From positions 2,418,001-2,482,000 of the forward strand of contig NC_047018.1 of NCBI RefSeq assembly GCF_902652985.1: a stretch of DNA of 64,000 bases, given 5' to 3'. The stretch's first letter is position 1; each line of letters starts with the position of its first letter. The notes beneath the pieces are model-generated. The model was not told the origin of the DNA. It saw nothing but the letters and a program-made list of their open reading frames with translations, and made no database searches. Origin of the DNA: Pecten maximus. Lineage: Eukaryota. The translations under genes and the position numbers were made by a program. Below, piece by piece: positions 1 through 64,000 of this stretch.

Positions 1-1170
1 GCAGTGTTAGGACTGGGACTTATAGCTAAAGAAGGGTGCAGTGTTAGGACTGGGACTTATAGCTAAAGAAGGGTGCAGTGTTAGGACTGGGACTTATACC
101 TAAAGAAGGGTGCAGTGTTAGGACTGGGACTTATACCTAAAGTGGGGTGCAGTGTTAGGACCGGGACTTATACCTAAAGAAGGGTGCAGTGTTAGAACTG
201 GGACTTATACCTAAAGAAGGGTGCAGTGTTAGAACTGGGACTTATACCTAAAGAAGGGTGCAGTGTTAGGACTGGGACTTATAGCTAAAGAAGGGTGCAG
301 TGTTAGGACTGGGACTTATAGCTAAAGTAGGGTTCAGTGTTTGGACTGGGACTTATAGCTAAAGTAGGGAGCAGTGTTAGGACTGGAACTTATACCTAAA
401 GAAGGGTGCAGTGTTAGGACCGGGACTTATAGCTAAAGTAGGGAGCAGTGTTAGGACTGGAACTTATAGCTAAAGAAGGGTGCAGTGTTTGGACTGGGAC
501 TTATAGCTAAAGTAGGGAGCAGTGTTAGGACTGGAACTTATACCTAAAGAAGGGTGCAGTGTTAGGACTGGGACTTATAGCTAAAGTAGGGAGCAGTGTT
601 AGGACTGGAACTTATACCTAAAGAAGGGTGCAGTGTTAGGACTGGGATTTATAGCTAAAGAAGGGTGCAGTGTTAGGACTGGGGACTTATAGCTACAGAA
701 GGGTGCAGTGTTAGGACTGGGACTTATACCTAAAGTGGGGTGCAGTGTTAGGACTGGGACTTATAGCTACAGAAGGGTGCAGTGTTAGGACTGGGACTTA
801 TACCTAAAGTGGGGTGCAGTGTTAGGACTGGGACGTATACCTAAAGTGGGGTGCAGTGTTAGGACTGGGACGTATACCTAAAGTGGGGTGCAGTGTTAGG
901 ACTGGGACGTATACCTAAAGTGGGGTGCAGTGTTAGGACTGGGACGTATACCTAAAGTGGGGTGCAGTGTTAGGACTGGGACGTATACCTAAAGTGGGGT
1001 GCAGTGTTAGGACTGGGACTTATAGCTAAAGTAGGGTTCAGTGTTAGGACTGGGACTTATAGCTAAAGTAGGGTTCAGTGTTAGGACTGGGACTTATAGC
1101 TAAAGTAGGGTTCAGTGTTAGGACTGGGACTTATAGCTAAAGTAGGGTTCAGTGTTAGGACTGGGACTTA
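1..1170. repeat. 37-bp minisatellite (GCAGTGTTAGGACTGGGACTTATAGCTAAAGAAGGGT), ~31 copies, intronic
   Basis: Direct tandem periodicity of 37 nt. The array ends at the GT donor (1171-1170, minus strand) of the adjacent exon. Confidence 0.97.
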
Positions 1171-1171
1171 C

Positions 1172-3470
1172 CTTTTCTGTATTGTAGAATGTTTGGGGTT
1201 CTCCACAGTACATCAACACAGAAGAAACACACAGTGGTACCTGGGGCCACATTCCTGGGGGGAAAACAAAGAACATACGAATTAGGAGGAACTGTGCTAC
1301 CATCTTAATAGATAAACTTTTTTGATATGATCATCTGATCAACTTTTTGTGAAAGTAAACAAATAAAACACAAAGTTTAGTCACAGATACAACCATCTAT
1401 TAAAGAATAGGAGAATAAACACTTCTATCAGTTCAATTGATAGATATTTTCTTGGCCATCCACAACAGTATTCATTACAGCTAGATCCTTCCTATTTGGT
1501 GAACATAATATTTTAATAAATTAATAATATTAATAAAGGCATCTCAACATCTCAGAATTGCTAGTCCATGCTATTTTTTTCCCCAGCTAAGGGAAAAAAA
1601 TGGAAAATAATGATTTCTAACTTAATTAAAAAAAAAAATTAAAACATAAGATAAGATTGCTGCTCAGGGATACTTGAGTAAACAATACAAAAAAATAAAC
1701 GTGATTTGAAGTACAACTCAAGATGACATTGGCATAGGAATTAAAAGTATCTACAAGTGATAAATATTGGCAGATATATATTTTTTTCTATCTTAATGTG
1801 ACAATTATGAGCAATGGCATTTTAATCAATTTACCCAAACTAAACATTCCTGGTTAAAATATTTTGTTTTCTTTAACAAAAACGTCAGGATCCACTTAAA
1901 TTTTTTTTTATTTAGAAACAGGAAAAACACAGAAAAAAAAGTATCTGAAATTACGTTTCCTTCATGAGCATGGTAGAGTTACGTCCGTCCTGTTTAGTTA
2001 ATCCAGTGAACGGATGAATATGCAAGTCTGTGCACTGGAGTGTCTTGGCATTGCTACCCTGTATCTCCCATTTCTCAGCATTGACGATAGTCTGTGTGTC
2101 CACACCAGCCTCGCGTGTATACCAGTCACCATGGTACTCCTCCGGTATTACACACGGCTGGTTAGGAACTTGTGAAACTGGGGAAAAAATAAAATAAAAC
2201 CTTTATTATATCTGATAAATGACAGTGATCACCATTGCCTGTTTTAACGTGGCGGCCCGCCACCCTCAGCTGGGTACCGCCACGCTTACACAACCAAATT
2301 CACTTGATCCGCCAGGCATGTAATTGTTACCTAACACCCCTATTTTGTACCGATTTCAAGCAGAAAACTGACCCGTTACTAGAGCGTCCGATACTCATTA
2401 CCTATGACCTGAATTGTTTTTACAGGTGAACGGCCTACATTATGTATATCAATTAATTATAACATATGTCAATAATTTCTCATGAAAACTGAATTTCAGA
2501 TTCAGATTCTTTATTTCCATGTGTTTCATTATGCATCCTTAATTTACACAGCATTTTAAATATAATATGGCCCATACCTTTGTCCGTAGCATAGGACTAT
2601 AATAAACGGTATTACCAATACATAGGACTATAATAAACGGTATTACCAATACATAGGACTATAATAAACGGTATTACCAATACATAGGACTATAATAAAC
2701 GGTATTACCAATACATATATAAGGACTATAATAAACAGTATTACCAATACATTTTTGCAATCTCAAGAGTACCACTTTTAGTTTCCATATTCAAAGCAAT
2801 CTTTATGATTTTTTTGGGGTCGGGGGGATAAAATATAGTCCACAAGTCTATTCAGTATGTGTATATGGCTAATATAACAATTTTATAGTGATATCGATAC
2901 ATTATATAGTAGGCAAAGTTTATGTACAATGTATTTGCCTAAATTGATGCCGACTCCCCAATCACTCCAGCTATTCTGAGGTAATGCTTGACATACAATT
3001 CAATTCATCAAAAGTCGAGTCAAAAACGTCATTCCAAAAGTAACTTTGTATACATATTCCACAAGAATTCGGCCTTGTTTAAGTTGTTTCGATGATCAGT
3101 ATGGGAACCAACATATCTGGTGGATAATGTCCGATATATATACGCAGCTGCAGCTATAGCTTATGTAGAATATGCAAGCAGTCAAAATCGCATTTTATTA
3201 AGATTTACCATTATACTTGATCAAATGATTTAATTTGTTCAATATAAGTGTTCCAAAGCCTGTGTTTCCGGAAGTATGATGAGTAACCGCGTAATGTTTA
3301 CGGGTATCTAAATAACAGGTGTTATAATGTCGTTGGATTAGATCCCTGTGTTTAAGATATACCTATAAAATATAGATTAGATGGATGTAAAACTCGCACT
3401 TACCTGCAGATCGCCATACAAGCATCAAGTTTAAACAAATCAGGGCTAGACCCTGCATACTGGGCGCCAT
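1172..3470 (-). CDS. Secreted Cys-containing uncharacterised protein, 5' exons only (resembles the invertebrate DUF7042/7043/7044-type family)
   Basis: Exons 3470-3404 (MAPSMQGLALICLNLMLVWRSA, signal-peptide-like), 2177-1955 (VSQVPNQPCVIPEEYHGDWYTREAG...NSTMLMKE) and 1254-1172 (TNVAPGTTVCFFCVDVLWRTPNILQYRK). All junctions are GT-AG with consistent phases 1, 2, 1. The family guess rests on recalled motifs C-x-x-P-x3-H-G-x-W and CxxC...R-x-x-N-I-L-Q-Y, not on a search. Confidence 0.8.
2590..2752. repeat. 31-bp tandem repeat, ~5 copies
   Basis: CATAGGACTATAATAAACGGTATTACCAATA repeated. Confidence 0.9.
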
Positions 3471-3693
3471 GTTTTCGTCTAATTCAAAATGGCGTTCTCA
3501 GGTGTGTACCGCAGGTAAAAGAGGCTCCGTGGGGGCAAACATGTTTAAGTGGAAATAATTGTTTTCTCACGGCGGAACTCGAAATTGAAAAAAGAGAGAA
3601 AACGACCAACTATAAAACTGTTTATGAACAATGTAACACTCTGATTTACAATATATCCATCATAATTTGTATGAAAAATACAATACCCTTAAT

Positions 3694-3733
3694 CAGAGAC
3701 ATATATACAGATATATATGTATATATGTCTCTG
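3694..3733. mobile_element. 40-bp palindromic micro-insertion / putative transposon excision footprint, 7-bp TSD CCTTAAT
   Basis: 16-bp perfect inverted repeat CAGAGACATATATACA with 8-nt spacer; CCTTAAT at 3687-3693 and 3734-3740. Confidence 0.85.
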
Positions 3734-3987
3734 CCTTAATGCGCCTCTTCGTAAATACCTTTTAGTTGAATAAGCGTAAGGGGAGAGAACTGTAGTCACA
3801 CGATTACGACAATGTTACGACATTGTCCGGTTTATATTATATCTGAAAGTGTTTTTTCATAGTTAAGGTTTATTTGATGGTTATATGTCCAATACTATGG
3901 TTGTATGTATGTGAAATGGCATGTGGTGGAGATAAGGCATTAATAAATTTAAGTAAAGAAGTGTGACGTAAGTTTGTTTATTTATAT

Positions 3988-4040
3988 CAGAGACCTATAT
4001 ACTAGTAATTAAATTCTATATATAGTAATATAGGTCTCTG
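3988..4040. mobile_element. 53-bp palindromic micro-insertion / footprint, 7-bp TSD TTTATAT
   Basis: 13-bp inverted repeat CAGAGACCTATAT with AT-rich filler; TTTATAT at 3981-3987 and 4041-4047. Confidence 0.85.
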
Positions 4041-4107
4041 TTTATATACGAAACCTGGATATACCCCTTATATTATTATATAATTTCGATATCATTGTAC
4101 GCGTAAG

Positions 4108-4127
4108 CAGGGACATAAACGTCCCTG
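4108..4127. mobile_element. 20-bp micro-insertion / footprint, 7-bp TSD GCGTAAG
   Basis: CAGGGAC-ATAAAC-GTCCCTG flanked by GCGTAAG at 4101-4107 and 4128-4134. Confidence 0.8.
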
Positions 4128-4387
4128 GCGTAAGCACAGAATTAATTTTATAAGTAAAACAAACAAACAAAAACAAAGAAGTGTACATTAACGTACTCAT
4201 TTCTTAATGTTTACGCCCTGGTTAAGAAATATATAAATATTACTTTACAATGCATAACTTTAACGACATCGTTTTTTTCACGCATCAAGAAGTTTTCGGA
4301 ACATTAAATGAGCAAAGTCATTATACAATATACCACTGCATTAGACGTTCTATCAATGTGTTATTATAATATATATATGTTCAGTAC

Positions 4388-5716
4388 AGGTCCTAACATT
4401 GGGATTATATGACAACACTTTACTACAGTGTAAACTGTCTATACCGACCACTTTACTGGTCCCAACATTGTAATAATATAACAGTCCTTTACTACAGTGA
4501 AAACTGTCTATACCGACCACTTTACTGATACTAACATTGTGATTATATGACAACCCTTTACTACAGTGAAAACTGTCTATACCGACCACTTTACTGGTCC
4601 TAACATTGGGATTATATGACAACACTTTACTACAGTGTAAACTGTCTATACGGACCACTTTACTGATACTAACATTGTGATTATATGACAACCCTTTACT
4701 ACTGTGTAAACTGTCTATACCGACCACTTTACTGGTCCTAACATTGGGATTATATGACAACACTTTACTACAGTGTAAACTGTCTATACCGACCACTTTA
4801 CTGGTCCTAACATTGGGATTATATGACAACACTTTACTACAGTGTTAACTGTCTATACCGACCACTTTACTGATCCTAACATTAGGATTATATGACAACA
4901 CTTTACTACAGTGTAAACTGTCTATACCGACCACTTTACTGGTCCTAAAATTCCGATTATATGACAGTCCTTTACTACAGTGTAAACTGTCTACACCGAC
5001 CATTTTACTGGTCCCAACATTGGGATTATATGACAGCACTTTAATTCAGTGTAAACTGTCTACACCGACCATTTTACTGGTCCCAACATTGGGATTATAT
5101 GACAGCACTTTAATTCAGTGTAAACTGTCTACACCGATCACTTTACTGGTCCTAACATTGGGATTATATGACAACACTTTATTACTGTGTAAACTGTCTA
5201 TACCGACCATTTTACTGGTCCCAACATTGGGATTATATGACAACCCTTTACTACAGTGTAAACTGTCTATACCGACCACTTTACTGGTCCTAACATTGTG
5301 ATTATATGACAGTCCTTTACTACAGTGTAAACTGTCTATACCGACCACTTTACTGGTCCTAACATTGGGATTATATGACAACACTTTATTACTGTGTAAA
5401 CTGTCTATACCGACCATTTTACTGGTCCCAACATTGGGATTATATGACAACCCTTTACTACAGTGTAAACTGTCTATACCGACCACTTTACTGGTCCTAA
5501 CATTGTGATTATATGACAGCACTTTACTTCAGTGTAAACTGTCTATACCGACCACTTTACTGGTCCTAACATTGTGATTATATGACAACACTTTAATACA
5601 GTGTAAACTGTCTATACTGACCACTTTACTGATCCTAACATTGTGATTATATGACAACCCTTTACTACAGTGTTAACTGTCTACACCGATCACTTTACTG
5701 GTCCTAACATTGTAAT
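4388..5716. repeat. 69-bp minisatellite, ~19 copies, in the divergent intergenic region
   Basis: Unit GGTCCTAACATTGGGATTATATGACAACACTTTACTACAGTGTAAACTGTCTATACCGACCACTTTACT; 23-aa periodicity in the ORF track. Confidence 0.96.
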
Positions 5717-5791
5717 TATCATAAATATGTTGACAACCCTCTGCATAGTGTAAACTTTTCGAACGCTGACTAACTTAACATTCAGTCTCAT

Positions 5792-5813
5792 CAGAGACGT
5801 ATACAAGTCTCTG
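5792..5813. mobile_element. 22-bp micro-insertion / footprint, 7-bp TSD GTCTCAT
   Basis: CAGAGAC-GTATACAA-GTCTCTG flanked by GTCTCAT at 5785-5791 and 5814-5820. Confidence 0.82.
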
Positions 5814-5847
5814 GTCTCATAAAATGTGTATTTTCAATACGCCTACG

Positions 5848-5875
5848 CAGAGACATATATAGATATATGTCTCTG
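5848..5875. mobile_element. 28-bp palindromic micro-insertion / footprint, 7-bp TSD GCCTACG
   Basis: CAGAGACATATAT-AG-ATATATGTCTCTG flanked by GCCTACG at 5841-5847 and 5876-5882. Confidence 0.87.
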
Positions 5876-6524
5876 GCCTACGATATGAGATGTATTTGGA
5901 CAGCCCATTAAACCGTCGATTTCTAAAATTCTAAGAAATTGCATCTATCTATGTGTGTCTAATCATATGTCACTGGTTGTACTTTTATCAAATACTTAAT
6001 TCAGATTTTTACCGAAACATCTGATTTTTTTTTTTATAGAACCGAAGCTTGGATATTGAAATCAACCACACAACCTGATATATGTCTCTGCCACAACTGA
6101 CAACAGTTGAGTGTATGACACTCACCTAGCTAATATCACATAATCAATTTTAGGCAATAAAATTTGAATCAGAAGAATAACTAAAGCTCTGATTATGATT
6201 TAGTTTACTGTTTGATAACGATCCTGCTTACAAATATTAATTAGTCATCAACTTGGCAACGTGTGGATCACATGACATTTCATAGGGGCACGTGTCGATG
6301 TTGATAAACATATAAAGCGACATCTAGTGGCAGGGCCGTGCTAATCTTTAAACCCAAAACAATAAACAAAATACAAAATTCCTATTGAAGAACAATATAA
6401 GAAATCTCTACTTAAGTAATCTACATATTAGGTTTTAAGAATTCCAGTATCCTGATATAGGTATTTATATCATGTACTAATCTCAATGATAGTATTTTTT
6501 TGCCATTTTTATAGAGACTACAAG

Positions 6525-9500
6525 ATGGCGGACGGGTAAGATGTCAAACACAAAGTGAAACAAATATTTACAAAATAGACCTTTGAACGTAACCGAAAAT
6601 CTGTTTTATGACTGTCGTAGTTTGACTTTTGATTGGAATATCAAATTTGCATGTTTCAGAAAAGATGACGGTGGTAGTTGGTGGGGGAGCTGGCTTCAGA
6701 CGGCCAAAGAAAAGGTATCCCTGCTGTTGCCTTACGTCATGTTCAGAACTGACATGATGGATAATGACTTACGAGCCATTGTTTTGTGTTGATTTGGCTG
6801 TAGAATATATATTGTTGTCTTCATTATCACACATTTCACTACTCCTCAGAATATCTTGATATACATTTAATATCATCAGGCATTGTAAAATGTACCTATA
6901 GATAAAATATTTGTCAAATATATTTGCGACATTCAATATTCGGGCAACGATTTAAAAAAATCGGACATGCGAAGTTCAATATTCAGACTACGGCATGCGA
7001 CGTTCAATAATGGCTTTGGTAAAAGTGTATTTACAAAGTTAGTTTTGATACTGCTGAAGGAATGCAGGGAAAAACAAAGACAACTCTAGTCTAGTTTAAT
7101 TCGCACAAATGTGTATTTATGGCTTTAGCAGTTGTAGGTGAAAAGGGCCATTAGGTAAAACATTAATTGTTGTAAAAGTTCAAGGAGTAGTAGTGTGCAG
7201 CCAGCCCGGATCGAACCCGCGACCCTTGGCTTACTGGTCCGCCGCTCTACCAACTGAGCTAAAGGGAAATTCCCCCTAGCCGGAAGCTAGAAGGCGACCA
7301 TACAACTATGTACAGTATTTACACTTAAAACCCGGCCTGCTACAATTGTGAATAGAATTATATACAGTGTATCTCAACAATGAAAAATTGATTCTTTTTA
7401 GGTGCAATTTGATTATCTTTATCTTTTCTCCCATTCCTTAAACTATTATAACTATATCAGATTAATATGGAATAGGAGCCTAAATCAAGATTTCTTTTTT
7501 CACTTATAATTTCTAAAGAAAATCAAAAATTGGTTGTCTGGCGATATATGAATTTTCCCCTAAGCAATAAATACCATCGCTGATATAAATAAAAAACCCA
7601 CTTGTCTGGATATGTGACCACTTGATAGTTTCACGCTATAACAAGGAAACAAACCCAAACATACTGCAGCTTCCCAAAACACACGAATCACAAGCCTGCA
7701 TCTCGCACACAGGGGGCTATCTTTAAATGACCTAAGCCATCGATAGGAAGTTAAAACAATACAAAACCAAACCAAAGCCAATTACCAAGTTTTAGAAAAT
7801 GATCTTATACTACAGTGATCTCTTATACCTCCTTCAATACGAGGGTAAACAAAGTTTGAGATGATGAAGAATGTTTTGTTCACATTGTTGCTGCTTTGCA
7901 GTGAGGATGTGTTGTAGCATATCAGTAATTGACATTATCAAGTTGTTTGGCATTGAATCAATCATTACACAGTCTAGTAGAGAGTAGTAATTAAGAGGGC
8001 ATGTAATACTACATGTTTATGCTCTAATTCGTCTAAACGGTAAATAATAAAGTCATGTAACAGCTATTTTAATAAGATTAGTTTAAATGCAGCCTGACAG
8101 TTAGCATTTTGTCTTATCTTAATTTACACATGTAGACTTAAACTCATCAAATCATGAGTTAGAAGTGTGAAGACTTGTGGTGATATTTTCAGTCTGTCTC
8201 TGCTATCGAGATGGTGAAGAAGGACCTAGCCGACTATACATGTACCATGCAGCAGGACACCACTCAGGTGATGGCAATAACATCGGAGAAAATGAAGGAA
8301 ATACAGGTAAAGTAATCAAATTTATTGATAGAATGGAAAAGGCAAATTGTTTGTGCCCTACAGATTTTAAAATATAAACACTTGGTAAACTGAACTTATT
8401 GTTCTTCAGTGGGAGCTGAGCATATTACTGGTATATGTTTTTAAAAAAGATGTGTGATCACTGAGTCATAGGTTAATCTGTATTTGATATCAGTCACGAT
8501 TAAAAAAAAATATGTCAATAAGGTATACACAAAACGTGTCATCGCAGGATGTTTGGGATAGACCACCTTTATCAAATCCATTAGTAACTGTAGATATACA
8601 GATGGTTCATACTATAGCCTATTTCAATTTATTTTACATGATACATTATATAAATATGGTACATAGCAATGAAACACAAATAATGGAAAGACAGTTTATG
8701 ACAAATGCCCTGTTCTGTCCTGAAATCTCTGACATTGATATAGTCACCTAGCCCCTGTCATGGATAAGGAGGAATTAAAGAACTGCCATCCAGTGTTAAA
8801 TCTTCCGTTCCTTTCCAAGACCTTGGAGAAGATTGTAGCCTAGCGTTTAGAGGCTCCTCTCCATGCAAACTTGTCAGGACCACTTGCTAACGGCCTACTG
8901 CATGGGACATCCCACTGAGATGACCCTCTTTCGTGATATAGCTGCCACCCTGGATAACAAGTGTCAGTTCCTACCATGCTTGATCTGTCCTCTGCATTTG
9001 TCACTCTTTACTAGCCGTCACGATCACTACGATCAGAGACAGAGTCCTGTTAAGTGTTCCAAGCCCTTGTACTGTGACTTATGGTAACTGGTGAAATGTA
9101 GCGTCCTCTTTGTGGAACAGATTACCACCTGTACCAGGAAGACCAAAACCCTGGCCAAATTAAAGAAGGTTAAAACTCACATGTCTATGTGTGGTTATAA
9201 GAGTCTCTTGCATTCTCCTGTACATGGCCTAACTGTTGACTCAATAGCATTCTCCTGTACATGGCCTAACTGTTGACTCAATAGCATTCTCCTGTACATG
9301 GCCTAACTGTTAACTCAATAGCATTCTCCTGTACATGGCCTAACTGTTGACTCAATAGCATTCTCCTGTACATGGCCTAACTGTTGACTCAATAGCATTC
9401 TCCTGTACATGGCCTAACTGTTGACTCAATAGCATTCTCCTGTACATGGCCTAACTGTTAACTCAATAGCATTCTCCTGTACATGGCCTAATTGTTGACT

Positions 9501-12500
9501 CAATAGCATTCTCCTGTACATGGCCTAACTGTTGACTCAATAGCATTGTCCTGTACATGGCCTAACTGTTGACTCAATAGCATTCTCCTGTACATGGCCT
9601 AACTGTCGACTCAATAGCATTCTCCTGTACATGGCCTAACTGTTGACTCAATAGCATTCTCCTGTACATGGCCTAACTGTTGACTCAATAGCATTCTCCT
9701 GTACATGGCCTAACTGTCGACTCAATAGCATTCTCCTGTACATGGCCTAACTGTTGACTCAATAGCATTCTCCTGTACATGGCCTAACTGTTGACTCAAT
9801 AGCATTCTCCTGTACATGGCCTAACTGCTCGACTCAATAGCATTCTCCTGTACATGGCCTAACTGTTGACTCAAAATCATCCTCCTGTACATGGCCTAAC
9901 TGTTGACTCAATAGCATCCTCCTGTACATGGCCTAACTGTTGACTCAATAGCATCCTCCTGTACATGGCCTAACTGTTGACTCAATAGCATTCTCCTGTA
10001 CATGGCCTAACTGCTCGACTCAATAGCATTCTCCTGTACATGGCCTAACTGTTGACTCAATAGCATTCTCCTGTACATGGCCTAACTGTTGACTCAATAG
10101 CATCCTCCTGTACATGGCCTAACTGTGGACTCAATAGCATCCTCCTGTACATGGCCTAACTGTTGACTCAATAGCATCCTCCTGTACATGGCCTAACTGT
10201 TGACTCAATAGCATCCTCCTGTACATGGCCTAACTGTTGACTCAATAGCATCCTCCTGTACATGGCCTAACTGTTGACTCAATAGCATCCTCCTGTACAT
10301 GGCCTAACTGTTGACTCAATAGCATCCTCCTGTACATGGCCTAACTGTCGACTCAATAGCATCCTCCTGTACATGGCCTAACTGTCGACTCAATAGCATC
10401 CTCCTGTACATGGCCTAACTGTTGACTCAATAGCATCCTCCTGTACATGGCCTAACTGTTGACTCAATAGCATCCTCCTGTACATGGCCTAACTGTTGAC
10501 TCAATAGCATCCTCCTGTACATGGCCTAACTGTTGACTCAATAGCATCCTCCTGTACATGGCCTAACTGTTGACTCAATAGCATCCTCCTGTACATGGCC
10601 TAACTGTTGACTCAATAGCATCCTCCTGTACATGGCCTAACTGTTGACTCAATAGCATTCTCCTGTACATGGCCTAACTGTTGACTCAATAGCATCCTCC
10701 TGTACATGGCCTAACTGTTGACTCAATAGCATTCTCCTGTACATGGCCTAACTGTTGACTCAATAGCATCCTCCTGTACATGGCCTAACTGTTGACTCAA
10801 TAGCATCCTCCTGTACATGGCCTAACTGTTGACTCAATAGCATTCTCCTGTACATGGCCTAACTGTTGACTCAATAGCATCCTCCTGTACATGGCCTAAC
10901 TGTTGACTCAATAGCATTCTCCTGTACATGGCCTAACTGTTGACTCAATAGCATTCTCCTGTACATGGCCTAACTGTTGACTCAATAGCATTCTCCTGTA
11001 CATGGCCTAACTGTTGACTCAATAGCATTCTCCTGTACATGGCCTAACTGTTGACTCAATAGCATTCTCCTGTACATGGCCTAACTGTTGACTCAACAGC
11101 ATTCTCCTGTACATGGCCTAACTGTTGACTCAACAGCATTCTCCTGTACATGGCCTAACTGTTGACTCAATAGCATTCTCCTGTACATGGCCTAACTGTT
11201 GACTCAATAGCATTCTCCTGTACATGGCCTAACTGTTGACTCAATAGCATTCTCCTGTACATGGCCTAACTGTTGACTCAATAGCATTCTCCTGTACATG
11301 GCCTAACTGTTGACTCAATAGCATTCTCCTGTACATGGCCTAACTGTTGACTCAATAGCATTCTCCTGTACATGGCCTAACTGTTGACTCAATAGCATTC
11401 TCCTGTACATGGCCTAACTGTTGACTCAACAGCATTCTCCTGTACATGGCCTAACTGTTGACTCAACAGCATTCTCCTGTACATGGCCTAACTGTTGACT
11501 CAATAGCATTCTCCTGTACATGGCCTAACTGTTGACTCAATAGCATTCTCCTGTACATGGCCTAACTGTTGACTCAATAGCATTCTCCTGTACATGGCCT
11601 AACTGTTGACTCAATAGCATTCTCCTGTACATGGCCTAACTGCTTGACTCAATATAGGTTATATAGCTTATATATGTTAATGTGTACATTGTGTAACACT
11701 TGAAATAAGACGTTTTATTATGTTATGTAATGTGAAGCGCATTAATTTTACAATTAGATAGTGCTCTATATAAATATTGTATACAGTATTATTATTATAA
11801 TACCAGACTCAGAAAGCATGTCTGTCTGTGTTGTACTTATACCCTCCAACTCAACGTAGACTAGTGTTTATCAATGCATGATACATTTGTGTTGTGTTTA
11901 TCAATTTTAATTCAAATTATAATCCTAAAAAATCATACTGTGAACAAGATATACATTCCAGCAATAAATCCCCTCAGCTTTGACCATCATCACGTACGGC
12001 TTAAAACAATGTTTCAATATAGTAAGATGGTTTAATGGTCAATGGCCTGGTATTCTGAACAAGTTTATGTGAACATAAAAAACTAACTGTATCCCAAAGA
12101 GTAATATTGTGAAATTTTACTTTTTTACTTAGACAAAAGAAGGTGCTCCACGCTATGGATTTGCGACATTTCTGGAAGACCTAACAAAGTCACTGGTAGT
12201 AGAGGCAGAAGACAAGTATGATAAACCGATACCGGTACCTTCTACTGATCCAATGTTTGACAGGGCCAAGGTAATTCACATTCCACTTCTACTTTGGCAA
12301 GACACATATTTCTCTGGTCAAACATAATTGTAAGATACAAAGCCTACTGTACTGCCACAATAGAGCTGACATCACCTCACAGATATATATATATCACAGA
12401 TATATCACCTCATCTAGATCCTCATCAATGTTCAATTAAGGATTTCTTCATCCTTTGGTAGAATTACCTTATTTTTAATTATCACATACATACCTTCCAT

Positions 12501-15500
12501 GGTCCACCTCAGGTAGGATTACTGTGTACTACAAATTACATTCCAATAATGCCTCTCGTAAAATTACAGCATTCCTCAGGGTTAATTTAGAACATTTGCA
12601 GTTTTCTTAGAATAAGACCCATAAAAACATACAAGTAACTGTTTTAATTGTCACATTTAGATAATTTGTATCTGGGATTTATTGATACTAGCAAATATTC
12701 ATTTCCTTCAAAAAAAATAAACATGAGTTTATTATTTTATTTCTGCTCATCATTATATTACGGATTAAAATTTTCAAAGATAGGTTTATAGTACTGAAAC
12801 ATTGTGTGAGTTAGGTAGGTGTTACTTTCTCGTTTTGTGTGTGTATCATTACACATGAGGGTACATTGATATTACCTGTAATTGTCAATGAAGGTTTTAA
12901 TTGATATTTGGTTATAGGCTCGTCTTCATGCTGTACAAGTTGATCCTGGTACATACTGCAACAAACCTTCTGGAGACCCAGAAACTTTCCAGGAATGGGT
13001 GAAAACCTTCAGTATGGACGGGGTGAAAGGAGATGTGTCTGAACTCTTGGTGTCTAAAGTTGAAGTCCGAGCATTATATACAAAACTGGTAAATATGAAA
13101 TAAAAAGTAAAACTTATATTCTGTATTATTGGTATGATTTTCATAGTGAAACTTCACTAAGGTGTGACTGCCATCATATTCCACATTAGTTATTGATGTG
13201 AATAGAAACCTTACCGACCCGAAGAAAATGTTTCATAGCACAGTCATCCTAGACAACCATTCACCCCTTCTAGTTAAAAAGTGTGAAGCTTTAGGTATCT
13301 CAAATCTTGTGTTTACATGTTTATAAAAAAAAATTGTCTCACAAATTTTCGATCTTTCTTCCACCTCCCTTCAGAAATACAGGTAAAGTATAATAATAGT
13401 AATCACGAACTCCATCCACATGTCTATACACACATTTATTTGAGATCTTCTCATTATCCAGATGTGTGAAATTCCACATGACTAGATTAGATTGTTCTAT
13501 GTAGTAGAGTCTGTAACAAGTTTCTGAGATCAAGGTCACTGTGTCTTAATATATAAACACGATGGATATACTGTGAAGTATTGCAGCTGTATGATTTAAT
13601 ATTTAATACGGCTGAGATACATCAAAATTAATTATATTGCCATCATACCAGGTACCGTCAGAAATCTCACATGCAGATTTCTGGCAGAGGTATTTCTACA
13701 AGGTGAACCAGCTTCACCTGGACGAGGCACGTAAGCTGGCCCTGATGAAGCGGGCAGAGAGGGCAGAGGTTAAGGAGGACTCTATAAGCTGGGATGGTAA
13801 GATGTTCTGTCAGTCCTATACCCCGATCAGTCTCATTTGAAGGTTAGCTGCATATTTTTATAGCTTTACAGTAAAATCCTGTGTAATTTCTACTTTATTT
13901 TTTTCGGCTGAAAATGTTAAAATGTATTACTTTTTGTATGTTTTTGTGCATGAAAAAAATCAGTATAAAACTATGTCCAGGCAGTCTTGAAAATTAATCT
14001 ATGAAAGTGAAATTGTCCTCCTGATAATTTTGTAAAACACTGACCAAAAATATTTCAATAAACATGTACTTACTAAGTATTATAATGATTTGATTTGATT
14101 TGACATAATACATATGATCAATAAACATAAAATGTTGTAATCTCAACACAATAATTACTCTATATAATGGTCCTACTAGCTCTGATCACAGAAAGTGGGT
14201 GAATAAAGCTTACTGCTTCACATAAATACTGTACTATAGTACAATTTGTATACTTGGTGTTTCAGACAGTGACGATGAGGAAGTGCGGGACACTAGGGAA
14301 AAGGTGAGGGGTACAAACTCCCTGGAGGAGGTTTCCACTAAGGAACGACTGGCTCCAACACCAGCATTGGACTCTCAGGAAACTCCATCAGAATTATGTA
14401 CAAAACCAGACAAATCAGTGACTTCTGAAACAGATAACAAATCTTTACAAGATATACCCCTTACAAACAATGACGCGACAACAGATAACAAATCTTTACA
14501 AGATATACCCATTACAAACAATGACGCGACAACAGATAATGAAGTTGAAACAAGTGTTAAAGACAAGGAAGAAAAATGTGATAAAGATTCAGTGGTTGAA
14601 GAGAAAATTGAAGAGGATGTAAAAACACAGATTGAGAAGGATTGCCAACCAGTTGAGCCAATAGTATCAGAACTTACAAAGGAAGAGAAATCAGATGATG
14701 TAAATGAAAGTGAAAGTATAACACATGCCGATTGTTCCCCTCTGGAGATCTGTGTGAAGGAGAAAGGTGATGTTGTGGTGGTGAACCCAGACCGTCACTC
14801 GCCCTCCTCCGAGTCCGATGGAAAGAAAGGTGAGTATACACTCTCAACACAAATATCCTTAGGATAAAAGGTTAGTGTTATCTAACACAACAGACTTGAT
14901 TCAGTAATGATAATACTCGCTTGTGGAAAATATTTGGTATTACTGAAGACACTGTTAGATATCCTCTATGTATTATTTATTTGCCAGTTTATGCTATTTC
15001 TTATGCTCTGTTGACGTTTGTTTATATATGATAATATTCTATACTGTGTTTCAGATGATGTGAGTTTGTTTATATATGATAATATTCTATACTGTGTTTC
15101 AGATGCTGTGAGTTTGTTTATATATGATAATATTCTATACTGTGTTACAGATGATGTGAGTTTGTTTATATATGATAATATTCTATACTGTGTTACAGAT
15201 GATGTGAGTTTGTTTATATATGATAATATTCTATACTGTGTTACAGATGCTGTGAGTTTGTTTATATATGATAATATTCTATACTGTGTTACAGATGATG
15301 TGAGTTTGTTTATATATGATAATATTCTATACTGTGTTACAGATGCTGTGAGTTTGTTTATATATGATAATATTCTATACTGTGTTACAGATGCTGTGAG
15401 CACTGATGATGACTGGGAACAAGACTTTGATGTAGAACTTACTGAAGAAGACATGAAGGCAGCTGATGAGATTGCCAAAAAACTGAATTTATCAGCTACA

Positions 15501-17511
15501 GACTATACAAAGCTCACCGGTGATGTGGTAAGTTATCAGTTACAGACTATACAAAGCTCACCGGTGATGTAGTAAGTTATCAGCTACAGACTATACAAAG
15601 CTCACCGGTGATGTAGTAAGTTGTCAGCTACAGACTATACGAAGCTCACTGGTGATGTAGTAAGTTATCAGCTACAGACTATACAAAGCTCACCGGTGAT
15701 GTAGTAAGTTATCAGCTAGAGACTATACGAAGCTCACCGGTGATGTGGTAAGTTATCAGCTAGAGACTATACGAAGCTCACCGGTGATGTGGTAAGTTAT
15801 CAGTTACAGACTATACGAAGCTCACCGGTGATGTAGTAAGTTATCAGCTACAGACTATACGAAGCTCACCGGTGATGTAGTAAGTTATCAGCTACAGACT
15901 ATACGAAGCTCACCGGTGATGTAGTAAGTTATCAGCAACAGACTATACGAAGCTCACCGGTGATGTAGTAAGTTATCAGCTACAGACTATACGAAGCTCA
16001 CCGGTGATGTAGTAAGTTATCAGCTACAGACTATACGAAGCTCACCGGTGATGTAGTAAGTTATCAGCTACAGACTATACGAAGCTCACTGGTGATGTAG
16101 TAAGTTATCAGCTACAGACTATACGAAGCTCACCGGTGATGTAGTAAGTTATCAGTTACAGACTATACAAAGCTCACTGGTGATGTAGTAAGTTATCAGC
16201 TAGAGACTATACAAAGCTCACCGGTGATGTAGTAAGTTATAAGTTAACTTGGTGAATAGGATATGTAAAATCAAATACCAAGGCACAGCGTCCATCGTCT
16301 GTCAACTTTTCTTTTAAACTCTGCTTGCCAAACAGTTCAGAGGAATTTGGTCAGAAGCATCCTTGGGTGAAGGGATATCACACATTCATAGTTTGTGTTA
16401 ATCAATCAACAATTTATTATGGGCCCAAAAAGGAAATATAAAAATTCATTTAAATCCTTCTTTAGGAATGGCAAGATTTTGTCAAAATCTGGGTGAAGGA
16501 TCAATGGTAAAAATGGAAATAATTTGGTATGGATAATGTTTCTGAGCCCCAGGTGTCTGTGGGGTGGGGCTCAATTGGGGAAATGTAGATGGAAATCTTA
16601 GAAATCCTTCTTTACATAATAAAGTATTTTTAGTAGTATCTGATGGCAGGAATTCAGTGTTGTAGAAAAAAAGAGCTACTCCAGCTTAAGTAACAGAAAA
16701 CAAGCATTCTGTCACATACTTTACTGAAATGGGATGCTGTGGTAACACCACGTACATAACTTGATGAAGAGAAAAGGTTGAAATTATACCATGCCGTAAT
16801 GTTTGCTGTCATTGACAACTTGCCAAACAAACACTGGAAAGACTTACTGTACTTGGTGATCAATCTGGTCCAGCTGACCGACCAGACCACCCTGCTATCA
16901 AGACCACTTTGTAACCTCTGACTGACCAGACCACCCTGCTATCAAGACCACTTTGTAACCTCTAATTACCATCACACATAGTATCTGTTGCTCATTAAAG
17001 TGATTTGAAAGTTATAACTCACATTTCATACGATGTGACTTACCTTATTCTATTAAGCTATGATAATTACACACAGTTACAAAATTTGTGTCCATGTCTG
17101 TATCCAAAAACCAGTGATTATTAGCCTTTCTTGTCGTTTAAGCGTAGGTCCCACTTAAATATACCGCCATACTTGTTTTGATTGTGACCTCTCAGGGTCA
17201 TTTTCGGTTTATCCAAATTTGGAGTTGAAATAGACAAAACAAAACAATGTGAAAATGTAATGTTTCATTTGCGTTCTGTATTTTAACCTAACAAGAAACG
17301 CAATGTTGTTTTACTGACCCAGAATTTGAACACAGTAGGTTTGAAGTAAATTGTGTGTGGATTTGATTATATTTAACAGGTGTTCTAATGAATGAATACT
17401 TTATCAACAAGTAAGCATACACATAGTTGTTAACACAAATTATCGTTTTTGATGGTTTATGACACTTTTTTTGTCGTTTTGTAGGATGAAGACTGGGAAA
17501 GCTGGGAATGA
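6525..17511 (+). CDS. BSDC1: BSD domain-containing protein 1
   Basis: Exons 6525-6535 (MADG), 6660-6714 (KDDGGSWWGSWLQTAKEK), 8193-8306, 12133-12270, 12918-13088 (ARLHAVQVDPGTYCNKP...RALYTKL), 13652-13796 (VPSEISHADFWQRYFYKV, BSD signature FW.RYF), 14266-14829, 15391-15527 (DDDWEQDFDVELTEED) and 17485-17511 (DEDWESWE*). All GT-AG and phase-consistent. Motifs and exon layout match vertebrate BSDC1 as I recall it. Confidence 0.95.
7171..7344 (-). mobile_element. Solo-LTR-like element (TGTA...TACA, 5-bp TSD ATTGT) containing a tRNA-derived Pol III promoter
   Basis: ATTGT at 7166-7170 and 7345-7349; TG...CA termini. The minus strand carries A box TAGCTCAGTTGGTAGAGC and B box GGTTCGATCC at ~7200-7265. 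Acceptor and anticodon stems do not pair, so it is not a tRNA gene. Confidence 0.7.
8750..11798 (+). mobile_element. Decayed, internally deleted L2/CR1-group LINE whose 3' UTR hosts a minisatellite
   Basis: Broken RT motifs: KNCHPVLNLPFLSKTLEKIVA* (~8778-8843), AYCMGHPTEMTL and LDLSSAF (~8980-9000). ORF2 C-terminal-like TVTYG, SLWNRLP and KVKTHM (9070-9185). L2-like 3' end TGTGAAGCGC...GCTCTATATAAAT...(TAT)4 at 11731-11798. Confidence 0.75.
9210..11652. repeat. 37-bp minisatellite, ~66 copies, BSDC1 intron
   Basis: CATTCTCCTGTACATGGCCTAACTGTTGACTCAATAG; highly homogeneous, with blocks of CATTC vs CATCC variants. Confidence 0.98.
14430..14540 (+). repeat. 51-bp in-frame coding duplication (TDNKSLQDIPxTNNDAT x2) in BSDC1 exon 7
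   Basis: Visible in the DNA and in ORF 14283..14867. Confidence 0.9.
15016..15400 (+). repeat. 48-bp tandem repeat of the 3' splice site of BSDC1 exon 8 (8 copies)
   Basis: Unit TTTGTTTATATATGATAATATTCTATACTGTGTT(A/T)CAG|ATG(A/C)TGTGAG; the last copy is the real acceptor. Confidence 0.95.
15491..16240 (+). repeat. 44-bp tandem repeat of the 3' end and 5' splice site of BSDC1 exon 8 (17 copies)
   Basis: Unit ATCAGCTACAGACTATAC(A/G)AAGCTCACCGGTGATGT(G/A)|GTAAGTT; the first copy is the real donor. Confidence 0.95.
16285..16620 (+). mobile_element. Degenerate HINE/Helentron-like repeat fragment
   Basis: GCGTCCATCGTCTGTCAACTTTTCTTTTAAAC...AATTTGGTCAGAAGCATCCTTGGGTGAAGGG resembles the start and internal repeat of the element at 57917-58545. 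Confidence 0.45.
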
Positions 17512-18564
17512 AGCCGACAGCTTTGACAGGACGCGCGTTAACTCGGATGATGTTAGAATTAGATAAATTGGTAATAGTCGCTATAGATTGGTATCTGAAC
17601 CAGGATGATTTCTGATTTTACCATGTTTATATTTACCAGTGCTTTTGAAGTACAGGGACCAATGTAAGAGACATTCTGCTCCCTAAATCTTTGTCACAAG
17701 GACATCAACAGTGGTTCTCATGGAATGTCTTCCTGTACTTTTTAGAGATATTTCGTTCTTTTATGACTTTGTGTGGGTGGTACCAGAGAATTGGTTGACA
17801 AATGTGGAATTAGAGGGTCAGTTTGGTTGAGAAATATTAAACTAAAATTGTTTTTAATTCTGGTTTATGTGCAATTATCTAACGGAACCTTGCAGAAGTC
17901 AGAATTTGACATAGATTGTGTGGCAGGGAATGACATAACTGATGAAATTCTGCATGTTCTGTGTTTGGGACAACTTTTCGATCATTAAACCCTGTACAAC
18001 AAAATAGGATTGGCCAGGGGGATACACTCACAACCAATCTCGATGAAACTTAATGCACAAGACCAGTACCAGCAAGTTACTTCTGTGAATAGGATTTCAA
18101 TGATTCTCAGAGTTATGTCCCCTGTCATATCCTTGTTAGATATGCATTGTTTTTATATATAATTGATTTATTAAAGCAAATGATTCATTTCTCCCAATTA
18201 ACACTATCACGATTTAGTGAATTATTTAATGCAAAATATCTATGGCTGTGAATATGTTTTCTGTTCAATGTTGGGGATAAGGTTCTGAAGATTATGGGAA
18301 GCATGTGAAAAGGTGTCGGAGAAGCTTATTTAGATGCACTATCATTTTGAAGCTCCAATTTTGTGCTATTTGTTCCAGGAGTTAAAATCAATGCTGTTTT
18401 GGCTAAACAAGAATAACTATTGTAGTTATCAAGTGACTGCATATGTACATATTTGTTTACAGTAAAATATTGATGAAATTGTGATTGCACAAATTTCAAT
18501 TTCTGTAACGACATATACACTGTACATGTACTGTGCTACACCAAGTATTAATATGTAGATACTT

Positions 18565-21500
18565 AACAGATATGCTAGCAGTATGTACAACAGATATGCT
18601 AGCAGTACATACAACAGATATGCTAACAGTACGTACAACAGATATGATAACAGTACGTACAACAGATATGCTAACAGTACGTACAACAGATATGCTAACA
18701 GTACGTACAACAGATATGGTAACAGTATGTACAACAGATATGGTAACAGTATGTACAACAGATATGATAACAGTACGTACAACAGATATTATAACAGTAC
18801 GTACAACAGATATGGTAACAGTATGTACAACAGATATGGTAACAGTATGTACAACAGATATGCTAACAGTACGTACAACAGATATGGTAACAGTATGTAC
18901 AACAGATATGGTAACAGTACGTACAACAGATATGCTAGCAGTATGTACAACAGATATGGTAACAGTATGTACAACAGATATGGTAACGGTATGTACAACA
19001 GATATGCTAACAGTACGTACAACAGATATGATAACAGTATGTACAACAGATATGGTAACAGTATGTACAACAGATATGGTAACAGTACGTACAACAGATA
19101 TGATAACGGTATGTACAACAGATATGCTAACAGTATGTACAACAGATATGGTAACAGTACGTACAACAGATATGCTAACAGTATGTACAACAGATATGGT
19201 AACAGTACGTACAACAGATATGCTAACAGTATGTACAACAGATATGATAACAGTACGTACAACAGATATGGTAACGGTATGTACAACAGATATGATAACA
19301 GTATGTACAACAGATATGGTAACAGTATGTACAACAGATATGATAACAGTACGTACAACAGATATGGTAACAGTATGTACAACAGATATGATAACAGTAT
19401 GTACAACAGATATGATAACAGTATGTACAACAGATATGGTAACAGTATGTACAACAGATATGCTAACAGTACGTACAACAGATATGATAACAGTATGTAC
19501 AACAGATATGATAACAGTATGTACAACAGATATGATAACAGTATGTACAACAGATATGATAACAGTACGTACAACAGATATGCTAGCAGTACGTACAACA
19601 GATATGGTAACAGTATGTACAACAGATATGGTAACAGTATGTACAACAGATATGGTAACGGTACGTACAACAGATATGCTAACGGTACGTACAACAGATA
19701 TGCTAACAGTACGTACAACAGATATGCTAGTAGTATGTACAACAGATATGATAACAGTACATACAACAGATATGGTAACAGTATGTACAACAGATATGAT
19801 AACAGTACATACAACAGATATGGTAACAGTACGTACAACAGATATGGTAACAGTACGTACAACAGATATGATAACAGTATGTACAACAGATATGGTAACA
19901 GTACGTACAACAGATATGCTAACAGTATGTACAACAGATATGGTAACAGTACGTACAACAGATATGCTAACAGTACGTACAACAGATATGATAACAGTAC
20001 GTACAACAGATATGATAACAGTACGTACAACAGATATGGTAACAGTACGTACAACAGATATGATAACAGTATGTACAACAGATATGGTAACAGTACGTAC
20101 AACAGATATGATAACAGTACGTACAACAGATATGATAACAGTACGTACAACAGATATGATAACAGTACGTACAACAGATATGGTAACAGTACGTACAACA
20201 GATATGATAACAGTATGTACAACAGATATGCTAGCAGTACATACAACAGATATGCTAGTAGTATGTACAACAGATATGCTAACAGTATGTACAACAGATA
20301 TGCTAACAGTACGTACAACAGATATGATAACAGTATGTACAACAGATATGATAACAGTATGTACAACAGATATGCTAGCAGTACATACAACAGATATGCT
20401 AGTAGTATGTACAACAGATATGCTAACAGTACGTACAACAGATATGCTAGCAGTACGTACAACAGATATGCTAACAGTACGTACAACAGATATGCTAGCA
20501 GTATGTACAACAGATATGGTAACAGTATGTACAACAGATATGGTAACGGTATGTACAACAGATATGCTAACAGTACGTACAACAGATATGCTAACAGTAT
20601 GTACAACAGATATGCTAACAGTACGTACAACAGATATGCTAACAGTACGTACAACAGATATGCTAGCAGTACGTACAACAGATATGCTAACAGTACGTAC
20701 AACAGATATGCTAACAGTACGTACCACAGATATGCTAACAGTATGTACAACAGATATGCTAACAGTACGTACAACAGATATGCTAACAGTACGTACAACA
20801 GATATGGTAACAGTACGTACAACAGATATGATAACAGTATGTACAACAGATATGCTAACAGTACGTACAACAGATATGATAACAGTACATACAACAGATA
20901 TGCTAACAGTATGTACAACAGATATGCTAGCAGTACGTACAACAGATATGCTAACAGTATGTACAACAGATATGCTAACAGTACGTACAACAGATATGCT
21001 AGCAGTACGTACAACAGATATGCTAACAGTATGTACAACAGATATGATAACAGTATGTACAACAGATATGGTAACAGTACGTACAACAGATATGGTAACA
21101 GTATGTACAACAGATATGGTAACAGTACGTACAACAGATATGGTAACAGTACGTACAACAGATATGGTAACAGTACGTACAACAGATATGGTAACAGTAC
21201 GTACAACAGATACGCTAACAGTACATACAACAGATATGCTAGCAGTATGTACAACAGATATGCTAACAGTATGTACAACAGATATGGTAACAGTACGTAC
21301 AACAGATATGGTAACAGTACGTACAACAGATATGGTAACAGTACGTACAACAGATATGGTAACAGTACGTACAACAGATATGCTAACAGTACGTACAACA
21401 GATATGCTAGCAGTAAGTACAACAGATATGATAACAGTACGTACAACAGATATGCTAGCAGTATGTACAACAGATATGCTAACAGTACGTACAACAGATA

Positions 21501-24500
21501 TGCTAACAGTACGTACAACAGATATGCTAACAGTACGTACAACAGATATGCTAACAGTACGTACAACAGATATGCTAACAGTACGTACAACAGATATGCT
21601 AACAGTACGTACCACAGATATGCTAACAGTATGTACAACAGATATGCTAACAGTACGTACAACAGATATGCTAACAGTACGTACAACAGATATGCTAACA
21701 GTACGTACAACAGATATGCTAACAGTACGTACAACAGATATGCTAACAGTACGTACAACAGATATGCTAACAGTACGTACCACAGATATGCTAACAGTAT
21801 GTACAACAGATATGCTAACAGTACGTACAACAGATATGCTAACAGTACGTACAACAGATATGGTAACAGTACGTACAACAGATATGATAACAGTATGTAC
21901 AACAGATATGCTAACAGTACGTACAACAGATATGATAACAGTACATACAACAGATATGCTAACAGTATGTACAACAGATATGCTAGCAGTACGTACAACA
22001 GATATGCTAACAGTACGTACAACAGATATGCTAGCAGTATGTACAACAGATATGGTAACAGTATGTACAACAGATATGGTAACGGTATGTACAACAGATA
22101 TGCTAACAGTACGTACAACAGATATGCTAACAGTATGTACAACAGATATGCTAACAGTACGTACAACAGATATGCTAACAGTACGTACAACAGATATGCT
22201 AACAGTACGTACAACAGATATGGTAACAGTACGTACAACAGATATGATAACAGTATGTACAACAGATATGCTAACAGTACGTACAACAGATATGATAACA
22301 GTACATACAACAGATATGCTAACAGTATGTACAACAGATATGCTAGCAGTACGTACAACAGATATGCTAACAGTATGTACAACAGATATGCTAACAGTAC
22401 GTACAACAGATATGCTAGCAGTACGTACAACAGATATGCTAACAGTATGTACAACAGATATGATAACAGTATGTACAACAGATATGGTAACAGTACGTAC
22501 AACAGATATGGTAACAGTATGTACAACAGATATGGTAACAGTACGTACAACAGATATGGTAACAGTACGTACAACAGATATGGTAACAGTACGTACAACA
22601 GATATGGTAACAGTACGTACAACAGATACGCTAACAGTACATACAACAGATATGCTAGCAGTATGTACAACAGATATGCTAACAGTATGTACAACAGATA
22701 TGGTAACAGTACGTACAACAGATATGGTAACAGTACGTACAACAGATATGGTAACAGTACGTACAACAGATATGGTAACAGTACGTACAACAGATATGCT
22801 AACAGTACGTACAACAGATATGCTAGCAGTAAGTACAACAGATATGATAACAGTACGTACAACAGATATGCTAGCAGTATGTACAACAGATATGATAACA
22901 GTACGTACAACAGATATGGTAACAGTACGTACAACAGATATGCTAACAGTACGTACAACAGATATGCTAACAGTACGTACAACAGATATGCTAACAGTAC
23001 GTACAACAGATATGCTAACAGTACGTACAACAGATATGCTAACAGTACGTACCACAGATATGCTAACAGTATGTACAACAGATATGCTAACAGTACGTAC
23101 CACAGATATGCTAACAGTATGTACAACAGATATGCTAACAGTACGTACAACAGATATGCTAACAGTACGTACAACAGATATGATAACAGTACATACAACA
23201 GATATGCTAACAGTATGTACAACAGATATGCTAGCAGTACGTACAACAGATATGGTAACAGTATGTACAACAGATATGCTAACAGTACGTACAACAGATA
23301 TGGTAACAGTATGTACAACAGATATGCTAACAGTACGTACAACAGATATGCTAACAGTACGTACAACAGATATGATAACAGTACGTACAACAGATATGAT
23401 AACAGTACGTACAACAGATATGCTAACAGTACGTACAACAGATATGATAACAGTACATACAACAGATATGATAACAGTATGTACAACAGATATGATAACA
23501 GTATGTACAACAGATATGCTAACAGTACATACAACAGATATGATAACAGTATGTACAACAGATATGCTAACAGTACGTACAACAGATATGCTAACAGTAC
23601 GTACAACAGATATGCTAACAGTACGTACCACAGATATGCTAACAGTATGTACAACAGATATGCTAACAGTACGTACAACAGATATGCTAACAGTACGTAC
23701 AACAGATATGGTAACAGTACGTACAACAGATATGATAACAGTATGTACAACAGATATGCTAACAGTACGTACAACAGATATGATAACAGTACATACAACA
23801 GATATGCTAACAGTATGTACAACAGATATGCTAGCAGTACGTACAACAGATATGCTAACAGTATGTACAACAGATATGCTAGCAGTACGTACAACAGATA
23901 TGCTAACAGTATGTACAACAGATATGATAACAGTATGTACAACAGATATGGTAACAGTACGTACAACAGATATGGTAACAGTATGTACAACAGATATGGT
24001 AACAGTACGTACAACAGATATGGTAACAGTACGTACAACAGATATGGTAACAGTACGTACAACAGATATGGTAACAGTACGTACAACAGATACGCTAACA
24101 GTACATACAACAGATATGCTAGCAGTATGTACAACAGATATGCTAACAGTATGTACAACAGATATGGTAACAGTACGTACAACAGATACGCTAACAGTAC
24201 ATACAACAGATATGCTAGCAGTATGTACAACAGATATGCTAACAGTATGTACAACAGATATGGTAACAGTACGTACAACAGATATGGTAACAGTACGTAC
24301 AACAGATATGGTAACAGTATGTACAACAGATATGCTAACAGTAGGTACAACAGATATGCTAGCAGTACGTACAACAGATATGATAACAGTACGTACAACA
24401 GATATGGTAACAGTATGTACAACAGATATGCTAACAGTACGTACAACAGATATGATAACAGTACGTACAACAGATATGATAACAGTACGTACAACAGATA

Positions 24501-25690
24501 TGGTAACAGTACGTACAACAGATATGGTAACAGTACGTACAACAGATATGGTAACGGTATGTACAACAGATATGATAACAGTACGTACAACAGATATGCT
24601 AACAGTACGTACAACAGATATGATAACAGTACGTACAACAGATATGATAACAGTATGTACAACAGATATTATAACAGTACGTACAACAGATATGATAACA
24701 GTATGTACAACAGATATGCTAACAGTACGTACAACAGATATGCTAACAGTATGTACAACAGATATGGTAACAGTATGTACAACAGATATGGTAACGGTAT
24801 GTACAACAGATATGGTAACAGTATGTACAACAGATATGATAACAGTACATACAACAGATATGCTAACAGTACGTACAACAGATATGGTAACAGTATGTAC
24901 AACAGATATGATAACAGTATGTACAACAGATATGGTAACAGTACATACAACAGATATGCTAACAGTACGTACAACAGATATGGTAACAGTACGTACAACA
25001 GATATGATAACAGTATGTACAACAGATATGCTAACAGTACGTACAACAGATATGATAACAGTACGTACAACAGATATGATAACAGTATGTACAACAGATA
25101 TGGTAACAGTATGTACAACAGATATGGTAACAGTATGTACAACATATGATAACAGTACATACAACAGATATGGTAACAGTATGTACAACAGATATGCTAA
25201 CAGTACGTACAACAGATATGATAACAGTACGTACAACAGATATGATAACAGTATGTACAACAGATATGGTAACAGTATGTACAACAGATATGATAACAGT
25301 ACGTACAACAGATATGCTAACAGTACATACAACAGATATGGTAACAGTATGTACAACAGATATGATAACAGTACATACAACAGATATGCTAACAGTATGT
25401 ACAACAGATATGCTAACAGTACGTACAACAGATATGATAACAGTATGTACAACAGATATGGTAACAGTACGTACAACAGATATGATAACAGTATGTACAA
25501 CAGATATGCTAACAGTACGTACAACAGATATGGTAACAGTATGTACAACAGATATGATAACAGTACGTACAACAGATATGGTAACAGTATGTACAACAGA
25601 TATGATAACAGTACGTACAACAGATATGATAACAGTACGTACAACAGATATGGTAACGGTAAGTACAACAGATATGCTAGCAGTATGTAC
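18565..25690. repeat. 24-bp minisatellite (AACAGATATG[C/G/A]TAACAGTA[C/T]GTAC), ~297 copies, 7.1 kb
   Basis: Strict 24-nt period (8-aa period in ORFs), built from two AACAG-starting 12-mers; one 2-nt deletion near 25143. Confidence 0.99.
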
Positions 25691-25884
25691 AGAATGCAGA
25701 ATCTCATTCATTGTGAATGAGCGGGTCACTTTCCCATGATATATTGGAGTTTTTGAAGTGGTCAACTGAGAAATATTTTATTTTATTTCAGTGATCTTTT
25801 TATCATTTCTCCTGATTATTTGATGGATATGGTGATGCTTTATAGTTTGATAGTGAATCATTGTTACAAGTATTCAGCACTTAA

Positions 25885-28800
25885 GTGGTATGTATACCCC
25901 TCATATGTACCCACGGTATGTGTATGTACTCCCAGTATGAGTATGTATATGTTACCCCGGTGTGTGTATGTACCCCCGGTATGTGTATGTACCCCCGGTA
26001 TGTGTGTGTACCCCCGGTATGTGTGTGTACCCCCGGTATGTGTGTGTACCCCCGGTATGTGTGTGTACCCCCGGTATGTGTGTGTACCCCCGGTGTGTGT
26101 GTGTACCCCCGGTGTGTGTGTGTACCCCCGGTGTGTGTGTGTATCCCCGGTATGTGTATGTACCCCCGGTATGTGTGTGTACCCCCGGTATGTGTATGTA
26201 CCCCCGGTATGTGTATGTACCCCCGGTATGTGTGTGTACCCCCGGTATGTGTGTGTACCCCCGGTATGTGTGTGTACCCCCGGTGTGTGTGTGTGTATCC
26301 CCGGTATGTGTATGTACCCCCGGTATGTGTGTGTACCCCCGGTATGTGTGTGTACCCCCGGTATGTGTGTGTACCCCCGGTATGTGTGTGTACCCCCGGT
26401 ATGTGTGTGTACCCCCGGTGTGTGTGTGTACCCCCGGTATGTGTGTGTACCCCCGGTGTGTGTGTATGTTCCCCCGGTATGTGTGTGTACCCCCGGTATG
26501 TGTGTGTACCCCCGGTATGTGTGTGTACCCCCGGTATGTGTGTGTACCCCCGGTATGTGTGTGTACCCCCGGTGTGTGTATGTACCCCCGGTGTGTGTAT
26601 GTACCCCCGGTATGTGTGTGTACCCCCGGTGTGTGTATGTACCCCCGGTGTGTGTATGTACCCCCGGTGTGTGTATGTACCCCCGGTATGTATATGTACC
26701 CCCGGTATGTGTATGTACCCCCGGTATGTGTATGTACCCCCGGTGTGTGTATGTACCCCCGGTATGTATATGTACCCCCGGTATGTGTATGTACCCCCGG
26801 TATGTGTATGTACCCCCGGTGTGTGTATGTACCCCCGGTATGTATATGTACCCCTGGTATGTGTATGTACCCCCGGTATGTGTGTGTTACCCCGGTATGT
26901 GTGTGTACCCCTGGTATGTGTATGTACCCCCGGTATGTGTATGTACCCCCGGTATGTGTATGTACCCCCGGTATGTGTATGTACCCCCGGTGTGTGTATG
27001 TACCCCCGGTATGTGTGTGTACCCCTGGTATGTGTATGTACCCCCGGTGTGTGTATGTACCCCCGGTATGTGTATGTACCCCCGGTATGTGTATGTACCC
27101 CCGGTGTGTGTATGTACCCCCGGTATGTGTATGTACCCCCGGTATGTGTATGTACCCCCGGTGTGTGTATGTACCCCCGGTATGTATATGTACCCCTGGT
27201 ATGTGTATGTACCCCCGGTATGTGTGTGTTACCCCGGTATGTGTGTGTACCCCTGGTATGTGTATGTACCCCCGGTATGTGTATGTACCCCCGGTATGTG
27301 TATGTACCCCCGGTGTGTGTATGTACCCCCGGTATGTATATGTACCCCTGGTATGTGTATGTACCCCCGGTATGTGTGTGTTACCCCGGTATGTGTGTGT
27401 ACCCCTGGTATGTGTATGTACCCCCGGTATGTGTATGTACCCCCGGTATGTGTATGTACCTCCGGTATGTGTATGTACCCACGGTATGTGTATGTACCCC
27501 CGGTATGTGTATGTACCCCCGGTGTGTGTATGTACCCCCGGTATGTATATGTACCCCTGGTATGTGTATGTACCCCCGGTATGTGTGTGTTACCCCGGTA
27601 TGTGTGTGTACCCCTGGTATGTGTATGTACCCCCGGTATGTGTGTGTACCCCCGGTATGTGTATGTACCTCCGGTATGTGTATGTACCCACGGTATGTGT
27701 ATGTACCCCCGGTATGTGTATGTACCCCCGGTGTGTGTATGTACCCCCGGTATGTATATGTACCCCTGGTATGTGTATGTACCCCCGGTATGTGTGTGTT
27801 ACCCCGGTATGTGTGTGTACCCCTGGTATGTGTATGTACCCCCGGTATGTGTATGTACCCCCGGTATGTGTATGTACCTCCGGTATGTGTATGTACCCCC
27901 GGTATGTATATGTACCCCTGGTATGTGTGTGTACCCCTGGTATGTGTGTGTACCCCCGGTGTGTGTATGTACCCCCGGTGTGTGTATGTACCCACGGTAT
28001 GTGTATGTACCCCCGGTATGTATATGTACCCCTGGTATGTGTGTGTACCCCTGGTATGTGTGTGTACCCCTGGTATGTGTGTGTACCCCCGGTGTGTGTA
28101 TGTACCCCCGGTATGTGTATGTTACCCTGGTATGTGTATGTACCCCCGGTATGTGTGTGTTACCCCGGTATGTGTGTGTACCCCCGGTATGTGTATGTAC
28201 CCCCGGTATGTGTATGTACCCCCGGTATGTGTATGTACCCCCGGTATGTGTATGTTACCCCGGTATGTGTATGTTACCCCGGTATGTGTATGTACCTCCG
28301 GTATGTGTATGTACCCACGGTATGTGTATGTACCCCCGGTATGTGTATGTACCTCCGGTATGTGTATGTACCCCCGGTATGTGTATGTACCTCCGGTATG
28401 TGTATGTACCCCCGGTATGTGTATGTACCCCCGGTATGTGTATGTACCCCCGGTATGTGTATGTACCTCCGGTATGTGTATGTACCCACGGTATGTGTAT
28501 GTACCCCCGGTATGTGTATGTACCCCCGGTATGTGTATGTACCCCCGGTGTGTGTATGTACCCCCGGTATGTGTATGTACCCCCGGTATGTGTGTGTTAC
28601 CCCGGTATGTGTATGTTACCCCGGTATGTGTATGTACCCCCGGTATGTGTATGTACCCCCGGTATGTGTATGTTACCCCGGTATGTGTATGTACCCCCGG
28701 TATGTGTATGTACCCCCGGTGTGTGTATGTACCCCCGGTATGTGTATGTACCCCCGGTATGTGTGTGTTACCCCGGTATGTGTGTGTACCCCCGGTATGT

Positions 28801-30170
28801 GTATGTACCCCCGGTATGTGTATGTACCCCCGGTATGTGTATGTACCCCCGGTATGTGTATGTTACCCCGGTATGTGTATGTTACCCCGGTATGTGTATG
28901 TACCTCCGGTATGTGTATGTACCCACGGTATGTGTATGTACCCCCGGTATGTGTATGTACCTCCGGTATGTGTATGTACCCCCGGTATGTGTATGTACCT
29001 CCGGTATGTGTATGTACCCCCGGTATGTGTATGTACCCCCGGTATGTGTATGTACCCCCGGTATGTGTATGTACCTCCGGTATGTGTATGTACCCCCGGT
29101 ATGTGTATGTTACCCCGGTATGTGTATGTACCCCCGGTATGTGTATGTACCCCTGGTGTGTGTATGTACCCCCGGTGTGTGTATGTACCCCCGGTGTGTG
29201 TGTGTACCCCCGGTGTGTGTATGTACCCCCGGTATGTGTATGTTACCCTGGTATGTGTGTGTACCCCCGGTATGTGTGTACCCCCGGTATGTGTATGTAC
29301 CCCCGGTATGTGTATGTTACCCCGGTATGTGTGTGTACCCTCGGTATGTGTATGTACCCCCGGTATGTGTATGTACTCCCGGTATGTGTGTGTACATGTA
29401 CCCCCGGTATGTGTATGTTACCCCGGTATGTGTATGTACCCCCGGTATGTGTGTGTACCCCCAGTGTATGTATCCCCGGTATGTGTGTGTACCCCCGGTA
29501 TGTGTATGTACCCCCGGTATGTGTATGTACCCCCGGTATGTGTATGTACCCCCGGTATGTGTATGTACCCCCGGTATGTGTGTGTACCCCCGGTATGTGT
29601 ATGTACCTCCGGTATGTGTATGTACCCCCGGTATGTGTGTGTACCCCCGGTGTGTGTATGTACCCCCGGTGTGTGTATGTACCTCCGGTATGTGTATGTA
29701 CCCCCGGTATGTGTGTGTACCCCCGGTGTGTGTATGTACCCCCCGGTATGTGTATGTACCCCTGGTATGTGTGTGTACCCCCGGTGTGTGTATGTACCCC
29801 CGGTATGTGTATGTACCCCCGGTATGTGTATGTACCTCCGGTATGTGTATGTACCCCCGGTATGTGTATGTACCCCCGGTGTGTGTATGTACCCCCGGTG
29901 TGTGTATGTGCCCCCGGTGTTTGTGTGTATACCCCCGGTATGTGTGTGTACCCCTGGTGTGTGTGTGTACCCCCGGTGTGTGTATGTACCCCCGGTGTGT
30001 GTATGTACCCCCGGTGTGTGTATGTACCCCCGGTATGTGTATGTACCCCCGGTATGTGTTGTACCCCCGGTATGTGTATGCACCCCCGGTGTGTGTATGT
30101 ACCCCCGGTGTGTGTATGTGCCCCCGGTATGTGTATATACCCCCGGTATGTGCATGTACCTCTTGTATGT
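25885..30170. repeat. 19-bp minisatellite (CCCCCGGTATGTGTATGTA), ~225 copies, 4.3 kb
   Basis: 19-nt period (19-aa period across three units); degenerate edges. Confidence 0.98.
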
Positions 30171-31171
30171 GTATACTCTGGTATATATGTGTACTTTTTT
30201 GTATTTCTGCCGGTTTATCACCTATAAATATAATCAGTACAATTCTATCTATCCACTTTAATGTTGTGTAGGTGGACATCAGAATAATTCTATCTATATA
30301 TCCACTTTAATATATTTCAGGTAGTGGGTAAAAAATCAATGTTATTACATGTGATCGTCAGTTCCATAAAGATAATGAATAATTATACAAACTAAGCAGG
30401 TCAGATTAACTTGCCCAAAATAGTGTGACTACATGTTGATGGTGTCCTTTTCACAAACTGTTGGTGTGGGTACTTTTTGGTATTAAACTTTTCTATAACC
30501 CTAAATTGTTTAAAGTACAATTATAGCATTGTTACAATGTTGGAAACAATAGGATGGTCATCAACATTATACAGGTAGTTGATTTTGAGACATTTATCCA
30601 TTGGAAACCATGTTTGATATCTTGTTTAAAGATGTCAATCATGATGGAGAATTTTGCAACTTTTTATGTTTTGATCATTTGAAGAACAATATTGCTGTTG
30701 AAAGCGTTGTTTTCGTGTAAGATAAACATTTTCGGGATATAAGCATTGGTATAAAAAATGAAATTGACTTCAAAACTATTTACAGGTCAAGTTTAGTTTA
30801 ATCTGTGCTTTAGGGGTTTATGAAAATTTTTAAGTTCCAAGAAAAAAATTGAAGGAAATTCTGAATGATTTTGGTATGTATGATACAAATGCATTTTCAG
30901 TATACTTATTTCTTATTTATCCTTGTTATTGATTTATTTGTTTCTTTCCGAGTGCTTCATTTAAAAATGCTTTTATTCGGTTCTGTTGATTCTATTATTT
31001 ACATGTTGCTGATACACATATGTGTCACATGTATTGTGAATTGTGATATGTAGCAGTATCTGTTTATGTATAAAATGATGTTAGTAATATTATATAATGT
31101 ACTTTGATGTTATGTACAGATGTCCAACTGGTGTCAATAAATCATTATACCTAGTTTGTTGTTATTGATAG

Positions 31172-31500
31172 TTTTTATCTCACCTGCCCAAAAGCCAAGT
31201 GAGCATATACTGTGGTGCAGCATCAATGGTGTGTCCATCCGGAGTCAACTTTAACCTTTAAACGAATTCTAAATAACCAAAAGGTCAGGAATAAAATATT
31301 TGACAGGAACATCCTGGGGATGACACCAAAGATAGTTTGTAAAAAAGAATGAACTTGACCCCATATTCAACCAGAGATCCAAACTGTTAAAACACTCAAA
31401 TGACATATTATCCTAGACGTAGAATCAAGATATTTGGTTGTTCAGTACCGTAGTTAACCACCACACAGACCTCTACTCGTATTCATGGTCACAGGTCAAA
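31172..31500 (+). mobile_element. Degenerate HINE/Helentron-like 5' end
   Basis: TTTTTATCTCACCTGCCCAAAAGCCAAGTGAGC (subterminal inverted repeat CTCAC...GTGAG), followed by a GTGTCCATCC microsatellite-like stretch and AACTTT. Confidence 0.55.
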
Positions 31501-31702
31501 CCACTCAATTGACTTCTTTTGATAAACCCAAAAGATCTAACTCTATACTACCCATAAACACTGATAGTAACACATAGCTGATCTAAGGTGTTTTAAAACA
31601 GTAAAATAATTTGGGCCATGAATGGAAACTAGGAACATGTTTCCTAGATGCCCTGAACCTTTACTTTGGTGGTACCTGGGGCAAGATAAAATTAGTACTC
31701 GT

Positions 31703-33772
31703 AAAGACAAGTTATACAATGGAACTCTCTTCCCTGACAAAGACAAGTTATACATATAATAGAACTCTCTTCCCTGGCAAAGACAAGTTATACATATAAT
31801 AGAACTCTCTTCCCTGGCAAACACAAGTTATATAATGGAACTCTCTTCCCTGGCAAAGACAAGTTACACAATGGAACTCTCTTCCCTGGCAAAGACAAGT
31901 TATACAATGGAACTCTCTTCCCTGACAAAGACAAGTTATACAATGGAACTCTCTTCCCTGGCAAAGACAAGTTATACAATGGAACTCTCTTCCCTGATAA
32001 ATACAAGTTATATAATAGAACTCTCTTCCCTGACAAAGACAAGTTATACAATGGAACTCTCTTCCCTGACAAAGACAAGTTATACATATAATAGAACTCT
32101 CTTCCCTGACAAAGACAAGTTATACAATGGAACTCTCTTCCCTGACAAAGACAAGTTACACAATGGAACTCTCTTCCCTGACAAAGACAAGTTATACAAT
32201 GGAACTCTCTTCCCTGACAAAGACAAGTTATACAATGGAACTCTCTTCCCTGGCAATGACAAGTTATACAATGGAACTCTCTTCCCTGATAAAGACAAGT
32301 TATACAATGGAACTCTCTTCCCTGACAAAGACAAGTTATACATATAATAGAACTCTCTTCCCTGGCAATGACAAGTTATACAATGGAACTCTCTTCCCTG
32401 ACAAAGACAAGTTATACATTGGAACTCTCTTCCCTGACAAAGACAAGTTATACAATGGAACTCTCTTCCCTGACAAATACAAGTTATACAATGGAACTCT
32501 CTTCCCTGACAAAGACAAGTTATACAATGGAACTCTCTTCCCTGACAAAGACAAGTTATACATTGGAACTCTCTTCCCTGACAAAGACAAGTTACACAAT
32601 GGAACTCTCTTCCCTGACAAAGACAAGTTATACATATAATAGAACTCTCTTCCCTGACAAAGACAAGTTATACAATGGAACTCTCTTCCCTGGCAAAGAC
32701 AAGTTATACATATAATAGAACTCTCTTCCCTGACAAAGACAAGTTATACATATAATAGAACTCTCTTCCCTGGCAAAGACAAGTTATACATATAATAGAA
32801 CTCTCTTCCCTGGCAAAGACAAGTTATACAATGGAACTCTCTTCCCTGACAAAGACAAGTTATACATATAATAGAACTCTCTTCCCTGGCAAAGACAAGT
32901 TATACAATAGAACTCTCTTCCCTGAAAAAGACAAGTTACACAATGGAACTCTCTTCCCTGACAAAGACAAGTTACACAATGGAACTCTCTTCCCTGACAA
33001 AGACAAGTTATACGATGGAACTCTCTTCCCTGGCAAAGACAAGTTATATAATGGAACTCTCTTCCCTGACAAAGACAAGTTATACAAGTGCAATCAATGA
33101 TTGCGAAAGCTCACCGGCGGCAGCAATCACACTATGCATTCATTTTTTATGTATGTATAAGCATGTCATTTTGAAATTGTATGTCACATAATATCGCTCC
33201 CAGACCTCTAATGGATGTATAAACCAAATAAGAAGGGTGTGGACTTACAAGCTTTTCAAAACTTACCCCAAAAATCTTAAAAGTGAGTTTTTGTGTCAAA
33301 AAAGTAAGTCCACTAAATAGTAAAATGCCAATTTTTTTTCTGCATGATTTGCCACAGCATCACTCCTGGATCTCTAATGAATGTATAAACCAATTAGAAG
33401 GGTGATAGGTGTATACTTTTGGACTTAGCCCCAAAACTTTAAAGTGAGTTTTGGTGCAAAAAAAGTTAAGTCCACAAAATGACAATGGAACTCTCTTCCT
33501 TGACAAAGACAAGTTATACAATGGAACTCTCTTCCCTGGCAAAGACAAGTTATACAATGGAACTCTCTTCCCTGGCAAAGACAAGTTATACAATGGAACT
33601 CTCTTCCCTGACAAAGACAAGTTATACAATAGAAATCCCTTCCCTGACAAAGACAAGTTATACAATGGAACTCTCTTCCCTGACAAAGACAAGTTATACA
33701 ATGGAACTCTCTTCCCTGACAAAGACAAGTTATACAATGGAACTCTCTTCCCTGACAAATACAACTCTCTTC
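31703..33772. repeat. 36-bp minisatellite (AAAGACAAGTTATACAATGGAACTCTCTTCCCTGAC) with 40-bp variants, split by an insertion at ~33084-33482
   Basis: Direct periodicity; two blocks, 31703-33087 and 33483-33772. Confidence 0.96.
33084..33482 (-). mobile_element. 5'-truncated HINE/Helentron-like element inserted in the 36-bp array
   Basis: Minus-strand 3' end GGTGAGC...GCAATC-ATT-GATTGC-ACTTGT (subTIR, hairpin, CTTGT); two ~160-bp internal repeats at ~33200-33480. Confidence 0.6.
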
Positions 33773-34245
33773 CCAAGTGTTGTGAGAAATATACTGTAAA
33801 ATTGACGAATAGAAAAATTCAAGCCATATTTGTTGATAATACTTTTATTATTTTATAAAGTTACAGAATTTAATATCAAGTTTAATAACAGTACGTAACA
33901 GAAGTTAGTAAATTTACACTTGATCAGCAGTTTTTCTTGAAACATGATCTCGCCCTTGTGTTCCATTTCATCAACATTTTTTACAACTTATACATTTTGT
34001 ATTCCTATGATCATATAACAGTTAATTTTATTGTCTGTTATCAGACAAGAATTTTTAAAGTTTCAACAATAATTCTTCACAAATGTACAGATTATATCTG
34101 TTGAACATCTATTAAAAATGTGACACAAAATCAATGTAATCTAGTTCACTTCAGTCCTAATTAAATAAAAATGTGTACTTCTATCAAACCACCTATTATA
34201 ATATCACAAGTTTACTGTTGGAGGTACGTGTATTTCTATAAAAGA

Positions 34246-34450
34246 CCTTGCCTACAGCTAACCGATATGTATATTTGTATGACAAACCTTGCCCACAGCT
34301 AACTGATATGTATATTTGTATGACAAACCTTGCCTACAGCTAACTGATATGTATATTTGTATGACAAACCTTGCCCACAGCTAACTGATATGTATATTTG
34401 TATGACAAACCTTGCCCACAGCTAACCGATATGTATATTTGTATGACAGA
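34246..34450. repeat. 41-bp tandem repeat, ~5 copies
   Basis: CCTTGCC(T/C)ACAGCTAAC(T/C)GATATGTATATTTGTATGACAAA. Confidence 0.9.
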
Positions 34451-34659
34451 CCTATCATAGTCCGACATTCCTAAGCTCATTCTGAAGTACGGTATGAACA
34501 GACCTATCACACAAGCCTAACGGCGTATAAATAAACTAATAGAATGTACTACAATATCATCTACATATAGTATACTCGAGTCCACACAGTGTGTGGATCT
34601 AATGACTTCAAACTTCACCTAATGATTCAGATCACTAGGTTAGCTAGCTGTTACTGAAA

Positions 34660-35283
34660 GGACAATCTGAAAACATCCTGACAACCTTTGTATATACCTA
34701 ATAACTACTACTGACACAATACTGTACACACTGTACTGTACACACTATATACTGTACACAGTGTACTGTACTGGAGGGACGATCTGAAGACATCCTGACA
34801 ACCTTTGTATATACCTAATAACTACTACTGACACAATACTGTACACACCGTACTACAATATATACCTAATAACTACTACTGACACAATACTGTACACACT
34901 GTACTGTACACACTATATACTGTACACACTGTACTGTACACACTATATACTGTACACAGTGTACTGTACTGGAGGGACGATCTGAAGACATCCTGACAAC
35001 CTTTGTATATACCTAATAACTACTACTGACACAATACTGTACACACTGTACTGTACACACTATATACTGTACACAGTGTACTGTACTGGAGGGACGATCT
35101 GAAGACATCCTGACAACCTTTGTATGTACCTAATAACTACTACTGACACAATACTGTACACACTGTACTGTACACACTATATACTGTACACAGTGTACTG
35201 TACTGTAAGGACGATCTGAAGACATCCTGACAACCTTTGTATATACCTAATAACTACTACTGACACAATACTGTACACACTGT
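34660..35283. repeat. ~118-bp tandem repeat, ~5 copies, with internal ACTGTACAC sub-repeats
   Basis: GGACGATCTGAAGACATCCTGACAACCTTTGTATATACCTAATAACTACTACTGACAC... recurs. Confidence 0.88.
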
Positions 35284-35757
35284 TCTATGTATGGATTACC
35301 AATGCCAGTATATCAGTTTTATTTGACTGATCCATCCCTGGTTTCATCAACGTTCCTACTCAAACAATGTTGTCGTTTACACAGTGAAATGACTGGCACC
35401 TTATTGGTTGACCCCACAATAAACAATCAGCTAGACTCCTTGAGCTAGCTGAAGTAGGCAATACTGATGAAACTGGGGCCAAAAACAATTTTCAAAATGA
35501 CAATTGAAAGTTAGCACTTATCTAACAGGTTAAGGTAGTACACTGCACATACTTAATGTTAAAACAAAGAGTTCCCTGGAACAATATACATCTGTCAAAT
35601 ACCATATAGTGTATATAATCTTGCATTGAAATAAGATTTGAGTCACCTTAAGAGGGTTAAGTTAGTATCATGCTATAAATCTCACCTTTCATTATAAAGT
35701 CATCATTTAATTTTCGGAGTTTAATTAACAGTCTCCAACTCATTAAAAACAATTCAA

Positions 35758-36335
35758 CTTTGTATCATATTATAAAGTTATATATATATATATATAATCC
35801 TAAGTTTGTATCATATTATATTGTTATATATATATATATATATATATCCTAAGTTTNNNNNNNNNNNNNNNNNNNNNNNNNNNNNNNNNNNNNNNNNNNN
35901 NNNNNNNNNNNNNNNNNNNNNNNNNNNNNNNNNNNNNNNNNNNNNNNNNNNNNNNNNNNNNNNNNNNNNNNNNNNNNNNNNNNNNNNNNNNNNNNNNNNN
36001 NNNNNNNNNNNNNNNNNNNNNNNNNNNNNNNNNNNNNNNNNNNNNNNNNNNNNNNNNNNNNNNNNNNNNNNNNNNNNNNNNNNNNNNNNNNNNNNNNNNN
36101 NNNNNNATCATATTATATTGTTATATATATATATATATAATCCTAAGTTTGTATCATATTATATTGTTATATATATATATATATAATCCTAAGTTTGTAT
36201 CATATTATATTGTTATATATATATCCTAAGTTTGTATCATATTATATTGTTATATATATATATATATATATATAATCCTAAGTTTGTATCATATTATATT
36301 GTTATATATATATATATATATATAATCCTAAGTTT
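35758..36335. repeat. Compound repeat CCTAAGTTTGTATCATATTATATTGT(TA)n spanning an assembly gap (250 N, 35857-36106)
   Basis: Same unit on both sides of the N run. Confidence 0.9.
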
Positions 36336-36672
36336 CAAAGAAATCAGCAGAAAAATGTAGAACTAGAAATAAACAAAGGGCAATAACTTTGGCAAAAAAA
36401 ATTGAATCAAAGTCCTTTTCAGGAAACCACAACTTCATACCATGGTTCTAACGCCTACCAAGTTTCAAAGTTGGTCAAAAAAAGGAAGATTTCCGGACAA
36501 AAAATTCTTTTTCCAGAAAACACAACTCCATATTATGATCATAATGTATACCAAGTCTCAAAGAAATTGATGTTAAAATGTTGGAGATTGCAGGACCAAA
36601 AATAGTTTTACACTGGCTGGATGACGCCATACCATAATATTCCTGTAAAATTTTGACAGGCGTATAAAAAAA
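36336..36672 (-). mobile_element. Degenerate HINE/Helitron-like repeat, 5' end
   Basis: Minus strand begins TTTTTATACGCCTGTCAAAATTTTACAGGAATATTATGGTATGGCGTCATCC; internal AAGTTATTGCCCTTTG and GAAACTTGGT motifs typical of bivalve HINE cores (from recall). Confidence 0.5.
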
Positions 36673-37454
36673 ATATAGCAAAGAATTTTTTACAGGGAAT
36701 TGCATAAATACTTTGATTACATTGCACAGATAATCACATTGTCTCCATTATTCTAACTGATAATATATCAAACCATCTCTCCAAAAAACCTACTATCTCA
36801 GTGGTGACCTATACAAGGTAAAAACTGGTTATCCTCGTGGCGATTAGAGTTTTAAGCAGTAATAAAAACAGTTCTGTGTAAAGTCATTTACTTGAGATTA
36901 GATGCTCTGATATATTGGTATCGTTTTGTTTTTGTAAATCTAGCAACTGTGTTTGAACAAGATTGGTTTATAGGTTTCTCCATAAGCAGTACATCATACT
37001 ACATGTTTAGTTGAAAATACACGTACATCATATAAGGAAACAGAATATGGAAAGTCTCAGAAGGAAGGAAAAGAAGAAAGAGTTAGAGCACTATGTTGTA
37101 ATGGATATAAGGAATGTTGGATAAAACTCGCTCCACAACCAATGAAACTACAATAATATAATGTACATATAACTAATGCTGTAGGATTGCACACCCATAT
37201 ATAACACACATACAGTCGAGAATGGTTGAGTCCCATTCTGGGAGACACAGTCGAGTATGGTACAGCCCCATTCTGGGAGTAACTGCCATTTGTCTGGATA
37301 GTAAAAATTTACTTTTATCTCCGACAATTTTGTTAAGTGAGAAGAGAATACCCGCATGGTAATGGTTAAACAAGAATCTCCACAGCTTAGACAGACGGTG
37401 GCTGGACTTACAGCTCAACTGTACGTATACAAATCATATATACAATAGAACTAC

Positions 37455-37828
37455 ATGATGTTAAAACATATTATTTACAGAGGATTAATAATCATATACA
37501 ACATTGATATGTCAACTCATCATTAATAGTCGGACCTTGTCACACGGTGGATGTTAAAATACAATAGTTACAGAGGATTAATAATTATATACAACACTGA
37601 TATGTCAACTCATCATTAATAGTCGGACCTTGTCACACGGTGGATGTTAAAACACATTATTTACAGAGGATTAATAATCATATACAACACTGATATGTCA
37701 ACTCATCATTAATAGTCGGACCTTGTCACACGGTGGATGTTAAAACACATTATTTACAGAGGTTTAATAATCATATACAACACTGATATGTTAACTCATC
37801 ATCATTAATAGTCAGACGTTGTCACACC
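37455..37828. repeat. ~95-bp tandem repeat, ~4 copies
   Basis: GATGTTAAAACACATTATTTACAGAGGATTAATAATCATATACAAC...GTCACACGGTG recurs. Confidence 0.88.
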
Positions 37829-38377
37829 GGGGATTTTCAGCAGCATGATAATAGGATAGCTGGTAAAAAAATACAAAACCAGCTCAAATTGAATTTGATG
37901 GAACTGTTGTATAATTCCTGAGTTTAACCCCAATATCAGATACAACATACATACAAAAATCACTTTTAGTTATAAACAGAGAATTAAAGACAATTTAAAA
38001 AGTGTAAAATATAATTTTGTTGTGATACATTAGATGATACTTAATTAAGATGTGGTCTTGTGTCATATCTTAGATATATAGTGGATTGTTTGCTCAGTTA
38101 AAGAATTAACTTCAAAATTCTTCTTAAATACACATTTTGCATTGAATACAAGATGTATAGCCATTTATAGGCAGGAGACATGAAATTCACAATTACATAT
38201 TGTATGTAGCTTTGTTGATCAGCTGGCTATATATTTTGAAAAACATGTCCCATGCATGATGACTTGGCATTTTAGAAATCATCCAATGAAAGAGTTAGAT
38301 ACATAATTAACTTTGATGTTACGTAGAAAATCTATTGTTATCAGTAAAATGTATAACTTTACATAACGTGTATTGCC

Positions 38378-40655
38378 TTGAGTTGGTAGGTAAGGTATTA
38401 TCTATACACACTTCCAAACCATCCCTGTTTGAGTTGGTGGGTAAGGTATTAACTAAACACTTCCCAACCATCCCTGTTTGAGTTGGTGGGTAAGGTATTA
38501 ACTAAACACTTCCCAACCATCCCTGTTTGAGTTGGTGGGTAAGGTATTAACTAAACACTTCCCAACCATCCCTGTTTGAGTTGGTGGGTAAGGTATTAAC
38601 TAAACACTTCCCAACCATCCCTGTTTGAGTTGGTAGGTAAGGTATTAACTAAACACTTCCCAACCATCCCTGTTTGAGTTGGTAGGTAAGGTATTAACTA
38701 AACACTTCCCAACCATCACTGTTTGAGTTGGTAGGTAAGGTATTAACTAAACACTTCCCAACCATCCCTGTTTGAGTTGGTAGGTAAGATATTAACTATA
38801 CACACTTCAAAACCATCCTTGTTTGAGTTGGTAGGTAAGGTATTAACTATACACTTCCCAACCATCCCTGTTTGGGTTGGTAGGTAAGGTATTAACTATA
38901 CACTTCCCAACCATCCCTGTTTGAGTTGGTAGGTAAGGTATTAACTATACACTTCCCAACCATCCCTGTTTGAGTTGGTAGGTAAGGTATTAACTATACA
39001 CTTCCCAACCATCCCTGTTTGAGTTGGTAGGTAAGGTATTAACTAAACACTTCCCAACCATCCCTGTTTGAGTTGGTAGGTAAGGTATTAACTTAACACT
39101 TCCAAACCATCCCTGTTTGAGTTGGTAGGTAAGGTATTAACTAAACACTTCCCAACCATCCCTGTTTGAGTTGGTAGGTAAGGTATTAACTAAACACTTC
39201 CCAACCATCCCTGTTTGAGTTGGTGGGTAAGGTATTAACTAAACACTTCTCAACCATCACTGTTTGAGTTGGTAGGTAAGGTATTAACTAAACACTTCCC
39301 AACCATCCCTGTTTGAGTTGGTAGGTAAGATATTAACTATACACACTTCAAAACCATCCTTGTTTGAGTTGGTAGGTAAGGTATTAACTATACACTTCCC
39401 AACCATCCCTGTTTGAGTTGGTAGGTAAGGTATTAACTATACACTTCCCAACCATCCCTGTTTGAGTTGGTAGGTAAGGTATTAACTATACACTTCCCAA
39501 CCATCCCTGTTTGAGTTGGTAGGTAAGGTATTAACTAAACACTTCCCAACCATCCCTGTTTGAGTTGGTAGGTAAGATATTAACTATACACACTTCAAAA
39601 CCATCCTTGTTTGAGTTGGTAGGTAAGGTATTAACTATACACTTCCAAACCATCCTGTTTGGGTTGGTAGGTAAGGTATTAACTATACACTTCCCAACCA
39701 TCCCTGTTTGAGTTGGTAGGTAAGGTATTAACTATACACTTCCCAACCATCCCTGTTTGAGTTGGTAGGTAAGGTATTAACTAAACACTTCCCAACCATC
39801 CCTGTTTGAGTTGGTAGGTAAGGTATTAACTAAACACTTCCAAACCATCCCTGTTTGAGTTGGTAGGTAAGGTATTAACTATACACTTCCAAACCATCCC
39901 TGTTTGAGTTGGTAGGTAAGGTATTAACTAAACACTTCCAAACCATCCCTGTTTGAGTTGGTAGGTAAGGTATTAACTTAACACTTCCCAACCATCCCTG
40001 TTTGAGTTGGTAGGTAAGGTATTAACTAAACACTTCCCAACCATCCCTGTTTGAGTTGGTAGGTAAGGTATTAACTAAACACTTCCCAACCATCCCTGTT
40101 TGAGTTGGTAGGTAAGGTATTAACTAAACACACTTCCAAACCATCCCTGTTTGAGTTGGTAGGTAAGGTATTAACTATACACTTCCCAACCATCCCTGTT
40201 TGAGTTGGTAGGTAAGGTATTAACTAAACACACTTCCCAACCATCCCTGTTTGAGTTGGTAGGTAAGGTATTAACTAAACACTTCCCAACCATCCCTGTT
40301 TGAGTTGGTAGGTAAGGTATTAACTAAACACACTTCCCAACCATCCCTGTTTGAGTTGGTAGGTAAGGTATTAACTAAACACTTCCCAACCATCCCTGTT
40401 TGAGTTGGTAGGTAAGGTATTAACTAAACACTTCCCAACCATCCCTGTTTGAGTTGGTAGGTAAGGTATTAACTTAACACTTCCCAACCATCCCTGTTTG
40501 AGTTGGTAGGTAAGGTATTAACTAAACACTTCCCACCATCCCTGTTTGAGTTGGTAGGTAAGGTATTAACTAAACACTTCCCAACCATCCCTGTTTGGGT
40601 TGGTAGGTAAAGTATTAACTAAACACTTCCTAACCATCCCTGTTTGGTAGGTAAA
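38378..40655. repeat. 49-bp minisatellite, ~46 copies
   Basis: GAGTTGGTAGGTAAGGTATTAACTAAACACTTCCCAACCATCCCTGTTT. Confidence 0.97.
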
Positions 40656-41120
40656 CACCCAATCTAAATTTTGATAGAAGTTATCAATAAAACATCATTC
40701 TTACCTGTAATTTTAAAAATCCAAATATTCCACAATAGAGAGATCTTAAATGTTTAGTTTTTAGGCACTGATTTGGTCAGAAGAGGTGCAGTGTCACATG
40801 AGTTTCACAACACTGTGAAACCGAGTCAGGTGTATCGGATATAACAGTGTGTCAGTGAAGTCAGAATTTCACTGACTTGAACACACATTATCCCCTACCA
40901 AAATTGTAATTAGCTGACAAGTTTGTGATTGATATACAGCATAAATTGGATTAAGCATTCCAATATTCTAATGTGAAATTCTACTGTTTTATATTAACTA
41001 TTTCCTGAAAGTGTATATTGTTTTATGACATCTTAAGCAGCAGACTAGTACATATATCAATGTTAAAATGAAAAATATAAAATGTTGAATCTAGAAACTG
41101 GATTGTTGGTTATATATCAT

Positions 41121-44100
41121 CTATACCTCCACAGTGGAGCAGTAATCCTCCGGAGTAGCCAGTTGTTGGAAGCTACCCTTCAGAGTGCGGGCAGACAGAG
41201 GGGTACTTACAACAGGTTTCACCACTTGAGTCACAAAGTCTGTACTTTTCACCCTATGTAGCTCCTCTGGCACAATGATTGGGGAGAACCCGGGGGTGTT
41301 CTCTAGGGCCCCCAACACCTGTCGACTCATGCTATCCTTCGAACTTCTGGATAGACCAGTAGAGTCCTCCTCTGTTTCTCCTTCAGAAGAGTACATGTAG
41401 CAAGGAGATTGAAAGTCCGATTTCCTCCTCCCTGTGTTAGATTTATTATCCGAGTTCTGTGTCAGATACAGGGGTTTCGTTGGTAAGGACCTCCTCGCTC
41501 TATGAGTAACCCCACTGTTTCGGTGCATATATAAATCATTTTCTTTATCTGAAGGAATCCTTACCTTTCCAATGTCCTCATTTGGTTTGGAACGGAATTT
41601 GTAGGGAGATTCTGTTAACTGAGTGATGGCTAAGTTAGGTTTCCTGGGCCTGAACTTGTACGGCGATTCAGTAAGATTGGTGATGGGGACAGGTTTATTA
41701 ATGACTTTCACAGGAGGAACATGCAGCAGGCTTTTGATTCCTGTGAAACCTTCATCTGCATCTATATCTAAACTGTTTTTCCAGCTCGAGACATTGAATA
41801 AGTCGATGTTCCTGCCGAGTCTGTGGGGAGACTTCTTCATATCACACACACTAATAGGTGATCCTTTAGTGACAGACAGAGAATTGTTTTCAGAATCTAC
41901 AGAAGCATCAAACAAAGATGGGTGTTTCCTAGAAGTACTTGATGTTGGTCTAGCTGAGTTGTTCCTCCTACTCTTTCCAGCAGATTTATTTCCAAAGACA
42001 GACGTACTGGAGTTATCAGTATTGGTTGAATCATTAGATCTTTCAGATTTGTCCTCTCCATTTGGTACAATTTGGTCGTGATGTAAACTCTGTTGTTTGG
42101 TATAACCATCCTGTGTGATATCCATTCCAGGCATGTAAGAAGAACTTAGATACAATTCATTATCTGTAGCATCCATCTTTGACAGACTCTTGGTTCTAGT
42201 GAAGAGATCTTCCTCTCTGGACAAGTCTAAAGTCGGCTTAGAGCAGTTCACACCTGACTCCACACTGTAATCCTCTGCTGACCTTGACCCTTCACTGTAT
42301 TCTCCAGCTGATCTTGACCCCAAACTGTAATTCTCTAGGCCTACTGATGTTGACCCCACACTGTAGTCACCAGCTGATGTTGACCTCATACTGTAATCCC
42401 CTGCTGACCTTGAACCCACACTATAGTCACCAGCTGACTTTGACCCTACACTGTAATCCCCAGCAGACCTTGACCCCACACTATAATCTTCAGCTGACCT
42501 TGACCCCATACTGTAATCTCCAGCTGATCTTGATCCCATACTGTAATCCCCTGCTGACCTTGACCCAACACTGTAGTCACCAGCTGACCTTGACCCAATA
42601 CTGTAATCTACAGCTGACCTTGATCCCATACTGTAATCTCCTGCTGACCTTGACCCAACACTGCAGTTACCAGCTGACCTTGACCCTATACTGTAATCCC
42701 CTGTAGACCTTGACCCCATACTATAATCTCCAGCTGACCTTGACCCCATACTGTGATCCCCTGCTGACCTTGACCCAACACTATAATCTCCTGTTGATGG
42801 TGACTCATTTTTATTGGCTCCTGATTTTGACCTGTTGACACTGTGATCCTCCGTGAAATCTTCGCACCTGACAAGGATGAGGCAGTGGATTTTGATCGAT
42901 GGTAGCCGCTGTCCTCTAGTGCCAGGGCTGTCTTAGAGTATATAGGACTGATATCATGGGGCCTATAATCCCTCTGTGATGAGTTATCCATGGAGTCAAT
43001 GTAACTGGTATCACTGTATCTGCTGTTAGAGGAATGAAGCCCCCTGTCTACTCCAGACTCTCGACTCTGTGACCTTGATAACCTAGCTCCATCCGACACA
43101 TCAGAAATGTTAACCTTACTACCACAGTACCCAGAGGTCATATGTGATGACTTTGTCCTCAGATTGTCAGTGTAAGATTTATCGTTTGATTCGTCCTGGT
43201 GTAAGTCACTGTATTGATACAGACTGATGGATGAGTCGAAGGGAACAGACAGTGGGTGACTCCTGTCCTGGTCAGAAGTACTCAACAAACTTATTGGCTC
43301 CACAGAACTGTCAGTGTAATCACGGTTGGCTCCCGATGACTCATTCACTGTTGTAGATAGATCTGGATTACTCCCGTCTCTGTTGTCTGATGTGTGGTTT
43401 ATGTCAGATATCCAGAAACGGTCAGGCTGTGTGTGGTGAAGTGATGATATATCAGCAAACCAGTCAGATAACACAGATTCCTCATTATTGTTGGAACATT
43501 TCTGACCAGTATCCTGTCCGTCAATTTGTTCATCAACAACACTCTCGTCAATGTAAGGGATGTTGTCTTCCCCTGAGGGAGACCACGGACTAAACATGGT
43601 GGCTTGTTCTGTAACCAGAGGTGTCCCCGACATGTTGTAATGGTAGTAAGGCTCATCCTCACTTCGGTCACTCACTAAGTTTGAGGTGAATGGAGAATAT
43701 AGACCATCCATCTGGTCAGAGCATCGTCCTGAAGACACTTCCTGGTTATAAGACGAATTGAGAATTTGGAACCTGTCCTGTTTCTGAGTGATGTCTGAGG
43801 AGTGTTTGTCGTGAATTGGTGTCTGTGGCGCGTTTATGTTGTGGTACTGAGAACGTGTGGTGAGACCTAAACGACTGTCTGCCTGACAAACCTGAGTTTG
43901 TTTAAATAATGAGCGGTTGACATCTGTCTCATCATACTCTCCATGTAAAGAATTCTGTGATGTATCAGTCTCAATCGAGCTGTTTTTCCTCCATGTTATG
44001 GTTGAGTGACTTCTCCGTCTGTCCACATCAGTGTGTGTTACTATGGTAATAGTCTGTGCTACTGTTTGGTCTATTCTGTCCTGTGACTCCTCCCACAATT

Positions 44101-47100
44101 TTTTGGCATCCAATGGCGACAGTTCTTTGGATTTGAACTCTGGTGATGAGTAAAAGCTGTCATGAGTCGTGTGTTTAGGAGTGAGATAGGACCCTGACAC
44201 ATCCTTTATGGCACTGATGGTGAACAGTTTGTTTGGTGTCTCCAGATCGGACGAGTTGTAATGGTGGTCTGTGGTGGCAGAGCTGCTTGTCCTGTTTCTA
44301 TTGAAGGAGTAGGACCTGTCGGTGGAGTCTACAGAGAGATTGGAGGAGGATTCGATGAGATGTCGGGAACTAGAAGCACTGATGTAGGATAGTTTGGTCG
44401 ACTCCCTTGTTGTATAGTCACCGTCACTCTCCATAAGAGTAGAAGCTGTACTGGGTTCGTGGTATTTTTGGTATGAAACTAGGTGGGAGTTGTCATAGCT
44501 CCGAGCATCCATAGATCGACCTAAACTCTGAGAGTATTCGTATTGTCCTGTCCGGTTATGGTCATGTGACACACTCAGGTGGTCTGCTTTTGAAGCCAAA
44601 CTGAGGTTGACCGAGGCGTTCAGCCAGTCAGCCACATGGGGCGGTACTTTGGGGACTTCAAATATATTCTCCTTTGGCTTCCTCTACAATATGAACAGAA
44701 ATCACATTTAACGTCAATTGAAGAAACCATTCAAACTGAGAAAAAGTTCAATGTGGCATTTAGATAGTAATAATATCCCACAGGTAAACATTTCCTGGAA
44801 TTGGTACAAATGTAAAAGTTTCAGATTCTCCATTTACATGACTCCAGATTGCATTTAGATTCTTTATGTAGGGGAAGCCATTGATTTATATATACAATTG
44901 TACTGCATATGTAAACAGCTGATTAAAATGATATTCTCGCAGGAGAATCATCAAAAAATAGTACAAGGTATTTTAGTGCAAAACAGGACCAAAAAATCTG
45001 TTATGTGGAAATATCCGAAATACAAAACATGGATTTCCCCAAACATGATACTGATTTGGCTTTCAAGTGAAGTCTTTACCTCCCTGGGACCAAACCTCCT
45101 GAACCAGTAGGCCATCTCTTCTTTATCTTGTTCAGGTTTAGGGCCAGTTGGATGACAACAGCCATAGTAGACCATCATCAACACACCGCCTGTCAGAAAC
45201 AGGTAAATCAATGAAGTCTTGATGACATGCCTATTGGTGATGATTATTAAACGATGACTTTAGCTACAGTAGGAGCCATATTGAATGAGGCTTCAGTTAG
45301 AATACTTTAACTCCTGTGATATTAAGTATTTATTGATGCACATGGAAAACAATCTTTAATTGATATCAATTAATGAGTGAGAATTGTCAGCGGTTAAGAT
45401 GATTTAACAGTTCATCGTTGACTTATACGCTAACAAACATTTTATCATCGAATTTTAACCCTTTGTTGAGATGATGAAATCAGGGTTAATTACTGATAAT
45501 AGATTTGATTAATTACCAGGCATAAATTGCATATTGAACCAGTTCAATTATTCCAATGACTCTACTCTGATCATAGTGTTGACAGAGTTATTGCATAATA
45601 TATAATATTGGAGAGGAAATCGTAATGATTGATAATAACTTTTAAAAGTGATTGCCAACACTACTAAACTCCACTCTTACCAACAACATATCCTCCAAAG
45701 ACAATAGCAATGGTGGAGACTTCCATCCACACAGGAATATTGTCTGGCTTCCCCAGGAACCAGAGCAGTACCAGAAGGGAGTTCTCCCCCAGGACTACTA
45801 CGTGGTAGGCAAGTATCCTCCATCTCGCTCGGCTGTCCTTCAGGTTCAGGAAGCAAAATATGTAAATAAACCCTGATACACTATTGAACAGGCGTTTCTC
45901 ACAGGCCGTCTCGCCAAAGTCGGCATTCTGTAGTGTGATCCAGAAGGCCATCACACACCAATGGATTCCTGGAAAGATAGTTTTCAAAATTTCATTTGTA
46001 AAATCCTTGTAAATGCCTAAACGATGTTTCTGGCTTTCTTTATTTTTTTTTCATAATAACATTCATGTACACTGTATATGAAAATTAAAAACGATTTGTA
46101 ATATTCACATTTATCATAACTAACATCCAATACTTACCTTAACTCATGTTTTTATATTATAATACAGTATTAATACTCAGTATGGACTTTTAAAAGTGAT
46201 GAATACAATCCAAATATATAGTTTATTATGTATCATGATTTATAACCACATCATAAATATTGTTGAATTCATCACCTTTGAATTTTTCTATTCAATTTTG
46301 ATACTGATTGTTTATGAAGTGAAAAATATTAAATGCTCACAGTTAATTATGATTTATACTAGCATTGTAACACATTCCAACTGTGTCATGTTTTTACCCA
46401 TAGCCAAGAAAATCCAAGCCTGGTAGACCGTGGAGAAGACAACAATTGCCATAACACGTGCAGATATCATCGCTGTCTGCCAAGTTGTGTGGGCTAACAT
46501 GCTCAGCCATTTTCTGTTGTATCTTTCTTTGTAAGCGAGGCGCAGACCGTCTGTGTATGCTGTCATGGACCAGGCCATGGATGTCAGAGAAAGCACAGTA
46601 GAGAGGCCTGTACAGAAAAAAAATCACATGCAACATTAAATGTCAGTCGACATTACCAACAGGAGGGAAGGACATTGATATGTAACATTAAATGTCAGTC
46701 GACATTATCAACAGGAGGGAAGGACATTGACATGTAACATTAAATGTCAGTCGACATTATCAACAGGAGGGAAGGACATTGACATGTAACATTAAATGTC
46801 AGTCGACATTATCAACAGGAGGGAAGATCATTGACATGTAACGTTGAATGTATCAGCTACATTGCCATACTTTGATACTTTTTGAAATTTGGACAGGTCA
46901 CCAGAGTGTAAAAAAATTCCTTTTCTTGAATAGTTATTATTTGATCAACAATCTATTGATGTATATAAGTATTTACAATTAGTGCCTAACGACTATCACC
47001 AGATCTTACCTAACACCCAATTGAATTGCTGGTACCGCAGTATGATGTACAACTGTAGTATTAGCTGAGGTGCTGATTCCACAAAACACTCAACAAGTCG

Positions 47101-49137
47101 CAGTAGGCAGATATCGTTATTAGCACGGAACACAGCATCAAGGTCCTGGCGACTCTTTGTTTGTTTTGCTCGAATCCCAAGTCGTATGGCTTGGAAATAC
47201 CTTTAAAAGCAAAACAAATTTAGGCAATTACAAAAACTAACCCTTTACTGGCCACTGTTAGATCTTCGTAACGGAGAGCATGATATTCTGTTCTCTAATC
47301 AGAGTGGCTAATGAACCGTCACCTTCATCTACAAGGTTTTATGTGATGATTGAAGGTTAGTGACTGAGTATTTCTTGTCACCAAAATGTCACACAAAACA
47401 TATATAATATATATAATATTCCACTTCCTGCGTTACAGGTACCTCTGTATGTACTGTAATACCTCATTAACCAAATATTTTGAAATAATTAAACTTGTAC
47501 CCAGTAGTTTAAACTTGCTTTATGATGTCCAAAAATTCATGTACATTTGTTTTATGCTTAAATACATATAATTTGTATGTACCTGGTGGTTAACTAATTA
47601 GAAGTAAACATACCTGTGAGCTGGAGCCAGGAATAGGGTATGGATAAGAAAAGTTTTCCATGTCAAAGTCTTGTCTGAAGCATGCCAACTAAAACTGAAA
47701 ATCTGCATCAGAAATGTTGACAAGGCAACAAATGCCATAGATATTGAAGCCCATATCTGGTGACCATCAAGAAGGAATGTCACAATCAGTAGAATATCTG
47801 TAAAACAAGAATGTCATTTAAGATTTTTTAAAGTATGCAATCATATAAACAGGCTCTCATTATCATATCTCTCTTGACTACTTGACTAGTACTCTTGACA
47901 AGAAGAATCTTCTAAAAAAGAAAATCGTATTTTAGGAAATCACTATCTGACAGCTGCAGTAAACACTCCATACCCCATATCAATGTGATCACATCCAGAC
48001 CTTTTATTAAATGATGAAATATATATATATATATATATACCAGGTACTCTATGTTCTGAAATGTACAGTAGAGTACCTGATAAGGGAATAGAATTAAAGA
48101 TTTCCACAATGAAGAGCATCAGAGTGGAATAAAAAGTTAGTTTGATAATCAGATTGACCATTAAATATAATTGAAATCAAATTGGATTACAAATTGTTAG
48201 AAAAAAGCAGTATCTGTTACTAAAATGTAGGACTAGATTGTGTCTAACCTGTCTTTGTCTTCTACTTCTACCATGTACTGACCTACTTTAAAGATTATGT
48301 GACTGATCAGAGATTTGCGAAGGAATATATGGGGCGTGAGGGGAATAGTTTTGAGAAGTTAAAAGGACAGTTTTTTAATGAATAAACGGTTTTGCATTCT
48401 ACTGTAGCAGGGGGCAGTTAATTCTGATCACAGATACTTCTGGAGAAGGATTGATTGTTGCTACAGGTATTTCAGAGTGAAGTGTTTAGTAGGAGTATGA
48501 GAAAATCTGATCTGTCATATGTCTGTCATGTTTGGGGTTTGAGGTTGTTTTGCTAAAGAGAGACTGTTGAATGTTATTTTATATAGCATGTAGAGCAGTG
48601 TATCCTTATGTCTGGCACGAAGAATTTGAATGTGCCAACCAAGATTTAGACCTATATAAATACTGTTAATTTTAAAAAATGAGTTTCACAAGATCTGGAG
48701 TGCTGAAAACTGTGTTGAAGGGAGTGTATTAAGTTGTGATCCTCTGTGTGTAACATAATATCACCGACAACTAGCTATAGGATATACTGTACATGTGTTC
48801 CACAATTTTACTACAGAACTGATTAAAACAGTAGCAGCTGGCGACCATCACGAATGAGAGGAAATTTATAGTCATAGCAAATAAAATCTTGTTTCCCGTA
48901 TATTAAAAAAATTCAATGACCACTAATATTAACATTAACGCGCGATTTTTGTTCTAACCTATTGCTATCCCCTACTTCCAGAGTAGGGGTCTAATGTTAG
49001 CCTACAGTAGAGTTAGCCTCTGTAGATTGGATTAATTTTCATATATTCCTACCTGATCCAACATCAATAATATATGTAAACAGCGATAAAATAGTCACAA
49101 AGACATCATATAGAGTGAACGTCTTCTTCTTCATCAT
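41121..49137 (-). CDS. XK-related (Xkr/CED-8 family) membrane protein with a very long C-terminal tail; one frameshift in the last exon
   Basis: Exons 49137-49053 (MMKKKTFTLYD...IIDVGS), 47797-47614, 47200-47010 (DICLLRLVECFVESAPQLILQLY, XK signature), 46607-46398, 45968-45681 (GFIYIFCFLNL...EN), 45189-45080 (MMVYYGCCHP) and 44683-41121 (ORFs 42686..44635 and 41121..42749 in different frames). All GT-AG and phase-consistent. Confidence 0.9.
42255..42795 (-). repeat. 30-bp coding tandem repeat (GDYSVGSRSA x ~17-18) in the XK-related tail
   Basis: 10-aa periodicity in ORF 41121..42749, with synonymous and conservative variation between units. Confidence 0.92.
46632..46845. repeat. 52-bp tandem repeat, 4 copies, ~24 nt from an XK acceptor
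   Basis: AACATTAAATGTCAGTCGACATTATCAACAGGAGGGAAGGACATTGACATGT. Confidence 0.92.
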
Positions 49138-49417
49138 GAATTATATGTTATGCACTCATTGTTTTCTTGACAGTTTAAATTTGGCGCACTGCTTTGAATA
49201 CGCCTCCATTTTGAAAGTTTGACCCTTGACCTTTGGGTGTCGTGGAGCAAGTGTCGTAAAATATCAAAATAATTCAGATAAATAACATTCACATTATTCA
49301 ATAAACTATTCGTAAATATAGATGTAATTGTAATTTGTTGAGATAATATAATTGTTTGATGTTACTGCTTAAACGAAACTTGCGTCAAAATATGTACAGT
49401 ACCGTCGACGGTACAAG
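49138..49417. promoter_or_regulatory. Compact bidirectional promoter region between the XK-related gene and TFB1M
   Basis: Divergent ATGs 280 nt apart, locally CpG-rich. YY1-like CAAAATGG (minus, 49206-49213) and CAAGATGGC (+, 49414-49422); 16-bp palindrome at 49399-49414. Confidence 0.6.
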
Positions 49418-52400
49418 ATGGCAGCGCCCATGAACGAAAGACGAAAACACGACTGTGAAAGTAATTCACGGTCAGAGCTGTACACATGTATTTTTACCTG
49501 CTAAAGATTGTTACAATATATTGGATTGTACCGGCATAGGTATTTTCACAAAAAGGGTAGGAATTTAAATCAATGTATTGCATTGTCATATCAATAAGTA
49601 GACATTTGTAGGAAGACAAGAAAAATGCAGTTAAAGGGAGATAACCGCTTAATGTAAATTTTAGTAACATTGGCTCAGTAGAACTATTCTGTATGACTGC
49701 ATCTCACCGATGTATGGAATTAAGTGTGTACTCATTAAATTCCATGTTTGAAGGGAAATTGTTGAAAAGAAAATGAATAATGCATGAAATATTATAATAT
49801 TTTTAAAGAACAAGGTTTATGTTAATACTAATGTGGCAGATGTGATTCAAGTGTGTCCTGGCCAGGCTGAGGTTGTCAGATTGTGCAAGTAAATGTAAGA
49901 TTGTATGAATATTAGGTTGTTGGATTGAATGCAAGGTGGTGTGAATAACTATTATTAAATCATATATAAATCTATTACAGAAAACGATCATATATATACT
50001 GCCGGTTGTGTAGGATATTAAAAAGTGTCGTTTAATCTAGCGCGGGGTTCATCCGACCCCGTACTTAACGCCATTTGTGTAAGGGTATACGATTTGTTGA
50101 TGATCGGACTGCTCTACACGTTCAAGCAATAAAAAGGAGGTATTTACCTGTGTGCATGGCACATAAAAGCGACAGGCTTACAGTGCACTTAGGTTTTTTT
50201 TTATTAATTGTTTAACCTTTCAGGGTCTGTGGGGTAACGTTGTGGTGATCAGTGCACATTTCATCAGGTTGGTTGAAGCATTACATTTCATAGGGATGGC
50301 ACGTCAGATGGGTTTGAATTCCCATGTATACAGATATACATCAATATATTACTCCAACAATGTTAGAGGTTTTACACAGCGAGATACTTTTGACAGGTGC
50401 CGTGTCGGCAAAATCCTATAGAAAAAGAGCCGACCAGCAGCCTCTTATGTTATAGGAGTAATCAATATATATGTCTGAGCTATTCTGAAACATGGAATAG
50501 GCGTACTAATAATTGACAGTTTTATTTAATTTCTAACAGCAGGATGGTTGGGCGCCTGTCCCCTATGCCCACAGTGGCGGACATTGTCAAACTTTACCGA
50601 ATCAGTGCGAAAAAACACCTGTCCCAAAACTTTTTGTTTGACATGAATATCAATAGAAAAATTGTGAAAGCAGCAGGACGCATCACTAATGGCTATGTGT
50701 GTGAGGTCGGGCCAGGGCCTGGAGGTATCACCAGGGCAATACTGGACAAACAGGTGGAACACCTAGTCGTCATAGAGAAGGACAGTCGGTTCATACCAAG
50801 CTTACAGGTACATATCACAAGCTTGTCACACCATCTAACAGGTAGTCACCTCACAAGGTCACACCACCTTACAGGTACACCTCACAAGGTCACACCACCT
50901 TACAGGTACACCTCACAAGGTCACACCACATCACAAGGTCACACCACCTTACAGGTACACCTCACAAGGTCACACCACCTTACAGGTACACCTCACAAGG
51001 TCACACCACATCACAAGATCACACCACCTTACAGGTACACCTCACAAGGTCACACCACCTTACAGGTACACATCACAAGGTCACACCACCTTACAGGTAC
51101 ACCTCACAAGGTCACACCACCTTACAGGTACACATCACAAGGTCACACCACCTTACAGGTACACATCACAAGGTCACACCACCTTACAGGTACACCTCAC
51201 AAGGTCACACCACCTTTCAGGTACACCTCACAAGGTTACACCTCACAAAGTCACACCACCTTACAGTTACACCTCACAAGGTCACACCACCTTTCAGGTA
51301 CACCTCACAAGGTTACACCTCACAAGGTCACACCACCTTACAGTTACACCTCACAAGGTCACACCACCTTTCAGGTACACCTCACAAGGTTACACCACCT
51401 CACAAAGTCACACCACCTTACAGTTACACCTCACAAGGTCACACCACTTCACAAGGTCACACCATCTTACAGGTACACCTCACAAGGTCACACTACCTTA
51501 CAGTTACACCTCACAAGGTCACACCACCTTACAGGTACACCTCACAAGGTCACACTACCTTACAGGTACACCTCACAAAGTCACACTACCTTACAGTTAC
51601 ACCTCACAAGGTCACACCACCTCACAAGGTTACACCACCTTACAGGTACACATCACAAGGTCACCATTTACTCTAGATTTCCTCAGATTCTAACGTTTTG
51701 GGAAATAAACAAAACAATAAGGCATTATATCATATCTGAAAAGATGTTATTATACAAGGCTTTGATGATTAAGTTCAAAAAGATGTAAGAAAGTAATAAC
51801 AAAAATAGCCAGAATATATAAGAGTTACTCCCCCTTATTGATGGCAATATTAATTTTAACAGTAATAAATTAGTTGAGTATATACAGTATTTTATTGTTA
51901 AAAAAAGGTACATTATTTTACATGTATATTTTATAGAGGATTATAACTACATATAAGTTTATAATAATATGATTTTTTATGTGTGTGTTTCATCACTAGA
52001 TGTCAATATACAGAAATGACTCGTGTAGGACATACCTGATATCTAATTTGATCAACTGTGTATAAAATATGTTGAAAACACATGTTAGTGTTGTATTTTA
52101 CTGTTACACATGAGTTGTACTTGCTAACCTTTATCGCCATACATCATTCATTTTAGACTTTATCACAAGAATCCAACAACAGACTGCGGGTAATCCTTGG
52201 AGATGTGCTGTACTTTGACATGGGCCGTCTATTCCCTGAAGAGCTGATCTCTCCATGGGACAAAGATCCCCCAAATATCCACATCATTGGGAACCTTCCC
52301 TTCAATGTGGCCACACCACTGATTATTAGGTACCTGGAGTCCATTTCCAGACAAACTAGTGTGTGGCGCTATGGGCGTGTCAGGATGACACTGACTTTTC

Positions 52401-55400
52401 AGAAGGAAGTAGCAGACAGAATAGTGTCACCCATTCTTAAAGATGAGCGATGTCGTCTGTCTGCCATGTGTCAAAACTGGTGTCATGTCACTAACAAGTT
52501 TACTATTCCAGGTAGGATTCCTTTTATCACCTTACTGATTTTTTTAATGAAATATTGATTTTGACCTTGAATGTTGACCTTGATGTTTTTGTCTTGGTGA
52601 ATGTTGGATTTATATTATCATTACTCCCCTTCCAGCTATTCCGGGGAGATTTCATCTGTCCATCCATCTGTACCAACTGTGATAATTTCTGGAGTCAGTA
52701 TCAATGCCTCCATAAAATGATGGTTTGATGTGGGAAATAAGATGTTACAGATCTAGTTTCACCTGGGATTTATATATATTTATTGTATTTGTTATTTGTC
52801 ATGCAATGTTTTTGGTTCTTTCTGATAACAGTGATGTTAGAAATGATTTAGCATCTTTTTACACAGGGAAGCAGTCGGTAGTGCTGTAATCCCTCAACAT
52901 AAGACATATCAGTGTCCACATCAGAATTCTCTTACTCAATGTAAACAGTGTCAGTCCTAAGGACTCCCTGATACAGTAGTGTCCACATGGGAGTTCTCTT
53001 AGTCAGTGTATACAGTGTCAGTCCTAAGGACTCTTAGTCAGTGTATACAGTGTCAGTCCTAAGGACTCCCTGATACAGTAGTGTCCACATGGGAGTTCTC
53101 TTAGTCAGTTTATACAGTGTCAGTCCTAAGGACTCTTAGTCAGTGTATACAGTGTCAGTCCTAAGGACTCCCTGATACAGTAGTGTCCACATGGGAGTTC
53201 TCTTAGTCAGTGTATACAGTGTCAGTCCTAAGGACTCCCTGATACAGTAGTGTCCACATGGGAGTTCTCTTAGTCAGTGTATACAGTGTCAGTCCTAAGG
53301 ACTCTTAGTCAGTGTATACAGTGTCAGTCCTAAGGACTCCCTGATACAGTAGTGTCCACACGGGAGTTCTCTTAGTCAGTGTATACAGTGTCAGTCCTAA
53401 GGACTCCATGATACAGTAGTGTCCACATGGGAGTTCTCTTAGTCAGTGTATACAGTGTCAGTCCTAAGGACTCTTAGTCAGTGTATACAGTGTCAGTCCT
53501 AAGGACTCCCTGATACAGTAGTGTCCACATGGGAGTTCTCTTAGTCAGTGTATATAGTGTCAGTCCTAAGGACCCCCTGATACAGTAGTGTCTACACGGG
53601 AGTTCTCTTAGTCAGTGTATATAGTGTCAGTCCTAAGGACCCCCTAATACAGTAGTGTCCACATGGGAGTTCTCTTAGTCAGTGTATATAGTGTCAGTCC
53701 TAAGGACCCCCTGATACAGTAGTGTCTACACGGGAGTTCTCTTAGTCAGTGTATATAGTGTCAGTCCTAAGGACTCCCTGATACAGTAGTGTCCACATGG
53801 GAGTTCTCTTAGTCAGTGTATACAGTGTCAGTCCTAAAGACTCTTAGTCAGTGTATACAGTGTCAGTCCTAAGGACTCCCTGATACAGTAGTGTCCACAC
53901 GGGAGTTCTCTTAGTCAGTGTATACAGTGTCAGTCCTAAGGACTCCATGATACAGTAGTGTCCACATGGGAGTTCTCTTAGTCAGTGTATACAGTGTCAG
54001 TCCTAAGGACTCTTAGTCAGTGTATACAGTGTCAGTCCTAAGGACTCCCTGATACAGTAGTGTCCACATGGGAGTTCTCTTAGTCAGTGTATATAGTGTC
54101 AGTCCTAAGGACCCCCTGATACAGTAGTGTCTACACGGGAGTTCTCTTAGTCAGTGTATATAGTGTCAGTCCTAAGGACCCCCTAATACAGTAGTGTCCA
54201 CATGGGAGTTCTCTTAGTCAGTGTATATAGTGTCAGTCCTAAGGACCCCCTGATACAGTAGTGTCTACACGGGAGTTCTCTTAGTCAGTGTATATAGTGT
54301 CAGTCCTAAGGACTCCCTGATACAGTAGTGTCCACATGGGAGTTATTGTCCTGAGTTGTCAATGTTATTGTTCTGAGTTGTCAATGTTATTGTCCTGAGT
54401 TGTCAATGTTATTGTTCTGAGTTGTCAATGTTATTGTCCTGAGTTGTCAATGTTATTGTTTTGAGTTGTCAATGTTATTGTCCTGAGTTGTCAATGTTAT
54501 TGTTCTGAGTTGTCAATGTTGTTGTCCTGAGTTGTCAATGTTATTGTTTTGAGTTGTCAATGTTATTGTCCTGAGTTGTCAATGTTATTGTCCTGAGTTG
54601 TCAATGATATTGTCTTGATCGTATGTTAGTGATTTGTACTAACTATTATTGTAGCTCAGTGTAATAGTCAGTGACTAAACATCAATTCCTTTTATTGTAG
54701 GTGCTGCATTTGTGCCTAAGCCTAAGGTAGATGTGGGAGTGGTCCACTTCCTTCCTCGTATCAAACCAATGATTCCACTACCATTTCCTCTGGTGGAGAA
54801 AGTCTGTAAACATGTCTTCCACCATAGGAACAAGAAATTATCGTTTGGAGTGAAGTAAGTTGTAACACTTATGTTCGTGGGGTTTTGTTCTCGATATGTT
54901 GATATGATCCTGTCTGTCTTTGTCATCCCATGTGGAACGGATGCTACTAAAACAAATTAAACTTCTAATTACATTAACTGATGACATCACAGTGTGTCTA
55001 GTGACTGATGGCATCACAGTGTATCTAGTGACTGATGGCATCACCGTGTATCTACTGACTGATGACATCACAGTGTATCTACTGACTGATGACACCACAG
55101 TGTATCTAGTGACTGATGACATCACAGTGTGTCTAGTGACTGATGACATCACAGTGTGTCTAGTGACTGATGACATCACAGTGTATCTAGTGACTGATGA
55201 CATCACAGTGTATCTAGTGACTGATGACATCACAGTGTATTTAATGATGATGACATCACAGTGTGTCTAGTGACTGATGACATCACAGTGTGTCTATTGA
55301 CTGATGACATCACAGTGTATCTAGTGACTGATGACATCACAGTGTGTCTAGTGACTGATGACATCACAGTGTGTCTAGTGACTGATGACATCACAGTGTA

Positions 55401-58400
55401 TTTAATGATGATGACATCACAGTGTGTCTAGTGACTGATGACATCACAGTGTGTCTAGTGACTGATGACATCACAGTGTATCTAGTGACTGATGACATCA
55501 CAGTGTATCTAGTGACTGATGACATCACAGTGTGTCTAGTGACTGATGACATCACAGTGTGTCTAGTGACTGATGACATCACAGTGTATCTTGTGACTGA
55601 TGACATCACAGTGTATCTAGTGACTGATGACATCACAGTGTGTCTAGTGACTGATGACATCACAGTGTATTTAATGATGATGACATCACAGTGTGTCTAG
55701 TGACTGATGACATCACAGTGTGTCTAGTGACTGATGACATCACAGTGTATCTAGTGACTGATGACATCACAGTGTATCTAGTGACTGATGACATCACAGT
55801 GTATCTAGTGACTGATGACATCACAGTGTGTCTAGTGACTGATGACATCACAGTGTATCTATTGCCTGATGACATCACAGTGTATCTAGTGACTGATGAC
55901 ATCACAGTGTCTAGTGACTGATGACATCACAGTGTATCTACTGACTGATGACATCACAGTGTGTCTAGTGACTGATGACATCACAGTGTGTCTAGTGACT
56001 GATGACCTCACAGTGTGTCTAGTGACTGATGACATCACAGTGTATCTAGTGACTGAGGACATCACATTGTGTCTAGTGACTGATGACATCACAGTGTGTC
56101 TAGGGACTGATGACATCACAGTGTGTCGAGTGACTGATGACATCACATTGTATCTAGTGACTGATGACATCACATTGTATCTAGTGACTGATGACATCAC
56201 AGTGTGTCTAGTGCCTGATGACATCACAGTGTATCTATTGACTGATGACATCACAGTGTATCTAGTGACTGATGACATCACAGTGTATTTAATGATGATG
56301 ACATCACAGTGTATCTACTGACTGATGACATCACAGTGTATCTATAAATTGATGACATCACATTGTATCTAGTGATTGATGACATCACAGTGTATCTAGT
56401 GATTGATGACATCACAGTGTATCTAGTGACTGATGACATCACATTGTATCTAGTGACTGATGACATCACAGTGTGTCTAGTGACTGATGACATCAGTGTA
56501 TCTCCTGACTGATGACATCACAGTGTGTCTAGTGCCGGATGACATCACAGTGTATCTATTGACTGATGACATCACAGTGTATCTAGTGACTGATGACATC
56601 ACAGTGTATTTAATGATGATGACATCACAGTGTATCTACTGACTGATGACATCACAGTGTATCTATAAATTGATGACATCACAGTGTATCTAGTGATTGA
56701 TGACATCACAGTGTATCTAGTGACTGATGACATCACAGTGTATCTAGTGCCTGATGGCATCACAGTGTATCTAGTGACTGATGACATCACAGTGTATCTA
56801 GTGACTGATGACATCACAGTGTATCTATAAATTGATGACATCACAGTGTATCTACTGACTGATGACATCACAGTGTATCTATAAATTGATGACATCACAG
56901 TGTATCTAAATTGATGACATCACAGTGTATCTAGTGACTGATGACATCACATTGTATCTAGTGACTGGTGACATCACAGTGTATCTACTGACTGATGACA
57001 TCACAGTGTATCTATAAATTGATGACATCACAGTGTATCTACTGACTGATGACATCACAGTGTATCTATAAATTGATGACATCACAGTGTGTCTACTGAC
57101 TGATGCCATCACAGTGTGTCTAGTGACTGATGACATCACAGTGTGTCTAGTGACTGATGCCATCACAGTGTGTCTAGTGACTGATGACACCACAGTGTGT
57201 CTATTGACTGATGACATCACAGTGTGTCTAGTGACTGATGACATCACAGTGTAACTAGTGACTGATGACATCACAGTGTGTCTAGTGACTGATGCCATCA
57301 CAGTTTGTCTAGTGACTGATGACACCACAGTGTGTCTATTGACTGATGACATCACAGTGTATCTAGTGACTGATGACATCACAGTGTGTCTAGTGACTGA
57401 TGACATCACAGTGTATCTATAAATTGATGACATCACAGTGTGTCTACTGACTGATGCCATCACAGTGTGTCTAGTGACTGATGCCATCACAGTGTGTCTA
57501 GTGACTGATGACATCACAGTGTGTCTAGTGACTGATGCCATCACAGTGTGTCTAGTGACTGATGACACCACAGTGTGTCTAGTGACTGATGCCATCACAG
57601 TGTGTCTAGTGACTGATGACACCACAGTGTATCTAGTGACTGATGACATTACAGTGTGTCTAGTGATTGATGACATTACAGTATATTTAAATATATATAT
57701 ACTCCTTGATAAAATTAATAAATTCTAAAATTTCTTTATATGAAAAAAATTCACCCTTGAATCTATTTGATTAAACTACTGGAAGAATTTTAAATGAATA
57801 GCTATCAGACAGATTTGGTGACCAGTTATCTCTGAAGCATTTCCAGTCTAACTTTAGGGTCACTTGGGCTGAACAGCTGATTAGACAACTTTCCTTAATG
57901 ATTACTAATAGTTGACTTAGCTGATTTTGACCAAGACCTATAGTCATTGTGCTTCGTCCGTCGTCGTCCGCCATGGGCCGTACGTAAACTTTTCACATTT
58001 CAAACTTCTTCTCAAATTCCAACTCTGGGATTTATCTGAAACTTGCCTGAAATGATCCTGAGATAATTCTGACCAAGTGTTTTTTTCTGGTTGGTCAGAA
58101 ATCCAAGATGGTCGCCATGGCAGCCATCTTTAAAAAAACAACATTTTAAGCTTCTTCTTCAGTTCCACTGGTGCCATTGAGCTAGAAATTGGTGAGGATT
58201 TTAGGGAAGGGGAGCCAACAAAGTGTTGTTATATTTCAGCCTTGTAAAAACTTTGACATGGCAGCCATAGCGGCCATTTTGTAAGATGATTGCACAATCA
58301 TGATTTTCCTGAACAACACCTATTTCAAACTTCTTTTCAAATTCCACTAGTGGTATTCAGCTCTAGCTTACCCGAAACGATTCTGAGATAGTGCTGATCA

Positions 58401-61400
58401 AGAGTTGTTATTTTTCGGGTCGCTCCAAAACCAAAGTTGGTCACCATGGCCAACAGTGCCACTATACTTGCTACTGAGTATGTATACTACAATAGCAGAA
58501 GGGTTTTTAAAGTCAGATAACCATTTAGGCCCTTGGGCCTCTTGTATAAATTTTATACAAGCAGTGGATCTGATCAGATAAATTTTGTATGAACGGCGGG
58601 TTTGCTCCCCATAATCACTGAAAAATACAAGCCATCTGGGCCTCTTGTTCTACTGTTAATTGGAAAGTTTAAATAATATGAAACAAATTAATATTGCCTG
58701 AAGTGTCTACAAATCTAAATCTGCTGATTGCCCTGGATAATTGCTTTAAGTTCCTTCCTCACGCAATGGAGACTATGAGTTTCGTGTCAGAAGCTATTAG
58801 CTCTTAATCCAGTCTGCCGTGAAATTAGATGAAGTTGTGTATCATTTGGTAATATCCTGTTGAGCAGCTAACATGATACAAATTACAAACAATAGCATCC
58901 CATACATGGAAACGACGATTCAATGCTTTTAGCAGGTCAAAGTTCGACTTTTGTTCTCCAATGTTGGACAGCCAAGTTAATTACATTACCAATAATGCTG
59001 GATGAGTTTGAAATACTGCAGTATTACCTAGGAAATACTGTTAACAGAAGATGTATAACGTGAAATCAATACGTAGTTATTTGGTAGAAACAAAATATTG
59101 ATTAATAAAACACTGTGTTGATGAACTACCCACTGGTAAATGTAGCTTCTAAAGGCTCCACACAGAAGTGGCGCCGGGTATTTTAGGAGGGGTGGGTGGA
59201 CTGTTTAGTGTCCACACCTGATGAATCTTGTCTGTCTAATGATTCCTGTATAAATAGCCTCTCCAACTACTTCAATCATACACTAATTGTTAGTGCTAAA
59301 ATTAGATTTTGTTTTCAGATTTTTATAGTTGAAATTTTTTTCTGATGGTTGTCAAAAACAATTTGTCATTCAGAGCAAATGAAGGTGATTAATTACTATA
59401 GAACTGATGTTTGGTGATAAGATCAGGAAGCATGTTATATTTATTTTCTCCTATAGGTTTGTGTACATCATCAGCTGTGGAGATTTGTTTGATATGCTGA
59501 CTGCTTGTTTGTCTATTTAGTAAATTGAAAGGATTTTTTTTTTATCTAAATCTTTTATGTTGTAACAAATCAACCTTTTTGATACAGTAATATGGACCAT
59601 GGTTAGGCCTTTCATACTGAGAAATCAGAGAAAATGAGATTGATGTCTTATCCCTGATTTGTGATATCTGTGTATATAAAATAATTAAGTTACATAAACA
59701 CTTATTCAACAGTAATTTCTGACAATAAAGATAAACATTAGCCTGTTTAGATCATTCAGAAAACTCAAAAACTCTCGACAAATCACACCTCGATACCAAC
59801 TTTGCAAAGGATTCACAGCTGTTTATGAACTAAACATTATCGGATAAATATTGTAATACAAATGAACTATTTTTGAGCGAGACTTTGTACTTGGGGGGCC
59901 GCGGTGGCTGAGTGGTTAAGGTGTACCGACACTTTATCACTAGGCCTCCACCACTGGGTTGCGAGTTCGAAACCTATGTGGGGCAGTTGCCAGGTACTAA
60001 CCGTAGGCCGGTGGTTTTTCTCCGGGTACTCCGGCTTTCCTCCACCTCCAAAACCTGCCACGTCCTTAAATTACCCTGGCTGTTAATAGGACGTTGAACA
60101 AAAACAAAAACAATTTGTACTTGTCTCAGTCAGAGTGTACTTCTAAATAAGTGATTTTGTAAAGTACTCTACTACCTTTTGTCATTATCCTGGCTTGTCA
60201 TAAAGTCCTTTCCCTAACAGGTACAGTGATCAAACCACTGATTTCCAAAGGTCACCGTTGTAAGGCAGTTAATTACAAATCACAGTATAATATGTTAGGC
60301 CTAGTGATTGGAGATAGTAGTTCAAGCTAACTATACACAGTATAATATGTTAGGCTTAGTGATTGGAGATAGTAGTTCAAGCTAACTATACTGTGTAATA
60401 TGTTAGACCTAGTGATTGGAGATAGTAGTACAAGCTACCTATACACAGTGTAATATGTTAGACCTAGTGATTGGAGATAGTAGTTCAAGCTAACTATACT
60501 CAGTATAATATGTTAGGCCTAGTGATTGGAGATAGTAGTTCAAGCTAACTATTCACAGTGTAATATGTTAGACCTAGTGATTGGAGATAGTAGTTCAAGC
60601 TAACTATACACAGTATAATATGTTAGACCTAGTGATTGGAGATAGTAGTTCAAGCTAACTATTCACAGTATAATATGTTAGACCTAGTGATTGGAGATAG
60701 TAGTTCAAGCTAACTATATACAGTATAATATGTTAGGCCTCAGTGTAATATGTTAGGACATAGTGATTGAAAATAGTAGTTCAAGCTAACTATACACAGT
60801 ATAATATGATAGGCCTAGTGATTGGAGATAGTAGTTCAAGCTAACTATTCACAGTGTAATATGTTAGGCCTAGTGATTGGAGATAGTAGTTCAAGCTAAC
60901 TATACACAGTATAATATGTTAGGCCTAGTGATTGGAGATAGTAGTTCAAGCTAACTATACTGTGTAATATGTTAGGACATAGTGATTGGAGATAGTAGTT
61001 CAAGCTAACTATACACAGTATAATATATTGGGCCTAGTGATTGGAGATAGTAGTTCAAGCTAACTATATACAGTATAATATGTTAGGCCTCAGTGTAATA
61101 TGTTAGGCCTCAGTATAATATGTTAGGCCTAGTGATTGGAGATAGTAGTTCAAGCTAACTATACACAGTATAATATGTTAGGCCTAGTGATTGGAGATAG
61201 TAGTTCAAGCTAACTATACTGTGTAATATGTTAGGACATAGTGATTGGAGATAGTAGTTCAAGCTAACTATACACAGTATAATATGTTAGGACATAGTGA
61301 TTGAAAATAGTAGTTCAAGCTAACTATACACAGTATAATATGTTAGGCCTAGTGATTGGAGATAGTAGTTCAAGCTAACTATACACAGTATAATATGTTA

Positions 61401-62496
61401 GGCCTAGTGATTGGAGATAGTAGTTCAAGCTAACTATACACAGTATAATATGTTAGGCCTAGTGATTGGAGATAGTAGTTCAAGCTAACTATACTGTGTA
61501 ATATGTTAGGACATAGTGATTGGAGATAGTAGTTCAAGCTAACTATACACAGTATAATATGTTAGGCCTAGTGATTGGAGATAGTAGTTCAAGCTAACTA
61601 TACACAGTATAATATGTTAGGCCTAGTGATTGGAGATAGTAGTTCAAGCTAACTATACTGTGTAATATGTTAGGACATAGTGATTGGAGATAGTAGTTCA
61701 AGCTAACTATACACAGTATAATATATTGGGCCTAGTGATTGGAGATAGTAGTTCAAGCTAACTATACACAGTATAATCCCCATTGACACAATGCTAAGAG
61801 GCAGTTGCCACCATACACCTATAACATCCAGTGCCTCAGGCTATAACACCCACACCCAGTGGGTCATGTGACATTAAAAAAGGCGGGTAAGATGTATGGT
61901 GGGCAATTGTAGCATTGAAACCCTAACGGGTTCCCATGTCATTTGCCCACCATACATCTTGCTGCTATATCGACAATAACAACATTAAAACCACTGTTCA
62001 TTGCTTAAATGATAGCTATGTATGATAGCTATGTATGATACCTGTATGTGATACCTATATATGATACCTATGTATGATACCTATGTATGATACCTATATG
62101 TGATACCTATGTATGATACCTATGATACCTATGTATGATACCTATGTATGATACCTATATGTGATACCTATAGATGAAATCTTTAACATTATATATGTTA
62201 TGTACAGGACTTTGTTCCCGCCTGACTTAAGCCACCTGACAGAGGAGACCTTGAGGATTGCTGACATCCCTGCAGACACAAGGTCATACATGTTGACCTT
62301 GAGTGAATTAGGACGTCTGAGCCAGGTTTATAGTGACATATGTGATACCTACCCTCATGTGTTTACCTACGACTATCGTAGTGAAGAGGGTCAGAAACTT
62401 CTCCGTGAGGACAGAATGAGGCGCAGACAGGAGAGGGTGGAGAAACAAGAGAGTCTCACGCAGACACCAAACAGTGGAAAACTGGACATTACATAA
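49418..62496 (+). CDS. TFB1M: Mitochondrial dimethyladenosine transferase 1 (KsgA/Dim1 family)
   Basis: Exons 50540/50543-50807 (RLSPMPT...LSQNFL...EVGPGPGGITR...VIEKDSRF), 52157-52511 (GDVL...IIGNLPFNVATPLII...TFQKEVA...RCRLS), 54701-54854 (AFVPKPKVDVGVVHF) and 62208-62496; AATAAA at 62507-62512. First exon 49418-49470 (MAAPMNE..., phase-2 GTCAGA donor) is tentative; translation could instead start at 50544. Confidence 0.94.
50800..51665 (+). repeat. 31-bp minisatellite (with ~17-bp sub-units) seeded on a TFB1M 5' splice site
   Basis: Unit CCTTACAG|GTACACCTCACAAGGTCACACCA versus real junction GCTTACAG|GTACATATCACAAG. Confidence 0.93.
52910..54342. repeat. 67-bp minisatellite interleaved with a 35-bp deletion variant
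   Basis: AGTGTCAGTCCTAAGGACTC[CCTGATACAGTAGTGTCCACATGGGAGTTCTC]TTAGTCAGTGTATAC. Confidence 0.95.
54342..54615. repeat. 22-bp minisatellite, ~12 copies, directly abutting the 67-bp array
   Basis: GTTATTGT(C/T)CTGAGTTGTCAAT. Confidence 0.94.
54978..57685. repeat. 27-bp minisatellite, ~100 copies
   Basis: GACTGATGACATCACAGTGT(A/G)TCTAGT; contains the near-palindrome TGATG-A-CATCA. Confidence 0.97.
57917..58545 (+). mobile_element. HINE/Helentron-associated non-autonomous element (pearl/DTC84-like architecture)
   Basis: TTAGCT start, CGTCCGTCGTCGTCC microsatellite, ~150-bp internal repeats (AAACTTCTTCTC...AAGATGG..GCCAT), terminal hairpin AGGCCC-TT-GGGCCT followed by CTTGT. Confidence 0.72.
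59894..60113 (+). mobile_element. Full-length tRNA-derived SINE with V-domain-like core
   Basis: A box GTGGCTGAGTGG, B box GAGTTCGAAAC, core GGTTTTTCTCCGGGTACTCCGGCTTTCCTCCAC, (CAAAAA)n tail, 10-bp TSD TTTGTACTTG at 59884-59893 and 60114-60123. Confidence 0.9.
60281..61777. repeat. 55-bp minisatellite, ~27 copies
   Basis: CACAGTATAATATGTTAGGCCTAGTGATTGGAGATAGTAGTTCAAGCTAACTATA. Confidence 0.96.
62010..62172. repeat. 13-bp tandem repeat (TGATACCTATGTA) just upstream of the last TFB1M acceptor
   Basis: Direct periodicity. Confidence 0.9.
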
Positions 62497-62699
62497 TAGC
62501 AGTGTGAATAAAAATACAAGCCAAGACGTGATGTTGACATTATTTATGATTATATATATATTGAGGAATGATTCCCCTGTAGTGGTTTAAGTCTATAAAT
62601 TTGATCAATTTTTGGGAATTGTTTTTACTTTTTCCTAGTACCTCAAGAAACTAAACATTGATTGGCATCGGTTAGGACTGCTGAGTAAGTTCTAGCCTC

Positions 62700-64000
62700 T
62701 GTGTGTCGTCTCCCGGGCCGTATGTGTCGTCTCCTGGGCCGTATGTGTCGTCTCCCGGGCCGTATGTGTCGTCTCCTGGGCCGTATGTGTCGTCTCCTGG
62801 GCCGTATGTGTCGTCTCCCGGGCTGTATGTGTCGTCTCCTGGGCCGTATGTGTCGTCTCCTGGGCCGTATGTGTCGTCTCCCAGGCTGTATGTGTCGTCT
62901 CCTGGGCCGTATGTGTCGTCTCCCAGGCTGTATGTGTCGTCTCCTGGGCTGTATGTGTCGTCTCCCAGGCTGTATGTGTCGTCTCCTAGGCCGTATGTGT
63001 CGTCTCCTGGGCCGTATGTGTTGTCTCCTGGGCCGTATGTGTCGTCTCCCGGGCCGTATGTCTCCTAGGCCGTATGTGTCGTCTCCTGGGCCGTATATGT
63101 CGTCTCCCGGGCCGTATGTCTCCTAGGCTGTATGTGTCGTCTCCCGGGCCGTATGTGTCGTCTCCTGGGCCGTATATGTCGTCTCCCGGGCCGTATGTCT
63201 CCTAGGCCGTATGTGTTGTCTCCTGGGCCGTATGTGTCGTCTCCTGGGCCGTATGTGTCCAAGGCCATTTGTCTCCCCGGCCTTATGTGTTGTTTCCTGG
63301 GCCGTATGTGTCCAAGGTCTTATGTGTCGTCTCCTGGGCTGTATGTGTCGTCTTCTGGGTCATATGTGTCTTTTCCCGGCCGTATGTGTCCAAGGCCGTA
63401 TGTCTCCCCGGCCGTATGTGTCTTCTCCTGGGCCGTATGTATCGTTTCCTGGGCCGTATGTGTCCAAGGCCATATGTCTCCCTGGCCGTTTGTGTCCAAG
63501 GCCGTATGAGTCCAAGGTTGTATGTCTCCCGGGCCGTATGTGTCCAAGGCTGCATGTCTCCCGGGCCGTATGTGTCCAAGGCTGCATGTCTCCCGGGCCG
63601 TATGTGTCCAATACTGTATGTCTCCCAGGCCGTATGTGTCGTCTCCCGGGCCGTATGTGTCCAAGGCTGTATGTCTCCCGGGCCGTATGTGTCCAATGCT
63701 GTATGTCTCCCAGGCCGTATGTGTCCAAGGCTGTATATCTGGGCCGTATGTGTTCAAGGCTGTATGTCTCCCGGGCCGTATGTGTCCAAGGCTGTATGTC
63801 TGGGCCGTATGTGTCCAAGGCTGTATGTCTCCCTGGCCGTATGTGTCCAAGGCTGTATGTCTCCTGGGCCGTATGTGTCCAAGGCTGTATGTCTCCCTGG
63901 CCGTATGTGTCCAAGTCTGTATGTCTCCCGGGCCGTATGTGTCCAAGGCTGTATGTCTGGGTCGTATGTGTCCAAGGCTGTATGTCTCCCGGGACGTATG
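62700..64000. repeat. GC-rich 21-bp minisatellite (CCGTATGTGTCGTCTCC(T/C)GGG) grading into a ~32-bp unit; continues past the window end
   Basis: Period change visible around 63250-63500. Confidence 0.93.

What the first reader, a model, noticed from the sequence alone, without database searches (positions are those of the whole stretch)
3687..6097. Promoter hotspot of ultra-short palindromic insertions with 7-bp TSDs: candidate P-superfamily excision footprints
Seen: five separate 20-53 bp elements (3694-3733, 3988-4040, 4108-4127, 5792-5813, 5848-5875). Each begins CAG(A/G)GAC, ends GTC(T/C)CTG, has 7-16 bp inverted arms around variable AT-rich filler, and is flanked by a different exact 7-bp direct repeat (CCTTAAT, TTTATAT, GCGTAAG, GTCTCAT, GCCTACG). 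A sixth decayed copy is at 6075-6090 (ACACAAC/CCACAAC). All lie in the ~3 kb between two divergent start codons, and I saw none elsewhere in the window by eye. Known: P-superfamily elements (including Galileo) have CANRG termini and 7-8 bp TSDs. Drosophila P cleaves with a 17-nt stagger, so end-joining leaves up to ~17 bp of each TIR plus filler between the TSDs, and P prefers promoter regions. Inference: these are too short to be MITEs and look like scars of repeated insertion and excision by several related P-like families (arms differ: ...GACATAT, ...GACCTAT, ...GACGTAT, CAGGGAC). That would be a fossil record of promoter-targeted transposition that could serve as a marker of open germline promoters and that keeps rewriting promoter sequence.
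Basis: partly seen in the sequence, partly recalled or inferred. Interest (0 to 1): 0.9.

Follow-up and report, generated by a model that had tools for sequence, protein, structure and literature searches.

The report
Transposon excision scars between two genes
Six tiny palindromes in the 3 kb between two king-scallop genes are most likely scars left where cut-and-paste transposons jumped in and out again. Thousands more across the genome keep about 17 bases of each transposon end, as the fruit-fly P element does when it excises.

Summary
Five 20-53 bp palindromes with CAG(A/G)GAC ends and exact 7-bp target-site duplications, plus one decayed copy, lie between the start of BSDC1 and a divergent gene. 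Nothing similar occurs in the other 61 kb of the window.

The genome is Pecten maximus. It holds about 3,300 short CAGAGAC elements and about 400 CAGGGAC ones, in several families. Long elements (0.7-4.6 kb) with the same ends exist, and the one read in full has a 7-bp duplication. In families A and B the short elements match those long ends for 17 (A: 17-18) bases and then stop: A falls from 295 arms at 17 nt to 18 at 19 nt, B from 1,049 to 8. Family C is ambiguous between 16 and 19. The commonest lengths are those expected from joining two 17-nt overhangs.

One scar interrupts a repeat whose other copies carry a single copy of its 7-mer. Scars cluster, and they sit in CpG-rich, promoter-like DNA.

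Excision footprints of P-like transposons is the best reading. The transposase source was not found, so superfamily membership is inferred.

This scan had already noted the same phenomenon on other DNA of this genome (s1-786403, s1-794548, s1-792070).

The parts
3687..3740 (.). E1: 40-bp family-A scar (3694-3733) between two copies of CCTTAAT. It consists of 17 nt of the left end, 8 nt of AT filler and 15 nt of the right end.
   Evidence: The arms match the 20-bp inverted repeat of the long element L047 for 17 nt.
3981..4047 (.). E2: 53-bp family-B scar (3988-4040) between two copies of TTTATAT. It consists of 17 nt of the left end, 23 nt of AT-rich filler and 13 nt of the right end. It lies inside a high-copy repeat.
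   Evidence: The long-end sequence is in L049. 23 other copies of the host repeat hold a single TTTATAT.
4101..4134 (.). E3: 20-bp heavily trimmed scar of the CAGGGAC family (4108-4127) between two copies of GCGTAAG.
   Evidence: The family has 543 copies genome-wide against 145 for the control.
5785..5820 (.). E4: 22-bp family-C scar (5792-5813) between two copies of GTCTCAT. The left 12 nt are joined to the right end through a shared TATA.
   Evidence: The long left end was read in L050/L051.
5841..5882 (.). E5: 28-bp family-A2 scar (5848-5875) between two copies of GCCTACG. The same 28-mer occurs at other loci with other 7-mers.
   Evidence: L001, L003, L014.
6068..6097 (.). E6: probable one-sided scar. 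It keeps 13 nt of a family-A right end (6075-6090) between ACACAAC and CCACAAC.
   Evidence: No left arm is present, and the repeat matches at 6 of 7 positions.
3788..4051 (.). One unit of a high-copy repeat (3788-3987 plus 4048-4051), interrupted by E2. The whole 264-bp block is absent from one haplotype in two public DNA runs.
   Evidence: depth in the hundreds, a joint 3787->4052 at single-copy depth in X1 and X2, and loose ends reading TATATACGAAAC. Also.
3402..3470 (-). First coding exon of the minus-strand neighbour. It is signal-peptide-like, with ATG at 3470 and GT donor at 3403-3402, and a GCCATTTT motif at 3486-3493.
   Evidence: The stretch 3441-3525 is conserved in a contig of a second organism (X11).
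6522..6535 (+). Start of BSDC1: AAGATGGCGG motif with ATG at 6525, and exon 1 ending at 6535.
   Evidence: The N-terminus reads MADG-KDDGGSWWGSWLQTAKEK; I recognised it as BSDC1 from memory, not from a search.
4385..5719 (.). 69-bp satellite of 19 copies that separates the two groups of scars. It is not part of the scars.

Best explanation
Each short palindrome is the scar of one complete insertion-and-excision cycle of a cut-and-paste DNA transposon.

Insertion duplicated 7 bp of the target. This is shown by the exact repeats and by the paralogous empty site of E2.

On excision, the transposase cut the transferred strand at the element tip and the other strand about 17 nt inside the element. 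Each flank therefore kept a 17-nt 3' overhang of transposon end. This step is inferred from the arm-length cliff and the modal lengths.

End joining then fused the two overhangs. It used tip or internal microhomology, trimming, or short A/T-rich and templated filler. The result is duplication - up to 17 nt - junction - up to 17 nt - duplication.

Several related families have hit this 2.4-kb interval independently: A and A2, B, C and the CAGGGAC family. The families share positions 1-7, and A, A2, B and the left end of C also share 9-14. The three long ends that were read (A, B, C) share a subterminal G-R-G-A-T-T-S-G motif. The interval is promoter-like, unmethylated-looking DNA between two divergent genes, and such DNA appears to be a preferred target genome-wide.

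The 7-bp duplication, the CAGAG/CAGGG ends and the 17-nt stagger point to the P/THAP9/Galileo superfamily. The genome carries several young P-type transposase families, but none was tied to these ends.
For: (1) Real insertions. Ten of 15 random genome copies have exact 7-bp duplications and the rest have 1-2 mismatches. All five in the window are exact. E2 interrupts a repeat whose other 23 copies have one TTTATAT.

(2) Parents exist. L047 is a 1,343-bp element with a 20-bp inverted repeat and TTATCAT on both sides. The listed 19-mer and 20-mer hits mostly pair up 0.7-3.9 kb apart, and the exact 19-mer has 597 ends in all. Family B has 183 ends in pairs of 4.0-4.6 kb. Family C long ends were read at two loci.

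(3) Cliff at 17 nt. In family B, 1,049 short-element arms reach 17 nt and 8 reach 19. In family A, 295 reach 17 nt and 18 reach 19, several of those being templated duplicates. In family C, 195 reach 16 nt and 2 clearly reach 20. The arms stop inside the 20-23-bp inverted repeat, not at its end.

(4) Modal lengths are predictable. For B, 32, 29 and 27 bp are exactly what results when the TA tip of a 17-nt overhang anneals to successive TA dinucleotides of its partner, and the 17+n+17 series (34, 35, 36, 38 bp) is also seen. For C, 33 bp (17+16) makes up about 57% of loci, and 24 bp arises by a TATAC microhomology. The CAGGGAC family also has a recurrent 33-bp form.

(5) The length distribution is sharply bounded. 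In a family-A subset, 435 elements have gaps of 0-30 nt, 14 have 31-60 and 2 have 61-90.

(6) Fillers copy nearby end sequence.

(7) Clustering. About 13 of 50 and 14 of 65 listed elements on contig C1 have a neighbour within 5 kb, where about 1 is expected, and the clusters mix families. Two of 15 random loci have a second element within 350 bp.

(8) Promoter proxy. AGATGGCG lies within 600 bp of the element in 5 of 15 random loci. CpG observed/expected has a median of 0.73 there against 0.42 for window tiles.

(9) The 17-nt stagger and the promoter preference are documented for the Drosophila P element (PMC7776569). Seven-bp duplications are documented for the P-superfamily element Galileo (PMC2775673).

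(10) P-type transposases with the GTP-binding insertion domain are present in young multi-copy families.
Against: No element bounded by these ends was shown to encode a transposase. None of the 44 P-type transposase hits coincides with a listed long A or B element. The middle 1.1 kb of one 4.5-kb B element has no open frame. The one P-type copy whose boundaries could be estimated (F1) has no CAGAGAC ends.

No locus was seen with a full-length element in one haplotype and a scar in another.

Identical short forms recur at many loci: the 33-bp C form at about 40% of listed loci and the 32-bp B form at about 20%. A self-mobile element would give the same pattern.

In family C the two mirror-image 33-bp products are about 4:1 rather than 1:1, which is unexplained.

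Family A fits an 18-nt overhang at least as well as 17. A few arms (about 1-3%) keep 19-23 nt.

The promoter bias rests on 15 loci and crude proxies, with the window as the only background.
Confidence: 0.66

Rival explanations
1. They are excision footprints as described, but the families belong to a superfamily other than P whose cleavage chemistry is not yet known and happens to leave about 17 nt.
For: No P-type transposase was found within these ends. Cleavage geometry is unknown for many eukaryotic superfamilies (my own knowledge). CAGAG ends also resemble hobo/Hermes-type hAT ends (my own knowledge).
Against: The 7-bp duplication is exact and never 8 bp, which does not fit hAT. As far as I know, a 17-nt stagger has been described only for P (PMC7776569, PMC10983969). 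P-type transposases are young and multi-copy in this genome.
Confidence: 0.17
2. The 20-50 bp palindromes are themselves mobile micro-MITEs that are cut out and pasted by a transposase supplied in trans. The recurrent identical forms are amplified copies.
For: Identical 33-, 32-, 30- and 28-bp forms occur at many loci with different duplications. Variants such as the A-centred 33-mer recur, as a propagating subfamily would. The two mirror-image 33-bp family-C products are about 4:1 rather than the 1:1 expected from symmetrical repair.
Against: The lengths form a nested series of truncated arms, with variation concentrated at the junction rather than spread as point mutations. In family C about 10 of 17 single changes are at the centre base. 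The arms stop 2-6 nt inside the parents' inverted repeat (with 62, 63, 81, 82), so a minimal-end requirement does not explain the size. The recurrent forms are the ones predicted by microhomology. With a 17-nt stagger, an element of 34 bp or less would have no duplex left after excision (inference). One-sided remnants such as E6 cannot be mobile.
Confidence: 0.12
3. They are extreme internal-deletion derivatives made by interrupted gap repair of a resident long element, not by end joining after excision.
For: A few longer derivatives (73-114 bp) keep 50-90 nt of one subterminal region of the L047-type element, so internal deletion does occur.
Against: Interrupted gap repair gives breakpoints anywhere. 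Here more than 95% of elements fall under about 56 bp, with a cliff at 17 nt.
Confidence: 0.04

Closest known systems
Drosophila melanogaster P element excision footprints (17-nt staggered donor cleavage)
   Same: The duplication is kept on both sides. Up to about 17 nt of each inverted repeat remains, joined with microhomology or filler. Promoters and open chromatin are preferred (PMC7776569).
   Different: The duplication is 7 bp, not 8. The end sequence is unrelated. The scars are seen here as thousands of natural germline scars in a mollusc rather than as laboratory revertants. The transposase was not identified. Family A may be cut at 18 nt.
Galileo (P superfamily, Drosophila)
   Same: 7-bp target-site duplications and several co-existing subfamilies with near-identical tips (PMC2775673).
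   Different: Galileo has very long foldback-like inverted repeats and a GTAGTAC target consensus. The elements here have 20-23-bp repeats and no evident target consensus. That paper reports no footprints.
MITEs, including tandem-repeat-containing MITEs of bivalves (pearl, DTC84)
   Same: The long family-A elements are non-coding, have terminal inverted repeats and carry a variable number of internal repeats of about 210 bp.
   Different: pearl/DTC84 have an AA duplication and short subterminal repeats and may be Helitron-like (PMC3879986). Here the duplication is 7 bp and the inverted repeat is 20 bp. The 20-50-bp elements are far below MITE size and are heterogeneous at the junction.
hAT elements (hobo, Hermes)
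   Same: Ends begin CAGAG (my own knowledge).
   Different: hAT makes 8-bp duplications, and hairpin formation on the flanks leaves footprints of only a few bases. Neither fits here.

Membership tests
P superfamily (P element / THAP9 / Galileo) | 7-8 bp target-site duplication | tested here: met
   Exactly 7 bp in 5 of 5 window elements, in 10 of 15 genome copies (the rest have 1-2 mismatches) and in the 1,343-bp element L047. The flanking bases rule out 8 bp. Galileo gives 7 bp (PMC2775673).
P superfamily (P element / THAP9 / Galileo) | Termini of the form CANRG | tested here: met
   Ends read CAGAG or CAGGG. The rule itself is recalled from the Repbase classification and could not be checked in the paper library.
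P superfamily (P element / THAP9 / Galileo) | Staggered donor cleavage about 17 nt inside each end | tested here: met
   Indirect evidence only. There is an arm-length cliff at 17 nt (B 1,049 to 8; A 295 to 18), and the modal lengths are those predicted for 17-nt overhangs. There is no biochemistry.
P superfamily (P element / THAP9 / Galileo) | Autonomous copy bounded by the same ends and encoding a THAP / RNase H / GTP-binding-insertion transposase | tested here: inconclusive
   P-type transposases exist: 44 hits and at least 5 young families, three of them with the GTP-binding domain. None coincides with the listed long A or B elements, and their flanks show no such ends. Further flanks could not be fetched.
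P superfamily (P element / THAP9 / Galileo) | Insertion preference for promoters / open chromatin | tested here: met
   This is a typical property rather than a defining one. The window cluster lies between two 5' ends. The AGATGGCG motif is within 600 bp in 5 of 15 random loci. CpG o/e is 0.73 against 0.42. Clusters mix families. These are proxy measures on a small sample.
hAT superfamily | 8-bp duplication; flank hairpins that leave footprints of a few bases | tested here: not met
   The duplication is 7 bp and the footprints keep up to 17 nt per end.
Self-mobile MITE | Homogeneous non-coding copies that transpose as units, with complete inverted repeats | tested here: not met
   The arms are truncated inside the 20-23-bp inverted repeat and the junctions are heterogeneous. 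Mobility itself cannot be tested here.
pearl/DTC84-type tandem-repeat MITEs of bivalves | AA duplication, short terminal/subterminal inverted motif, core repeats plus microsatellite | tested here: not met
   L047 has a 7-bp duplication, a 20-bp terminal inverted repeat and no microsatellite module (compared with PMC3879986).

The most novel reading that the evidence does not exclude
The king scallop germline hosts a recently active P-type transposon system. Its 17-nt staggered cut is shared with Drosophila and so would be ancestral to the P/THAP9 superfamily. Its thousands of scars would form a natural, base-resolution record of which promoters were open in the germline. The scars also rewrite promoter sequence and seed new tandem arrays.
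Probability: 0.4. Interest if true: 0.75.

Novelty: new member of a known kind. Interest (0 to 1): 0.6.

Why it matters
As far as I know, the long staggered cut has been mapped directly only for the fly P element. If that cut explains these scars, a mollusc genome gives thousands of natural replicates showing that the geometry is conserved far outside insects. It also shows how germline end joining resolves two 17-nt overhangs: by tip microhomology, trimming or templated filler.

Scars of 20-50 bp are long enough to recognise, so past transposition can be counted even after the element has left. That allows a test of promoter targeting and of selection for excision at promoters. It also flags small palindromic insertions as a recurrent source of promoter variation. 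At least one here lies in a block that is still polymorphic.

For annotation, these elements should not be called MITEs or chance palindromes.

Tried and rejected
(1) Chance or simple AT palindromes. Rejected: reversed-pattern controls gave 0-164 hits against 435-3,339 real ones, and the 7-bp repeats are exact.

(2) PF12017 (the short P-element family) in the genome gave no hit, but it also failed in every control genome, so this is uninformative.

(3) CAGRGAC words near 30 P-type transposase loci are internal conserved positions, not ends.

(4) F1 transposase copy. The boundaries estimated from a second copy (L046 554-7219) show no inverted repeat or CAGAGAC end. The one candidate repeat pair is AT-rich chance.

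(5) A longer 25-nt 'A3' end guessed from 73-114-bp elements had only 3 hits. Those elements turned out to be rare internal-deletion derivatives of the L047 type.

(6) A supposed 10.4-kb B element at C1:26666-37116 is not one. The left hit is a decayed short element, and only the right hit is a true long end.

(7) The middle 1.1 kb of a 4.5-kb B element has no open frame over 117 aa and no Pfam match.

(8) L047 shares only its internal satellite with the F1 locus.

(9) Read laying covered 3300-4384 only. Contigs break at the E1 palindrome, so E1 polymorphism is unresolved.

(11) A literature search for the CANRG rule found nothing relevant.
Full report
**Observation**

Five elements start CAG(A/G)GAC and end GTC(T/C)CTG, and each is flanked by its own exact 7-bp direct repeat. 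They are E1 3694-3733, E2 3988-4040, E3 4108-4127, E4 5792-5813 and E5 5848-5875. A sixth, at 6075-6090, has only a right arm and a 6/7 repeat.

I scanned the whole window for any 7-bp direct repeat enclosing a sequence with inverted ends of 6 bp or more. Only these five were returned, apart from hits inside tandem arrays. Of the 15 CAGRGAC words in the 64 kb, 11 lie in this interval.

The setting is also as stated. On the minus strand, an ATG at 3470 opens a signal-peptide-like exon with a GT donor at 3403-3402. On the plus strand, BSDC1 starts at ATG 6525 inside an AAGATGGCGG motif. A 69-bp satellite at 4385-5719 splits the scars into two groups, each 220-710 bp upstream of one start codon.

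**Genome context**

The window is C4:2418001-2482000 of a 918-Mb assembly. A transposase gene from that assembly is 100% identical to a Pecten maximus protein.

Short elements with the same ends are dispersed genome-wide:
- CAGAGAC-N(0-30)-GTCTCTG: 3,339 copies, against 164 for the reversed-pattern control.
- The CAGGGAC version: 543 copies, against 145.

In 15 loci cut out for one subfamily, ten have exact 7-bp duplications and the other five have one or two mismatches.

The elements fall into families by the bases after position 7:
- A: ...ATATATACAG
- A2: ...ATATATAGAG
- B: ...CTATATACTA
- C: an asymmetric family with left ...GTATATACC and right ...TTGTATATCA
- the CAGGGAC family

The window holds members of all of these.

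**Are they real insertions?**

Public contigs were laid on 3300-4384. They show that 3788-3987 plus 4048-4051 is one unit of a high-copy repeat, and that E2 with its second TTTATAT sits inside it. Other copies read ...TTTATAT-ACGAAAC without interruption. The assembly holds 23 such uninterrupted junctions, against 0-2 for the control.

This is a paralogous empty site. It shows that TTTATAT was duplicated when something inserted there.

The whole 264-bp block (repeat plus E2) is skipped by single-copy-depth contigs in two runs, so this stretch is still polymorphic.

**Do long elements share the ends?**

Yes. The 14-mer CAGAGACNTATATA occurs 6,246 times, but only 3,400 of those have a partner end within 30 nt. 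Position pairs in that list led to L047.

L047 is a 1,343-bp element bounded by TTATCAT on both sides. It has a 20-bp terminal inverted repeat and an internal satellite of about 210 bp.

- **Family A.** The exact 19-mer occurs 597 times. In the listed rows its hits, like those of the 20-mer, lie almost entirely in plus/minus pairs 0.7-3.9 kb apart. The sizes step by about 210 bp.
- **Family B.** A long end read in L049 gave a 23-nt terminus. It occurs 183 times, mostly in pairs 4.0-4.6 kb apart.
- **Family C.** The same long left end was read at two loci with different flanks, and it occurs 21 times.

All three long ends share a G-R-G-A-T-T-S-G motif at about positions 17-25 (17-24 in families A and C, 18-25 in B), next to the point where the short arms stop.

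**The cap on arm length**

With the parent ends known, the short elements can be measured against them.

| Family | Arms reaching the shorter length | Arms reaching the longer length |
|---|---|---|
| B | 1,049 at 17 nt | 8 at 19 nt |
| A | 295 at 17 nt | 18 at 19 nt (several are templated duplicates of the tip) |
| C | 195 at 16 nt | 2 clearly at 20 nt |

The arms therefore stop inside the 20-23-bp inverted repeat, not at its inner edge.

Total lengths are sharply bounded. In a family-A subset, 435 elements have gaps of 0-30 nt, 14 have 31-60 and 2 have 61-90, and several of the longer ones are two adjacent elements.

The few 73-114-bp elements keep 50-90 nt of one subterminal region of the L047 type. 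Ordinary internal deletion does occur, but it is rare.

**Modal lengths**

- **Family B.** A 17-nt overhang ends in TA. The three commonest lengths (32, 29 and 27 bp) are exactly what results if that TA anneals to the first, second and third TA of the partner overhang. A 17+n+17 series (34, 35, 36 and 38 bp) is also present. The 36-bp product expected from blunt joining of 18-nt overhangs is absent from the first 100 listed matches.
- **Family C.** The 33-bp form makes up about 57% of listed loci. It equals 17+16: both overhangs end in A, which cannot pair, so one is lost. The 24-bp form uses a TATAC microhomology, and single changes concentrate on the centre base.
- **CAGGGAC family.** It has a recurrent 33-bp form of the same kind.
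- **Family A.** The tip has no self-complementary bases, and this family is the most heterogeneous. Its forms (36, 35, 34, 31, 30 and 28 bp) fit overhangs of 17-18 nt.
- **Fillers.** They are A/T-rich or copy the nearby tip.

**Mechanism**

These features match what is established for the Drosophila P element. Its transposase cuts 17 nt inside each end, which leaves 17-nt single-stranded extensions, and it prefers promoters and replication origins (PMC7776569; PMC10983969). Seven-bp duplications are known in the P superfamily from Galileo (PMC2775673).

I therefore read each short element as the product of insertion, staggered excision and end joining. Two steps are shown: the insertion with its duplication, and the existence of parents with the same ends. 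Two are inferred: the stagger and the joining route.

An element of 34 bp or less would have no duplex left after two 17-nt staggered cuts. That argues against the short forms being mobile themselves, but it is also an inference.

**Hotspot and promoters**

On contig C1, about 13 of 50 listed elements have a neighbour within 5 kb, and in another list about 14 of 65. About one is expected in each case. The clusters mix families. Two of 15 random loci have a second element within 350 bp.

Mixed families argue for a property of the target rather than local hopping from one donor.

As a proxy for promoters, I looked at the 15 random family-A loci:
- AGATGGCG, the motif at the BSDC1 start, lies within 600 bp of the element in five of the 15. 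About 0.04 per locus is expected by chance.
- The flanks have a median CpG observed/expected of 0.73, against 0.42 for tiles of this window and 0.45 for transposase loci (Mann-Whitney p = 4e-4).

The sample is small and the background is limited, so I regard the promoter bias as supported but not established.

**What is missing**

The genome has at least 44 P-type transposase matches in five or more young families. Three of those families carry the GTP-binding insertion domain. None coincides with a listed long A or B element, and their 1.5-kb flanks lack these ends.

The one copy with estimated boundaries has no such ends. The middle of a 4.5-kb B element is non-coding.

I could not go further. 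No site was seen with a long element in one haplotype and a scar in another. The 4:1 excess of one of the two mirror-image 33-bp products in family C is unexplained.

**Comparison and novelty**

P-element footprints are a textbook laboratory observation. I found no report of thousands of natural P-type scars, of their use to infer cleavage geometry outside insects, or of promoter hotspots of scars in a mollusc. The library is limited to open papers.

The long family-A elements resemble the tandem-repeat MITEs of bivalves in layout, but not in their ends or duplication.

This scan had already noted the same phenomenon in other windows of this genome, and one follow-up reached the same conclusion. 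My tests were run independently of it.

**Verdict**

I class it as a new member of a known kind, of moderate to high interest.

Noticed in passing
window 3788-4051: A high-copy repeat unit of about 204-233 bp, also abundant in a second organism's run. It is present here as a single unit and is missing from one haplotype in two public DNA runs (joint 3787->4052).
   Followed up: partly
window 3667-3736: One contig of run X5 has 33 letters where the window has 70 (E1 plus flank). That is neither the reference scar nor a clean empty site. The letters were not shown, so the allele is unresolved.
   Followed up: no
window 1-1170, 4385-5719 and 9210-11654: Three tandem arrays flank or split the intergenic region: 37-bp units (32 copies), 69-bp units (19 copies) and a different 37-bp unit (66 copies, 98% alike).
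   Followed up: no
window about 7185-7270, minus strand: A tRNA-like stretch (T-arm and acceptor-like sequence) that ARAGORN does not call as a tRNA. It is probably a tRNA-derived SINE fragment in BSDC1 intron 2.
   Followed up: no
G000 C1:11141027-11142024; C6:46604397-46604884; C1:31846285-31846852; C3:42458821-42459158: Tandem arrays built from scar sequence: a 17-19-bp-period array of the family-A tip, a 65-bp-period array carrying the 33-bp C scar, and a 32-bp-period array carrying a 24-bp CAGGGAC scar. Scars seem to seed satellites.
   Followed up: no
L047 349-1195 and L046 104-941: The satellite of about 210 bp inside the family-A long elements also forms free arrays at dozens of loci. 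One array lies 2.3 kb upstream of a P-type transposase gene.
   Followed up: partly
L016-L046 (G000 loci): There are at least five young P-type transposase families (copies 92-99.9% alike). Two of them match only the RNase H N-terminal domain model. One family has two copies in inverted orientation 4.6 kb apart on C6.
   Followed up: partly
L047 37-44, L049 (reverse) and L050/L051 about positions 17-25 of each end: The long ends of families A, B and C share a G-R-G-A-T-T-S-G motif just inside the inferred cleavage point. It may be a transposase-binding site.
   Followed up: no
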